Shown: piece by piece, positions 1 to 41,745 of the stretch
How the letters are laid out: each line of letters starts with the position of its first letter
Numbering within the stretch: position 1 is the first letter of the stretch
Origin: Vicinamibacteria bacterium
GTDB taxonomy: Bacteria; Acidobacteriota; Vicinamibacteria; Fen-336; JAGNNV01
Direction of reading: 5' to 3'
Assembly (NCBI GenBank): GCA_017990495.1
Contig: JAGNNV010000006.1
Coordinates: 1 to 41,745 of the forward strand
DNA: 41,745 nucleotides
Program-made: the position numbers and the translations under genes
The notes under the pieces: generated by a model
Told to the model about the DNA's origin: nothing
Databases searched by the model: none
The model's input: only the letters and a program-made list of their open reading frames with translations

Positions 1-3
1 CCC

Positions 4-603
4 ATGCAGATCACCGACATCCTCGCCCAAATGGGCGGACTTCAATCCATGGCCCGCGAGTTGGGGGTGAGCGAGAGCCAGGTGGCCACCGGGGCTTCCG
101 TGCTCATCCCGGCCATCCTCGGCGGTTTCAAGAAGCAGACTCAGGCCCAGCCCAGCGGTCTTGAAGGCCTGGGCGGCCTGCTCAGCCAACTCGGCGGTGG
201 AGGCCTGCTCGATCAGGTCCTGGCCCCTGAACCGACGAAGACCGGGCTGGGCGATGCCGTGCTCAGTCAGATCTTCGGCTCCAAGGACGTGAGCCGCACG
301 GTGGCCCAAAGTGCGGCCGCGAAGTCGGGGCTCGATCCGGCCCTGCTCAAGAAGATGCTCCCCATGCTGGCCATGTTGGTCGCCGGGTACATGGCGAAGG
401 AGCGGGCCGCGGCCCAGCCCGCTCCGGCGGACACCGGCCTCGGAGGAGCGCTCGGCGGACTTCTCGGGAACATGCTGGGCGGCGGAGGCGGCGCGACCGC
501 GCATCGGCCGGCCTCGGGCGGACTGGCGTCGATGATCGACCTGAACGGCGACGGCAATCCCCTTGACGACATCATGCGTCTCGCGGGCAAAGCGTTTCGA
601 TAG
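4..603 (+). CDS. Gly-rich protein of unknown function, DUF937-like
   Basis: 199-aa ORF. The N-terminal helix-rich segment (LGVSESQVATGASVLIPAILGGFKKQ) and Gly-rich linkers resemble the DUF937 family from memory. The true start could lie upstream of the window. Confidence 0.45.
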   Translation: MQITDILAQMGGLQSMARELGVSESQVATGASVLIPAILGGFKKQTQAQPSGLEGLGGLLSQLGGGGLLDQVLAPEPTKTGLGDAVLSQIFGSKDVSRTVAQSAAAKSGLDPALLKKMLPMLAMLVAGYMAKERAAAQPAPADTGLGGALGGLLGNMLGGGGGATAHRPASGGLASMIDLNGDGNPLDDIMRLAGKAFR

Positions 604-668
604 CCTGAAGCGCGCCCGCATGCGCGCCCGGCCCATTCGCGTGCCTGTGCAAGAATGTCCGGGCTGCC

Positions 669-1415
669 ATGCCCACCAACCGCCTGATCATCACGGCCGT
701 GGACTCGGCGCGGGACCCTTGGTTCCGCCAGGCGTTCGCGCTGTATTCGCGCGTCTTCCCGCCCAGCGAGAAGATCGACAAGGAATACTTCCAGAACGTC
801 TTCGAGGAGAAGCGGCTCGGTCTCCTCGCGCCGTTCAACTTCCACTTCCTGGTGGCTCACCAGCGGGGCCGGGTGGTCGGGTTCATCAGCGGCAGTTATC
901 TCGCCATCGTGAACCTGGGTTTCGTCGGATACCTCGCGGTGGCGCCTGACGATGCGGGACGGCGTGTGGGATCAAGGCTGCGAAGGCGGCTCGTCGAGGC
1001 GATGCAGCGTGATGCGCGCCTCGGGGGTCACGACGACCTCATGGGCATGATGGGCGAAGTGGAAGAGGGCAATCCGTGGCTCGCGCGCATGCGTCGCCAC
1101 GGGGCGCTGGCTTTTGATCTCGAGTACCTGCAACCCTCGACGGATGGCACCGAGGTAGTTCCGCTGGTCTTGTATCTTCAACCGGTCGCCGGAAGACGGC
1201 ACCTTCGCTCTCTGAAGGTCTCGACCATGCGCAAGATTCTCTACGCGATCTACCGGCGTCTCTATCGGATCCGCTTCCCTCTGAAGGTCCCGGAATTCCA
1301 GCGTATGTTCCGGCAACTCGAGGGCCGCACGCGCGTGGGCGCTCGGCCCCTGGCTTCCCCGGCGGCGCACGTTCCGGCCGGCCGAAAAGACAGGAGTGTC
1401 CACCGTGCTGGATGA
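669..1415 (+). CDS. GNAT-family N-acetyltransferase
   Basis: Acetyl-CoA motif A-like segment VGYLAVAPDDAGRRVGSRLRRRLVEAM. The basic C-terminal tail overlaps the next gene by 20 nt, so the functional end is uncertain. Confidence 0.55.
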   Translation: MPTNRLIITAVDSARDPWFRQAFALYSRVFPPSEKIDKEYFQNVFEEKRLGLLAPFNFHFLVAHQRGRVVGFISGSYLAIVNLGFVGYLAVAPDDAGRRVGSRLRRRLVEAMQRDARLGGHDDLMGMMGEVEEGNPWLARMRRHGALAFDLEYLQPSTDGTEVVPLVLYLQPVAGRRHLRSLKVSTMRKILYAIYRRLYRIRFPLKVPEFQRMFRQLEGRTRVGARPLASPAAHVPAGRKDRSVHRAG

Positions 1416-2070
1416 GATCTGGGGACTCTTTGACGGGTTCACGACGCTGGGGTCGCGGCTGGCCTCGTTCGTTCCTCTGCTCGGCATCGCCTTCCTGGCC
1501 CTCATCCTTGGTTGGCTGCTCGCTCGAGCCCTGCGAAATCTCACCCGCCGCCTGCTCCGGCTGGCCCGGATCGACCAGGCGGCGGAGAGGGTTGGCATCG
1601 ACGACTATCTCGTTCGCGGAGGAGTGCGCTCCACCACCGTGACTCTGGTGTCCGACGCGGTCTATTGGGTTGCCATTTTGTCCTCGCTGCTGGCCGTGCT
1701 GAGCGTCCTTGGGGTCAACACAGCGGGCCGGCTCCTCGACCGCCTCGCCGCCGCGGTGCCAAACGGCATCGCGGTGGTGCTGTTCGTGGTGATCGGATCG
1801 ATGCTGGGCCAGTTCGTGGGAGCCCTGGTCTTCACTCACCTGAACAACATCGGGGTTTCGGGCCCCCGCGCCATCAGCTTGATTGCGAAATACGCGATCA
1901 CCGTGTTTGTGGTCGCCGTTGGTCTCGACGAACTCGCGATCGGCGGCCAGGTTCTGGTCTCCGCGTTCCAGATGGCCTTCGGCGCGCTTTGCGTGGCGTT
2001 CGCCCTGGCCTTCGGGCTCGGCGGGCGCGAGTGGGCGGCCCGCATCCTGGACTCGTGGTGGAAGAGTTGA
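1396..2070 (+). CDS. Integral membrane protein with conserved-TM-helix repeats (type associated with mechanosensitive channels)
   Basis: Repeated hydrophobic helix followed by a basic amphipathic segment (LLGWLLARALRNLTRRLLRLARIDQAAERVGID). GTG start at 1396. An alternative GTG at 1405 sits 8 nt after CAGGAG. Confidence 0.5.
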   Translation: MSTVLDEIWGLFDGFTTLGSRLASFVPLLGIAFLALILGWLLARALRNLTRRLLRLARIDQAAERVGIDDYLVRGGVRSTTVTLVSDAVYWVAILSSLLAVLSVLGVNTAGRLLDRLAAAVPNGIAVVLFVVIGSMLGQFVGALVFTHLNNIGVSGPRAISLIAKYAITVFVVAVGLDELAIGGQVLVSAFQMAFGALCVAFALAFGLGGREWAARILDSWWKS

Positions 2071-2091
2071 GCGCCTTCCGGGAGGCCTGAT

Positions 2092-2934
2092 GTGATCATC
2101 GACTGCCACGTTCATCTCAACAACTACCACAACGAGGACGTCGCCTCCCTCGATCAGTCGATTGAGCTTCTGCTGCGGACGATGCGGCGAAACCGGGTTG
2201 ATATCGCGCTCATCCTCTCCTCATACAAGGTCACGCCCGGGCGCCCGGACACGACCACCCTGGTGGCCGCCACCCGGCCCTTCAAGAACCTCTATATCGT
2301 CGCCGGCATTCCGTTCGATGGCGACCGCTCCGAGCAGCTTGATGCCTTGCGCCCGGGAGTGGAGGAGGGCGAGATCCGCGGCCTGAAGCTGTACCCGGGC
2401 TACCAGCCTTTCTACCCGAGCGATCCATCGCTCGAGCCTGTCTATGCGTTTGCAAAGGAGCATCGTCTTCCCGTGATGATCCACAGCGGCGACACCTACT
2501 CGCCGGGGGGGAAGATCAAGTACTCGCACCCCATCCATGTCGATGAGGTGGCGGTGGATCATCGCGACGTGAACTTCGTCATCTGCCACCTCGGCAACCC
2601 CTGGGTTCGCGACTGCATGGAAGTGGTGTACAAGAACGCCAACGTCTATACCGATTTCTCCGGCCTCGTCCTCGGGGATTTCGACGACCGCTTCGAAAGC
2701 TACATGCTGCGGCAGGTTCAGGAGATGCTCGCCTACGGCGTGCAACCGGAGAAGTGTCTTTACGGAACCGACTGGCCGCTCGCGTCGATGGAGTCTTATC
2801 TTGACTTCATGGAGCAACTGCAGATGCCCCAGAAGGATCGGGCGATGATCCTCTACGAGAACGCGATCCGTTTGTTCCGCCTGCCCGTGGCCTTACCCGT
2901 TCTTGGAGGGAAGCCCAGGTTCGGAATTTTCTGA
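2092..2934 (+). CDS. Amidohydrolase-2 family metal-dependent hydrolase (TIM barrel)
   Basis: N-terminal IIDCHVHL metal-binding motif, internal VMIHSGD and ICHLGNPW. GTG start 7 nt after GGGAGG. Confidence 0.65.
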   Translation: MIIDCHVHLNNYHNEDVASLDQSIELLLRTMRRNRVDIALILSSYKVTPGRPDTTTLVAATRPFKNLYIVAGIPFDGDRSEQLDALRPGVEEGEIRGLKLYPGYQPFYPSDPSLEPVYAFAKEHRLPVMIHSGDTYSPGGKIKYSHPIHVDEVAVDHRDVNFVICHLGNPWVRDCMEVVYKNANVYTDFSGLVLGDFDDRFESYMLRQVQEMLAYGVQPEKCLYGTDWPLASMESYLDFMEQLQMPQKDRAMILYENAIRLFRLPVALPVLGGKPRFGIF

Positions 2935-4527
2935 GGCCTCGCTGACCAGGTGCACGGTCTGGGTCGGGAAAGCGAAGCTCGTGCCGGCGCGTTCGACCAC
3001 TTCCAGGATCTGCAGCAGGATCTCCTGACGGATCTCCTGAAATTCGGTCCAGTCGGGCGTCTGAAACCAGGCCATGACTCCGATGTTGAGCGAAGAGGCG
3101 CCGAACTCCTGGAACCTCACGCTCACGGCATCCGGCCAGATTTTCGGATGCGCGCGCAGAAGCTTCTCGGTCTCCTCCAGAACCTGGCGCGCCTGCGCAG
3201 GACTGGTTGAGTACACGAGGCCGATAGTGCAGGCGAGCCTCATGCGATCCCGGGACGTGTAGTTCTCGATCCGCATTTCCGCCATGCGACCGTTGGGGAT
3301 GGTGATGAGGGTGCGGTCCAGGGTGCGGAAGCGCGTCGAGCGCAGGCCAACCGTCTCGACGTGACCGACGAAGTCCTCGACTTTCACGAACTCCCCGACG
3401 TCGAAGGGCCGGTCGAGAGCGAGCGATAACGAGCCGAAGAGATTCTCACCTGTCTTCTGCGCGGCGAGGGCAAGGGCGAGCCCGCCGATGCCGAGGCCCG
3501 CGAGCAGGCCGGATACGGGATAACCAAGCTCGGAGAGGGCCGCGATGAGGCCGAGGGTGGCGATCAGAACCTTGGCCAGGCCGCCGGCGAGAGACACCAG
3601 TGATCGGGTCGAGGTGCCCTGATTCCAATCCGAGCCCCGCAGCGCCGATTCGACAACGTCGACGGACCGCCAAAGCGCCCAGAAGATGGCCACGAGGCCG
3701 AGCGCCCGCAGAACTCCGCGCACGAACTGCCAGGCCGGTTCGTATAGCTCGAGCCACGGCACCAGCACCCACGCCACGGTTACGCCGAGGAGCAGGGTGA
3801 GCGGTCCGCCCGAACGTTCAAGGAGCGTGTCGTCCCAGGACGTCCGCGTTCTCGAGAACAGGCGGCGCAGCAGGAAAGCGACGGGGACGGCCAGAAGCTT
3901 CCCGCCCGCAGTTGCCAGGGCGGCGATGCCGAGCACCGCGATCCATTGCCACCAGAGCAGTTCTTTGGGCCCGGTGCGCAAGAGAACTTCCGGCGCGTGC
4001 TCACGGATCCAGCGGTCCGACAGCCCCGCGTACCAGTAGTCGATGCGACCGACCGTGCCGCTCGAGAAAACCCAGCGCGCGTCCGGGATTCCCTCGAGTC
4101 TGACCATGCGGACAGGCTCGGGGCCGGGCAGGCGTCCGACCTCGTCCATGCCCGCGGGAAGGCCGTCCTTCTCGTCGCCCTCCGAGCGTGGAGACATGCG
4201 CTCGAGGTCGACCCAGAGATGCCGGTCGAGCACCGCTTTCAGGTACCGGGCGAGTTCAGCGGCGCGTGGCCGCTGGGTGTCCGAGACGGCCAGGTAAGCG
4301 GCGGCTTCCTCGTACTTCCGCTGGCGCGTCAACTCGAGGAAGCGAGTGATCGAGGATCGCGGAGAATCAGGGTCGACCGGAGCCGCGGGCGCGGGGGCAG
4401 GCGTCGACAACGCCTCCCTGGGCTCAGATGCGGAGGGCGTCACGGGTTGAGCGAGCGCGCTGGCCGGGGCCGCGGCCACGGCCAGTCCGATGCAAACGCG
4501 AATCGTCCCTGAGACCAGATCCCTCAT
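2893..4527 (-). CDS. MscS-family mechanosensitive ion channel with signal peptide and periplasmic N-domain
   Basis: MscS core LDRPFDVGEFVKVEDFVGHVETVGLRSTRFRTLDRTLITIPNGRMAEMRIENYTSRD. I place the start at the internal ATG (4525-4527) that begins MRDLVSGTIRVCIGLAVAAAPASALA (signal peptide). The longer 691-aa track ORF has an Arg/Gly-rich shadow N-terminus. Confidence 0.8.
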   Translation of the reverse strand: MRDLVSGTIRVCIGLAVAAAPASALAQPVTPSASEPREALSTPAPAPAAPVDPDSPRSSITRFLELTRQRKYEEAAAYLAVSDTQRPRAAELARYLKAVLDRHLWVDLERMSPRSEGDEKDGLPAGMDEVGRLPGPEPVRMVRLEGIPDARWVFSSGTVGRIDYWYAGLSDRWIREHAPEVLLRTGPKELLWWQWIAVLGIAALATAGGKLLAVPVAFLLRRLFSRTRTSWDDTLLERSGGPLTLLLGVTVAWVLVPWLELYEPAWQFVRGVLRALGLVAIFWALWRSVDVVESALRGSDWNQGTSTRSLVSLAGGLAKVLIATLGLIAALSELGYPVSGLLAGLGIGGLALALAAQKTGENLFGSLSLALDRPFDVGEFVKVEDFVGHVETVGLRSTRFRTLDRTLITIPNGRMAEMRIENYTSRDRMRLACTIGLVYSTSPAQARQVLEETEKLLRAHPKIWPDAVSVRFQEFGASSLNIGVMAWFQTPDWTEFQEIRQEILLQILEVVERAGTSFAFPTQTVHLVSEASENSEPGLPSKNG

Positions 4528-4607
4528 CGCCGGAAGGCTAGCAGGAGCGATGCGTCGGCGATGTGCGGGTCGAGCGCGGGACTGGAGACCTGGGTGGGGC
4601 CACCGGG

Positions 4608-5234
4608 CTACAGGGCGGCCCCGGCGATCCGCGCTGCCTGGCGCGCGCTGGAGAGAGCCGATTCGAGCGCCCACTCCCAGGCCGCCCGCTCGTCGCCCTC
4701 GAGTCCGGCCATGAAGGCGGACTGGCCCACCTCCTCGTACCAGGCGAGTTCCACGCGATAGGCGTCGGTCTCCTCGATCAATCCGTCGCGGTGAGCGAGT
4801 TCGTGACGCATGGCCCCGCCCAGGCTCAGCCAGCCAAAGGCAATCTGGTGCCCCAGGGGAACGAGCGGCGCGCCCCGCGGGTAAAGGTGGGCCGGTGGGT
4901 TCAGCAGTGCCACACGCCTGATGTAGATCCGCCGCACCAGGCCGAGTGACTCGACATAGGCCGCCCACCGGTCGGGCCCGAGCCCCGGCGCGATCCAGAG
5001 TTCCCGGCCGAGGCGAAGTCCTTCGAGCCGATCGGCGAGCGCCTTCTGTCCCATCACCGCGAGCTGCGCTTCGAAACGACGAAACGCAGCCACGTCCGCG
5101 GGCTGGTTCTCATCGAGCAGGAGACCCCGCGATCCCACTGCTGCGTCGCATTTCGCCTCGGCGATGCGCAACACGCCGAAGTAGGTGGCAATGGCGAGGA
5201 CCAGAGCCCCGATCAGTTGATCACGCGCGCGCAT
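4608..5234 (-). CDS. Membrane-anchored hypothetical protein with HExxH (zincin-like) motif
   Basis: Internal ATG at 5232-5234 gives MRARDQLIGALVLAIATYFGVL (TM/signal anchor). It contains AMRHELAHRD. It starts 21 nt after the stop of the upstream oxidoreductase gene. The longer track ORF would overlap that gene. Confidence 0.4.
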   Translation of the reverse strand: MRARDQLIGALVLAIATYFGVLRIAEAKCDAAVGSRGLLLDENQPADVAAFRRFEAQLAVMGQKALADRLEGLRLGRELWIAPGLGPDRWAAYVESLGLVRRIYIRRVALLNPPAHLYPRGAPLVPLGHQIAFGWLSLGGAMRHELAHRDGLIEETDAYRVELAWYEEVGQSAFMAGLEGDERAAWEWALESALSSARQAARIAGAAL

Positions 5235-5254
5235 CGAGAGGCCTCCCGATTGCG

Positions 5255-6601
5255 TCAACCCCCGATGATGCCGAGGGGCGGGCGGCTCTTCCACTTTCCC
5301 CGGGTGAAGTCGGGGATGTCCACCGGCTTGGAGCGCGATCCTGCGGACCGCCCGGTGAGTTCCACCATGGCGCTCCAGGCCGCCGCGTCGTAGACATCGA
5401 AATCGGTCGGTGTGCCTTGACGAAGGCATTCGATGAGGCGGAGGTCCTCGAGGAAGTCCATGCCGCCGTGGCCGTGTTTCGCATTCACTACCCGGTCGGC
5501 CTTCCACAGGGGGTGATCCCATTCTGTGGCGAACTCGGCGAGGGGCTTGTAGCGGTGAGAGGGTTCCTGGCCATCCACGTAGAAGCGGGGCGGGAAACCC
5601 ATGTAGATGCCCTTGCTGCCCTGGAACACGTTGTACCGCGCGTAGGGCCTTGGAAGATTCGTGTCATGGACCATGTAGATGGTCTTGCCGAGCTTGGTGC
5701 GGATGAGGCTGGTGTGGACGTCGCCGAGCACGTAGCGCTCACGCCGCCTCGGATCGTCCTCGGCCAGGTGCTCGCGCTGGAAGTCCTGCAGGCCTCGTGA
5801 ATTGCCGGCCATGGCCACGAGGTAGTCGAACTGGTCGCCGCGATTCACGCCCATGGCCTGGGCGGCCGGGCCGAGGCCGTGGGTCGGATAGAGGTTCGCG
5901 TTCAACCGTGTGGCATGAGCGCGTCGCCACAGCCCCTCGTCCTTCGTCTCGAACTTGATGGCGCGCAGATCGTGCTGGTAGCCCACCTCGGCGTGCATGG
6001 CCTCGCCGAGCAGACCCTTTCGCAACATGTGCAGGACCATCATCTCGGGCCGGTCGTAGCAGCAGTTCTCCATCATCAGGCAGTGCTTGCGCTGCTTCTC
6101 GGCCGTCTCCACGAGTTTCCAGCAGTCCTCGACGGTCTGGGCCATGGGCACTTCCGTCACCGCGTGCTTCCCGTTTCTCATGGCCGCGAGCATCACCGGC
6201 ACATGCCACTCCCAGGGCGTGGCGGTGAAGACGAGGTCGAGGTCTTCCTCGGCGCACAGCCGCTCGAAGTCGCGGGGACCGTTGGTGAAGCCCTTCGGTT
6301 CCGCCTTTCCCGCCGCCTTCGCCAGTTGTTGCGCGTTCGCCACTTTCTCGGGGGCGATGTCGCACACCGCGCGCAGTTCCACACCCTCGATGGCGAGGAG
6401 GTTCTTGATGTGTTCGGTGCCCTGGAGACCGCAGCCCACGAAGCCGATGCGGACCACGTCCATGGGCGCGGTGTGAAGGAACAGGGCGGCGATCTGCGGC
6501 GCGTTCGCGCGCGCCTCGGCAGGGCCGATGAGTCCGGCCGCAGCCGTTGCCAGGGTTCCGGCCTCGAGAAAACCTCGCCGCGAGATGTCGTCGTGGTTCA
6601 T
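5255..6601 (-). CDS. TAT-exported Gfo/Idh/MocA NAD-binding oxidoreductase, glycoside hydrolase family 109-like
   Basis: Twin-arginine signal (SRRGFLEAGTLATAAAGL), Rossmann motif IGFVGCGLQG, and the MMENCCYD segment that I associate with GH109 alpha-N-acetylgalactosaminidase-type enzymes. Confidence 0.7.
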   Translation of the reverse strand: MNHDDISRRGFLEAGTLATAAAGLIGPAEARANAPQIAALFLHTAPMDVVRIGFVGCGLQGTEHIKNLLAIEGVELRAVCDIAPEKVANAQQLAKAAGKAEPKGFTNGPRDFERLCAEEDLDLVFTATPWEWHVPVMLAAMRNGKHAVTEVPMAQTVEDCWKLVETAEKQRKHCLMMENCCYDRPEMMVLHMLRKGLLGEAMHAEVGYQHDLRAIKFETKDEGLWRRAHATRLNANLYPTHGLGPAAQAMGVNRGDQFDYLVAMAGNSRGLQDFQREHLAEDDPRRRERYVLGDVHTSLIRTKLGKTIYMVHDTNLPRPYARYNVFQGSKGIYMGFPPRFYVDGQEPSHRYKPLAEFATEWDHPLWKADRVVNAKHGHGGMDFLEDLRLIECLRQGTPTDFDVYDAAAWSAMVELTGRSAGSRSKPVDIPDFTRGKWKSRPPLGIIGG

Positions 6602-8361
6602 AACTCGAACACCCTCTCGAATCGTTGAAGGACCGCGCGCATGACGAGGCCGGCCCCGAGCGCCACCACTCCAAAGATAGCCGCGGTTCCGGGGCGCCCG
6701 TAAAGCACCTCACCCACGCCGAAGAGCAGTGAATAGACGAGGACGCAGCCGGCGATGGCCCCGGTCAGTGAATCACCGAAGTGAGTCTTCTCCGGACTGG
6801 TGATGCCGAGGCGAACGCGCGTGGCGCGCCAGAGGCCGCCGCCCACCCCGGTTTTCTCGATGAAGCGGCGGAGGGTGGCGTCATCTGAGGGGGCGAACAC
6901 GAAAGTGGCGATCACCGCGGCCAGGGTGGTGAGGGCCACCGTGATCACGAGCTTGAGCGAACCGGAGTAACCGGCGGCGAAGGCGCCATAGCGGAAGGAG
7001 AGGGCGATGACCAGCGACACCGCCATGCCCACGATCTCCGTCCAGGGATTCACGCGCCACCAGAACCAGCGCAGCAGATAGATGGCGCCGGTGCCCGCGC
7101 CCACGGAGATGAGCATGTTGAAGGCTTCGGAGGCGCTGCCCAGGGTCAACATGAAGGCGCCGGCGGCGATGGCCATGAGAGCCGACGACACCCGGCCCAG
7201 GAGAACAAGCTTCTTCTCTCCGGCATGCGGATTCATGAAACGCACGTAGACGTCGTTCACGATGTAAGACGCCCCCCAGTTCATGTGGGTCGACATGGTG
7301 GACAGGTACGCGGCCAGAAGGGAAGCCACCACCAGGCCCTTGATGCCCGAGGGCAGGCCGAGCAGCATGGCGGGGTAGGCAAGGTCGTGACCGATGAGCG
7401 CAGGATCAACGTGGGGCAGGGCGGCGCGCAGGTCGTTCAGGGTGGGGAATACCTTCATCGAGGCCAGGGCTACGAGGATCCAGGGCCAGGGACGCAGCGC
7501 GTAGTGCGCGATGTTGAACCAGAGCGTTCCCTGCAGGGCGTCTTTGGGCGAGCGCGCAGCCAGCATGCGCTGGGCGATGTAGCTGCCTCCGCCGGGTTCG
7601 GCGCCCGGATACCAGGTCGACCACCACTGGATCAGGAAGGGAATGATCAGGAGAGAGAGGACGGCGTCGGTGTTCGAGAAGCTCGGAAGGAGAGACAAGG
7701 TCTGGGGATCGGTGGTGTCGATCAGGTTGCGGAGCCCGCCGACCTCGGGCCGGGCGAGAGCGAAGTAAGCGGCGCCGGTTACCCCGACCATGGCCAGGCT
7801 GAACTGGATGGCGTCGGACACCAGAACTCCGGACAGGCCGGCGGGGGATCCGAAGACCAGGGACATGGCGATGCAGGCGAGGACCGCGTCCACTCGCGAC
7901 AAGCCCAGCATCACCGAGGCCATCTTCACTCCGGCCAGGGTGACCGAAGCCATCACCAGGATGTTGAAGAACACTCCGAGGTAGACGGCGCGGAATCCGC
8001 GAAGAAACGCCGCGGGTTGTCCCGCGTACCGCAGTTCGTAGAACTCGAGATCGGTGAGGAAGCCGGCACGTCGCCACAACGGGGCATAAAAGAAGACCGT
8101 GACCATGCCGGTGACGAGGAAGGCCCACCAGGCCCAGTTGCCGGCAACGCCGCCGGTGCGGACCAGATCGGTCACCAGGTTCGGCGTGTCGGTGCTGAAG
8201 GTGGTGGCGACCATCGATGTGCCGATGAGCCACCATGGCGCGCTGCGTCCCGACGCGAAGAACTCGTCTTTGCCTTTGCCGGCCCGCTTGGCCAACATGA
8301 GAGTCGGCACGGCGGCAAGCGCGACGCTCAGAATAACGATGATGATGTCGAGTGTGGTCAT
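6598..8361 (-). CDS. Sodium:solute symporter (SSF) family transporter
   Basis: 587-aa polytopic protein. The N-terminal segment FFASGRSAPWWLIGTSMVATTFSTDTP is typical of SSF. Its stop overlaps the downstream oxidoreductase start (ATGA). Confidence 0.8.
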   Translation of the reverse strand: MTTLDIIIVILSVALAAVPTLMLAKRAGKGKDEFFASGRSAPWWLIGTSMVATTFSTDTPNLVTDLVRTGGVAGNWAWWAFLVTGMVTVFFYAPLWRRAGFLTDLEFYELRYAGQPAAFLRGFRAVYLGVFFNILVMASVTLAGVKMASVMLGLSRVDAVLACIAMSLVFGSPAGLSGVLVSDAIQFSLAMVGVTGAAYFALARPEVGGLRNLIDTTDPQTLSLLPSFSNTDAVLSLLIIPFLIQWWSTWYPGAEPGGGSYIAQRMLAARSPKDALQGTLWFNIAHYALRPWPWILVALASMKVFPTLNDLRAALPHVDPALIGHDLAYPAMLLGLPSGIKGLVVASLLAAYLSTMSTHMNWGASYIVNDVYVRFMNPHAGEKKLVLLGRVSSALMAIAAGAFMLTLGSASEAFNMLISVGAGTGAIYLLRWFWWRVNPWTEIVGMAVSLVIALSFRYGAFAAGYSGSLKLVITVALTTLAAVIATFVFAPSDDATLRRFIEKTGVGGGLWRATRVRLGITSPEKTHFGDSLTGAIAGCVLVYSLLFGVGEVLYGRPGTAAIFGVVALGAGLVMRAVLQRFERVFEL

Positions 8362-8431
8362 GGCTTACGGGCGACCATACAGCAGCGTGCACCGCCCGTC
8401 ATCGGCGAGGCTCGAGGCTCATTCGGCCAGG

Positions 8432-9160
8432 CTAAAAGGGCGAGTATTGGCGGCTCGCGGGCACGCTGACGAAGGAATCATCCTCGGGAATCCAGGCGGT
8501 GAGACGGCCGCCCCAGACGCAACCGGTGTCGAGCCCGCGCAACCCCGGACGCTTCACCAGTCCCGGGCGGGCCCAGTGTCCAAACACGATGGTCGTCTCC
8601 TTGAACCGCCCCTCCATGTGTTCATGCCACGGGCGGAACCCCGGGGCCTTGGGCGGGTCGGTCTCGGGTTGGGGCATGCGACCCTGCTCGTCGCACCAGC
8701 GGACGCGCGTGGCCACATCGATGTTGGGGTGGCGGACCTCGGGATTGAGCCCGGTGAGTTCGGCCACGGGATCAGACCAGGCGGGACTGAGTCCGGCGTG
8801 GACGAGGAAAATCCCCGGCCATGCCTTGATGAAGGGCTTCGCGCGCAGCCAGGCCAGAAGATCTTCGCAGTCGGGTGCTGCGAGCAGCGGGGCCAGGGTG
8901 TCGCCCGGCTTCGGAGTACGGGCTCCGCGCCGCGTGGCCAGAAGGTGGAGATCGTGATTGCCGAGCACACCGCCCGCGTCGAGCGACTTGAGGAGGCGAA
9001 GTGTGCCGAGGGAATCGGGCCCCCGATTCACGAGGTCTCCGACCGGTTCGAGAGTGTCGCGGTCGGGGTCGAAGCGGAGAACGGAAAGAAGCCGCTCCAG
9101 TTCGTCGCGGCACCCCTGAATGTCGCCGATGAAGATGCGCCTTTTTTGGGATGGCTCCAC
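8432..9160 (-). CDS. apaH: Bis(5'-nucleosyl)-tetraphosphatase (symmetrical), ApaH-type metallophosphoesterase
   Basis: Calcineurin-like phosphoesterase motifs GDIQGC, GDLVNRGPDS and GNHD in ApaH order. GTG start directly follows the TGA of the GGDEF gene. Confidence 0.7.
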   Translation of the reverse strand: MEPSQKRRIFIGDIQGCRDELERLLSVLRFDPDRDTLEPVGDLVNRGPDSLGTLRLLKSLDAGGVLGNHDLHLLATRRGARTPKPGDTLAPLLAAPDCEDLLAWLRAKPFIKAWPGIFLVHAGLSPAWSDPVAELTGLNPEVRHPNIDVATRVRWCDEQGRMPQPETDPPKAPGFRPWHEHMEGRFKETTIVFGHWARPGLVKRPGLRGLDTGCVWGGRLTAWIPEDDSFVSVPASRQYSPF

Positions 9161-10072
9161 TCAATCCCTCTTGGAGTGAAGGCTGTGGCCCTTGGCCTCA
9201 TACATCATCTGGTCCGCGCGGGAGAGAGCCCGAGACACGTCCTCGCCGGCCATGCGGACCGCGACGCCGAAGTTGAAGGCGGCGGGGCTCCCCTGTTGCG
9301 CGGCCTCGATCACTCGATCGGCGACCGCGCGGCCTTCCTCCTCCACGAGGGTGCGGACAAAGAGCGCGAATTCGTCGCCGCCCAGCCGTACCAGGATGTC
9401 CTCACTTCGGTGCAGTCGGAGGAGGAAGTGCGCGAACGCCACGAGGACACGGTCGCCCTCGGCGTGGCCGTAGGTGTCGTTGATGGCCTTGAAGCCCGTG
9501 AGGTCGAACAGAAGGCAAGCCCAGTGGGCGCCGTCCTGCTCGAGTTCGGCCCGTCGTTTATCGATATAGCGGCGGTTGAAGCAGCCGGTCAGGGGATCGC
9601 GAACGCTCATCTCCTCGAGGCGGGCCTCGAGCTCTTTGCGCGCCGTTATGTCGCGAACCAGCGTGCGGATCCTTCGGGGATGGCCGAACGAGTCGGCAAC
9701 GAAGACGCTCTGGGTTTCGGCGGGGAATATCGTCCCGTCCTTCCGGCGCATGTTGAACTCTCGAAGATCCTGCTGGGTGCTGCGGACGTAGCGCGTGCCG
9801 CCGCCCTCCGCGTAGCCCCGGGTCAGGCGCTCACGCGTCTCCATCTGGGCGCGTTCGTAGTCGCCTTCGGCGAAGATGTCCTTCGCGGTCAGGCCCTGGA
9901 CATCCTCGGCCGAACAGCGGAAGACCTGACAGGCCAGACGGTTCATGTACAGCACCCGCTCGGTGGCGAGGTCGCCCTCGAGCAGGGCGTCTGGAAACTG
10001 AAGGCGGAGATCCTCCAACTCCTGCCGCACCGCGGCGAGTTCGGCTTGCAGGGCTTCCATGTCGTTCGTCAC
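9161..10072 (-). CDS. PAS-GGDEF diguanylate cyclase with intact I-site
   Basis: PAS-like N-domain, then active site RLGGDEFALF preceded by RSED five residues upstream (RxxD I-site). I place the start at GTG 10070-10072, 6 nt after AGGA, with an alternative ATG at 10060. The 433-aa track ORF would run through pdxJ. Confidence 0.8.
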   Translation of the reverse strand: MTNDMEALQAELAAVRQELEDLRLQFPDALLEGDLATERVLYMNRLACQVFRCSAEDVQGLTAKDIFAEGDYERAQMETRERLTRGYAEGGGTRYVRSTQQDLREFNMRRKDGTIFPAETQSVFVADSFGHPRRIRTLVRDITARKELEARLEEMSVRDPLTGCFNRRYIDKRRAELEQDGAHWACLLFDLTGFKAINDTYGHAEGDRVLVAFAHFLLRLHRSEDILVRLGGDEFALFVRTLVEEEGRAVADRVIEAAQQGSPAAFNFGVAVRMAGEDVSRALSRADQMMYEAKGHSLHSKRD

Positions 10073-10129
10073 GAGCGTTCCTGAGGTTTCGCCGAGTATA
10101 GGCGGCGCCGTTCGCCCAACCGGCGGATA

Positions 10130-10900
10130 ATGGGGGCGTCGATGGCCATAGCCCTCTCCGTGAATCTGAACAAGGTGGCGCTGCTCCGCAACTCGCGCGG
10201 AGGCTTGAACCCCTCGCCCCGGGTTGCCGCGAAAACGTGTCTCGATGCCGGCGCCTCCGGGATCACCCTGCACTGGCGTCACGACAATCGCCACACCCGC
10301 GAGTCGGACGTTCGCGATCTCAGGGCGCTGTGCGCCGAGCGGAGGGTCGAGTTCAACCTCGAAGGCGATCTCCGCGAGGAGTTGATCGCTCTGGCCTGCG
10401 CGATTCGCGTGGACCAGTGCACGCTCGTGCCGGTGACGCCGGGCGAGATCACGAGCGATCACGGATTCTCGCTTCCACGGGAGTCAGCGTTGATCGAGCC
10501 GACGATCGCGAAACTCAACGACCGCGGGATACGGACATCGATCTTCGTGGACGCGAACGCGTCGATGATGGAAGACGCGGCCAAGACCGGCGCGCGACGC
10601 ATCGAGATCTACACCGGACCCTATGCCGAGGCGCACGCCGCGGCCAACCGCGAAGCCGAGTTCATCCGGGTGCGCGACACTGCCCGCGCCGCCGCGGCGC
10701 TGGGCATGGGTATCAACGCCGGACACGACCTCGACCTCAAGAACCTCCCGCGCCTGGCCCGCGAGGTTCCGGAAATCAACGAGGCGTCGATCGGCCACGC
10801 CATCATCGCGGACGCGTTGTATCTCGGCCTCGCCGAGACCATTCGCCGCTACCTCGCCGCCTGCCGAGGTGAAGAGGTCGAAGCCCCGACGACCCACTGA
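10130..10900 (+). CDS. pdxJ: Pyridoxine 5'-phosphate synthase
   Basis: [29 protein letters not shown] and HAIIADAL are PdxJ hallmarks. An alternative ATG lies at 10142. Confidence 0.85.
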
Positions 10901-10918
10901 TATTCGTCGCGGGCGCGC

Positions 10919-12271
10919 CTACTTGTCTTTCTTGATGAGGGCGAGCAGCTCGTCGATCTCCTTCGGGACGTCCTTGGAGAGAATCTCCGGTTCGCCGTCG
11001 GTGATGAGAACGGTGTCCTCGATGCGGATGTGGATGCGCTTGTCCTTGATTTCGATGATGGGCTCGACCGCGATCACCATGCCCGGCCTGAACGGTTCGC
11101 TCGGATCTCCCACGTCGTGCACGGACAGGCCCACGAAGTGGCCGGCCGAACCGGGGCGCTGATCGGCGAAGCCCCACTTCTCGAAGATCTTTCGCCCGAT
11201 CTCCCGGGTCTGGGCGCGCGTGGCCCCCGGACGCATGGCTGCGATGATCGCCTTCTGGGCCTCGAGGTCGGCGCGGTAGGCGCGCTCCTGCAGTTCATCG
11301 AACTTGCCGGACACCGGCCAGGTCCGCGTGATGTCCATGGTCTGGTAGCCGAGCGAGGCGCCGTAGTCCATCACGATCAGGTCGCCGTCTTGAAGGGCGC
11401 GGTCATTCCGGTTGTAGTGCCAGGTGTTGACGTTCGGGCCTGAGCCCACGATGGCGGGATAGGCGTCCATTTCGGATCCGCCCCGTGCGAAGACGTAACG
11501 CGCCTCGGCTTCGAGTTCGTACTCGTAGCGGCCCGCTCTGGTCAGGGCAATCGCGCGCTTGATGCCCTCGGCGGAGAGGCGGCCGTTCCGGCGCAGGACC
11601 TCGATCTCGCGCGGGGTCTTGATCACCCGAAGCGCGTCGATCGCGGGCGAGATGTCCTTGAGCTCGAAGTGGGGATACCGCCGGCGTAGTTCTTCGACCC
11701 TCCAGGCATCCTCGGTGGGCTGGGTGCCGAAACTGGAACTCATGCGCCGGCCCGCGTGAAGCGCCTTGTCGCCGCGGCTCATGTCCACTTCGTCGCGCTC
11801 CGACAGGCGCACGTACAGCGTCTGGGGCGAGGCGTTGCGGCGGCGGGCCAGGAACTCCTCGAGATAGGGAAGGGGATGAATGGCCGAGAAACCTCGCGTC
11901 CTGGCGGCATCGGTCTCCTCCAGCCAGTTCGGCCCATCGACCTCGATCTGTCGTGGCGGTTGCTTGGGGAGGAAGAGGAACGCCTCCTTGCGGGTGGCGT
12001 CGAGGTACAGGAGGCCCGAGAGGTCTTCGTTGCCGGTCAGGTAGAAGAAGTCGTTGTCCTGACGGAAGCGCAGTCCGGGCTGGGGCATCGTCGCCGCGAA
12101 CATCAGCACCGCCGAGCCCGACGGAAGGGCGGCCATCAGCTTCGCGCGGCGTTCCGTGAATTCCTCAGGAGGATAGGTGGCGCGTTGAGCCAGAGCACTT
12201 GAGGCCGCGCTCAGGAGCAGGGCCACAGAAGCCGCCTGGACGCGCCGTGGGGACAGCAGGTTCATTCTCAT
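10919..12271 (-). CDS. Secreted Xaa-Pro aminopeptidase (peptidase M24B)
   Basis: Signal peptide AASVALLLSAASSALAQ. M24 metal-ligand context DGDLIVMDYGA, AGHFVGLSVHDVGD and IRIEDTVLIT. Confidence 0.8.
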   Translation of the reverse strand: MRMNLLSPRRVQAASVALLLSAASSALAQRATYPPEEFTERRAKLMAALPSGSAVLMFAATMPQPGLRFRQDNDFFYLTGNEDLSGLLYLDATRKEAFLFLPKQPPRQIEVDGPNWLEETDAARTRGFSAIHPLPYLEEFLARRRNASPQTLYVRLSERDEVDMSRGDKALHAGRRMSSSFGTQPTEDAWRVEELRRRYPHFELKDISPAIDALRVIKTPREIEVLRRNGRLSAEGIKRAIALTRAGRYEYELEAEARYVFARGGSEMDAYPAIVGSGPNVNTWHYNRNDRALQDGDLIVMDYGASLGYQTMDITRTWPVSGKFDELQERAYRADLEAQKAIIAAMRPGATRAQTREIGRKIFEKWGFADQRPGSAGHFVGLSVHDVGDPSEPFRPGMVIAVEPIIEIKDKRIHIRIEDTVLITDGEPEILSKDVPKEIDELLALIKKDK

Positions 12272-12290
12272 CTCCTTAAGGGATCTCCCA

Positions 12291-14030
12291 TCATCGCCGA
12301 TCCGGAGGGCGGGGTTTGAGCAGCCGGACTCTCATGTCCCCGTACTTGCTCGGGCCATCGCGATCGAAGCAGACGTCGTAGTCGTCGGGCACGGCACGGC
12401 CGCCGACCGTGAAAGCCCCGAGGCGCAGAGCGTGGTCGTTCAGGAGCACGAAACTCCGCCGCAAGCGGTCTTCCGGCACCCGGGACATGGCCATCTGGAT
12501 GGCTTGATGGACATGGTCGCCCTCGCGTGGATAGTAGGCGATCGCCGGAGACACGCCCCCCAAGGCGAATACGAATCCCGGCATGTCCATGAGACCGATG
12601 ACGTCGTTTCCGGGAACGAAGCCGCACGCCCGGGCGGCTGCCTCGAGTCGGCCCAGGAAGCGCGCCGTCTGGCGGTCGGTCAAGATCGTGGTGCGGGGAT
12701 CGCCGACGGTTGCGGCGACCGTCTGTTCCGAAAACGGCGCGGTCAGTCCATAAGGGCTGATGTACGGCGCCGTGGTTGCGGCGATGGCGGCGATCAGGGC
12801 GGGAAGCGCGCCCCGGGCCAGCCGGTCGGCGCGGCCGAGCGTGGAAGATTCGAGAAGGAGGGGCACGATCACGAACCAGGGGGCAAGGAAGAGCAGAAGG
12901 GCTGAAGCGAAGTGGGTGTTGGTACCGAGGGCGCCCAACGCCGGCAGCAGCAGCGCGGCCAGCACGAGCTTTCGCTCCGCGAGGCTCCGCGAGGCGCCGA
13001 TGAGGCTGGGCAGGGCGCACACCAGAATCGCGGCCAGGATGGCGGCGGTGGTGCGTCCCCCGCGCGCCGCCGACCTGCCTCCGAGGAGCGCGTCGTTGAC
13101 CCAGAGCACGCCGAGAAGCATCCCGATGGGTGCGAGCAGGCCGAGGAGCCTCGGCCTTCGCGCTCGCAGGGCGAAGAAAACGAGGATAGAGGGGGCCGCG
13201 AAAAGCCCGGTCTGCACCAGCAATTGCCCGGTTTGAACGGCATACTGGCGCAGGGCGGGCAGCAGTGCGTAGCCATACCCCCGAGTCACGGTGAACTCCG
13301 TCCCGCTTCGGAGCAGGTCCACGAGTTCGGTCGGCGTGCGATGAACCAGCGAGATCGACACCGCCGTGGCCGCCCCGGCGATCAGGGCCACGAGACCGGC
13401 GATGCCCTGGCCGCTCATCGGAACGAGCACGGCGGCCGCGAGGCCCGCGACGACGGCGGGAGGTTTTGCTCCCGCCGCCACCGCGAGGGCAAATCCTGCC
13501 AGGGCGGTGGCCAGATGGGCGACCCAGCCACGTTTCCGGAACGTGAGCAGGAGCAGGCCGAAGCCAGTGGCGAGACCCCAGGCCGTGATGTGGTTGTAGT
13601 TCGGAACAGAGACCCCACGGGAGTAGTAAATGAGCGAACCGAGGCCGATGATCGGGAACAGAGCCCGCCCGACCGCCGGATCGACCTGCGGGCGCATCCA
13701 CGTCCGCAGCCCCAGCGCGAGGACCGCGGACGCAGCCAGGAAGAGAAGAATCCCCAATCGTCGCACCGCCGCGATGTCCCCGCCCGCCAGGGTGAGGAGG
13801 GGACCCGTGTAGTCGAAGAAGAGGGACGGCGAGATCGTCAGCTCGCGCGCATGCCGAGCCGCCAGCAGCGCGAAACTCTCATCCGTGAAGTCGAGGCCGC
13901 GGTCGGCGATGGACCACCGGAAAAGGGTGGCCCCGAGAAAGGCAAGCCAGATGGCGCCCTCCACCAAGACGGCCGCCCGTGCCGGCGCCGTGAGGGGCAG
14001 TTCTCCCGTGGGGGGCGCGCTCTGATCCAT
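12291..14030 (-). CDS. Polytopic membrane protein with C-terminal soluble domain (GT-C-like architecture, function unknown)
   Basis: About 400 aa of repeated hydrophobic helices followed by a roughly 170-aa soluble domain. I see no diagnostic motif, so the glycosyltransferase-like label rests on architecture only. Confidence 0.4.
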   Translation of the reverse strand: MDQSAPPTGELPLTAPARAAVLVEGAIWLAFLGATLFRWSIADRGLDFTDESFALLAARHARELTISPSLFFDYTGPLLTLAGGDIAAVRRLGILLFLAASAVLALGLRTWMRPQVDPAVGRALFPIIGLGSLIYYSRGVSVPNYNHITAWGLATGFGLLLLTFRKRGWVAHLATALAGFALAVAAGAKPPAVVAGLAAAVLVPMSGQGIAGLVALIAGAATAVSISLVHRTPTELVDLLRSGTEFTVTRGYGYALLPALRQYAVQTGQLLVQTGLFAAPSILVFFALRARRPRLLGLLAPIGMLLGVLWVNDALLGGRSAARGGRTTAAILAAILVCALPSLIGASRSLAERKLVLAALLLPALGALGTNTHFASALLLFLAPWFVIVPLLLESSTLGRADRLARGALPALIAAIAATTAPYISPYGLTAPFSEQTVAATVGDPRTTILTDRQTARFLGRLEAAARACGFVPGNDVIGLMDMPGFVFALGGVSPAIAYYPREGDHVHQAIQMAMSRVPEDRLRRSFVLLNDHALRLGAFTVGGRAVPDDYDVCFDRDGPSKYGDMRVRLLKPRPPDRR

Positions 14031-14202
14031 GCGGGCGGTACTCTAAACCGAGGGTGGAAGGCGGGCGGCGCGCCCGAAGGGCTAGCGCAGGCCGAATTCA
14101 GTTCGGCCGGAGCGCGGGGGTTTGGGGGGCTGAGCACTTTGCGGCCCCCCAACTGAGAGAGGAAAGTCTGGGAGTCTGCCAGAGCTTCTGCCGCGCAGAC
14201 TC

Positions 14203-15234
14203 CTAGCCGTTCGGCGATGTGGCGGCTCTCAGGGCGCGAGTCTGTCGCAGGACCTCGCGTGCCGCCTCGAGGGTCTCGGCGGAGACGCCATGCGCGGGTT
14301 CGGCGGCGACTTCGAGCGTCCTCGTCCGGTCCGGATCACCCAGCCCGGCCTCGCGGAAGGCTTTCAGCCGGGCGAGAATCAGGTCGCGGATCTCCTCCGC
14401 GTTTTCCACGCTGTGGAAGACGCCGGTGTGCAGCGGCTCGCCTTCTTCTTCGCCGTGGTCGCCGCCGCCGGCCGAGCGGACGCGCACGTCGGCGAGCCCG
14501 AGAAGACGCTGGAACGGGCCCTGCTTCACCTCGACCTGTTGCAGATTCGCGAAACTCATCGTGGACTCGGAGAGAGATAAGACGCCGGTTCGGATGCGCA
14601 GGCTCCGATCGGTCACGATGTACCAATGCTGCTCGAATTCAAGTTTCACGAGCGCGTAGGTGAACGGGAGTGACAGCAGAAAGCCGGCGATGGCGAAAAA
14701 CTCGAGCAGGAGCAGGAAGGGCACGACCCAGTTTCTGAAGAACGACATGCCCTGGGGCGGAACCCTTGACGCCATCCGGGAGGCGATTTGCCGCATGGCC
14801 TCGTCTCCCGAGACGCGAATGCGCTTCCGACGGGGGCCGACGGGAGAGGGCGAGGGCGACGCCGCGATCACCGGCGCCTCGCCCGGTGATGCGGTGGTTG
14901 CGGCCGCAGCGGCGGTCTCCGACGTCGGGCTCGGGGTTGGACCCGGGTCCGGCGTCGCGCCGGGGGTGGGGCTGGGAGAGGGTGACGCGGCGGTGGCCGG
15001 AACCCGCGGAACGACGCGGTTGACGGTCTCCAGGAATACCGCGGTGAATCCGATGGAGAAGACGATCCCGATCGCCGCGCCTATCTGGGTGGCTCCCCAG
15101 CGGAGGAGGCGAACGTAGTAGTAGTTGCGGCCGGCGCGAAAGGTGCGAACCGAGCCCGGCGCGCCGATGGGGGGATTGGGTTCAGGCGACACCTTGGCCC
15201 ACCGCAGCGCGGCCGCGGTCGCTCGGTCAAACAT
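14203..15234 (-). CDS. YdbT-like bacterial PH-domain (bPH_2) membrane protein with Pro/Ser/Thr-rich insert
   Basis: Internal ATG (15232-15234) overlaps the upstream gene's stop by 8 nt (ATGTTTGA). TM hairpins flank a low-complexity insert SPSPSPTPGATPDPGPTPSPTS. The C-terminal segment HWYIVTDRSLRIRTGVLSLSESTMSFANLQQVEVKQGPFQRLLGLADVRV is bPH_2-like. Confidence 0.55.
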   Translation of the reverse strand: MFDRATAAALRWAKVSPEPNPPIGAPGSVRTFRAGRNYYYVRLLRWGATQIGAAIGIVFSIGFTAVFLETVNRVVPRVPATAASPSPSPTPGATPDPGPTPSPTSETAAAAATTASPGEAPVIAASPSPSPVGPRRKRIRVSGDEAMRQIASRMASRVPPQGMSFFRNWVVPFLLLLEFFAIAGFLLSLPFTYALVKLEFEQHWYIVTDRSLRIRTGVLSLSESTMSFANLQQVEVKQGPFQRLLGLADVRVRSAGGGDHGEEEGEPLHTGVFHSVENAEEIRDLILARLKAFREAGLGDPDRTRTLEVAAEPAHGVSAETLEAAREVLRQTRALRAATSPNG

Positions 15235-15829
15235 CGGTCGCCTTCGTCTCGTTCGCCGGAGTGGACGGCATGGTCGAGCTGCGGACTTCGGTCCGCCAGG
15301 ACAGAAGGGCCTCGCGGGTCGACTGCAGTTCCCGCGCGACTTCGCGCAGCGTCCGCGCCAGTTCCGCGTCGCTCGCACGCGCGGCGGCGGAAGCCGCGGC
15401 CGGCGCTTCCTCGGAGCCGTTCGAATCCGACACGCCGCGCATCCTCGAGTACAGGAAGTCTCGGACCTCCTCGTACTCCTTGAGACCTTCGATGGTCATC
15501 TCCGCGCCCGCGCTGCCGCTCGCGGTTTGCACCAGGATGCGGCTCAGGCCCAGCCATCGCTCGACCAGATTCGAGCGGAGATGGATGTCCTGGATGCGCG
15601 CGTAGTTGAGGATGATCTCGCGCCGGAAGAGGCGTCCCCACCGCATCGAAACTCCCTCCTCGGTGAAGGTGTAGCGCAGCGTGCTGTATCGCACCCATCC
15701 CAGAAAGAGGACCACCAGGAACAGTGGAGGAAAGATGAGACTCGGCAGGGCGGCGAGGATGTAGTAGTTCCACAGCGCCGGGTCGGGCCGCTCGAGCGCG
15801 CGGATCTTCTCCTCGAGTTCTCGGTTCAT
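15227..15829 (-). CDS. YdbS-like bacterial PH-domain (bPH_2) membrane protein
   Basis: TM hairpin, then YTFTEEGVSMRWGRLFRREIILNYARIQDIHLRSNLVERWLGLSRILVQTA. ATG at 15827-15829 lies 4 nt after AGGAGA. Confidence 0.6.
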   Translation of the reverse strand: MNRELEEKIRALERPDPALWNYYILAALPSLIFPPLFLVVLFLGWVRYSTLRYTFTEEGVSMRWGRLFRREIILNYARIQDIHLRSNLVERWLGLSRILVQTASGSAGAEMTIEGLKEYEEVRDFLYSRMRGVSDSNGSEEAPAAASAAARASDAELARTLREVARELQSTREALLSWRTEVRSSTMPSTPANETKATDV

Positions 15830-15956
15830 CCTGTCTCCTGTAAGCGCGCAGACGATCGGCACGGCCGATGATTCCGGACACCGGTTCAAGAGATTAAACG
15901 CTGTCCTCGCTCGCGATGTTCCTCGCGAGGCTCCGGCGTGTGGGTGACGGGCGCGA

Positions 15957-17255
15957 CTAAGCGCGCTTCGACATCACGGTGTAGTCGCGCTTGCCCGAGC
16001 CGAGATACACCTGCCGCGGCCGCGCGATCTTCTGCTCCTTCGCGTCCTCGACCATCTCGTCCCACTGCGCGAGCCACCCCGCGGTGCGGGGGATGGCGAA
16101 GAGCACGGGAAACATGTCGACGGGGAAGCCCATGGCCTGGTAGATGATGCCGGAGTAGAAGTCGACGTTCGGATAGAGCTTGCGCTTGATGAAGTACTCG
16201 TCCTCGAGGGCGATGCGTTCGAGTTCGATCGCGATTTCGAGGAGCGGGTTGTGGCCCGTGACCTCGAAGACCTGGTCGGCCATCTTCTTGATGATCTTGG
16301 CCCGCGGGTCGAAGTTCTTGTAGACGCGATGGCCGAAGCCCATCAGCCGCACGTCGCCGCCCGAGGTCTTCACCTCGTTGACGAACTTGGCCACGTTGTT
16401 CTTGTGGCCGATCTCCTTGAGCATGCGCAGGACCGCTTCGTTGGCGCCGCCGTGCAGGGGGCCGTACAGCGCGCCGATGGCCGCGGCCATCGAGGAGTAA
16501 GGATCGCTCTCCGCGGAGCCCACGGTGCGCATGGCGGTGGAGGAGCAGTTCTGCTCGTGATCGGCATGGAGAATGAAGAGGACCTCGAGGGCCTTCTCGA
16601 GCACCGGGTTGACCTTGTAGGTGCCCTCGGTGCGCTTGAACATCATGTTCAGGAAGTTGCCGCAATAGCTGAGTTCATTGTCGGGCAGCACATAGTGCAG
16701 ACCGGTGCGGTGGCGGAAGGCGTAGGCCGCGATGGTGGGGACCTTGGCGATCAGCCGGTGGATCTGCTGGCGACGCACGTCCTTGTCGCGCACCTTCTTC
16801 GACTCGGGGTAGAAGGTGGAGAGAGCGGCCACCACCGACATCACCATGCCCATGGGATGAGCGTCGTAGCGGAACGCGTCGATCAACTCCTTGATGTTCT
16901 CGTGCACCATGGTGTGGTGCGTGATCTCGGAGGTGAAGGCCTCGTACTGCGGGCGGGTGGGAAGCTCGCCGTTGAGCAGGAGGTAGGAGGTCTCGAGGTG
17001 GTTCGACTGCTCGGCGAGCTGCTCGATGGGATAACCGCGGTAGTTGAGAATGCCGATATCGCCATCGATAAAGGTGATGCGCGAGGTGCACGACGCGGTG
17101 TTCGTATACGCCGGATCGTAGGACATGAGACCAAAGTCATCGGCCGCGGTCTTGATCTGCCTTATGTCGATCGCGTTGATGGTCCCGTTCTTGATCGGGA
17201 TTTCGTAAACCTTGCCGGTGCGGTTATCGGTGATCGACAGTGTGTCTTTGGTCAT
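15957..17255 (-). CDS. gltA: Citrate synthase (type II)
   Basis: 432 aa with canonical segments GPLHGGANEAV, MGFGHRVYKNFDPRA and DFYSGIIY. Confidence 0.95.
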   Translation of the reverse strand: MTKDTLSITDNRTGKVYEIPIKNGTINAIDIRQIKTAADDFGLMSYDPAYTNTASCTSRITFIDGDIGILNYRGYPIEQLAEQSNHLETSYLLLNGELPTRPQYEAFTSEITHHTMVHENIKELIDAFRYDAHPMGMVMSVVAALSTFYPESKKVRDKDVRRQQIHRLIAKVPTIAAYAFRHRTGLHYVLPDNELSYCGNFLNMMFKRTEGTYKVNPVLEKALEVLFILHADHEQNCSSTAMRTVGSAESDPYSSMAAAIGALYGPLHGGANEAVLRMLKEIGHKNNVAKFVNEVKTSGGDVRLMGFGHRVYKNFDPRAKIIKKMADQVFEVTGHNPLLEIAIELERIALEDEYFIKRKLYPNVDFYSGIIYQAMGFPVDMFPVLFAIPRTAGWLAQWDEMVEDAKEQKIARPRQVYLGSGKRDYTVMSKRA

Positions 17256-17450
17256 GCCTGTTGTTTCGCGGCTCCCTTGACCGCTTGGTCCAGGGCGGAG
17301 GCTAGCAAAGGTCCGCGAGGACCGAAAACCGACAACAGAAATTCCCGAACGGTTGTTTCGTATGCCGGACGTTCGATGGTGCGCCCATCGGAGGCCGCCC
17401 CGCGATGCCCTCTGCGCCCGCGGTTAAAATAAAGGTTTTGGAGGCTTCCG

Positions 17451-18788
17451 ATGAGGCAATCGATCCACCGACTCGCGTCGCTCGGCGCACTGGCCCTGCT
17501 GCTCTCAACCGCTCCGGTGGAGGCGACCCAGAAAGCGAAGGCGTCCCGCCCGGCGGACGAGGGGGCCATGCACGCGGCCATCGATGCCGCCGCGGCCGCC
17601 ATCCTGCCGAAGGTTGTGGCCTGGCGTCGAGACTTCCACGAACATCCCGAACTCGGGAACCGCGAGGTCCGCACCGCGAAGATCGTGGCCGAGGAGTTGA
17701 AGGCCCTCGGCTTCGAGGTGAAGACCGGGGTGGCCAAGACCGGCGTGGTCGGCCTGCTGCGCGGCGGGAGGCCGGGCCCTGTGGTGGCCCTGCGTTCCGA
17801 CATGGACGCTCTGCCCGTGGCGGAGGAAGTGGACCTGCCCTTCAAATCGAAAGCCACCGCCGAATGGGCTGGTCAGACAACCGGAGTGATGCACGCCTGC
17901 GGCCACGACAACCATCTCGCCATGCTGCTTGGCGCGGCCCACGTTCTCTCGGGCATGAAGGCGCAGCTCTCGGGCAGCGTGAAGTTCATCTTCCAGCCTG
18001 CCGAGGAGGGCGCGCCTCCCGGCGAAGAGGGAGGGGCCAAGCTCATGATCGACGAGGGCGTCTTGAATGAACCGAAGGTCGACGCGATCTTCGGCCTCCA
18101 CGTCTTTCCCTACGAGACGGGGACGGTAGCCTGGCGCTCCCGCGGCATCATGGCCGCGGCCGACAACATCGACATCGTGGTCACGGGCCGGCAGACCCAC
18201 GGGGCCCAGCCGTGGGCCGGGGTGGATCCCATCGTGGTGAGTTCGCAGATCGTGCTGGGGTTGCAGACCCTGGTCTCGCGTCAGGTCGATCTCACCCTCG
18301 CTCCCGCCATCGTCACCATCGGTGCCTTCAATGGTGGGAACCGCCGCAACATCATCCCCAACGAGGTGAAGCTTTCGGGCACGCTGCGCACCTACGACAA
18401 AGGGATGAGGGACATCCTGCTCCAGCGGATCGAACGCACCGTGATGCTCATCGCCCAGAGTGCCGGGGCCACGGCCACGGTGACCTTCGGCCAGGGCCTG
18501 CCCGTGACCTACAACGACCCCGCGCTGGTCTCGAAGATGGAGGCCACGTTGCGGCGGGTGGGCGGCGAGAAGATCCTGGCCGACGTGAGCCCAAGCACCA
18601 CCTCCGAGGACTTCTCGTTCTTCCAGGAGAAGGTGCCGGGCATCTTCTTCTTTCTCGGCGTAACGCCGAAAGGCACTCCCGCATCCGAGATCTACGCGAA
18701 CCATTCACCGCGTTTCTTCGCGGATGAGGGAGCCCTGATCACTGGAGTCCGCGCCCTCGTCAATCTGGCTGCGGACTACCTAAGATAG
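17451..18788 (+). CDS. Secreted M20D-family amidohydrolase (N-acyl-amino acid amidohydrolase/hippuricase type)
   Basis: Signal peptide, then RRDFHEHPELGNRE, ALRSDMDALPV, MHACGHDNH and FIFQPAEEG. GGAGG lies 6 nt before the ATG. Confidence 0.85.
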   Translation: MRQSIHRLASLGALALLLSTAPVEATQKAKASRPADEGAMHAAIDAAAAAILPKVVAWRRDFHEHPELGNREVRTAKIVAEELKALGFEVKTGVAKTGVVGLLRGGRPGPVVALRSDMDALPVAEEVDLPFKSKATAEWAGQTTGVMHACGHDNHLAMLLGAAHVLSGMKAQLSGSVKFIFQPAEEGAPPGEEGGAKLMIDEGVLNEPKVDAIFGLHVFPYETGTVAWRSRGIMAAADNIDIVVTGRQTHGAQPWAGVDPIVVSSQIVLGLQTLVSRQVDLTLAPAIVTIGAFNGGNRRNIIPNEVKLSGTLRTYDKGMRDILLQRIERTVMLIAQSAGATATVTFGQGLPVTYNDPALVSKMEATLRRVGGEKILADVSPSTTSEDFSFFQEKVPGIFFFLGVTPKGTPASEIYANHSPRFFADEGALITGVRALVNLAADYLR

Positions 18789-18908
18789 GGGTAGGCCCTG
18801 TTGCTATCCTCAAGCCATTGTGCTTGCCCTACCGGATTCGTGTAACCTTACGAGCTAAGCACAATTGAGTCCGCCCAGAACGTGGGCACTATCTAGAGGT
18901 TTCACACT

Positions 18909-20255
18909 TTGATCGCCAGGAAATTCCTTGGAGTTTTTCTCTCCGTCAGCATGGCGCTTCCTTCGGGAGCGACCGCAGCCACCACCGGCGGCACCATCAA
19001 GGGAACCGTCTCCATGGCCGGTCGTGGCCTGAGCGGCCTCGCTTTGACCGTCGTGAACGTCGAGACCGGCCGGCGCTACGCGGTTCGATCGTCCGCGCGT
19101 GGTTCCTTCTCCGCGCTTGTCCCGGCGGGCTCATACGTATTCTCGAGTCCCGGGCGATCCGGGGTTTCCATCGCGCGCGCCCCTCTCTCGGTGGATGTTG
19201 CTTCCGGGAAGGTCGCCTCGGCCAACATCGAAGTGGCCTCGCTCTCCGCGCAGGACCCTTCGGCTGCGGGCGGCACGGCGAACATCAGCCACAGCGCGGC
19301 GAACTGCATCACCGAAGGTGAGTTCACCCTTATCGAGGCGACCTTCTCGCCGCTCGCCTCGGTGGTCAACGGCCGTCTCTACTTCAAGTCCAACCTGAGC
19401 CCCGAGTGGTTCTACACCGAGTTCGAGCGCATCGAACCCTCGGTGCCGGGCGGGCCCACACATCGCGCCTTCATCCCCAAGGTCAACAAGGGCGGCGGGA
19501 TCGAAACCATCGACTACTACATCCAGGTGACGTCCACCGACTTCGCCGAGACCAAGTCCCCGGAGAACCAGGTCAAGGTTGTCGCCGGGGCCCAGGCCTG
19601 CAGCGGGACTCTTGCGCCGATCGGAGCCCCCAACGGCGCGGTTTCAGTCCTCTCCGCTTCCGGCTCCGCGGCGGGTTCCCTGGCCGGCTTCGGCGGAATC
19701 GCGGGCGGCGCCCTGGGTATCGCGGGAATCGCCGCCATTGTCGGCGGCGTGCTGGTCGGCGGTGTGGTCGTCAATGAAGTCTCGAATGACGATCCCACAC
19801 CGACTCCGACTTCAACGCCCACCACGTCCACTCCGACTCCCACACCCGTCCCGACCGCGACTCCGGTCGCCCAGTGTTCGGTGAGCCTCGTGACCAGTCC
19901 CAACGCTCCCGGCGGCGATTGGGGTCCGGCGGGCACCGTCGCTCCGCCGAATACTCCTGGATTGCAGGACGGGCTTGTGCTCTTCTCGTCCCAGCAAAGG
20001 TACTGCACGGTGGCGGTCAACTCTAACGGCGTTCCCGTTCAGGGCAGCCCGTTCAGCGGGACCGCGAACTTCAGCGTCCCGTGTACCGCTCAGGTGTCGT
20101 TCATCGCCACCGCAGCTCCTCCGACCTCCAAGATCGGTCCGCTTCCGGCCAATTGGGGCGGCGATTGTGGCGGCGGTTCGGCGCTTGGCAACCCCTGCCA
20201 GTTCTCGCCGATCAGCACCCCGAAGAGCATCAGCCTGACCTGCGCCACCCGCTAG
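18909..20255 (+). CDS. Secreted hypothetical protein: CarboxypepD_reg-like N-domain, Gly/Ala/Ile/Val-rich hydrophobic segment, Pro/Thr linker, Cys-containing C-domain
   Basis: TTG start 8 nt after AGAGG. Signal peptide, then GTIKGTVSMAGRGLSGLALTVVNVETGRRYAVRSSARGSFSALVPAGSYVFS (carboxypeptidase-regulatory-like fold pattern), PTPTPTSTPTTSTPTPTPVPTATP, and several Cys in the last ~130 aa. Confidence 0.5.
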   Translation: MIARKFLGVFLSVSMALPSGATAATTGGTIKGTVSMAGRGLSGLALTVVNVETGRRYAVRSSARGSFSALVPAGSYVFSSPGRSGVSIARAPLSVDVASGKVASANIEVASLSAQDPSAAGGTANISHSAANCITEGEFTLIEATFSPLASVVNGRLYFKSNLSPEWFYTEFERIEPSVPGGPTHRAFIPKVNKGGGIETIDYYIQVTSTDFAETKSPENQVKVVAGAQACSGTLAPIGAPNGAVSVLSASGSAAGSLAGFGGIAGGALGIAGIAAIVGGVLVGGVVVNEVSNDDPTPTPTSTPTTSTPTPTPVPTATPVAQCSVSLVTSPNAPGGDWGPAGTVAPPNTPGLQDGLVLFSSQQRYCTVAVNSNGVPVQGSPFSGTANFSVPCTAQVSFIATAAPPTSKIGPLPANWGGDCGGGSALGNPCQFSPISTPKSISLTCATR

Positions 20256-20274
20256 TCAACCCGTTCGGACGATG

Positions 20275-20305
20275 AAAAGGCCGACCCTTCGGGTCGGCCT
20301 TTTTA
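20275..20305. terminator. Bidirectional intrinsic terminator between convergent genes
   Basis: AAAAGGCCGACCC-TTC-GGGTCGGCCTTTTT: a 9-bp GC stem flanked by an A-run and a T-run. The T-run overlaps the TAA of the minus-strand FMN reductase gene. Confidence 0.85.
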
Positions 20306-20887
20306 TTGCGCGCTCATGTTCGTGGTTGTCTCGACCAGACGCTTTGCCACCGCGGCGACGGACTTCAGTTGCCGTTCGTCGATGAAGGAACCGTCTTCCT
20401 TGAAGGCCTGGTCGGCCCTGGCCAACGTCACCTGGTCCGGAATCACCAGCACCGTGAGCTTGCTGAGGATGGGCCGGAGGCTGCCGAGGCTCGAGATCGC
20501 GCCGAAAGCTCCGGGCGACGCTCCCATGATCGCGGCTACCTTGCCCCGGAAGGGTTCGAGGCCGCTCCGACCCTCGAATTCACGGCTCAGCCAGTCGATG
20601 GTGTTCTTGAGCAGGGCGGTGACGGAGCCATTGTTCTCGGGTGAGGCGATGAGCAGGCCCTGGTGGGCGAGGAAGAGTTCGCGCAGTTTCACCGCGAAGG
20701 GCGGCATGCCTTCGCGGCTCTCGAGATCGCCGTCGTAGATCGGGATCGGATAGTCGCGCAGATCCACGAGCGTGACCTCGGCCCCCGCCTCGCTCAGGCA
20801 GTGCGCGGCGACGCGAGCGAGTTTCTTGTTGAGCGAGCCCTCGCGGGCGCTGCCCGCGAACACGAGGATCTTCGGTTTGGCGGACAT
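20303..20887 (-). CDS. NADPH-dependent FMN reductase family protein
   Basis: KILVFAGSAREGSLNKKLA followed by LLIASPENNGSVTALLKNTIDWLSR. ATG at 20885-20887 lies 6 nt after GGAGGA. Confidence 0.8.
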   Translation of the reverse strand: MSAKPKILVFAGSAREGSLNKKLARVAAHCLSEAGAEVTLVDLRDYPIPIYDGDLESREGMPPFAVKLRELFLAHQGLLIASPENNGSVTALLKNTIDWLSREFEGRSGLEPFRGKVAAIMGASPGAFGAISSLGSLRPILSKLTVLVIPDQVTLARADQAFKEDGSFIDERQLKSVAAVAKRLVETTTNMSAQ

Positions 20888-20916
20888 TTTGGTTCCTCCG
20901 GTGATGGTGTCAGAGA

Positions 20917-22065
20917 TCACAGATGAGCGAGCAGTGCCTCGACGTCGGCCTCGTCATGGTAGGCCCCGAAGCCGAAGCGAAGGCGGTCGCCGCGATGGTC
21001 GACGATCACGTCCCGCCCGGCCAGGCGCTCGGCGATGACGCCGGCATCCGCGCGTCGGAAGGTCAGGAAGTGGCCCAGCAAGGAGATGCCTTCCGCGGGT
21101 GCGATCAGGTCGGAAGCCGACAACGAAGCGCCGGCCCTGCGCGCCAGGCGCTCGAGGAAAAGGCGCTGCAGGGCCTTCACGTGCGCGTCCACGACGGCGA
21201 TCGAAAGGCCGGAGGACGTATAGAGCCTCGCCACCGCGTTGAACCGATAAAGGCCCACTGGATCGAAGGTCGCGCCCATCATCCGGAAGCCGTCGTTCGA
21301 GAAGCCTACCCGCCTCACCTCGCCCTCCGCGAGTGAACCGAAACCCGCGAACCATCCGGTGTTGCGGGGCCTGCGGTCGAAGCCTCCGGGCACGGCGAGA
21401 AAACACACGCCTTCGCCGCTCTGGGCGTATTTGTATCCGCCGGCCAGGTAGAAGGCGCGGTCGGCCACCGCGCGCAGGGAGGTTTCCACCGCGAAGAAGC
21501 CGTGGTACCCGTCGATGGCCACGAGCGCCTGGAGGGGCGCCTCCTTCACGATGGCCTCCAGATCGCGAACGACGAACCCGGAGTTGAAGAAGACCTGGCT
21601 GAAGAACACGAGGTCGTTGCCCTGGTCGCGGACCGCTTCGATGAATCTCTCGGTGAAGGTAGCGAAGGGCTCGACGGGCACCCGCGTGACCTCGACGGCG
21701 TTCTCCTCCTCGAGGCGGGCTATTTGCCGGGTGAAGCTCAAGAACTCGGAGTCGGTGGTGGTGATCCGCACCTTCCGCGACGCGGGCAGACACGAGAGCA
21801 GACGGACCACGAAGTCGTGGGTGTTGGGAGCAAAGGCGATCTGCCCGGGGCCGGGGAGGTCGAGGGCGTTCGCGATGTGTCGCTGCGCCTCGGGGACCAC
21901 CGACCCGAAGATGTGATCCCATTTCAGATCGGCCAGGCGGGCCGCGTCGTCCCAGGCCTGGATCTGCGCGTCGCGGGTGACGTCGGGCCAGGGGTGATGG
22001 GAATGGGCGGCGAAGTGCAGGCGCCTGGGCGCGGCCTCGAAGAAACGTGAATAGTGGTGCTTCAC
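20917..22065 (-). CDS. Class V aminotransferase-fold PLP enzyme, kynureninase-like
   Basis: FAAHSHHPWPD near the N-terminus and the candidate PLP-lysine context LAGGYKYAQSGEGVCFLAV resemble kynureninase (SYKYLN). The subfamily is not certain. Confidence 0.55.
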   Translation of the reverse strand: MKHHYSRFFEAAPRRLHFAAHSHHPWPDVTRDAQIQAWDDAARLADLKWDHIFGSVVPEAQRHIANALDLPGPGQIAFAPNTHDFVVRLLSCLPASRKVRITTTDSEFLSFTRQIARLEEENAVEVTRVPVEPFATFTERFIEAVRDQGNDLVFFSQVFFNSGFVVRDLEAIVKEAPLQALVAIDGYHGFFAVETSLRAVADRAFYLAGGYKYAQSGEGVCFLAVPGGFDRRPRNTGWFAGFGSLAEGEVRRVGFSNDGFRMMGATFDPVGLYRFNAVARLYTSSGLSIAVVDAHVKALQRLFLERLARRAGASLSASDLIAPAEGISLLGHFLTFRRADAGVIAERLAGRDVIVDHRGDRLRFGFGAYHDEADVEALLAHL

Positions 22066-22107
22066 GAGCGGCTGGTCGCGGTCGATGCGATGATTCGGGG
22101 GAGGTTC

Positions 22108-22860
22108 ATGCGGTCGCCCATTCTCCCCCTAATCGTAGGCGCTATTTCAATCGCGGCCTGTGGTCGGGAGGTCGAACGGGTCCAGCCTGATTCGGCCCTG
22201 GCCTCGGAACTGAAGCTCCTGGAGCGGCAGGTGACCTCGCTCAAGGCCGCCATCGCCGACGCCCAGCGGGGTCAACTGTTCCCGCAAAGTGACATTGCCA
22301 TCGGGGTCTCCGAGGAGGTGGTGCGGTCGGCGGTCTCGCAGGCCTTGCCCATCGAGAAGCCGGTGGGGACGGAATTCATGGCCCGGATCGACCGCGCCCT
22401 GGTGTCATTCCGGGCGATGCAAGGCTCCGTGAAACTCGAAGGCCGGGTTTGGGCAGTGGCTGACCCTGGGACCTACGCCGACCTGGTGCTGTTGGGGGGG
22501 ATCGAGGACGTGGCCATCGACAAGTCGACCGGCGTGTTGAAGGCGGAGATTGTTCTCGACGGCTGGGATGTGAAACGCGCCGCCGCCATCGGCACGGAAT
22601 CGGAGTGGATCAGGGCCCTCGTCGTGGCCGTTGGCGATCGCGGTCTTGCCGCGCTGCGCGATCTCGTTCCCGATGTGCGCATACCCGTGGGCATCGAGCG
22701 GGGCATCGAATTGCCGGGCATTTCCGGCGGCCCGGTCACCATTCCCTCGGGTCGGCTGCCCATGGATGCCACGGTCTCCCGCGTGCTGCCCCTGTCAGGG
22801 CGCCTCTGGGCCATGGTGCGCGTGACCAGCACGGGTTGGGAACGGACGGAGGTCCGATGA
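22108..22860 (+). CDS. Lipoprotein of unknown function (paralog of the next gene)
   Basis: ATG at 22108 after GGGGGAGG. Lipobox LIVGAISIAAC, a short coiled-coil, then a beta-rich domain. Confidence 0.5.
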   Translation: MRSPILPLIVGAISIAACGREVERVQPDSALASELKLLERQVTSLKAAIADAQRGQLFPQSDIAIGVSEEVVRSAVSQALPIEKPVGTEFMARIDRALVSFRAMQGSVKLEGRVWAVADPGTYADLVLLGGIEDVAIDKSTGVLKAEIVLDGWDVKRAAAIGTESEWIRALVVAVGDRGLAALRDLVPDVRIPVGIERGIELPGISGGPVTIPSGRLPMDATVSRVLPLSGRLWAMVRVTSTGWERTEVR

Positions 22861-23891
22861 AGCGTCGGGCTGCTCTCATCCTGGGTGGGTTCGTCACCGC
22901 GAGCGCGGCGCTCCTTGCCCACGCGAAGTCCCTCCCCACGGTGAAGGAAACCACGGCCCGGATCGAGGGGCTGAAGGCCGAGCGGGCGCGCTTGCAGGAC
23001 GAGCTGCGAACGAATCTCTCCGCCGATGCCAGACTCGAGGACGCGCCCGAAGGAGCGGTGCTCATCGGACTGCCCGCGTCGCTCGTCGAATTGATCGTGT
23101 CGGAGGCGCTCACCGGTCCGCTCCGGAATGTGCGCCTTTCGTTGAAGGATGTGGTCAAAGTGGAGCGCAGCGACGAGGTCAAGGCCAGGACGTTTCTGGG
23201 CATGATGACCCTCGGCCGTTACGCTCTCACCGTCAATGTGCGTCAGGTCGATGCGGTGATCCGCCCGGGCAGGCCGGCTCTCACTTTCGGAGCCAATCGA
23301 ATCGGCATCGACCTGCCGGTGCGGGTGGATGCGGGTACGGTGAAGGCCAGCCTGGCCTTCAAATGGGACGGGCGACGGCTCGCGGGCGTGGTGTGCGGAG
23401 ACCTCACCGGCGATCACGATCTCCAGGCCACCGTACCCTCGGTTTCCGCGCGGCTGCGCGGTCGGTTCGACGTTCAGGCGAAGGGCGATCGGCTGATCGT
23501 CAAGCCGGTGATCGCGCCCATCCGTCTGGCTTTCCAGGTGGAGCCCCGGCAGCCCACCTGGGACTTCATCGATGACCTGATCGAGAGCAAGAACGCGGTG
23601 TGCGAGGCCGCGTTGCGCAAGGCTCAGGTGGGTCAGAAGGTGAAGGATCTCGTGGCCCGGGGGTTCAAGGTGACCCTCCCCAATACCTGGCTCCACACCA
23701 TGACCTTGCCCGCCTCTTTCCGCGATACCTTCAACGTTCAGGGCACGAGCGCTGGGGTTGCCATCACGCCCACCGGGGTCTCGGTCACGAAGACGCGGAT
23801 CTGGTACGGCGCGAACCTCAGGCTGAAGACGCAGCGTGGCCGGCCGGGGGCTTTGCCTCCACCTCGCCCCAGCACTCCGGGCCGAGAGTGA
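22857..23891 (+). CDS. Secreted protein of unknown function (paralog of the preceding lipoprotein)
   Basis: ATG overlaps the upstream stop (ATGA). Signal peptide MKRRAALILGGFVTASAALLAHA. Same order of coiled-coil then LIGLPASLVELIVSEALTGPL, compared with AIGVSEEVVRSAVSQALPIEK in the neighbour. Confidence 0.5.
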   Translation: MKRRAALILGGFVTASAALLAHAKSLPTVKETTARIEGLKAERARLQDELRTNLSADARLEDAPEGAVLIGLPASLVELIVSEALTGPLRNVRLSLKDVVKVERSDEVKARTFLGMMTLGRYALTVNVRQVDAVIRPGRPALTFGANRIGIDLPVRVDAGTVKASLAFKWDGRRLAGVVCGDLTGDHDLQATVPSVSARLRGRFDVQAKGDRLIVKPVIAPIRLAFQVEPRQPTWDFIDDLIESKNAVCEAALRKAQVGQKVKDLVARGFKVTLPNTWLHTMTLPASFRDTFNVQGTSAGVAITPTGVSVTKTRIWYGANLRLKTQRGRPGALPPPRPSTPGRE

Positions 23892-25416
23892 ACACGAACG
23901 TGGCGCCTTCGCCTGGCCCCCCGGACTCGGCCCAGATGCGGCCACCATGGGCTTCGACGATCCGCCGCACGAGAGAGAGGCCGACGCCGCTGCCCTCCGC
24001 TCCGGGGTCGAGCTTCTCGAAGATGTTGAAGATGCGTTCGCGATAGGCCGGATCGAGTCCCTGACCGTTGTCCTTCACGAAGAAGGCCCGCTCCGGCTCG
24101 GTGCGCAGCCCGATCTCCACCCGTGGCGACCTTCCCGGGACCACGAACTTGGAGGCGTTCTCGAGCAGGTTCTGGAGGACCTCGACCAATCGCCGCCGAT
24201 CGACCTTGACGGTTGGCAGACCCCTCTCCACCACCACCTCGACGGTCTTTGCGGTCAGCTGGCCCTGGACCAGTTCGATCGCTTCGTGGACCAGGTCGCC
24301 GAAAGCCGCGGCTTCCACGGGGTTCACGATCCGCCCGACGCGTGAAAGCTCGAGCAGGTCGGCCAGCAGCTTCTGCATTTTGTCGGCGGCTCCACTGATG
24401 CGCGCCAGGTCTCTCCGGATCCTCTCTGGAGCGTTCGGCCCGAGTTCGGCCCCGATCATGCCCGCGAAACCCTGGATGGTGACGAGGGGGCTCTTCAAGT
24501 CGTGCGAGACCGTGTAGGTGAACCGCTCCAACTCCGCATTTTTGCGCCCGAGGTCGGCGAGAAGTTCGCTGCGCTCCGCTTCGGCCCGCCGCAGTCGCGC
24601 GGTTTCCTCGCGCAAGGCGGCTTCGTGAGTGCGCACATCCTGCGACATGGTCCGCAGCGCGCGCGCCAGCTCGCCCAGTTCGTCCGCCGATTCGGTGGGC
24701 AGAGGGTGGTCGAGATCGCCCTGGGCGAAGGCGTTGGCCGCGCGGCTCATGTCGGCGAGCGGCCGGCTCAGGGAGCGAGACAGTCGGGAAGACGTGACCG
24801 CGCCGAGAACGGCGCTGAATACGAAAGCGATGACGAAGAGGATGAGCAGTGAAGACCGATGGCGGGTCCACAGGCTGGATGTCTGTTCATCGATACGGCG
24901 CAAGCCGGTCTGGGCCGGATCCTCGGCGAAGGTCACCGCGGCGAAACCGGCGAGGGCGCCTCCTGACTGGATGGCGAAGCGGACCTGGCGTCTTCCCGAC
25001 GCGTCGGCCAGGAGCAGCGCTCCCGAATCGATGGAAGGCCAGACCCCTTCGAGCCGATCACCGAAACTCAGCTTGGCGTCGGTGCCGTCGGTGATGATGC
25101 GGTGGTCCGCGTCCGTCACCAGGAAGTCCCGGACGGGGAGCCAGCGGCGCACCTGAGCGATTTCCTCGTCGAGACGCGCGACGTCGAGTCCGAAGAGAGG
25201 ATTGAAGAGGCGGCCGGCGAGGTACTGGGCGGTGCCGCGCAGCCGCTCTTCCTCGCTCGCGCTCTGCACGGTGGAGATGGCGTTGCGGATCTGGGTCTGG
25301 AGGATGGCGGCCTGGCGGAAGGACACGAACCCTGCGCCCGCGAGGGCGAGGGTGATGCTGCCCAGGGTGAAGGCGGACAGATACACCGCATAACGCCGCC
25401 CCAGTCCGAGCTTCAT
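23818..25416 (-). CDS. Membrane sensor histidine kinase (periplasmic domain-TM-HAMP-HisKA-HATPase)
   Basis: Two TM segments flank a roughly 150-aa loop. H-box FTYTVSHDLKSPL, N/G boxes LLENASKF, DNGQGLD and GSGVGLSLVRRIVEAHGG. Confidence 0.85.
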   Translation of the reverse strand: MKLGLGRRYAVYLSAFTLGSITLALAGAGFVSFRQAAILQTQIRNAISTVQSASEEERLRGTAQYLAGRLFNPLFGLDVARLDEEIAQVRRWLPVRDFLVTDADHRIITDGTDAKLSFGDRLEGVWPSIDSGALLLADASGRRQVRFAIQSGGALAGFAAVTFAEDPAQTGLRRIDEQTSSLWTRHRSSLLILFVIAFVFSAVLGAVTSSRLSRSLSRPLADMSRAANAFAQGDLDHPLPTESADELGELARALRTMSQDVRTHEAALREETARLRRAEAERSELLADLGRKNAELERFTYTVSHDLKSPLVTIQGFAGMIGAELGPNAPERIRRDLARISGAADKMQKLLADLLELSRVGRIVNPVEAAAFGDLVHEAIELVQGQLTAKTVEVVVERGLPTVKVDRRRLVEVLQNLLENASKFVVPGRSPRVEIGLRTEPERAFFVKDNGQGLDPAYRERIFNIFEKLDPGAEGSGVGLSLVRRIVEAHGGRIWAESGGPGEGATFVFTLGPECWGEVEAKPPAGHAASSA

Positions 25417-25417
25417 C

Positions 25418-26341
25418 TCATTGCCCCGAAGCGCTCCGCAGAGCGCGTCTCCACTGCGCGAGTCGGTCCACGTCCCGCGCGGTCAGACGCTCGAAACGGG
25501 TGATGCCATCGGCCTGCTCCAGTGCGCGTTGCCCCGGCGGCTCGTGGTGGAGGTCGAGCAACGCTTCCTCGCTGGCCCGCTGGATGGCGGGATCGATATC
25601 GTCGCGGAAGGAGACGAGGCCTCGGAGCAGAGGCTGGGTCTCGTGGAAGATGACCAGACCGGCCCGCACCTTTTCCGGCAATCGCTTCCAGTCACCTTCG
25701 TTGAAGGCCCCGGCATCCCCCTTGCCCTTGAGTACCCAGATGGCCTGGTTCAGTTCCGCCCCCGCGAAGACATAAAACGCCGCGCTCGGCGGAGCCTTGG
25801 GTTGCCCCGCGGGGAAGAGCCTTATGCCGTTGCGCGCGAGTTCGGCCCGGGGCACCGCGTAGGCGGAGGTGGACCTCGAGGCCTGCAGCACCAGGGTGCG
25901 TCCGCGAAGGTCGCCGAGCGCGGTGATTCCCGTGGTCCGGTTCGTGAAGAAGACGCTGTGGTACTCGCGCTGTTCGCGACGCACGATGGCGAGGCGCGGG
26001 GTGAGCGAGACCAGGCGCTCCTGCTGCAGGTCGAGGGTGACGAACACCGTTTCGCAAACCATGTCCACCTCGCCCTGGGCCAGCAGGCGGGCCAGTTCAG
26101 ACAGGTCGCGGGTGATGATGAGCGGCGCCACCTCAATGCCGCGCGGCGCGAGCTTGAGGCTCAGTTCGCCGAGCAGGCCGGAGTAGACGCGCAGCATGCG
26201 GTCGGGTTCGTTCGCCAGTTCGGCGATCACTCCGAAACGCAGGCGCCTTCTCCCCGTCTCGGCCCTGGCGCGGACGGGTGTTGCGGCGAGAAGCGCCCCT
26301 GCGTACCGCGATCCATGGATGAAGAAGGACCGGCGGTTCAT
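25418..26341 (-). CDS. TAT-signal periplasmic substrate-binding protein, PhnD-like (phosphonate/phosphite-type SBP fold)
   Basis: Internal ATG (26339-26341) gives MNRRSFFIHGSRYAGALLAATPVRARA. The body (LRFGVIAE, HSVFFTNRTTGITALGDLRGRTLVLQASRSTSAY) resembles PhnD-type SBPs. Its stop lies 1 nt before the kinase ATG (TGAGATG). Confidence 0.65.
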   Translation of the reverse strand: MNRRSFFIHGSRYAGALLAATPVRARAETGRRRLRFGVIAELANEPDRMLRVYSGLLGELSLKLAPRGIEVAPLIITRDLSELARLLAQGEVDMVCETVFVTLDLQQERLVSLTPRLAIVRREQREYHSVFFTNRTTGITALGDLRGRTLVLQASRSTSAYAVPRAELARNGIRLFPAGQPKAPPSAAFYVFAGAELNQAIWVLKGKGDAGAFNEGDWKRLPEKVRAGLVIFHETQPLLRGLVSFRDDIDPAIQRASEEALLDLHHEPPGQRALEQADGITRFERLTARDVDRLAQWRRALRSASGQ

Positions 26342-26346
26342 CCGGC

Positions 26347-27546
26347 TCACGCGGTGGTGGCTTTGGGGGGCGGCTTCCTGACCGAGCCGGGCGGGCGGGT
26401 TCCGAGGGCCTGGGGTGAACCGCACAGGAAGCCCTGCAGAAAATCGCATCCGAGATCGACGAGAACGGATTTCTCCTCCTCGGTTTCCACGCCTTCCGCC
26501 ACCAGGGGAATGCCGAAGTCCCGGCACATCGCGGTCATCGAGCGCACCAGGGTGCGGCGGTAGGGATCCTGGTCGATGCCGCGCACGATGGCCATGTCCA
26601 GTTTTACGATGTCGGGGCGGAGGGCGGCGAAGCTGTTGAGGCCCGCGTATCCGGCTCCCATGTCGTCGACCGCGATCCAGAACCCGAGGCTGCGCAGCAC
26701 CGCCACCTTTTCCTTCAGGTTCTTGACTTGATCGATCGAATGCCGCTCGGTCACCTCGAGGATGACCTTGGAGCCCAGGAATCGGAGAGGGTTGTTTTCC
26801 GAGTAGAGGTCTTCGTCGTCGAACTCGAGACTGTGGATGTTGACGAAGATCGCCTGTTCCGGCGGCACGTCGATGCTGGCCGCCACCTGGCGCACCCGCC
26901 GGCCAAGAGAGATCACCCGCCCGAGTTTCTCGGCCGCCTCCACCAGCATGGTGACGCTGGTGAAGCGGTTCGAGACCGACCGGGCCAGCAACTCGACCCC
27001 GAAAACCAGTCCGTCCTTCGCGCCCACGATGGGCTGAGCCGCCATCCACAAGCCGCCGAGCGCTTCGTCGAAGGCCAGTTCCATGCTCGCGTGGTCCCCG
27101 ATGAACTGGGAACGGGGGCGGGTGATGGCGAGGGCTTCGCGGCGCCAGCGCGCGAGGCGTCCGAGGCGCACGGCCTGGTCCATGGTCTCGACGATTTCCG
27201 AAGTGGCCGCGGGCTTTCTCAAGTAGCGCAGGGCCCCGCCTTCCACCGCTTCGATGGCGGTTTCGAGACTGGGGCGGCCGGTCAGTAGAACCACCGGCAT
27301 GTCGAGGTCGCGCGCGCGGATGAGGCGCAGCATCTCGACTCCGGTGAGGCCGGGCATCGAGATGTCGCTGATCACCGCTTCGGCTCCCGCGGAGAGCTTT
27401 TCGAGGGCGGCCTCGCCCGTCTCCGCTTCCTGCACGGTGAACCCCGCGTGGCGAAGACTGTCGGCCACCACGAAGCGGACGTCGGCGTCGTCGTCGACGA
27501 CGAGAATGATTCCCCGATCGCGGGCGGGCGTCTGGTCCGGCATCAC
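26347..27546 (-). CDS. Response regulator receiver-EAL c-di-GMP phosphodiesterase
   Basis: REC (ILVVDDD, ISDISMPGLTG) plus an EAL domain with ELLAR, FVNIH, LEVTER, DDMGAGYAGL, VKLD, AEGVETEEE and LQG all present. Confidence 0.85.
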   Translation of the reverse strand: MMPDQTPARDRGIILVVDDDADVRFVVADSLRHAGFTVQEAETGEAALEKLSAGAEAVISDISMPGLTGVEMLRLIRARDLDMPVVLLTGRPSLETAIEAVEGGALRYLRKPAATSEIVETMDQAVRLGRLARWRREALAITRPRSQFIGDHASMELAFDEALGGLWMAAQPIVGAKDGLVFGVELLARSVSNRFTSVTMLVEAAEKLGRVISLGRRVRQVAASIDVPPEQAIFVNIHSLEFDDEDLYSENNPLRFLGSKVILEVTERHSIDQVKNLKEKVAVLRSLGFWIAVDDMGAGYAGLNSFAALRPDIVKLDMAIVRGIDQDPYRRTLVRSMTAMCRDFGIPLVAEGVETEEEKSVLVDLGCDFLQGFLCGSPQALGTRPPGSVRKPPPKATTA

Positions 27547-27597
27547 TTTGAGTATATGCGGCTCGCCGCACGTCCCTGAGCCTGCCGAAGGGTCGGG

Positions 27598-29148
27598 TCA
27601 GAGAATCTGGGCGCTTCGCTGGCCGTGCCGCGCCGGGCTCTCGGGTATGTAGACCTCGAACCGTGTGCCAAGCCCCGCGGCGCTGTCCACGAGGATGGCT
27701 CCGCCCATCCGGGTGACGATGCCGTGCACCACGGAAAGGCCTAGGCCGGTTCCCTGGCCCACCGGCTTCGTGGTGAAGAAGGGCTCGAACACACGGTCGG
27801 CGACACTTTGCGGCATGCCGTCGCCGTTGTCCTTCACCCACAGCCGCACGTGCGGTCCGGCGCGCAGCGCGGGATGCAGCAGCTCGCCTCGGGCGAGGTG
27901 GCGCGACTCGAGACCGATTTCAATGGTGCCGCCGCGTCCGGCCAGGGCGTGGCGGGCGTTGGTGAGCAGATTCAGGAGCACCTGGTGCAGATGGGTGGGG
28001 TCGGCGAGAACGGTGCCCGTGGGCTGCTTCTTCTGGGTGATGTGGATGCCCGCAGGCAGCGTGCTGCGGAAGAGGTCCAGCGTCTCGTCGACCAGCAGAC
28101 TGGGGTCGACTTCGGAGCGTCGCGACTCGTCCTGACGGCTGAAGGAGAGGATCTGCTGGACCAGTTCGCGGGCGCGATGAGCGGCCTCGCTCACCCGGTT
28201 CAGATAAGGGGCGGCCGCACTGTTGTCGGGCAACGCGTTCTGCGCGAGTTCGGCGCAGCCCATGATGGCCTGCACGATGTTGTTGAAGTCGTGGGCGATG
28301 CCGCCGGCCAGGGTGCCGAGGGTTTCGAGACGCTGCGACTGCTGGAGTTGCGCCTCGAGCCGCGCCGCCGCTTCCTCGGCCCGCGCCCGCTCCGTGATGT
28401 CGCGCGAGTTGATGATGGCGGTGGACCGCGTGTCGCCCCCACGCGCGCTGCCGATGGATTCGAGGATCCGTTCGGAACCGTCCCGCGTCCGAAGCACCAT
28501 GATCGACTCGACCGGCGTGTCGGGTCTGGCGAACACTTCGTCGATAGAGGCCCGCGCTTCCTCACGTTTTTCGGGATCGGTGAGATCGAAGACGCTGCGA
28601 CCCGTGAGTTCCTCAGCCGAGTAGCCGAGCACGCGAGCGCAGGCCGGGCTCGCGTAGCGGATGCTCCCGTCGCTGGTGAGAATCCAGATCAGATCGTGGG
28701 CGTTCTCGATCAGTGACCGGAAATGTTCTTCACGGGTCCGCAGCGCCTCCTCGGCCCGTCGCCGTTCGACGATGTAGCTCCACGTCCGCAGCGCGCGATC
28801 GACGATCTCGGGCATGCGCGCGAAACTCTCGTCGGACTTGACCACGTAGTCGAGAGCGCCCGTCTTCATGGCGTCGACCGCGACCTTTTCGTCGCCGTGG
28901 CTGGTCATCACCACCACCGCGTAAGCCGCGCGCTCCCGGCTCTCCGGCAGCAGCACGAGGCCTTCGCCGTCGGGCAGCCTCAGGTCGGTGATGACGAGGT
29001 CGGGGGGGTCGGGGTCGGCCAGAATGGCCTGGGCGGCGCGGATGGTGCTGACCCAGGTGAGATTGACTCGGATGGCGCTTCGTTCGAAGGCCCGTCGGAT
29101 CAGCTCCGAATGGGGCTCGTCATCTTCGACGAGGAGGATGCCGGGCAT
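27598..29148 (-). CDS. Cytoplasmic hybrid histidine kinase (N-terminal REC-PAS-HisKA-HATPase)
   Basis: ILLVEDD and DLVITDLRLPDGEG (REC), a PAS segment, H-box GGIAHDFNNIVQAI, and G-box GQGTGLGLSVVHGIV. I prefer the start at ATG 29146-29148; the track start at 29220 is possible. Confidence 0.85.
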   Translation of the reverse strand: MPGILLVEDDEPHSELIRRAFERSAIRVNLTWVSTIRAAQAILADPDPPDLVITDLRLPDGEGLVLLPESRERAAYAVVVMTSHGDEKVAVDAMKTGALDYVVKSDESFARMPEIVDRALRTWSYIVERRRAEEALRTREEHFRSLIENAHDLIWILTSDGSIRYASPACARVLGYSAEELTGRSVFDLTDPEKREEARASIDEVFARPDTPVESIMVLRTRDGSERILESIGSARGGDTRSTAIINSRDITERARAEEAAARLEAQLQQSQRLETLGTLAGGIAHDFNNIVQAIMGCAELAQNALPDNSAAAPYLNRVSEAAHRARELVQQILSFSRQDESRRSEVDPSLLVDETLDLFRSTLPAGIHITQKKQPTGTVLADPTHLHQVLLNLLTNARHALAGRGGTIEIGLESRHLARGELLHPALRAGPHVRLWVKDNGDGMPQSVADRVFEPFFTTKPVGQGTGLGLSVVHGIVTRMGGAILVDSAAGLGTRFEVYIPESPARHGQRSAQIL

Positions 29149-29195
29149 GTGGGGCGGGCGGCGGTGGGACCCGGTGTCCTGACCGAAGCGAGGCC

Positions 29196-29636
29196 CTACG
29201 GCCGTGGCGATTGATTCCAAGTGAACCAGTAGAGTCCGAGTTCCTTCATCAGACCTTCGAAGCTCAACAGGTCGAGGGGCTTGACGAGGTAGCTGTTGGC
29301 GTGCCGGAGATAGGCCTGGGAAACGTCGGGATCGGCGGCGGAGCTGGTGAGGATGACGACCGGTATGGTCTGCAGCCGCGGCTCTGACTTGATCTCCGAG
29401 AGTACGGTCATGCCGTCGACCCTGGGCAGGCGCAGGTCCAGGAGGATCAGGTCAGGGCGTGGACTGGTGGCGGAATCGGCGTAAAGCCCCCGCTGGTAAA
29501 GATAGTCAAGAGCGGATTCGCCGTTGTTGATGTGGGTGATCCGGCACCGCACCGCCTGGCTCATCAGGTTCCGTCGGACGAGCTCCGCATGATCCTCGTC
29601 GTCTTCGACGAGAAGAACCTCGATCGTCTGCGTCAT
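29196..29636 (-). CDS. Stand-alone CheY-like response regulator
   Basis: VLLVEDDEDH, DLILLDLRLPRVDG, VVILTSS and YLVKPLD. The start is ATG 29636 or TTG 29648. Confidence 0.8.
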   Translation of the reverse strand: MTQTIEVLLVEDDEDHAELVRRNLMSQAVRCRITHINNGESALDYLYQRGLYADSATSPRPDLILLDLRLPRVDGMTVLSEIKSEPRLQTIPVVILTSSAADPDVSQAYLRHANSYLVKPLDLLSFEGLMKELGLYWFTWNQSPRP

Positions 29637-29722
29637 GGCGTGGTTCAAGGCTTGGGACCTCTAGTGTCCAAGAATGCTAGCAGACCAGGGTCCGGGCGTC
29701 CCCGATGCGGACGCGCAAGAGA

Positions 29723-30754
29723 TCAGGAAGCCTCGAACAACGCCTTCAGGGCCAGGTCCGAGAGGCCTTCGGCCATGGCCACCATCAGGAGGATGCGCGC
29801 CTTCTGGCCCACGAGGTCGCCCCCGAGAATGCAGCCCATCTTCTGAAGCTGCGCTCCGCCACCGTCGTAACCATAGAGCGGGGCCACCGACCCCGTCCCA
29901 CAGCGTGAGGTGATGACCACGGGGATATTGGCCTTGATCGCTTCCTGGATCGCAGGCACCACCAGGGGAGGCACGTTGCCGGCGCCCGTTCCCTCGATGA
30001 CCAGGCCGTGAGCGCCCCGCTCGAGGGAGGCGCGGATCAGAGCACCGTCCGAACCGGTGGCCACCACGTGCAGGTCGACATGGGGATCGATGGAGCCGGC
30101 CTGCACCAGGCGCCGCCGTACCGCGCTGCGCACGAAACGGACACCGTTGCGGTCGAGGACGGCCACGGGACCGATCTCACTGCGAAACGCGCCGAGGCTT
30201 TGAGTGTGGGTCTTCACCGCTTCGGAAGCCGCGAGGATCTGCTCGCCGACCGCGATGAGCACGCCGTGACCGCGCGCGTCCCGGTTGGCCGCGGTCTGCA
30301 CCGCGATGAGCAGGTTGGAAGGGCCGTCGGAGCCCGGTTCACCCAGGGTGCGCATGGCCCCGCAGAAAACCACGGGCTTCGTGGTCTCGGTGGTGAGGTC
30401 GACCAGGAACGCGGTTTCCTCGATGGTGTCGGTGCCATGGGTGACCACCACCCCGTCGATCCGAGGATCGGAGAGGTGCGCCTCGATGCGTTGCTTGAGC
30501 CCCCACATCCAGTGCGGGGTCACGTGAGGCCCGGGCAACTGGGCGTAGTCCTCGAGGGTCAGCGAGGCCGTGCGGCGCAATCCGGGCACCTGGGACACGA
30601 TGGCGCGACCGGAGAGGGCGGGGATCGCGGCCGCGGTGATGGGGTCGATCTTCATCGAGATCGTTCCGCCCGTGAACATCACGTGGACCCGGGGCTTCGT
30701 GGTGCGGACCGTCCGGCGTCGCGCCGGACTGGCTTTCGCCGATTTTGGGGGCAT
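29723..30754 (-). CDS. L-asparaginase/glutaminase family enzyme
   Basis: MFTGGTISM (TGGTI catalytic Thr motif), VVTHGTDTIEETA and VVITSRC. A roughly 22-aa basic N-terminal extension precedes the core. Confidence 0.8.
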   Translation of the reverse strand: MPPKSAKASPARRRTVRTTKPRVHVMFTGGTISMKIDPITAAAIPALSGRAIVSQVPGLRRTASLTLEDYAQLPGPHVTPHWMWGLKQRIEAHLSDPRIDGVVVTHGTDTIEETAFLVDLTTETTKPVVFCGAMRTLGEPGSDGPSNLLIAVQTAANRDARGHGVLIAVGEQILAASEAVKTHTQSLGAFRSEIGPVAVLDRNGVRFVRSAVRRRLVQAGSIDPHVDLHVVATGSDGALIRASLERGAHGLVIEGTGAGNVPPLVVPAIQEAIKANIPVVITSRCGTGSVAPLYGYDGGGAQLQKMGCILGGDLVGQKARILLMVAMAEGLSDLALKALFEAS

Positions 30755-30759
30755 GGACC

Positions 30760-31935
30760 TCAGTCGTTCCAGAGGGGCTTCATGTTGTCGACGTACTTGA
30801 AACCGGTTCCGGTGTTGAAGATGACGACCGAGTCGTCGGGAGAGAGGTGACCGGACGCCTTCAGTTTCATGGCCGCGGTCACGCAGGCGCCTCCCTCGGG
30901 CGAAACGAACAGGCCCTCGGTGCGCGCGATCAGCTTGACGCCCTGAATGATCTCGGCCTCGCTCACCGCGATGCCCGCGCCGTGGCTCTCGCGCAGCGCG
31001 CGCAGGATCAGGAAATCACCGATGGCTTTGGGGACGCGAAGGCCGTGGGCGTGGGTGGTGGCCCCTTCCCACATCGGGGCGGACTCTTTGCCTTCGTGGA
31101 AGGCCTTGACGATGGGCGCACAGCCCTCGGCCTGCACCGCGTACATGCGCGGGCGCTTGCGGCCGATGAAGCCCATCGCTTCCATCTCCTCGAACGCCTT
31201 CCACATGCCGATGAGGCCGGTGCCGCCACCGGTGGGATACAGGATGGCGTCGGGCAACGTCCAGGCGAGCTGCTCCGCGATCTCGTAGCCCATGGTTTTC
31301 TTGCCCTCGATGCGGAAGGGCTCTTTGAGGGTGGCGCATTCGTACCAGCCGTGCTCTTTGGCGAGGCCCGCGCAGATACGGCCCGCGTCGGTGATGAGGC
31401 CCTCCACGGTTTCAACGTGCGCCCCATACGAGAGGGTCTCCATCAGAAACACCTCGGCGATGTCCTTGGGCACGAAGACGTGGGCCTTGAGGCCCCCTCG
31501 AGCCGCGTAGGCGGCCAGGGCGCTTCCCGCATTTCCGGCCGACGGCAGGCAGACGTCGGTCGCGCCGAGAGCCTTCGCCATGGAAACCGCGAGGGCCAGG
31601 CCGCGGGCCTTGAAGGAGCCCGTGGGATTACCCCCTTCCTCCTTGACCATGGCTCGGGGCAGCCCGATGGCCTGGCCAAGGGTGGGGGTGTCAAGCAGCG
31701 GGGTCATGCCCTCACCCAGACTCAGGCGATGCTCGGGGTTCTCGACCGGGAGCACTTCCTTGTAGCGCCAGAGCGTCTTTTCCCGCAGTTCGAGATGCCC
31801 GGGTCGCATCTCGAGCGCGGCCGCTTTCAGGTCGTAGCGGGCGAGCAGGGGCGCGCCGCAGACGCAAAGGTTCCAGACCCTGCCCTTTTCATAGGTGGCG
31901 TCGCACTTCGAGCACGCGAGGTGAGTGAAGCTCAT
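30760..31935 (-). CDS. thrC: Threonine synthase (short type with N-terminal Cys-rich zinc-ribbon-like segment)
   Basis: CSKC...CVCG at the N-terminus and PLP-lysine context EGGNPTGSFKARG, followed by SAGNAG. Confidence 0.75.
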   Translation of the reverse strand: MSFTHLACSKCDATYEKGRVWNLCVCGAPLLARYDLKAAALEMRPGHLELREKTLWRYKEVLPVENPEHRLSLGEGMTPLLDTPTLGQAIGLPRAMVKEEGGNPTGSFKARGLALAVSMAKALGATDVCLPSAGNAGSALAAYAARGGLKAHVFVPKDIAEVFLMETLSYGAHVETVEGLITDAGRICAGLAKEHGWYECATLKEPFRIEGKKTMGYEIAEQLAWTLPDAILYPTGGGTGLIGMWKAFEEMEAMGFIGRKRPRMYAVQAEGCAPIVKAFHEGKESAPMWEGATTHAHGLRVPKAIGDFLILRALRESHGAGIAVSEAEIIQGVKLIARTEGLFVSPEGGACVTAAMKLKASGHLSPDDSVVIFNTGTGFKYVDNMKPLWND

Positions 31936-31958
31936 GGCATTCCTCCTCGACCTGTCTC

Positions 31959-32522
31959 CTACACGTGAAGGACTTCGGCTTCCTTCTTCTTGAGCATGTC
32001 GTCGACCCGGGCGATGGCGCCGTCGGTGAGCTTCTGGGTCTCGGCCTCGCCCTGCTTTTCTTCGTCCTCGGAAATTTCCGAGGCCTTCTTCATCTTCTTG
32101 ATGTGGTCATTGGCGTCGCGGCGGACGTTGCGGATCGCCACCTTGCCCTCTTCGGCCGCCTTGTGGGCGATCTTCACCAGGGCCTTGCGGCGCTCTTCGG
32201 TGGGCGAGGGAATGGGGATGCGGATGAGCTTGCCGTCGGTGGCGGGATTCAGATCAAGGCCGGAGGTGCGGATGGCCTTCTCGATGACGGCCACCATGGC
32301 CGCGTCCCACGGCTGGATGGTGATGAGGGCGGGATCGGGCACCGCGATGTTGCCCACCTGATTGAGCGGGGTCATGGTGCCGTAGAAATCGACCTTGATC
32401 GAATCCAGCATCGAGGCGTTGGCGCGCCCCGCGCGCAGGGAGGCGAGTTCCTTGCGAACCGACTCGATCGCGCTCTCCATGCGGTGTTTCGCGTTGTCGA
32501 TGGTTTCTTTCACTGTGGCCAT
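31959..32522 (-). CDS. frr: Ribosome recycling factor
   Basis: 187 aa, with ELASLRAGRANASMLDSIKVDFYG and IRNVRRDAND. Confidence 0.95.
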   Translation of the reverse strand: MATVKETIDNAKHRMESAIESVRKELASLRAGRANASMLDSIKVDFYGTMTPLNQVGNIAVPDPALITIQPWDAAMVAVIEKAIRTSGLDLNPATDGKLIRIPIPSPTEERRKALVKIAHKAAEEGKVAIRNVRRDANDHIKKMKKASEISEDEEKQGEAETQKLTDGAIARVDDMLKKKEAEVLHV

Positions 32523-32591
32523 GGCTCGATTGACTCCTGGGGTCGTTTTCGGGGTTGTGGCGGGGGGCGCTAGTCGCAGTTCTGTTCGTCA

Positions 32592-32685
32592 GTCACAGAC
32601 GATTCCTGGTCACAGACCATTCTTAGTCACAGACCATTCTTAGTCACAGACCATTCTTAGTCACAGACCATTCTTAGTCACAGAC
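32592..32685. repeat. 17-bp tandem repeat (unit GTCACAGACCATTCTTA): 4 perfect copies, one 14/17 copy and a 9-bp partial copy
   Basis: GTCACAGAC starts at 32592, 32609, 32626, 32643, 32660 and 32677, exactly 17 bp apart. The perfect copies span 32609-32676. The last partial copy encodes the final three codons of pyrH (VCD), and the pyrH TAA is part of the last perfect copy. Confidence 0.95.
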
Positions 32686-33480
32686 AAGGGTGCCGACTTT
32701 TTCGCCGGTGAGGACGCGCTTCAAGAAGCCCTTCTTCTTGATGTTGTAGACCACGATGGGAAGCTTGTTCTCCATGGCCAGCGAGATGGCGGTTTTGTCC
32801 ATCACCTTGAGACCCTGCTTGATCACGTCGATGTACTTGATCTCCGAGAACTTCTTGGCCTGGGGAAACTTGAGGGGATCCATGTCGTAGATCCCGTCGA
32901 CCCGTGTGCCCTTGAGGATGATCTCGGCTTTGATTTCCGTGGCGCGCAGGGCGGCGGCGGTGTCGGTGGAGAAGTAGGGGTTGCCGGTGCCCGCGGCGAA
33001 GATGGCGATGCGCCCCTTCTCGATGTGGCGGATGGCGCGGCGGCGGATGAAGGGCTCGGCGACCTGGCGCATCTCGATGGCCGAGAGCACGCGCGTGGCG
33101 AGGCCGGCTCGCTCCATGGCGTCTTGCAGGGCGAGGCCGTTGATCACCGTGGCGAGCATGCCCATGTGGTCGGCCGACACCCGGTCCATCCCGTAGGCGG
33201 CATCGGAGACGCCGCGGAAGATGTTGCCGCCGCCCACCACGATGCCCATCTCGACGCCCATGGCGTGGGCCTCACGGATTTCCTCGGCCAGGTAGTCGGC
33301 GAAAGCGCGGTCGATGCCGAAGGTCTTGGCCCCGAGAAGGGCCTCGCCGGAGAGCTTGAGCAGGACCCGCTTGTAGACGGGCTTGGGGCCTTCGGCGCGC
33401 CCGGCCTCGCGGGGTTTGGACCCTGAGGGGTTCGACCCGCCTTGCGACTTCCGGGGCTGGGCGGGTCTTGGTTTAGCCAT
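32674..33480 (-). CDS. pyrH: UMP kinase
   Basis: [23 protein letters not shown] and [22 protein letters not shown] roughly 35-aa basic/Pro-rich N-terminal extension precedes the core if the ATG at 33480 is used. Confidence 0.92.
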
Positions 33481-33489
33481 GCCCTAAGG

Positions 33490-34107
33490 CTACTCGGTCG
33501 GGCTGCCCGGTGTCGCGTCGCCCACGCGGAAACGCGTGAACCGGCGGACCAGGATGTTCTCCTTGATGACCGCGACCTTCTCCTGGATGAGCTGGCCGAC
33601 CGTGACCTTGGGATCCTTGACGAAGGCCTGTTCGATGAGGCAGTTCGTGGCGTAGAAGTCCTTCAGCTTGCCTTCGGCGATCTTGTCGGCCACCGCCTCG
33701 GGCTTTCCCGCGGCCACGGCCTGGGCGCGGTAGATTTCCTTCTCCTTGTCGATGATCGCCTGCGGGACCTCTTCTTTGGTCACGTAGTTCGGCGCCGCGG
33801 CCGCGATGTGCATGGCGACGTCCCGGACCATGGCCTGGAAGTCTTCGTTCTTCGCGACGAAGTCGGTTTCGCAGTTGATTTCGACCAGCACCCCGACCTT
33901 GGCTCCGGGATGGATGTAGTGGCCGATCATCCCTTCGCTGGCCGTGCGCCCGGCGCGCTTGGCCGCGGCGGCGAGACCCTTCTTGCGCAGGACCTCCTGG
34001 GCCTTGTTCATGTCGCCGCCCGCTTCGACGAGGGCGCTCTTGCAATCCATCATTCCCGCGCCGGTTTGCTCGCGGAGGAGTCGGACGGATTCAGCTGTGA
34101 TGTTCAT
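33490..34107 (-). CDS. tsf: Elongation factor Ts (short form)
   Basis: VRLLREQTGAGMMDCKSAL, VGVLVEINCETDFVAKNEDF. Confidence 0.92.
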   Translation of the reverse strand: MNITAESVRLLREQTGAGMMDCKSALVEAGGDMNKAQEVLRKKGLAAAAKRAGRTASEGMIGHYIHPGAKVGVLVEINCETDFVAKNEDFQAMVRDVAMHIAAAAPNYVTKEEVPQAIIDKEKEIYRAQAVAAGKPEAVADKIAEGKLKDFYATNCLIEQAFVKDPKVTVGQLIQEKVAVIKENILVRRFTRFRVGDATPGSPTE

Positions 34108-34222
34108 GGGTCTCCTGGCTTGACATCCCCCGCCGAGGGGTTAGCGCTCGCGGGGAGGTGATTCTTTGGAAGGTTAGAAATGGATGCCCCCTGTTCGGAT
34201 TCCTTTGGGCGCCTCGGGAACC

Positions 34223-34271
34223 AAAAAAGGGGGCAGGTGCGGCCGGATCGGGCTCCCCCGAAAAGGGGAGG
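34223..34271 (-). promoter_or_regulatory. Possible attenuator in the rpsB-tsf spacer (two mutually exclusive hairpins, one followed by a U-tract)
   Basis: The minus strand reads CTCCCC-TTTTC-GGGGGAGC...GCCCCC-TTTTTT. GGGGAG can pair upstream with CTCCCC, or the G-run can pair downstream with GCCCCC just before T6. Judged by eye only, without folding energies. Confidence 0.25.
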
Positions 34272-34284
34272 TTTTGGGAAGCGC

Positions 34285-35148
34285 TTAGACCGTGGCTTCG
34301 GTCGCGGCTGCCGCTGCCGCAGCAGCGGTGGCCGCATTGGCCGCAGCCGCAGCTGCCGCCGCGGAGGCCGTGGCCGCGGAACGAGCCCGCGCCGTAGCCG
34401 CCATCTCGGCCGACTTGGCCTCGCGAAGGGAACGGCCGGCGATGACCGCGTCGGCCATCTTGCTGGCGAAGAGGCGGATGGAGCGAAGCGCGTCGTCGTT
34501 GCCGGGGATCACGTAGTCGACGAAGTCGGGATTGCAGTTGGTGTCGACGATGCCCACCACGGGGATGCGCAGTTTGCGGGCCTCGGCGACGGCAATGGCC
34601 TCGTTCTTCGTGTCGACCACGAAGATGACGTCGGGCAGGTTCTTCATGTTGCGGATGCCCTTGAGGTTCTTGTCGAGCTTCACCTGCTCCTTGGCGAGGC
34701 CGGCGAATTCCTTCTTGGTGAGCCGATCCTGACGGCCCTCGGCGAGCATCATCTCGATCTGCTTGAGACGGTCAATGCTCTTCTTCACCGTGGCGAAGTT
34801 GGTGAGCAGGCCGCCGAGCCAGCGCTCGTTCACGAAGGGCATGGAGCAACGGACCGCTTCTTCCGCGACCACATCCTGGGCCTGACGCTTGGTGCCGACG
34901 AAGAGAACCACACCGCCCGAAGCCGCCACGTCGTGCGCGTAACGAAGGGCCTCGCCGAACATCGCCTGGGTTTTCTGCAGGTCGACGATGTAGATGCCGT
35001 TGCGTTCGCCGAAGATGTATTCGCGCATCTTGGGGTCCCAGCGGCGGGTCTGGTGGCCGAAGTGGACACCGGCTTCGAGAAGGTCCTTGATGTCCACCAT
35101 TGAGATGGACGGCACGGCAATCTGCGGAACGGACGGGGTTGTTTCCAT
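34285..35148 (-). CDS. rpsB: 30S ribosomal protein S2 with Ala-rich C-terminal tail
   Basis: [19 protein letters not shown] and [12 protein letters not shown]. The tail reads [31 protein letters not shown]. An alternative ATG lies at 35100. Confidence 0.93.
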
Positions 35149-35158
35149 AAAAGTCTTT

Positions 35159-35560
35159 CTAGCGCTTCGAGAACTGGAATCGGGCGCGGGCGCCCTTCTG
35201 GCCGTACTTCTTGCGTTCCTTGATGCGCGAATCGCGCGTCAGGAGGCCTTCCTTGCGAAGGCGGGATCGGAATTCCTCGTTCAGGTCGAGGAGCGCGCGG
35301 GCGATGCCATGGCGGATGGCGCCGGCGCGGGCAGCGACGCCGCCGCCGTTGACGGTGGCGATGACATCGAACTTTTCGATGGTTTCGGTGGCCACGAACG
35401 GCTGGCGCACGATCATCTTGAGGGTTTCATGGCCGCCGAAGAACTCGTCGAGGCTCTGGTCGTTGAGGGAGAACGCACCCTTGCCGGGGCGGAGGTGAAC
35501 GCGGGCCACCGCGGTCTTGCGCTTGCCGGTGCCGAGATTTTCAGTGATTGCAGTTGCCAA
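35159..35560 (-). CDS. rpsI: 30S ribosomal protein S9
   Basis: [12 protein letters not shown] and the C-terminal [25 protein letters not shown]. Confidence 0.95.
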
Positions 35561-35598
35561 GGTAGTTCTTCTTTTTTCGAGTCTTCAGGGTGTGGGGG

Positions 35599-36036
35599 TT
35601 ACTTCGACTTCACGGTGATGGTCTGCGGGCGCTGCGCGGCATGGCGATGCGCGCTTCCGGCGTAGACCTTGAGTTTGGTGTACATGGCGTTGCCGAGTTT
35701 CGTCTTCGGCAGCATGCCCTTGATCGCCTCTTCCACCGCCTTGACCGGGCGCTTGGCCAGAAGGTCCTTGGCCGGGGTTTCGGTGAGGCCGCCCATGTAG
35801 CCGGAATGGCGGCGGTACATCTTGCCTTCCAGCTTGCGGCCGGTGAAGGCCACCTTGGCCGCGTTCACGATGATCACGTGATCGCCGGTGTCGAGGAAGG
35901 TCGTGTAGGTGGGCTTGTGCTTGCCCGCGAGAAGGCGCGCGGCCACGGTCGCGAGACGGCCGATGACGACGTTCTCGGCATCCATCAGGAACCAGTCGCG
36001 TTTGATGTCTTTTGCGGAAGGGACGAAGGTCGCCAT
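35599..36036 (-). CDS. rplM: 50S ribosomal protein L13
   Basis: DWFLMDAENVVIGRLATVAARLLAGKHKPTYT and YRRHSGYMGGL. Confidence 0.95.
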   Translation of the reverse strand: MATFVPSAKDIKRDWFLMDAENVVIGRLATVAARLLAGKHKPTYTTFLDTGDHVIIVNAAKVAFTGRKLEGKMYRRHSGYMGGLTETPAKDLLAKRPVKAVEEAIKGMLPKTKLGNAMYTKLKVYAGSAHRHAAQRPQTITVKSK

Positions 36037-36163
36037 TTGAGTAGTTCTGGGGTCTTTTTAGGTTCGAAAGGGGTTTTTCGATGAGTGAGCGGCGGGCCGC
36101 GGCGAGGGTCCTGAGCAGGCCCGCGCGGGAACTTGCAACTTTAGGTGAGGGGTCTTGAGCTTG

Positions 36164-37183
36164 TCAAACCGGCAGCGTGGAAAGCTCGAGGCCTCGGGCG
36201 CTCATCCGGTCTTTATAACGACGCAGGGTTTTCTCGACGTCGAGGATGAGTCCTTCGGTGGTGCTTTCCAGCTGATCGAGAACGCGATGCTGCTGGGTGA
36301 AGTCGGGCTTTTCGACCTCGCGGGAATCGGCGAGCATTTCGAGGCGCGCGCCCCATTCCATCAGACCCTGAAGGCTGGCCTCGGAGTGGGTGTCGAGGTG
36401 CGACGGCTCGGTTTTGCCGAGGTCGAGACCGCGCATGAAGGCGCCGATTTCCCTCCGGCGGGCGCGGGCGCGCTCGATGAGGCTTGCGAACGTCCGCTTG
36501 GTCGGGATCACCCGATTGGGCGGAGCCGCTTCGAAGGCGCCCCGGAACCGCTCTTCGGCGATGCGGGCGAGTTCGAGCAGTTCCCGTTCGCTCGGCGACG
36601 GCAGGAGCTTCTCGGACTTGGCCCGGATTTCCGCGGCGGCCACGTCGAGGGATTCGCGCACGCAGGCCACGGCGCCGCGGAAGAGATACTGGATCTCTTC
36701 ACGCGACTTGAAGCCGTCGGGAAGGAAGACGGTGCCGGCCGCGAACTGGGGGCCGCGGGTGGGCTTGGGGGCCTTGACCTTGCGCCCGGGCTTTTCGGCC
36801 TTGACCTTGCCTTTGGGAGCCACCAGGAGGTTGAGGCCCTTGCCCTTCCCTCCAAGGGCATCGCCGCCCTGGCCGTCGAGGCCCTCTTTCATCTGCCGCT
36901 TGAGGGCGAGGCGCGCTTCCTTGGCCAGGGCCTTGGCCGCGATCTTCGCCTCGAGTTTGGCCTTGGCCCGTTCGATTCTCATCAGCTTCTTCTGGGCTTT
37001 CTCGGCGGCTTTAGCCGCGGCCCGAGCCGCGGATTTGTCGGCGGCGCTGGGTTTGGCGGGCTTCTTGTCCGCCACCTTCACCTTGACGACCTTGGGGGCA
37101 GGGACTTTGACCGCCTTCGCCTTGGCCGGTGGAGCCACGGCCTTGGGGGCGGGCTTTGCTTTGGGTTTCGTTTTGTTTGGCAT
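36164..37183 (-). CDS. Lys/Ala/Pro-rich (histone H1-like tail) protein with unassigned alpha-helical C-terminal domain; candidate partner of the Top6A-like protein
   Basis: ATG lies 19 nt after the top6A-like stop. The first ~150 aa read PKAKPAPKAVAPPAKAKAVKVPAPKVVKVKVADKKPAKP and KAEKPGRKVKAPKP. The last ~190 aa are non-repetitive and predicted helical. I find no Bergerat/GHKL N-box or DxGxG motif. Confidence 0.6.
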   Translation of the reverse strand: MPNKTKPKAKPAPKAVAPPAKAKAVKVPAPKVVKVKVADKKPAKPSAADKSAARAAAKAAEKAQKKLMRIERAKAKLEAKIAAKALAKEARLALKRQMKEGLDGQGGDALGGKGKGLNLLVAPKGKVKAEKPGRKVKAPKPTRGPQFAAGTVFLPDGFKSREEIQYLFRGAVACVRESLDVAAAEIRAKSEKLLPSPSERELLELARIAEERFRGAFEAAPPNRVIPTKRTFASLIERARARRREIGAFMRGLDLGKTEPSHLDTHSEASLQGLMEWGARLEMLADSREVEKPDFTQQHRVLDQLESTTEGLILDVEKTLRRYKDRMSARGLELSTLPV

Positions 37184-37202
37184 GGCGGTTTTGCCCTTTT
37201 TC

Positions 37203-38309
37203 CTAGGGAAGGAACGACTTCGGATTCTTGAGCTTCTCGGGCAGGTAGGTGTCCATGACGAAGTTCAAGGCGTGTTTGGCGAACGCCTGCTGCTCGGCGC
37301 GTTTGCCCATCTTGAGGAGTTGCTCGAAGGCCTTGGCCCAGGCCGGATAGTGCTGGAAGAACGGGTCGTTCTTGAGCGCGTCCTTGGCCCGCTTGATGTC
37401 GACGTCCTTAAGAGGATGGGTGGGGAGGTCGTAATCGATGATGTCCTGCGGCGTGACCCCGAGGAAACGGGCCTGGGGCACGCAGAAGAACTCGTTCAGG
37501 TGGGCGTTGTTTCCGGAGCCGACCTTGAGGGTGCGATAGATGTTGGCGATTCCGTACGGATCGCAGTCGACGAACACGTAGACCGGGATCTTCTTCTCGT
37601 CGGCCAGGCGGCGGACGAAACGCCGCACCGCGCGAGTGGGCACGCCGGCCATGGAGACGAGGATGCAGTTCTCCTTCGCCCAATACTGATGGCGGTTGAG
37701 CCGGTCGAAGATACCGCCCGTTTCAATGGCGAGGATGAACTTGGCCTTGGTCTTGAACTGGAGATGTTCGACTTCGGGCGGGATGCCGTAGGAGCCTGAG
37801 CCGAACTTGGTGCAGTCGATCTCGATGGTTTTGGTCGAGCCCGGTTCCTCGCGGTCGACCACGATGAGGTCGCCGGCGACCAGACCGCCGTGTTCGTCGG
37901 GGGTGAAGCAGAGCTGCTCCTTGTTGACCCCGAAAAGCGCCTCGACGTCGTCGAGGATGGTGTCGGACTCGGTCTGCTCGTCGCAGCGCGCGTCGCCCCA
38001 GTTCTTCGTCTGGTAGTAGGCGTCACGTTTGGTGGCCCGTTCGTCGGTGTCGATCATCTGCTTCGACAACGAGATCATGCGCATGGTCTGGGCGAAGGTC
38101 TTGACCGTGGAGACGGTGAGGGTGCGTTCCTTCTTCTTGCCCAGCATCTCGAAGTGGCCTTTTTTGGCCGAGTAGCGAACGTTCGCCAGAGTGCGCAGGG
38201 GGAACTTCATCTCGGGCTTCTTGAGCCCGTTGATCTTCGACTCGACTTCACGAGCCGTCCCGACGATTTGTGAGATGACGGGCGAGACCGCCGCGCCGGA
38301 TTTAGCCAT
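37203..38309 (-). CDS. top6A: DNA topoisomerase VI subunit A / Spo11-type protein
   Basis: 368 aa. 5Y-CAP catalytic tyrosine context ATKRDAYYQ, Toprim Glu ILAIETGGIF, Toprim DxD VFVDCDPYGIANIYRTLKVGS, and C-terminal FLGVTPQDI and KRAEQQAF, all in the order found in archaeal Top6A. Confidence 0.8.
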   Translation of the reverse strand: MAKSGAAVSPVISQIVGTAREVESKINGLKKPEMKFPLRTLANVRYSAKKGHFEMLGKKKERTLTVSTVKTFAQTMRMISLSKQMIDTDERATKRDAYYQTKNWGDARCDEQTESDTILDDVEALFGVNKEQLCFTPDEHGGLVAGDLIVVDREEPGSTKTIEIDCTKFGSGSYGIPPEVEHLQFKTKAKFILAIETGGIFDRLNRHQYWAKENCILVSMAGVPTRAVRRFVRRLADEKKIPVYVFVDCDPYGIANIYRTLKVGSGNNAHLNEFFCVPQARFLGVTPQDIIDYDLPTHPLKDVDIKRAKDALKNDPFFQHYPAWAKAFEQLLKMGKRAEQQAFAKHALNFVMDTYLPEKLKNPKSFLP

Positions 38310-38332
38310 GCTTTGGAGCCTAACTATGGGTC

Positions 38333-38363
38333 AAAAAATAAAATCCCCGCGTCACGCGGGGAT
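38333..38363 (-). terminator. Intrinsic terminator (minus strand) downstream of the ytxH-like gene, 23 nt upstream of the top6A-like start
   Basis: The minus strand reads ATCCCCGCG-TGA-CGCGGGGAT followed by TTTATTTTTT: a 9-bp GC-rich stem with a U-rich tail. Confidence 0.75.
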
Positions 38364-38444
38364 TCGTCTGCGATGAGACTAAACGTCGCGAAACGGGCTT
38401 CGGCCCGCAGCTTAACACGCCGCGTGCTTCAGCCTGCCTCGCCT

Positions 38445-38660
38445 TTAAGCCGAGATTACGGAGTACGGGTACCCTTCCTCGCGGCGCGGATCCTTGCGCA
38501 CCCGCTTGAGGAACTCGTCCCGTTCGGACTCGATCCGATCCGAGATGCGCCGGCGGGTTTCAGCGCCCGAGGCGGGTGCGACGAGGATGCCGATGGCGGC
38601 TCCGATGGCGCCCCCCGCGATCGCGAGTCCGGCGTACTTGAGTGTCTTGTCGAGTGTCAT
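38445..38660 (-). CDS. YtxH-domain small membrane-associated protein
   Basis: MTLDKTLKYAGLAIAGGAIGAAIGILVAPASGAETRRRISD matches the YtxH pattern (Gly-zipper helix then APxSGxETR). An upstream GTG at 38705 is an alternative start. Confidence 0.6.
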   Translation of the reverse strand: MTLDKTLKYAGLAIAGGAIGAAIGILVAPASGAETRRRISDRIESERDEFLKRVRKDPRREEGYPYSVISA

Positions 38661-38958
38661 GGTCGGTTTCGGCCCCCCTTCATCTTGGCCTTGGTTGAGA
38701 GTCACTCGTATGGACGAGCATGGAGCGTGCCAGGTTTCGTGCGTTTGTGACGGGCATCATGTTTCGTCGCCCCCACACATCGTGTGGCCGCGTCATGGTG
38801 GCCTGTGGACGCCACGCCACGTTGACGCCGCGGCGACGGTAGTGTGACGGATGTCGCACGACCGATTCAGCGGGTCGGAGTCGTCATTCAACCGGTTGAA
38901 GTAGAGGGCGTTCGAGCGGCGTATTCGGCCCGCGGGCACTGGCGTTAAGATCCCGCGC

Positions 38959-39354
38959 ATGGCTCAAGAACCCGGCCGGACCTTGATCGACGCCGACACC
39001 TCGATCGACGGGAAGATTCAAGGCAAGGATGCGACGATCGCGGGCAAGTTCAAGGGGGAGGTTCACCTCTCCGGGGCCCTCGTGATCACGCCCTCCGCCA
39101 ATGTCGACGCCACGATCCAGGCGGCGTTGGTCGAAGTCGGCGGCGCCTTCTCCGGCAAGATCACCTCGCGCAAGGTGGTGGTGCTCGAAACCGGCAAGGT
39201 GACGGGGACCCTCGACGCCGGCCAGTTGGTGGTGCGCGAGGGCGCGGTACTGAACGGGCCGGTGGCCGCGGGCAAGTCGGCCTCCGGGGCGCCTGCGGCA
39301 GCTTCCGGCTCTACCGCACCCGCGCCCGCCACCGCTCCGGCCGCCAAGTCTTGA
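38959..39354 (+). CDS. Bactofilin-family polymer-forming protein
   Basis: Repetitive beta-helix pattern IDGKIQGKDATIAGKFKGEVHLSGALVITPSANVDATIQAALVEVGGAFSGKITSRKVVVLETGKVTGTLDAGQLVVREGAVLNG, plus an Ala/Pro-rich tail. Confidence 0.8.
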   Translation: MAQEPGRTLIDADTSIDGKIQGKDATIAGKFKGEVHLSGALVITPSANVDATIQAALVEVGGAFSGKITSRKVVVLETGKVTGTLDAGQLVVREGAVLNGPVAAGKSASGAPAAASGSTAPAPATAPAAKS

Positions 39355-40424
39355 GACTGAGCGAACTCGCCCCTCGACTGGGCGGAGAGGTCCGCGGTGA
39401 TTCCGCGGTCGAGGTGAGCCGCGTGGCCCCGCTCGAATCGGGAGAGCCAGGGTCCATCTCCTTCTTGTCGCACGCCAAGTACCGCCCCCAGCTTCAGTCC
39501 TGCCGGGCCAGCGCCCTGATCGTGAGCGATCCCTCCCTGGTCGGCTCCGAATCGGGCGCCCCCTCTTTTGCCGCGATCATCGTGGTGAAGGACGCCTACG
39601 TGGCCTATGCCCGGGCCGCCGCCATCCTGCACCCCGGGGTTGTGGAGACCCCCGGCGTTCACCCGAGCGCCGTGGTCCATCCTTCCGCCCGCATCGACCC
39701 CTCCGCCCACGTGGGGGCTTTCGTCTCTGTGGCCGAAGGCGCGTCGGTCGGCGCGCGGTCGGTCCTGCATCCCCACGTCGTCCTCTATCGCGGGGCCGCG
39801 GTGGGCGAAGACACCACGCTGCACGCGGGAGTTTCGATCCGCGAGGGTTGTTCCGTGGGTAACCGGGTGATCATCCATAACAACTCGGTGATAGGCGCGG
39901 ATGGTTTCGGTTTCGCGCGGGACGCGGACGGCCGGCACGTGAAGATTCCCCAGGTGGGCATCGTGGAGATCGGCGACGATGTCGAGATCGGCGCCTTATC
40001 CGCGGTCGATCGGGCCTCGATGGGGGCCACCCGGATCATGCGGGGCACCAAGATCGACAACCTCGTGCAGGTGGGCCACAGCGTGGAGATCGGCGAGGAC
40101 GGGATCTTGTGCGCTCAAGTGGGTGTGGCTGGAAGCACGCGCATCGGGAATCGCGTCATCCTCGCCGGGCAGGTAGGGGTTGCGGACCACGTCACGGTGG
40201 GCGACGACGTCATCGCCAGCGCCCAGTCCGGCCTCCACGGGGAAGTGCCTTCGAAGGCGCGCATGGCGGGCAGCCCCGGCTACGACGCGCGCACCTGGCT
40301 CAAGGTGAGCGCGGGCCTTAAGCAGTTGCCCGATCTCATCCGCAAGGTGCGCGACCTCGAGGCCCGGCTTCAGGATCCGGCGAAGGCCGGCTCCGACCCG
40401 AAGGCCGGCTCAGAAACGACGTGA
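39351..40424 (+). CDS. lpxD: UDP-3-O-acylglucosamine N-acyltransferase
   Basis: N-terminal LSELAPRLGGEVRGD...ISFLSHAKY, then hexapeptide repeats including GADGFGF and KIPQVGIVEIGDDVEIGA. TTG start overlaps the bactofilin stop (TTGA). Confidence 0.9.
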   Translation: MRLSELAPRLGGEVRGDSAVEVSRVAPLESGEPGSISFLSHAKYRPQLQSCRASALIVSDPSLVGSESGAPSFAAIIVVKDAYVAYARAAAILHPGVVETPGVHPSAVVHPSARIDPSAHVGAFVSVAEGASVGARSVLHPHVVLYRGAAVGEDTTLHAGVSIREGCSVGNRVIIHNNSVIGADGFGFARDADGRHVKIPQVGIVEIGDDVEIGALSAVDRASMGATRIMRGTKIDNLVQVGHSVEIGEDGILCAQVGVAGSTRIGNRVILAGQVGVADHVTVGDDVIASAQSGLHGEVPSKARMAGSPGYDARTWLKVSAGLKQLPDLIRKVRDLEARLQDPAKAGSDPKAGSETT

Positions 40425-41239
40425 CCGAGCGACCGATCCCACCCGCGGCCGACCGCCTGTGTCCGGTGATCCGGCGCGAATCGCTGGGCGGGGCGTACGT
40501 CCTCCTCACCTTCGCCCATCCCGAGGTGGCGAAGGCCGAGGCCGGTCAATTCGCCATGATCCAGCCGGAAGCGGGAACCGATCTGATCCTGCGCCGCCCG
40601 TTTTCGATCATGGACACCGATCCCGCGGCCGGCCTTTTCACCATCTTCCTCAAGGCGGTGGGGCCGGGGTCGAAGGCGGTGTTCGACTTGCGCGAGGGCG
40701 AAAACGCCCGTGTGCTTGGCCCGCTCGGCCATGGCTTCTCCGCTCCCGGGCCGGGAGAGTCCGTTCACCTCGTGGGCGGCGGCTATGGTGTGGCCCCCTT
40801 CGCCCTCTTCTCTCGTCACCTCAAGAGCGCAGGGGGCCCTTTCCACCTCTTCTATGGCGGTCGGACCGGCACCGAACTTCCGCTGGTGGGCGAGTTGGAA
40901 CGGCGCGGCATCGCCCTTACGCTCTCCACCGATGACGGCACGCGGGGTGAAACCGGCCGAGTTACCGCACCGCTGCTGAAAGCCCTCGACCGGGAGAAGG
41001 GCCAGTCGCGGCTCTACGCCTGCGGTCCTGAGGCCATGATGCAGGCGGTGGCCAAGATCGCGGCCGAGCGCAACCTGCCCTGCGAAGTGAGCCTCGATCC
41101 CTGGATGGGGTGCGGTCTCGGCACCTGCCTCGGCTGCGTGGTGAAGATCCAGGAGGCGGACGAACTGCGGCCGCGGAACCGCCCCGCCTGCACCGAAGGC
41201 CCGGTGTTCGACGCGAAGCGCGTGGTGTGGCCTCACTAG
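40421..41239 (+). CDS. pyrK: Dihydroorotate dehydrogenase (class 1B) electron-transfer subunit
   Basis: FAD/NAD-binding pattern RRPFSI and HLVGGGYGVAP, plus the C-terminal 2Fe-2S cysteine cluster MGCGLGTCLGCVV...C. GTG start overlaps the lpxD stop (GTGA). Confidence 0.85.
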   Translation: MTERPIPPAADRLCPVIRRESLGGAYVLLTFAHPEVAKAEAGQFAMIQPEAGTDLILRRPFSIMDTDPAAGLFTIFLKAVGPGSKAVFDLREGENARVLGPLGHGFSAPGPGESVHLVGGGYGVAPFALFSRHLKSAGGPFHLFYGGRTGTELPLVGELERRGIALTLSTDDGTRGETGRVTAPLLKALDREKGQSRLYACGPEAMMQAVAKIAAERNLPCEVSLDPWMGCGLGTCLGCVVKIQEADELRPRNRPACTEGPVFDAKRVVWPH

Positions 41240-41254
41240 GGACTTGAACCAGCC

Positions 41255-41745
41255 ATGACCCCCTCCTTAGGCGTCCAGATCGGTTCACTGAACCTCAAGA
41301 ACCCGCTCCTCGCGGCCTCGGGGACCTGCGGTTACGGTGTGGAGATCGCTCACGTCGTCGACCTGAGGACTCTGGGCGGGATCGTCACCAAGGGCCTTTA
41401 TATGGCCGCCCGCGACGGGTGCGAAGTCCCCCGCATCGCCGAGACTCCGGCCGGTCTGCTCAACGCCATCGGCCTGCAGGGCGTGGGAATCCGCGCCTTC
41501 GTCGAGAAGGTGCTGCCGCGTTTGCGCGACTTCGACACCGCGGTGGTGGTGAACGTGTGCGGTGAGACGGTGGAGGAGTACGCCGAGGTTTCGCGCATCG
41601 CGAGCGCCGCCGCAGGCGTCCACGCTCTCGAGATCAACATCTCCTGCCCCAACGTGAAGACGGGCGGCATCGCTTTCGGCACCGATCCGCGGATGACCCA
41701 TGAGGTGGTGGCGGCGGTACGCAGGGCGAGCGCCCTGCCCGTGAT
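41255..41745 (+). CDS. pyrD: Dihydroorotate dehydrogenase (class 1B) catalytic subunit, 5' partial (runs off the window)
   Basis: This ORF is not in the ORF track because it has no stop in the window. My own translation from ATG 41255 gives MTPSLGVQIGSLNLKNPLLAASGTCGYG...LLNAIGLQGVG...ALEINISCPNVKTGG. Confidence 0.9.
   Translation, partial: MTPSLGVQIGSLNLKNPLLAASGTCGYGVEIAHVVDLRTLGGIVTKGLYMAARDGCEVPRIAETPAGLLNAIGLQGVGIRAFVEKVLPRLRDFDTAVVVNVCGETVEEYAEVSRIASAAAGVHALEINISCPNVKTGGIAFGTDPRMTHEVVAAVRRASALPV

Follow-up and report, generated by a model that had tools for sequence, protein, structure and literature searches.

A gene for the A subunit of topoisomerase VI that stands apart from any gene for the B subunit raises the question of whether it encodes a Spo11-like protein with a novel partner or an ordinary subunit whose counterpart lies elsewhere in the genome. 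The question is posed by the window analyzed here, a 41.7-kb stretch of DNA from a Vicinamibacteria bacterium, in which top6A is followed on the same strand by a second gene (working name P, used here for the gene directly 3' of top6A). An earlier note on this DNA had proposed that P takes the place of a missing GHKL Top6B, with a histone-H1-like tail for DNA binding and perhaps a transducer-like interface.

Table 1. Features of the top6A-P locus and other window positions mentioned in the text
Feature	Position	Strand	Evidence or remark
ytxH-like small gene, 86 aa	38445..38705	-	Pfam YtxH E 1e-11; conserved, upstream of top6A
Conserved ~92-nt non-coding element between ytxH and top6A	38330..38421	-	Terminator scan, sequence comparison
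Predicted 11-bp hairpin and U-tract	38365-38341		Terminator scan
top6A, DNA topoisomerase VI subunit A, 368 aa	37203..38309	-	Pfam, PDB 1D3Y match
P, 339 aa	36164..37183	-
P N-terminal tail, aa 1-140, Lys/Ala/Pro-rich, histone-H1-like low-complexity	36764..37183	-	Composition, charge
P C-terminal domain, aa 141-339, seven-helix bundle	36164..36763	-	AF2, Foldseek, hhalign
Sigma-70-like promoter TTGACA-18-TAAAGT	36138..36167	-	Overlaps P stop codon; precedes rplM-rpsI; consensus match only
rplM	35599..36036	-	Downstream of P
HATPase_c match, HisKA histidine kinase	27598..29220
HATPase_c match, HisKA histidine kinase	23818..25416

Top6A and its chromosomal setting

Judged by its sequence, the 368-aa gene is an ordinary topoisomerase VI A-subunit gene, and the Top6A call is far beyond chance. 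The two ORFs described in the earlier note were recovered at the coordinates of Table 1, and the first contains the motifs KRDAYYQ (catalytic Tyr), ILAIETGG (Toprim Glu), VDCDPYG (DxD), and KRAEQQAF, from which the note had identified Top6A. The identification is borne out by Pfam, where TOP6A-Spo11_Toprim is matched over its full length (1-170/170, E 2e-60) along with TP6A_N (2.5e-14) and Topo_VI_alpha (1.5e-13), by NCBIfam, where PRK04342 models match at up to 4e-138 yet under their equivalog cut-offs, and by Top6A of M. jannaschii (1D3Y; E 1e-110), whose REAYY aligns with KRDAYY. TP6A_N and the 1D3Y alignment place the catalytic tyrosine in a 5Y-CAP/winged-helix domain, and the Toprim domain has its metal-binding Glu and DxD, with AIETGG and DCDPYG conserved. 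In its three Pfam domains and these catalytic residues the protein is like the A subunit of archaeal and bacterial topoisomerase VI (Top6A2-Top6B2; 1D3Y, 2Q2E, and 2ZBK) and comes nearest to the Methanococcales type (1D3Y). The Top6A sequences linked to P all group together in a single clade.

The pair lies among core chromosomal genes. Downstream of P and on the same strand are rplM, rpsI, rpsB, tsf, and pyrH (named from the window ORFs and the Pfam labels of the syntenic locus L005), and the neighbors of top6A-P include ytxH, bactofilin, lpxD, and ribosomal-protein genes. The ytxH gene is upstream of top6A in all window-type loci; four loci in which top6B is adjacent (L014, L018, L021, and L060) have upstream ORFs with a similar N-terminal sequence that are ytxH-like by sequence similarity only. 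A sigma-70-like consensus scan found one site, ahead of rplM, where 0.4 would be expected. The earlier note had argued for a setting outside any defense island, and PADLOC agrees, giving a weak, partial similarity of Top6A to the JetD Toprim (E 3e-6) and nothing for P. A Wadjet/MksG (JetD) architecture and JetABC neighbors were absent at the top6A locus by PADLOC and neighboring genes, and a defense system was ruled out by PADLOC, PHROGs, and gene context.

The spacer between ytxH and top6A contains a conserved element with an extended -10-like sequence (CGTGnTAnnCT) followed by a leader of ~75 nt, and the predicted hairpin and U-tract end 21 nt before the top6A ATG. The element is near-invariant in 18 loci while the flanking genes have a dS of 0.6-0.8, and all nine metagenome matches to its pattern fall in the same ytxH-top6A spacer. 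No Rfam family scored above threshold for the element, and its hairpin has no covariation support, all stems being invariant. A small leader peptide was ruled out since 1-nt indels between loci break the frame. From its sequence, the element is a candidate promoter and attenuator leader (or small RNA) controlling top6A-P.

The location of the B subunit

As the earlier note had observed, there is no top6B in the 41.7-kb window: a tblastn search with Vicinamibacteria Top6B gave a best E of 0.5, and the HATPase_c matches among the ten largest ORFs belong to histidine kinases (Table 1). The gene is found in relatives. In ten related Vicinamibacteria genomes a canonical top6B (HATPase_c and Topo-VIb_trans) lies 0.5-2.2 kb upstream of top6A-P (loci L001/L016, L014, L015, L017-L021, L056, and L060), including a 4.09-Mb chromosome (L019) and a 5.1-Mb contig (L056). 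The metagenome-assembled genome (MAG) JBGATM01 has the exact gene order of the window on its contig 20, with identities of 85% for ytxH, 94.8% for top6A, 89% for P, 95% for rplM, and 98.5% for rpsI, and carries an intact top6B on a separate contig, contig 14. The Top6B of the window's lineage is thus known from a relative with 95% Top6A identity, and its assignment to the genome of that relative rests on metagenomic binning. The lone top6B sits in the order FHA/TIG, NamZ, EamA, top6B, DinB, which recurs in CAXWJH01, and top6B and A-P were matched to one genome via P0206 (P0222 and P0053 are from different assemblies).

The lineage Top6B has the GHKL, H2TH, and transducer regions, the ATP-binding boxes, and the switch Lys of archaeal and bacterial Top6B; the JBGATM01 protein matches Top6B of M. 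mazei with an E of 8e-154, and its N-box, DxGxG, G2, and switch-Lys segments are conserved. It differs in lacking the C-terminal extension of the M. mazei protein, where the alignment stops at chain residue 508 of 621, and in an added Pro/Ala-rich stretch at its N terminus that contains the motif Q[LM]xLF. This motif resembles those that bind the sliding clamp and may be a lead on how the enzyme is targeted. The system also departs from archaeal and bacterial topoisomerase VI in that the genes for A and B lie at separate loci in the window's clade and top6A is invariably followed by a third conserved gene, P. Very probably, then, the window encodes part of a canonical topoisomerase VI whose B subunit is encoded elsewhere in the genome, and the proposal that P replaces a missing Top6B falls away. 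Among the findings that the earlier note had itself named as counting against that proposal were a canonical top6B elsewhere in the genome and a partner family that is widespread without linkage to top6A. The former was found in related genomes, whereas the partner proved to be strictly linked to top6A.

P and its association with top6A

At every P locus top6A directly precedes P on the same strand, so the pairing that the earlier note had suggested checking in related genomes is conserved throughout ~25 loci. The spacer measures 19 nt in the window and 4-49 nt across the ~25 distinct loci, apart from a single outlier of 120 nt in L031 that probably stems from a start-codon miscall. P occurs only in this Vicinamibacteria clade and never away from top6A (~25 species-level genomes, two or more genomic contexts), and its family comprises 60 clusters among 1.84 billion representatives. 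On at least two or three independent occasions A-P has become detached from B, and each time A and P stayed adjacent. Because P is strictly top6A-linked and not widespread, a functional tie to topoisomerase VI is the best reading of its distribution. Topoisomerase VI without P is found in neighboring Acidobacteriota classes, Eisenbacteria, Planctomycetota, and archaea, and P is not a general requirement for the enzyme since the enzyme works without it in those groups. The adjacency of top6A and P could also reflect co-regulation only, which weighs against a shared function.

The C-terminal domain of P is confidently modeled by AF2 as an all-alpha bundle of seven helices (pLDDT 84.5, pTM 0.84). 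It carries the invariant motif ERARxRRREIGAFxRGLDxGxTExSHxDxHxEAS, has 49 invariant columns in 60 sequences, and evolves with a dN/dS of 0.07-0.09, compared with 0.02-0.095 for Top6A, so that purifying selection on the two is equally strong. The window P matched no Pfam or NCBIfam family, none of the 60 members matched Pfam, and PF03695 (UPF0149) was reached by 0/60 sequences. In Foldseek the best PDB matches of the model were 4gyt (E 0.037, TM 0.46/0.51) and 1izm (YgfB; TM 0.50/0.57), and none of the 50 matches listed reached E <= 0.001. By hhalign, P aligns with a YecA-like family of UPF0149 plus SEC-C proteins at 99.4% and E 4e-21, and the model of that family finds the same two top structures, 4gyt and 1izm (E 1.4e-3 and 0.07). 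Among the bridging relatives, 9/13 match PF03695, all below threshold (best E 4.5e-5; P0308 scores 21.1 bits against a cut-off of 25); searches for a direct sequence link between YgfB structures and either P or these relatives gave SEC-C motif matches only. One UPF0149 plus SEC-C relative, P0320, lies in an unrelated gene context.

Together, the profile alignment and the predicted fold support a remote superfamily link of the C-terminal domain to UPF0149 (YgfB and the YecA N-domain) and not family membership. As modeled, P has a seven-helix bundle of ~180 aa like that of YgfB, the YecA/AscA N-domain, and MtvS1 (1IZM and 4GYT), a family whose known role is that of a protein-binding adaptor. It differs in falling below PF03695, in TM-scores of just ~0.5, in having an H1-like tail in place of the SEC-C motif, and in its linkage to a topoisomerase gene, which no described member shows. 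YgfB binds AlpA directly (PMC9998450), the RNA polymerase beta' coiled coil is the proposed binding target of MtvS1/YgfB (PMC13627669), and the YecA N-domain has chaperone activity (bioRxiv 10.1101/2020.07.21.215244). That the known UPF0149 partners act in transcription or translocation, and are not topoisomerases, counts against a role for P at topoisomerase VI.

The helical domain offers nothing that resembles a B subunit. The earlier note had found no Bergerat-fold motifs in P, in keeping with the Pfam result and the all-helical model, and the transducer-like interface that it had allowed for finds no support in the UPF0149-like bundle: Top6B, TOPOVIBL, and Rec102 were absent among the 50 Foldseek matches listed, and P was ruled out as any of these or as a transducer by Pfam, a PDB profile search, the AF2 model, and Foldseek. 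Like TOPOVIBL, Rec102-Rec104, and MTOPVIB, P is the product of a partner gene of a Top6A/Spo11-family protein and has no working ATPase. It differs from them in having no GHKL-like or transducer-like fold and in coexisting with a true Top6B.

The N-terminal part of P is, as the earlier note had described, rich in Lys and Ala: K and A each account for 23% of the first 150 aa and proline for 10%, and the net charge of this part is +32, compared with -1 for the last 189 aa. In 110 homologues the tail is 80-183 aa long with a net charge of +18 to +65 (mean +31) and contains K+R 30%, A 24%, and P 13%. Its dN/dS of 0.22-0.32 indicates constraint, looser than that on the C-terminal domain. Lys/Ala/Pro-rich H1-like tails are also present in mycobacterial HupB, at the C terminus of actinobacterial TopA, and in Pseudomonas AlgP, and the P tail is like them in composition and high positive charge, a likeness of composition and not of homology. 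On these grounds the P tail is predicted to bind DNA non-specifically.

A possible accessory factor of topoisomerase VI

We propose that the topoisomerase VI to which this Top6A belongs is a canonical bacterial one, inherited with the chromosome, and that the holoenzyme would carry out the usual A2B2 ATP-dependent strand passage, as predicted from the intact ATP-binding motifs of the lineage Top6B. The GHKL/transducer B subunit is encoded at an unlinked locus in the window's clade and beside top6A in sister clades. P would be a third, Vicinamibacteria-specific component that is co-transcribed with top6A. Its UPF0149-like helical domain would act as a protein-binding module, most likely docking on topoisomerase VI; since P is never parted from top6A, the A subunit would be the most probable point of contact. 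The ~125-aa polycationic tail would bind DNA non-specifically and may raise local DNA affinity, aid in trapping DNA crossings, or anchor the enzyme on the nucleoid or on another machine. Physical contact of P with A (or B) and any effect of P on catalysis are presumed from these features. A comparison of P-linked with P-less Top6A gave 17 scattered positions, which say nothing for or against a P-specific docking site on Top6A; at least four of the group-specific residues (D96, Q100, T101, and C109) are shared with the P-less sisters L064/L065, so these residues mark the clade and not a docking site.

On balance, a canonical A2B2 topoisomerase VI with P as a dedicated accessory or adaptor factor is slightly favored, and for P itself a dedicated role at topoisomerase VI has about an even chance. 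The notion of a B-less, Spo11-like module for DNA cleavage or relaxation, with P replacing Top6B, drew on the lack of top6B in the window and on the position of P, where a partner subunit might be expected. It is refuted at the lineage level and retains almost no likelihood, given the Top6B genes beside A-P in ten relatives and on the other contig of the window-syntenic MAG, a P with neither GHKL nor transducer fold, and the 76-80% identity that window-type Top6A shares with B-adjacent Top6A from end to end, the N-terminal region included. P could instead be a chaperone, assembly factor, or safety catch that keeps the Top6A dimer, which has no C-gate, in an inactive or soluble state on DNA until it is joined by Top6B from its distant locus, P itself staying outside the working enzyme. 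The chaperone behavior of the YecA UPF0149 domain (bioRxiv 10.1101/2020.07.21.215244) fits such a role, as do the retention of A-P as a unit while B is unlinked and the tight spacing, which suggests co-translational pairing. However, genomes with B encoded 0.5-2 kb away have P just the same, a pure chaperone would not need a conserved long polycationic tail, and this role is regarded as distinctly unlikely.

It is also conceivable, if unlikely, that P is an autonomous nucleoid-associated or transcription-linked YgfB-like adaptor (for RNA polymerase, for example) with a DNA-binding tail, merely co-transcribed or co-regulated with top6A and making no contact with topoisomerase VI. H1-like tails are typical of nucleoid proteins, which speaks for such independence, as do the scattered group-specific residues of Top6A, which give no docking signal, and the action of characterized UPF0149 proteins on the transcription machinery (PMC9998450 and PMC13627669). 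Yet P was never away from top6A in the ~25 species-level genomes and two or more contexts, it is confined to a clade that bears topoisomerase VI, and such strict tracking of one gene is not what one would expect of a general nucleoid protein.

An accessory factor has a precedent in plants and other eukaryotes, in which RHL1 and BIN4/MID are small, basic, DNA-binding proteins required alongside A and B (PMC11302465). RHL1 and BIN4 are reported to be absent from bacteria and archaea, and Allen and Maxwell (2024) speculated about "alternative accessory proteins" (PMC11302465). P is likewise basic and genetically tied to topoisomerase VI, an association drawn from gene linkage only; it matches no Pfam family of any kind, and a relationship to RHL1 or BIN4 in sequence or fold is not expected. 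By analogy, the proposed working of P resembles that of RHL1/BIN4 and of the basic C-terminal tails of other topoisomerases.

A top6A gene with no top6B in its vicinity is not thereby a bacterial Spo11, and a tempting misreading of such loci is thereby corrected. A more far-reaching reading, possible but rather doubtful, is that P is a stoichiometric third subunit whose YgfB-like domain clamps Top6A (or bridges to RNA polymerase) while its H1-like tail holds DNA, with the Q[LM]xLF of Top6B on the beta sliding clamp and an attenuator-like leader over top6A-P. If true, this would reveal how an archaeal type IIB topoisomerase, gained by horizontal transfer, became connected to the bacterial replication and transcription machines, and P would represent a bacterial equivalent of plant RHL1/BIN4 that arose by convergence. 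The clamp-binding-like motif of Top6B and the conserved leader upstream of top6A provide leads on the targeting and regulation of the enzyme. We know of no accessory factor for any prokaryotic topoisomerase VI, an enzyme whose role in bacteria is an open question in the field. Strictly linked to top6A, strongly conserved, and combining a YgfB-like domain with a polycationic tail, P is a candidate for the first accessory factor known for a topoisomerase VI from bacteria.

The top6A-P gene pair and its surroundings

The 368-aa ORF is, on its sequence, unambiguously a Top6A/Spo11-family protein. It matches the Pfam models TP6A_N (E 2.5e-14), Topo_VI_alpha (1.5e-13) and TOP6A-Spo11_Toprim (2.2e-60) and the NCBIfam PRK04342 models (up to 4e-138, below their equivalog cut-offs), and it aligns with Methanocaldococcus jannaschii Top6A (PDB 1D3Y, E 1e-110) across the catalytic-Tyr, Toprim-Glu and DxD segments. 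The protein encoded by the gene that follows, here called P, has no match in Pfam, NCBIfam, PADLOC or PHROGs. In its residues 1-150, Lys and Ala account for 23% each and Pro for 10%, with a net charge of +32; the remainder has a net charge of -1. No top6B was found within the window by tblastn, and the HATPase_c matches among the ten largest ORFs scanned are histidine kinases. These results therefore confirm what the earlier note had read from the sequence, namely a Top6A tightly followed by a K/A-rich partner in a window lacking top6B.

Features of the window discussed in the text
Feature	Position	Strand	Remarks
aminopeptidase P gene	10919-12271	minus	Peptidase_M24 + AMP_N; 25 kb from P
ribosomal protein S2	34285-35148	minus	C-terminal Ala-rich low-complexity extension of ~45 aa
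sigma-70-like promoter	36138-36167	minus	TTGACA-18-TAAAGT, near-consensus match; overlaps P stop codon, 100 nt before rplM
P	36164-37183	minus	339 aa; start 19 nt past top6A stop
top6A	37203-38309	minus	368 aa; ORF call
non-coding element	38330-38421	minus	~92 nt; spacer between ytxH and top6A
ytxH-like small gene	38445-38705	minus	one TM helix + GxETRRR motif; just upstream of top6A
bactofilin gene	38959-39354	plus	end overlaps lpxD start by 4 nt
lpxD	39351-40424	plus	overlaps bactofilin gene by 4 nt

The pair lies upstream of rplM, rpsI, rpsB, tsf and pyrH and downstream of the ytxH-like gene, the bactofilin gene and lpxD. The latter two also adjoin in the related locus L005, and this recurrence suggests that they are a conserved unit. 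No terminator-like site was found after P in a scan, so transcription of top6A-P may continue into rplM-rpsI. The ~92-nt element upstream of top6A starts with CGTGnTAnnCT, which is extended -10-like (core TGnTAnnnT; T, A and T invariant, inner positions variable), and ends in a strong terminator hairpin of 11 bp with a U-tract (38341-38365), 21 nt before the top6A ATG. It is almost invariant across 18 loci even though the flanking genes have a dS of 0.6-0.8, and all nine exact-pattern matches in JGI metagenomes fall in the same ytxH-top6A spacer. Rfam gave no family at threshold (the best, the rnk_pseudo leader, scored 31 bits where 55 are required), and the element is too invariant to show covariation, its RNA structure being a prediction. 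It looks like a candidate promoter and attenuator-type leader of top6A-P, or a small RNA.

Location of top6B and linkage of P to top6A

GTDB species genomes were scanned with a concatenated Top6A and Top6B query, and an ORF/HMM scan was applied to the 80 loci obtained. Four arrangements were found. Type a, in ten genomes including L019 (a 4.09-Mb chromosome) and L056 (a 5.1-Mb contig), has top6B followed by a 0.5-2.2 kb gap and top6A-P. Type b, that of the window, has top6A-P with flanks lacking top6B and occurs in about 13 genomes. Type c, in Polarisedimenticolia, Eisenbacteria, Planctomycetota and archaea, has top6B and top6A adjacent or nearby and lacks P, and type d, in Brocadiaceae and two Acidobacteria MAGs, has top6A alone without P. 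The ~92-nt element was not found in type-a loci. The ytxH-like gene stands just upstream of top6A in window-type loci, and ORFs with an apparently ytxH-like N-terminal sequence precede top6A in several loci where top6B is adjacent (L014:7999-8232, L018:8409-8621, L021:7775-7990 and L060:7439-7744). The ancestral order was probably top6B-ytxH-top6A-P.

In one locus, a distant homologue of P (C-domain identity 50%) directly follows a top6A 80% identical to that of the window, and a canonical 575-aa Top6B (HATPase_c, HATPase_c_3, Topo-VIb_trans) is encoded 2.2 kb upstream. Top6B proteins of the Vicinamibacteria type are abundant; two of the 120 matches listed name their source, and these two come from Vicinamibacteria MAGs and bear the annotation 'DNA topoisomerase VI subunit B'. 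In the type-b relative GCA_044229175.1, contig JBGATM010000020 is collinear with the window (identities: ytxH 85%, top6A 94.8%, P 89%, rplM 95%, rpsI 98.5%), and Top6B (P0206) is encoded on contig JBGATM010000014. This protein matches Methanosarcina mazei Top6B with an E of 8e-154, and the N-box, DxGxG, G2-box and switch-lysine segments are conserved. Its context (FHA/TIG-NamZ-EamA-top6B-DinB) is also seen in a further assembly and on metagenome contigs. The earlier note had proposed a Spo11-like module without Top6B; that reading is refuted by the canonical top6B in the ten type-a genomes and in the collinear MAG. The same evidence argues that the window-type enzyme is a canonical A2B2 topoisomerase VI with separated genes, the link for the window itself being a close relative and MAG binning. 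The bacterial topoisomerase VI of this lineage is canonical and vertically inherited.

Separation of topoisomerase VI genes is not unique to this clade, since lone top6A genes flanked by neither top6B nor P occur in Brocadiaceae/Brocadiia (anammox Planctomycetota; L077, L079, L080, L082, L084-L086, L088) and in two Acidobacteria MAGs (L064, L065), the full 6 kb flanks being present in only some of these loci. The MAG JANODX01 contains two top6A(-P) copies (L083, contig 276; L093, contig 284) that are 97% and 91% identical to the window Top6A, which could reflect either a duplication or mixed strains in the bin.

The earlier note had asked whether the neighbourhood of the pair is conserved, and it is: top6A is directly upstream of P on the same strand in every P-bearing locus examined, and of ~25 distinct loci, only L031 falls outside a spacer range of 4-49 nt. 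Its 120-nt spacer probably results from a miscalled start codon. In a neighbour-joining tree of Top6A, all P-linked sequences form one clade with the P-less L064/L065 as sister pair. The B-adjacent arrangement is basal within this clade, and A-P has separated from B at least 2-3 times independently while A and P are never apart. P was not found in the sampled topoisomerase VI loci of other lineages. Group-specific Top6A residues mark the clade only and indicate no P-docking site. Gene order and phylogeny thus give strong genomic grounds for linking P functionally to Top6A.

Top6B of this lineage has a Pro/Ala-rich N-terminal extension (60-100 aa in Vicinamibacteria-type proteins, 50-170 aa across a wider set), which in 92 of 111 Vicinamibacteria-type proteins starts with Q[LMP]xLF (variants QLDLF, QLGLF, QMDLF and QPSLF). 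The extension was seen in proteins P0121-P0240 and loci L014-L021, L025-L048, L094 and L102, covering Acidobacteriota with or without P, some Planctomycetota and some deltaproteobacterial MAGs. The motif also occurs in Top6B of P-less Acidobacteriota and some Planctomycetota and is absent from the sampled archaeal and Eisenbacteria sequences. It fits the bacterial beta-sliding-clamp-binding consensus, QL[SD]LF; a literature search found no paper connecting topoisomerase VI to a clamp-binding motif.

Architecture of P

P is a real gene under selection. Against five relatives, dN/dS is 0.07-0.09 for its C-domain, 0.02-0.095 for Top6A and 0.22-0.32 for the P tail. The exact window P is found on at least 22 contigs with gene order unchanged, and its 210 homologues, all 'hypothetical proteins', come from soil and sediment metagenomes and Vicinamibacteria (Acidobacteriota) MAGs. 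The family is tiny, since only 60 clusters were found when 1.84 billion cluster representatives were searched exhaustively with a profile. Across 110 homologues the tail drifts in sequence and varies in length (80-183 aa), with a net charge of +18 to +65 (mean +31).

Among 60 sequences, 49 columns of the C-domain (aa 141-339) are invariant, and AF2 confidently models the domain as seven helices (pLDDT 84.5, pTM 0.84). The earlier note had suggested that the partner perhaps supplies a transducer-like interface, an idea that found no support in a Foldseek search against PDB, as neither Top6B, TOPOVIBL nor Rec102 is among the matches listed. The top two matches are 4gyt (lpg0076; E 0.037, TM 0.46/0.51) and 1izm (Haemophilus influenzae YgfB; TM 0.50/0.57). 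Two divergent matches from the exhaustive search carry a terminal SEC-C zinc motif, and their family matches the C-domain with 99.4% probability (E 4e-21, 165 columns) in a profile-profile comparison. This bridging family, found in gene contexts unrelated to those of P, has SEC-C in 12 of 13 members and sub-threshold Pfam UPF0149 matches in nine, a domain content by which it is assigned the YecA architecture. Its AF2 model (pLDDT 84.6) has as top PDB matches 4gyt (E 1.4e-3) and then 1izm (0.07). From the profile-profile link, the common PDB matches and the seven-helix fold of YgfB, a UPF0149-family protein (PMC9998450), we conclude that the C-domain is probably a divergent UPF0149-like domain at superfamily level, not a Pfam-level member.

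Two divergent P-like proteins from JGI sample 3300041967 (P0288, P0298) lack the long basic tail, one having a TonB_C-like N-terminus; each gene overlaps the end of an upstream gene of 385-405 aa without a Pfam record. In Escherichia coli, ygfB, the UPF0149 prototype, adjoins pepP; the aminopeptidase P gene on the same stretch as P is probably a coincidence.

Proposed role of P

As the analysis shows, Top6A is canonical, the ATPase motifs of the lineage's Top6B are intact, and P is an obligate gene partner combining a protein-binding helical domain with a polycationic tail. The UPF0149-like domain would dock P on topoisomerase VI, with the A subunit as the most probable site, and the tail may contribute non-specific DNA affinity or nucleoid tethering. 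Other topoisomerases possess basic tails, which the P tail resembles.

The UPF0149 members that have been characterised are adaptors that bind other proteins. YgfB makes direct contact with the antiterminator AlpA (PMC9998450), and for MtvS1/YgfB, binding to the beta' coiled coil of RNA polymerase has been proposed (PMC13627669); P could likewise act on its own as a YgfB-like nucleoid or transcription factor, merely co-regulated with the top6A from which it is never parted. The YecA N-domain has chaperone activity (bioRxiv 10.1101/2020.07.21.215244), and a further alternative is that P chaperones the Top6A dimer or serves as its safety catch. What remains is that P is a new, clade-specific, strictly A-linked partner of canonical topoisomerase VI with a defined architecture. 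The proposed docking role would resemble that of RHL1/BIN4 in plant topoisomerase VI, proteins reported absent from bacteria and archaea (PMC11302465). P can credibly be put forward as the first candidate accessory factor of a prokaryotic topoisomerase VI.
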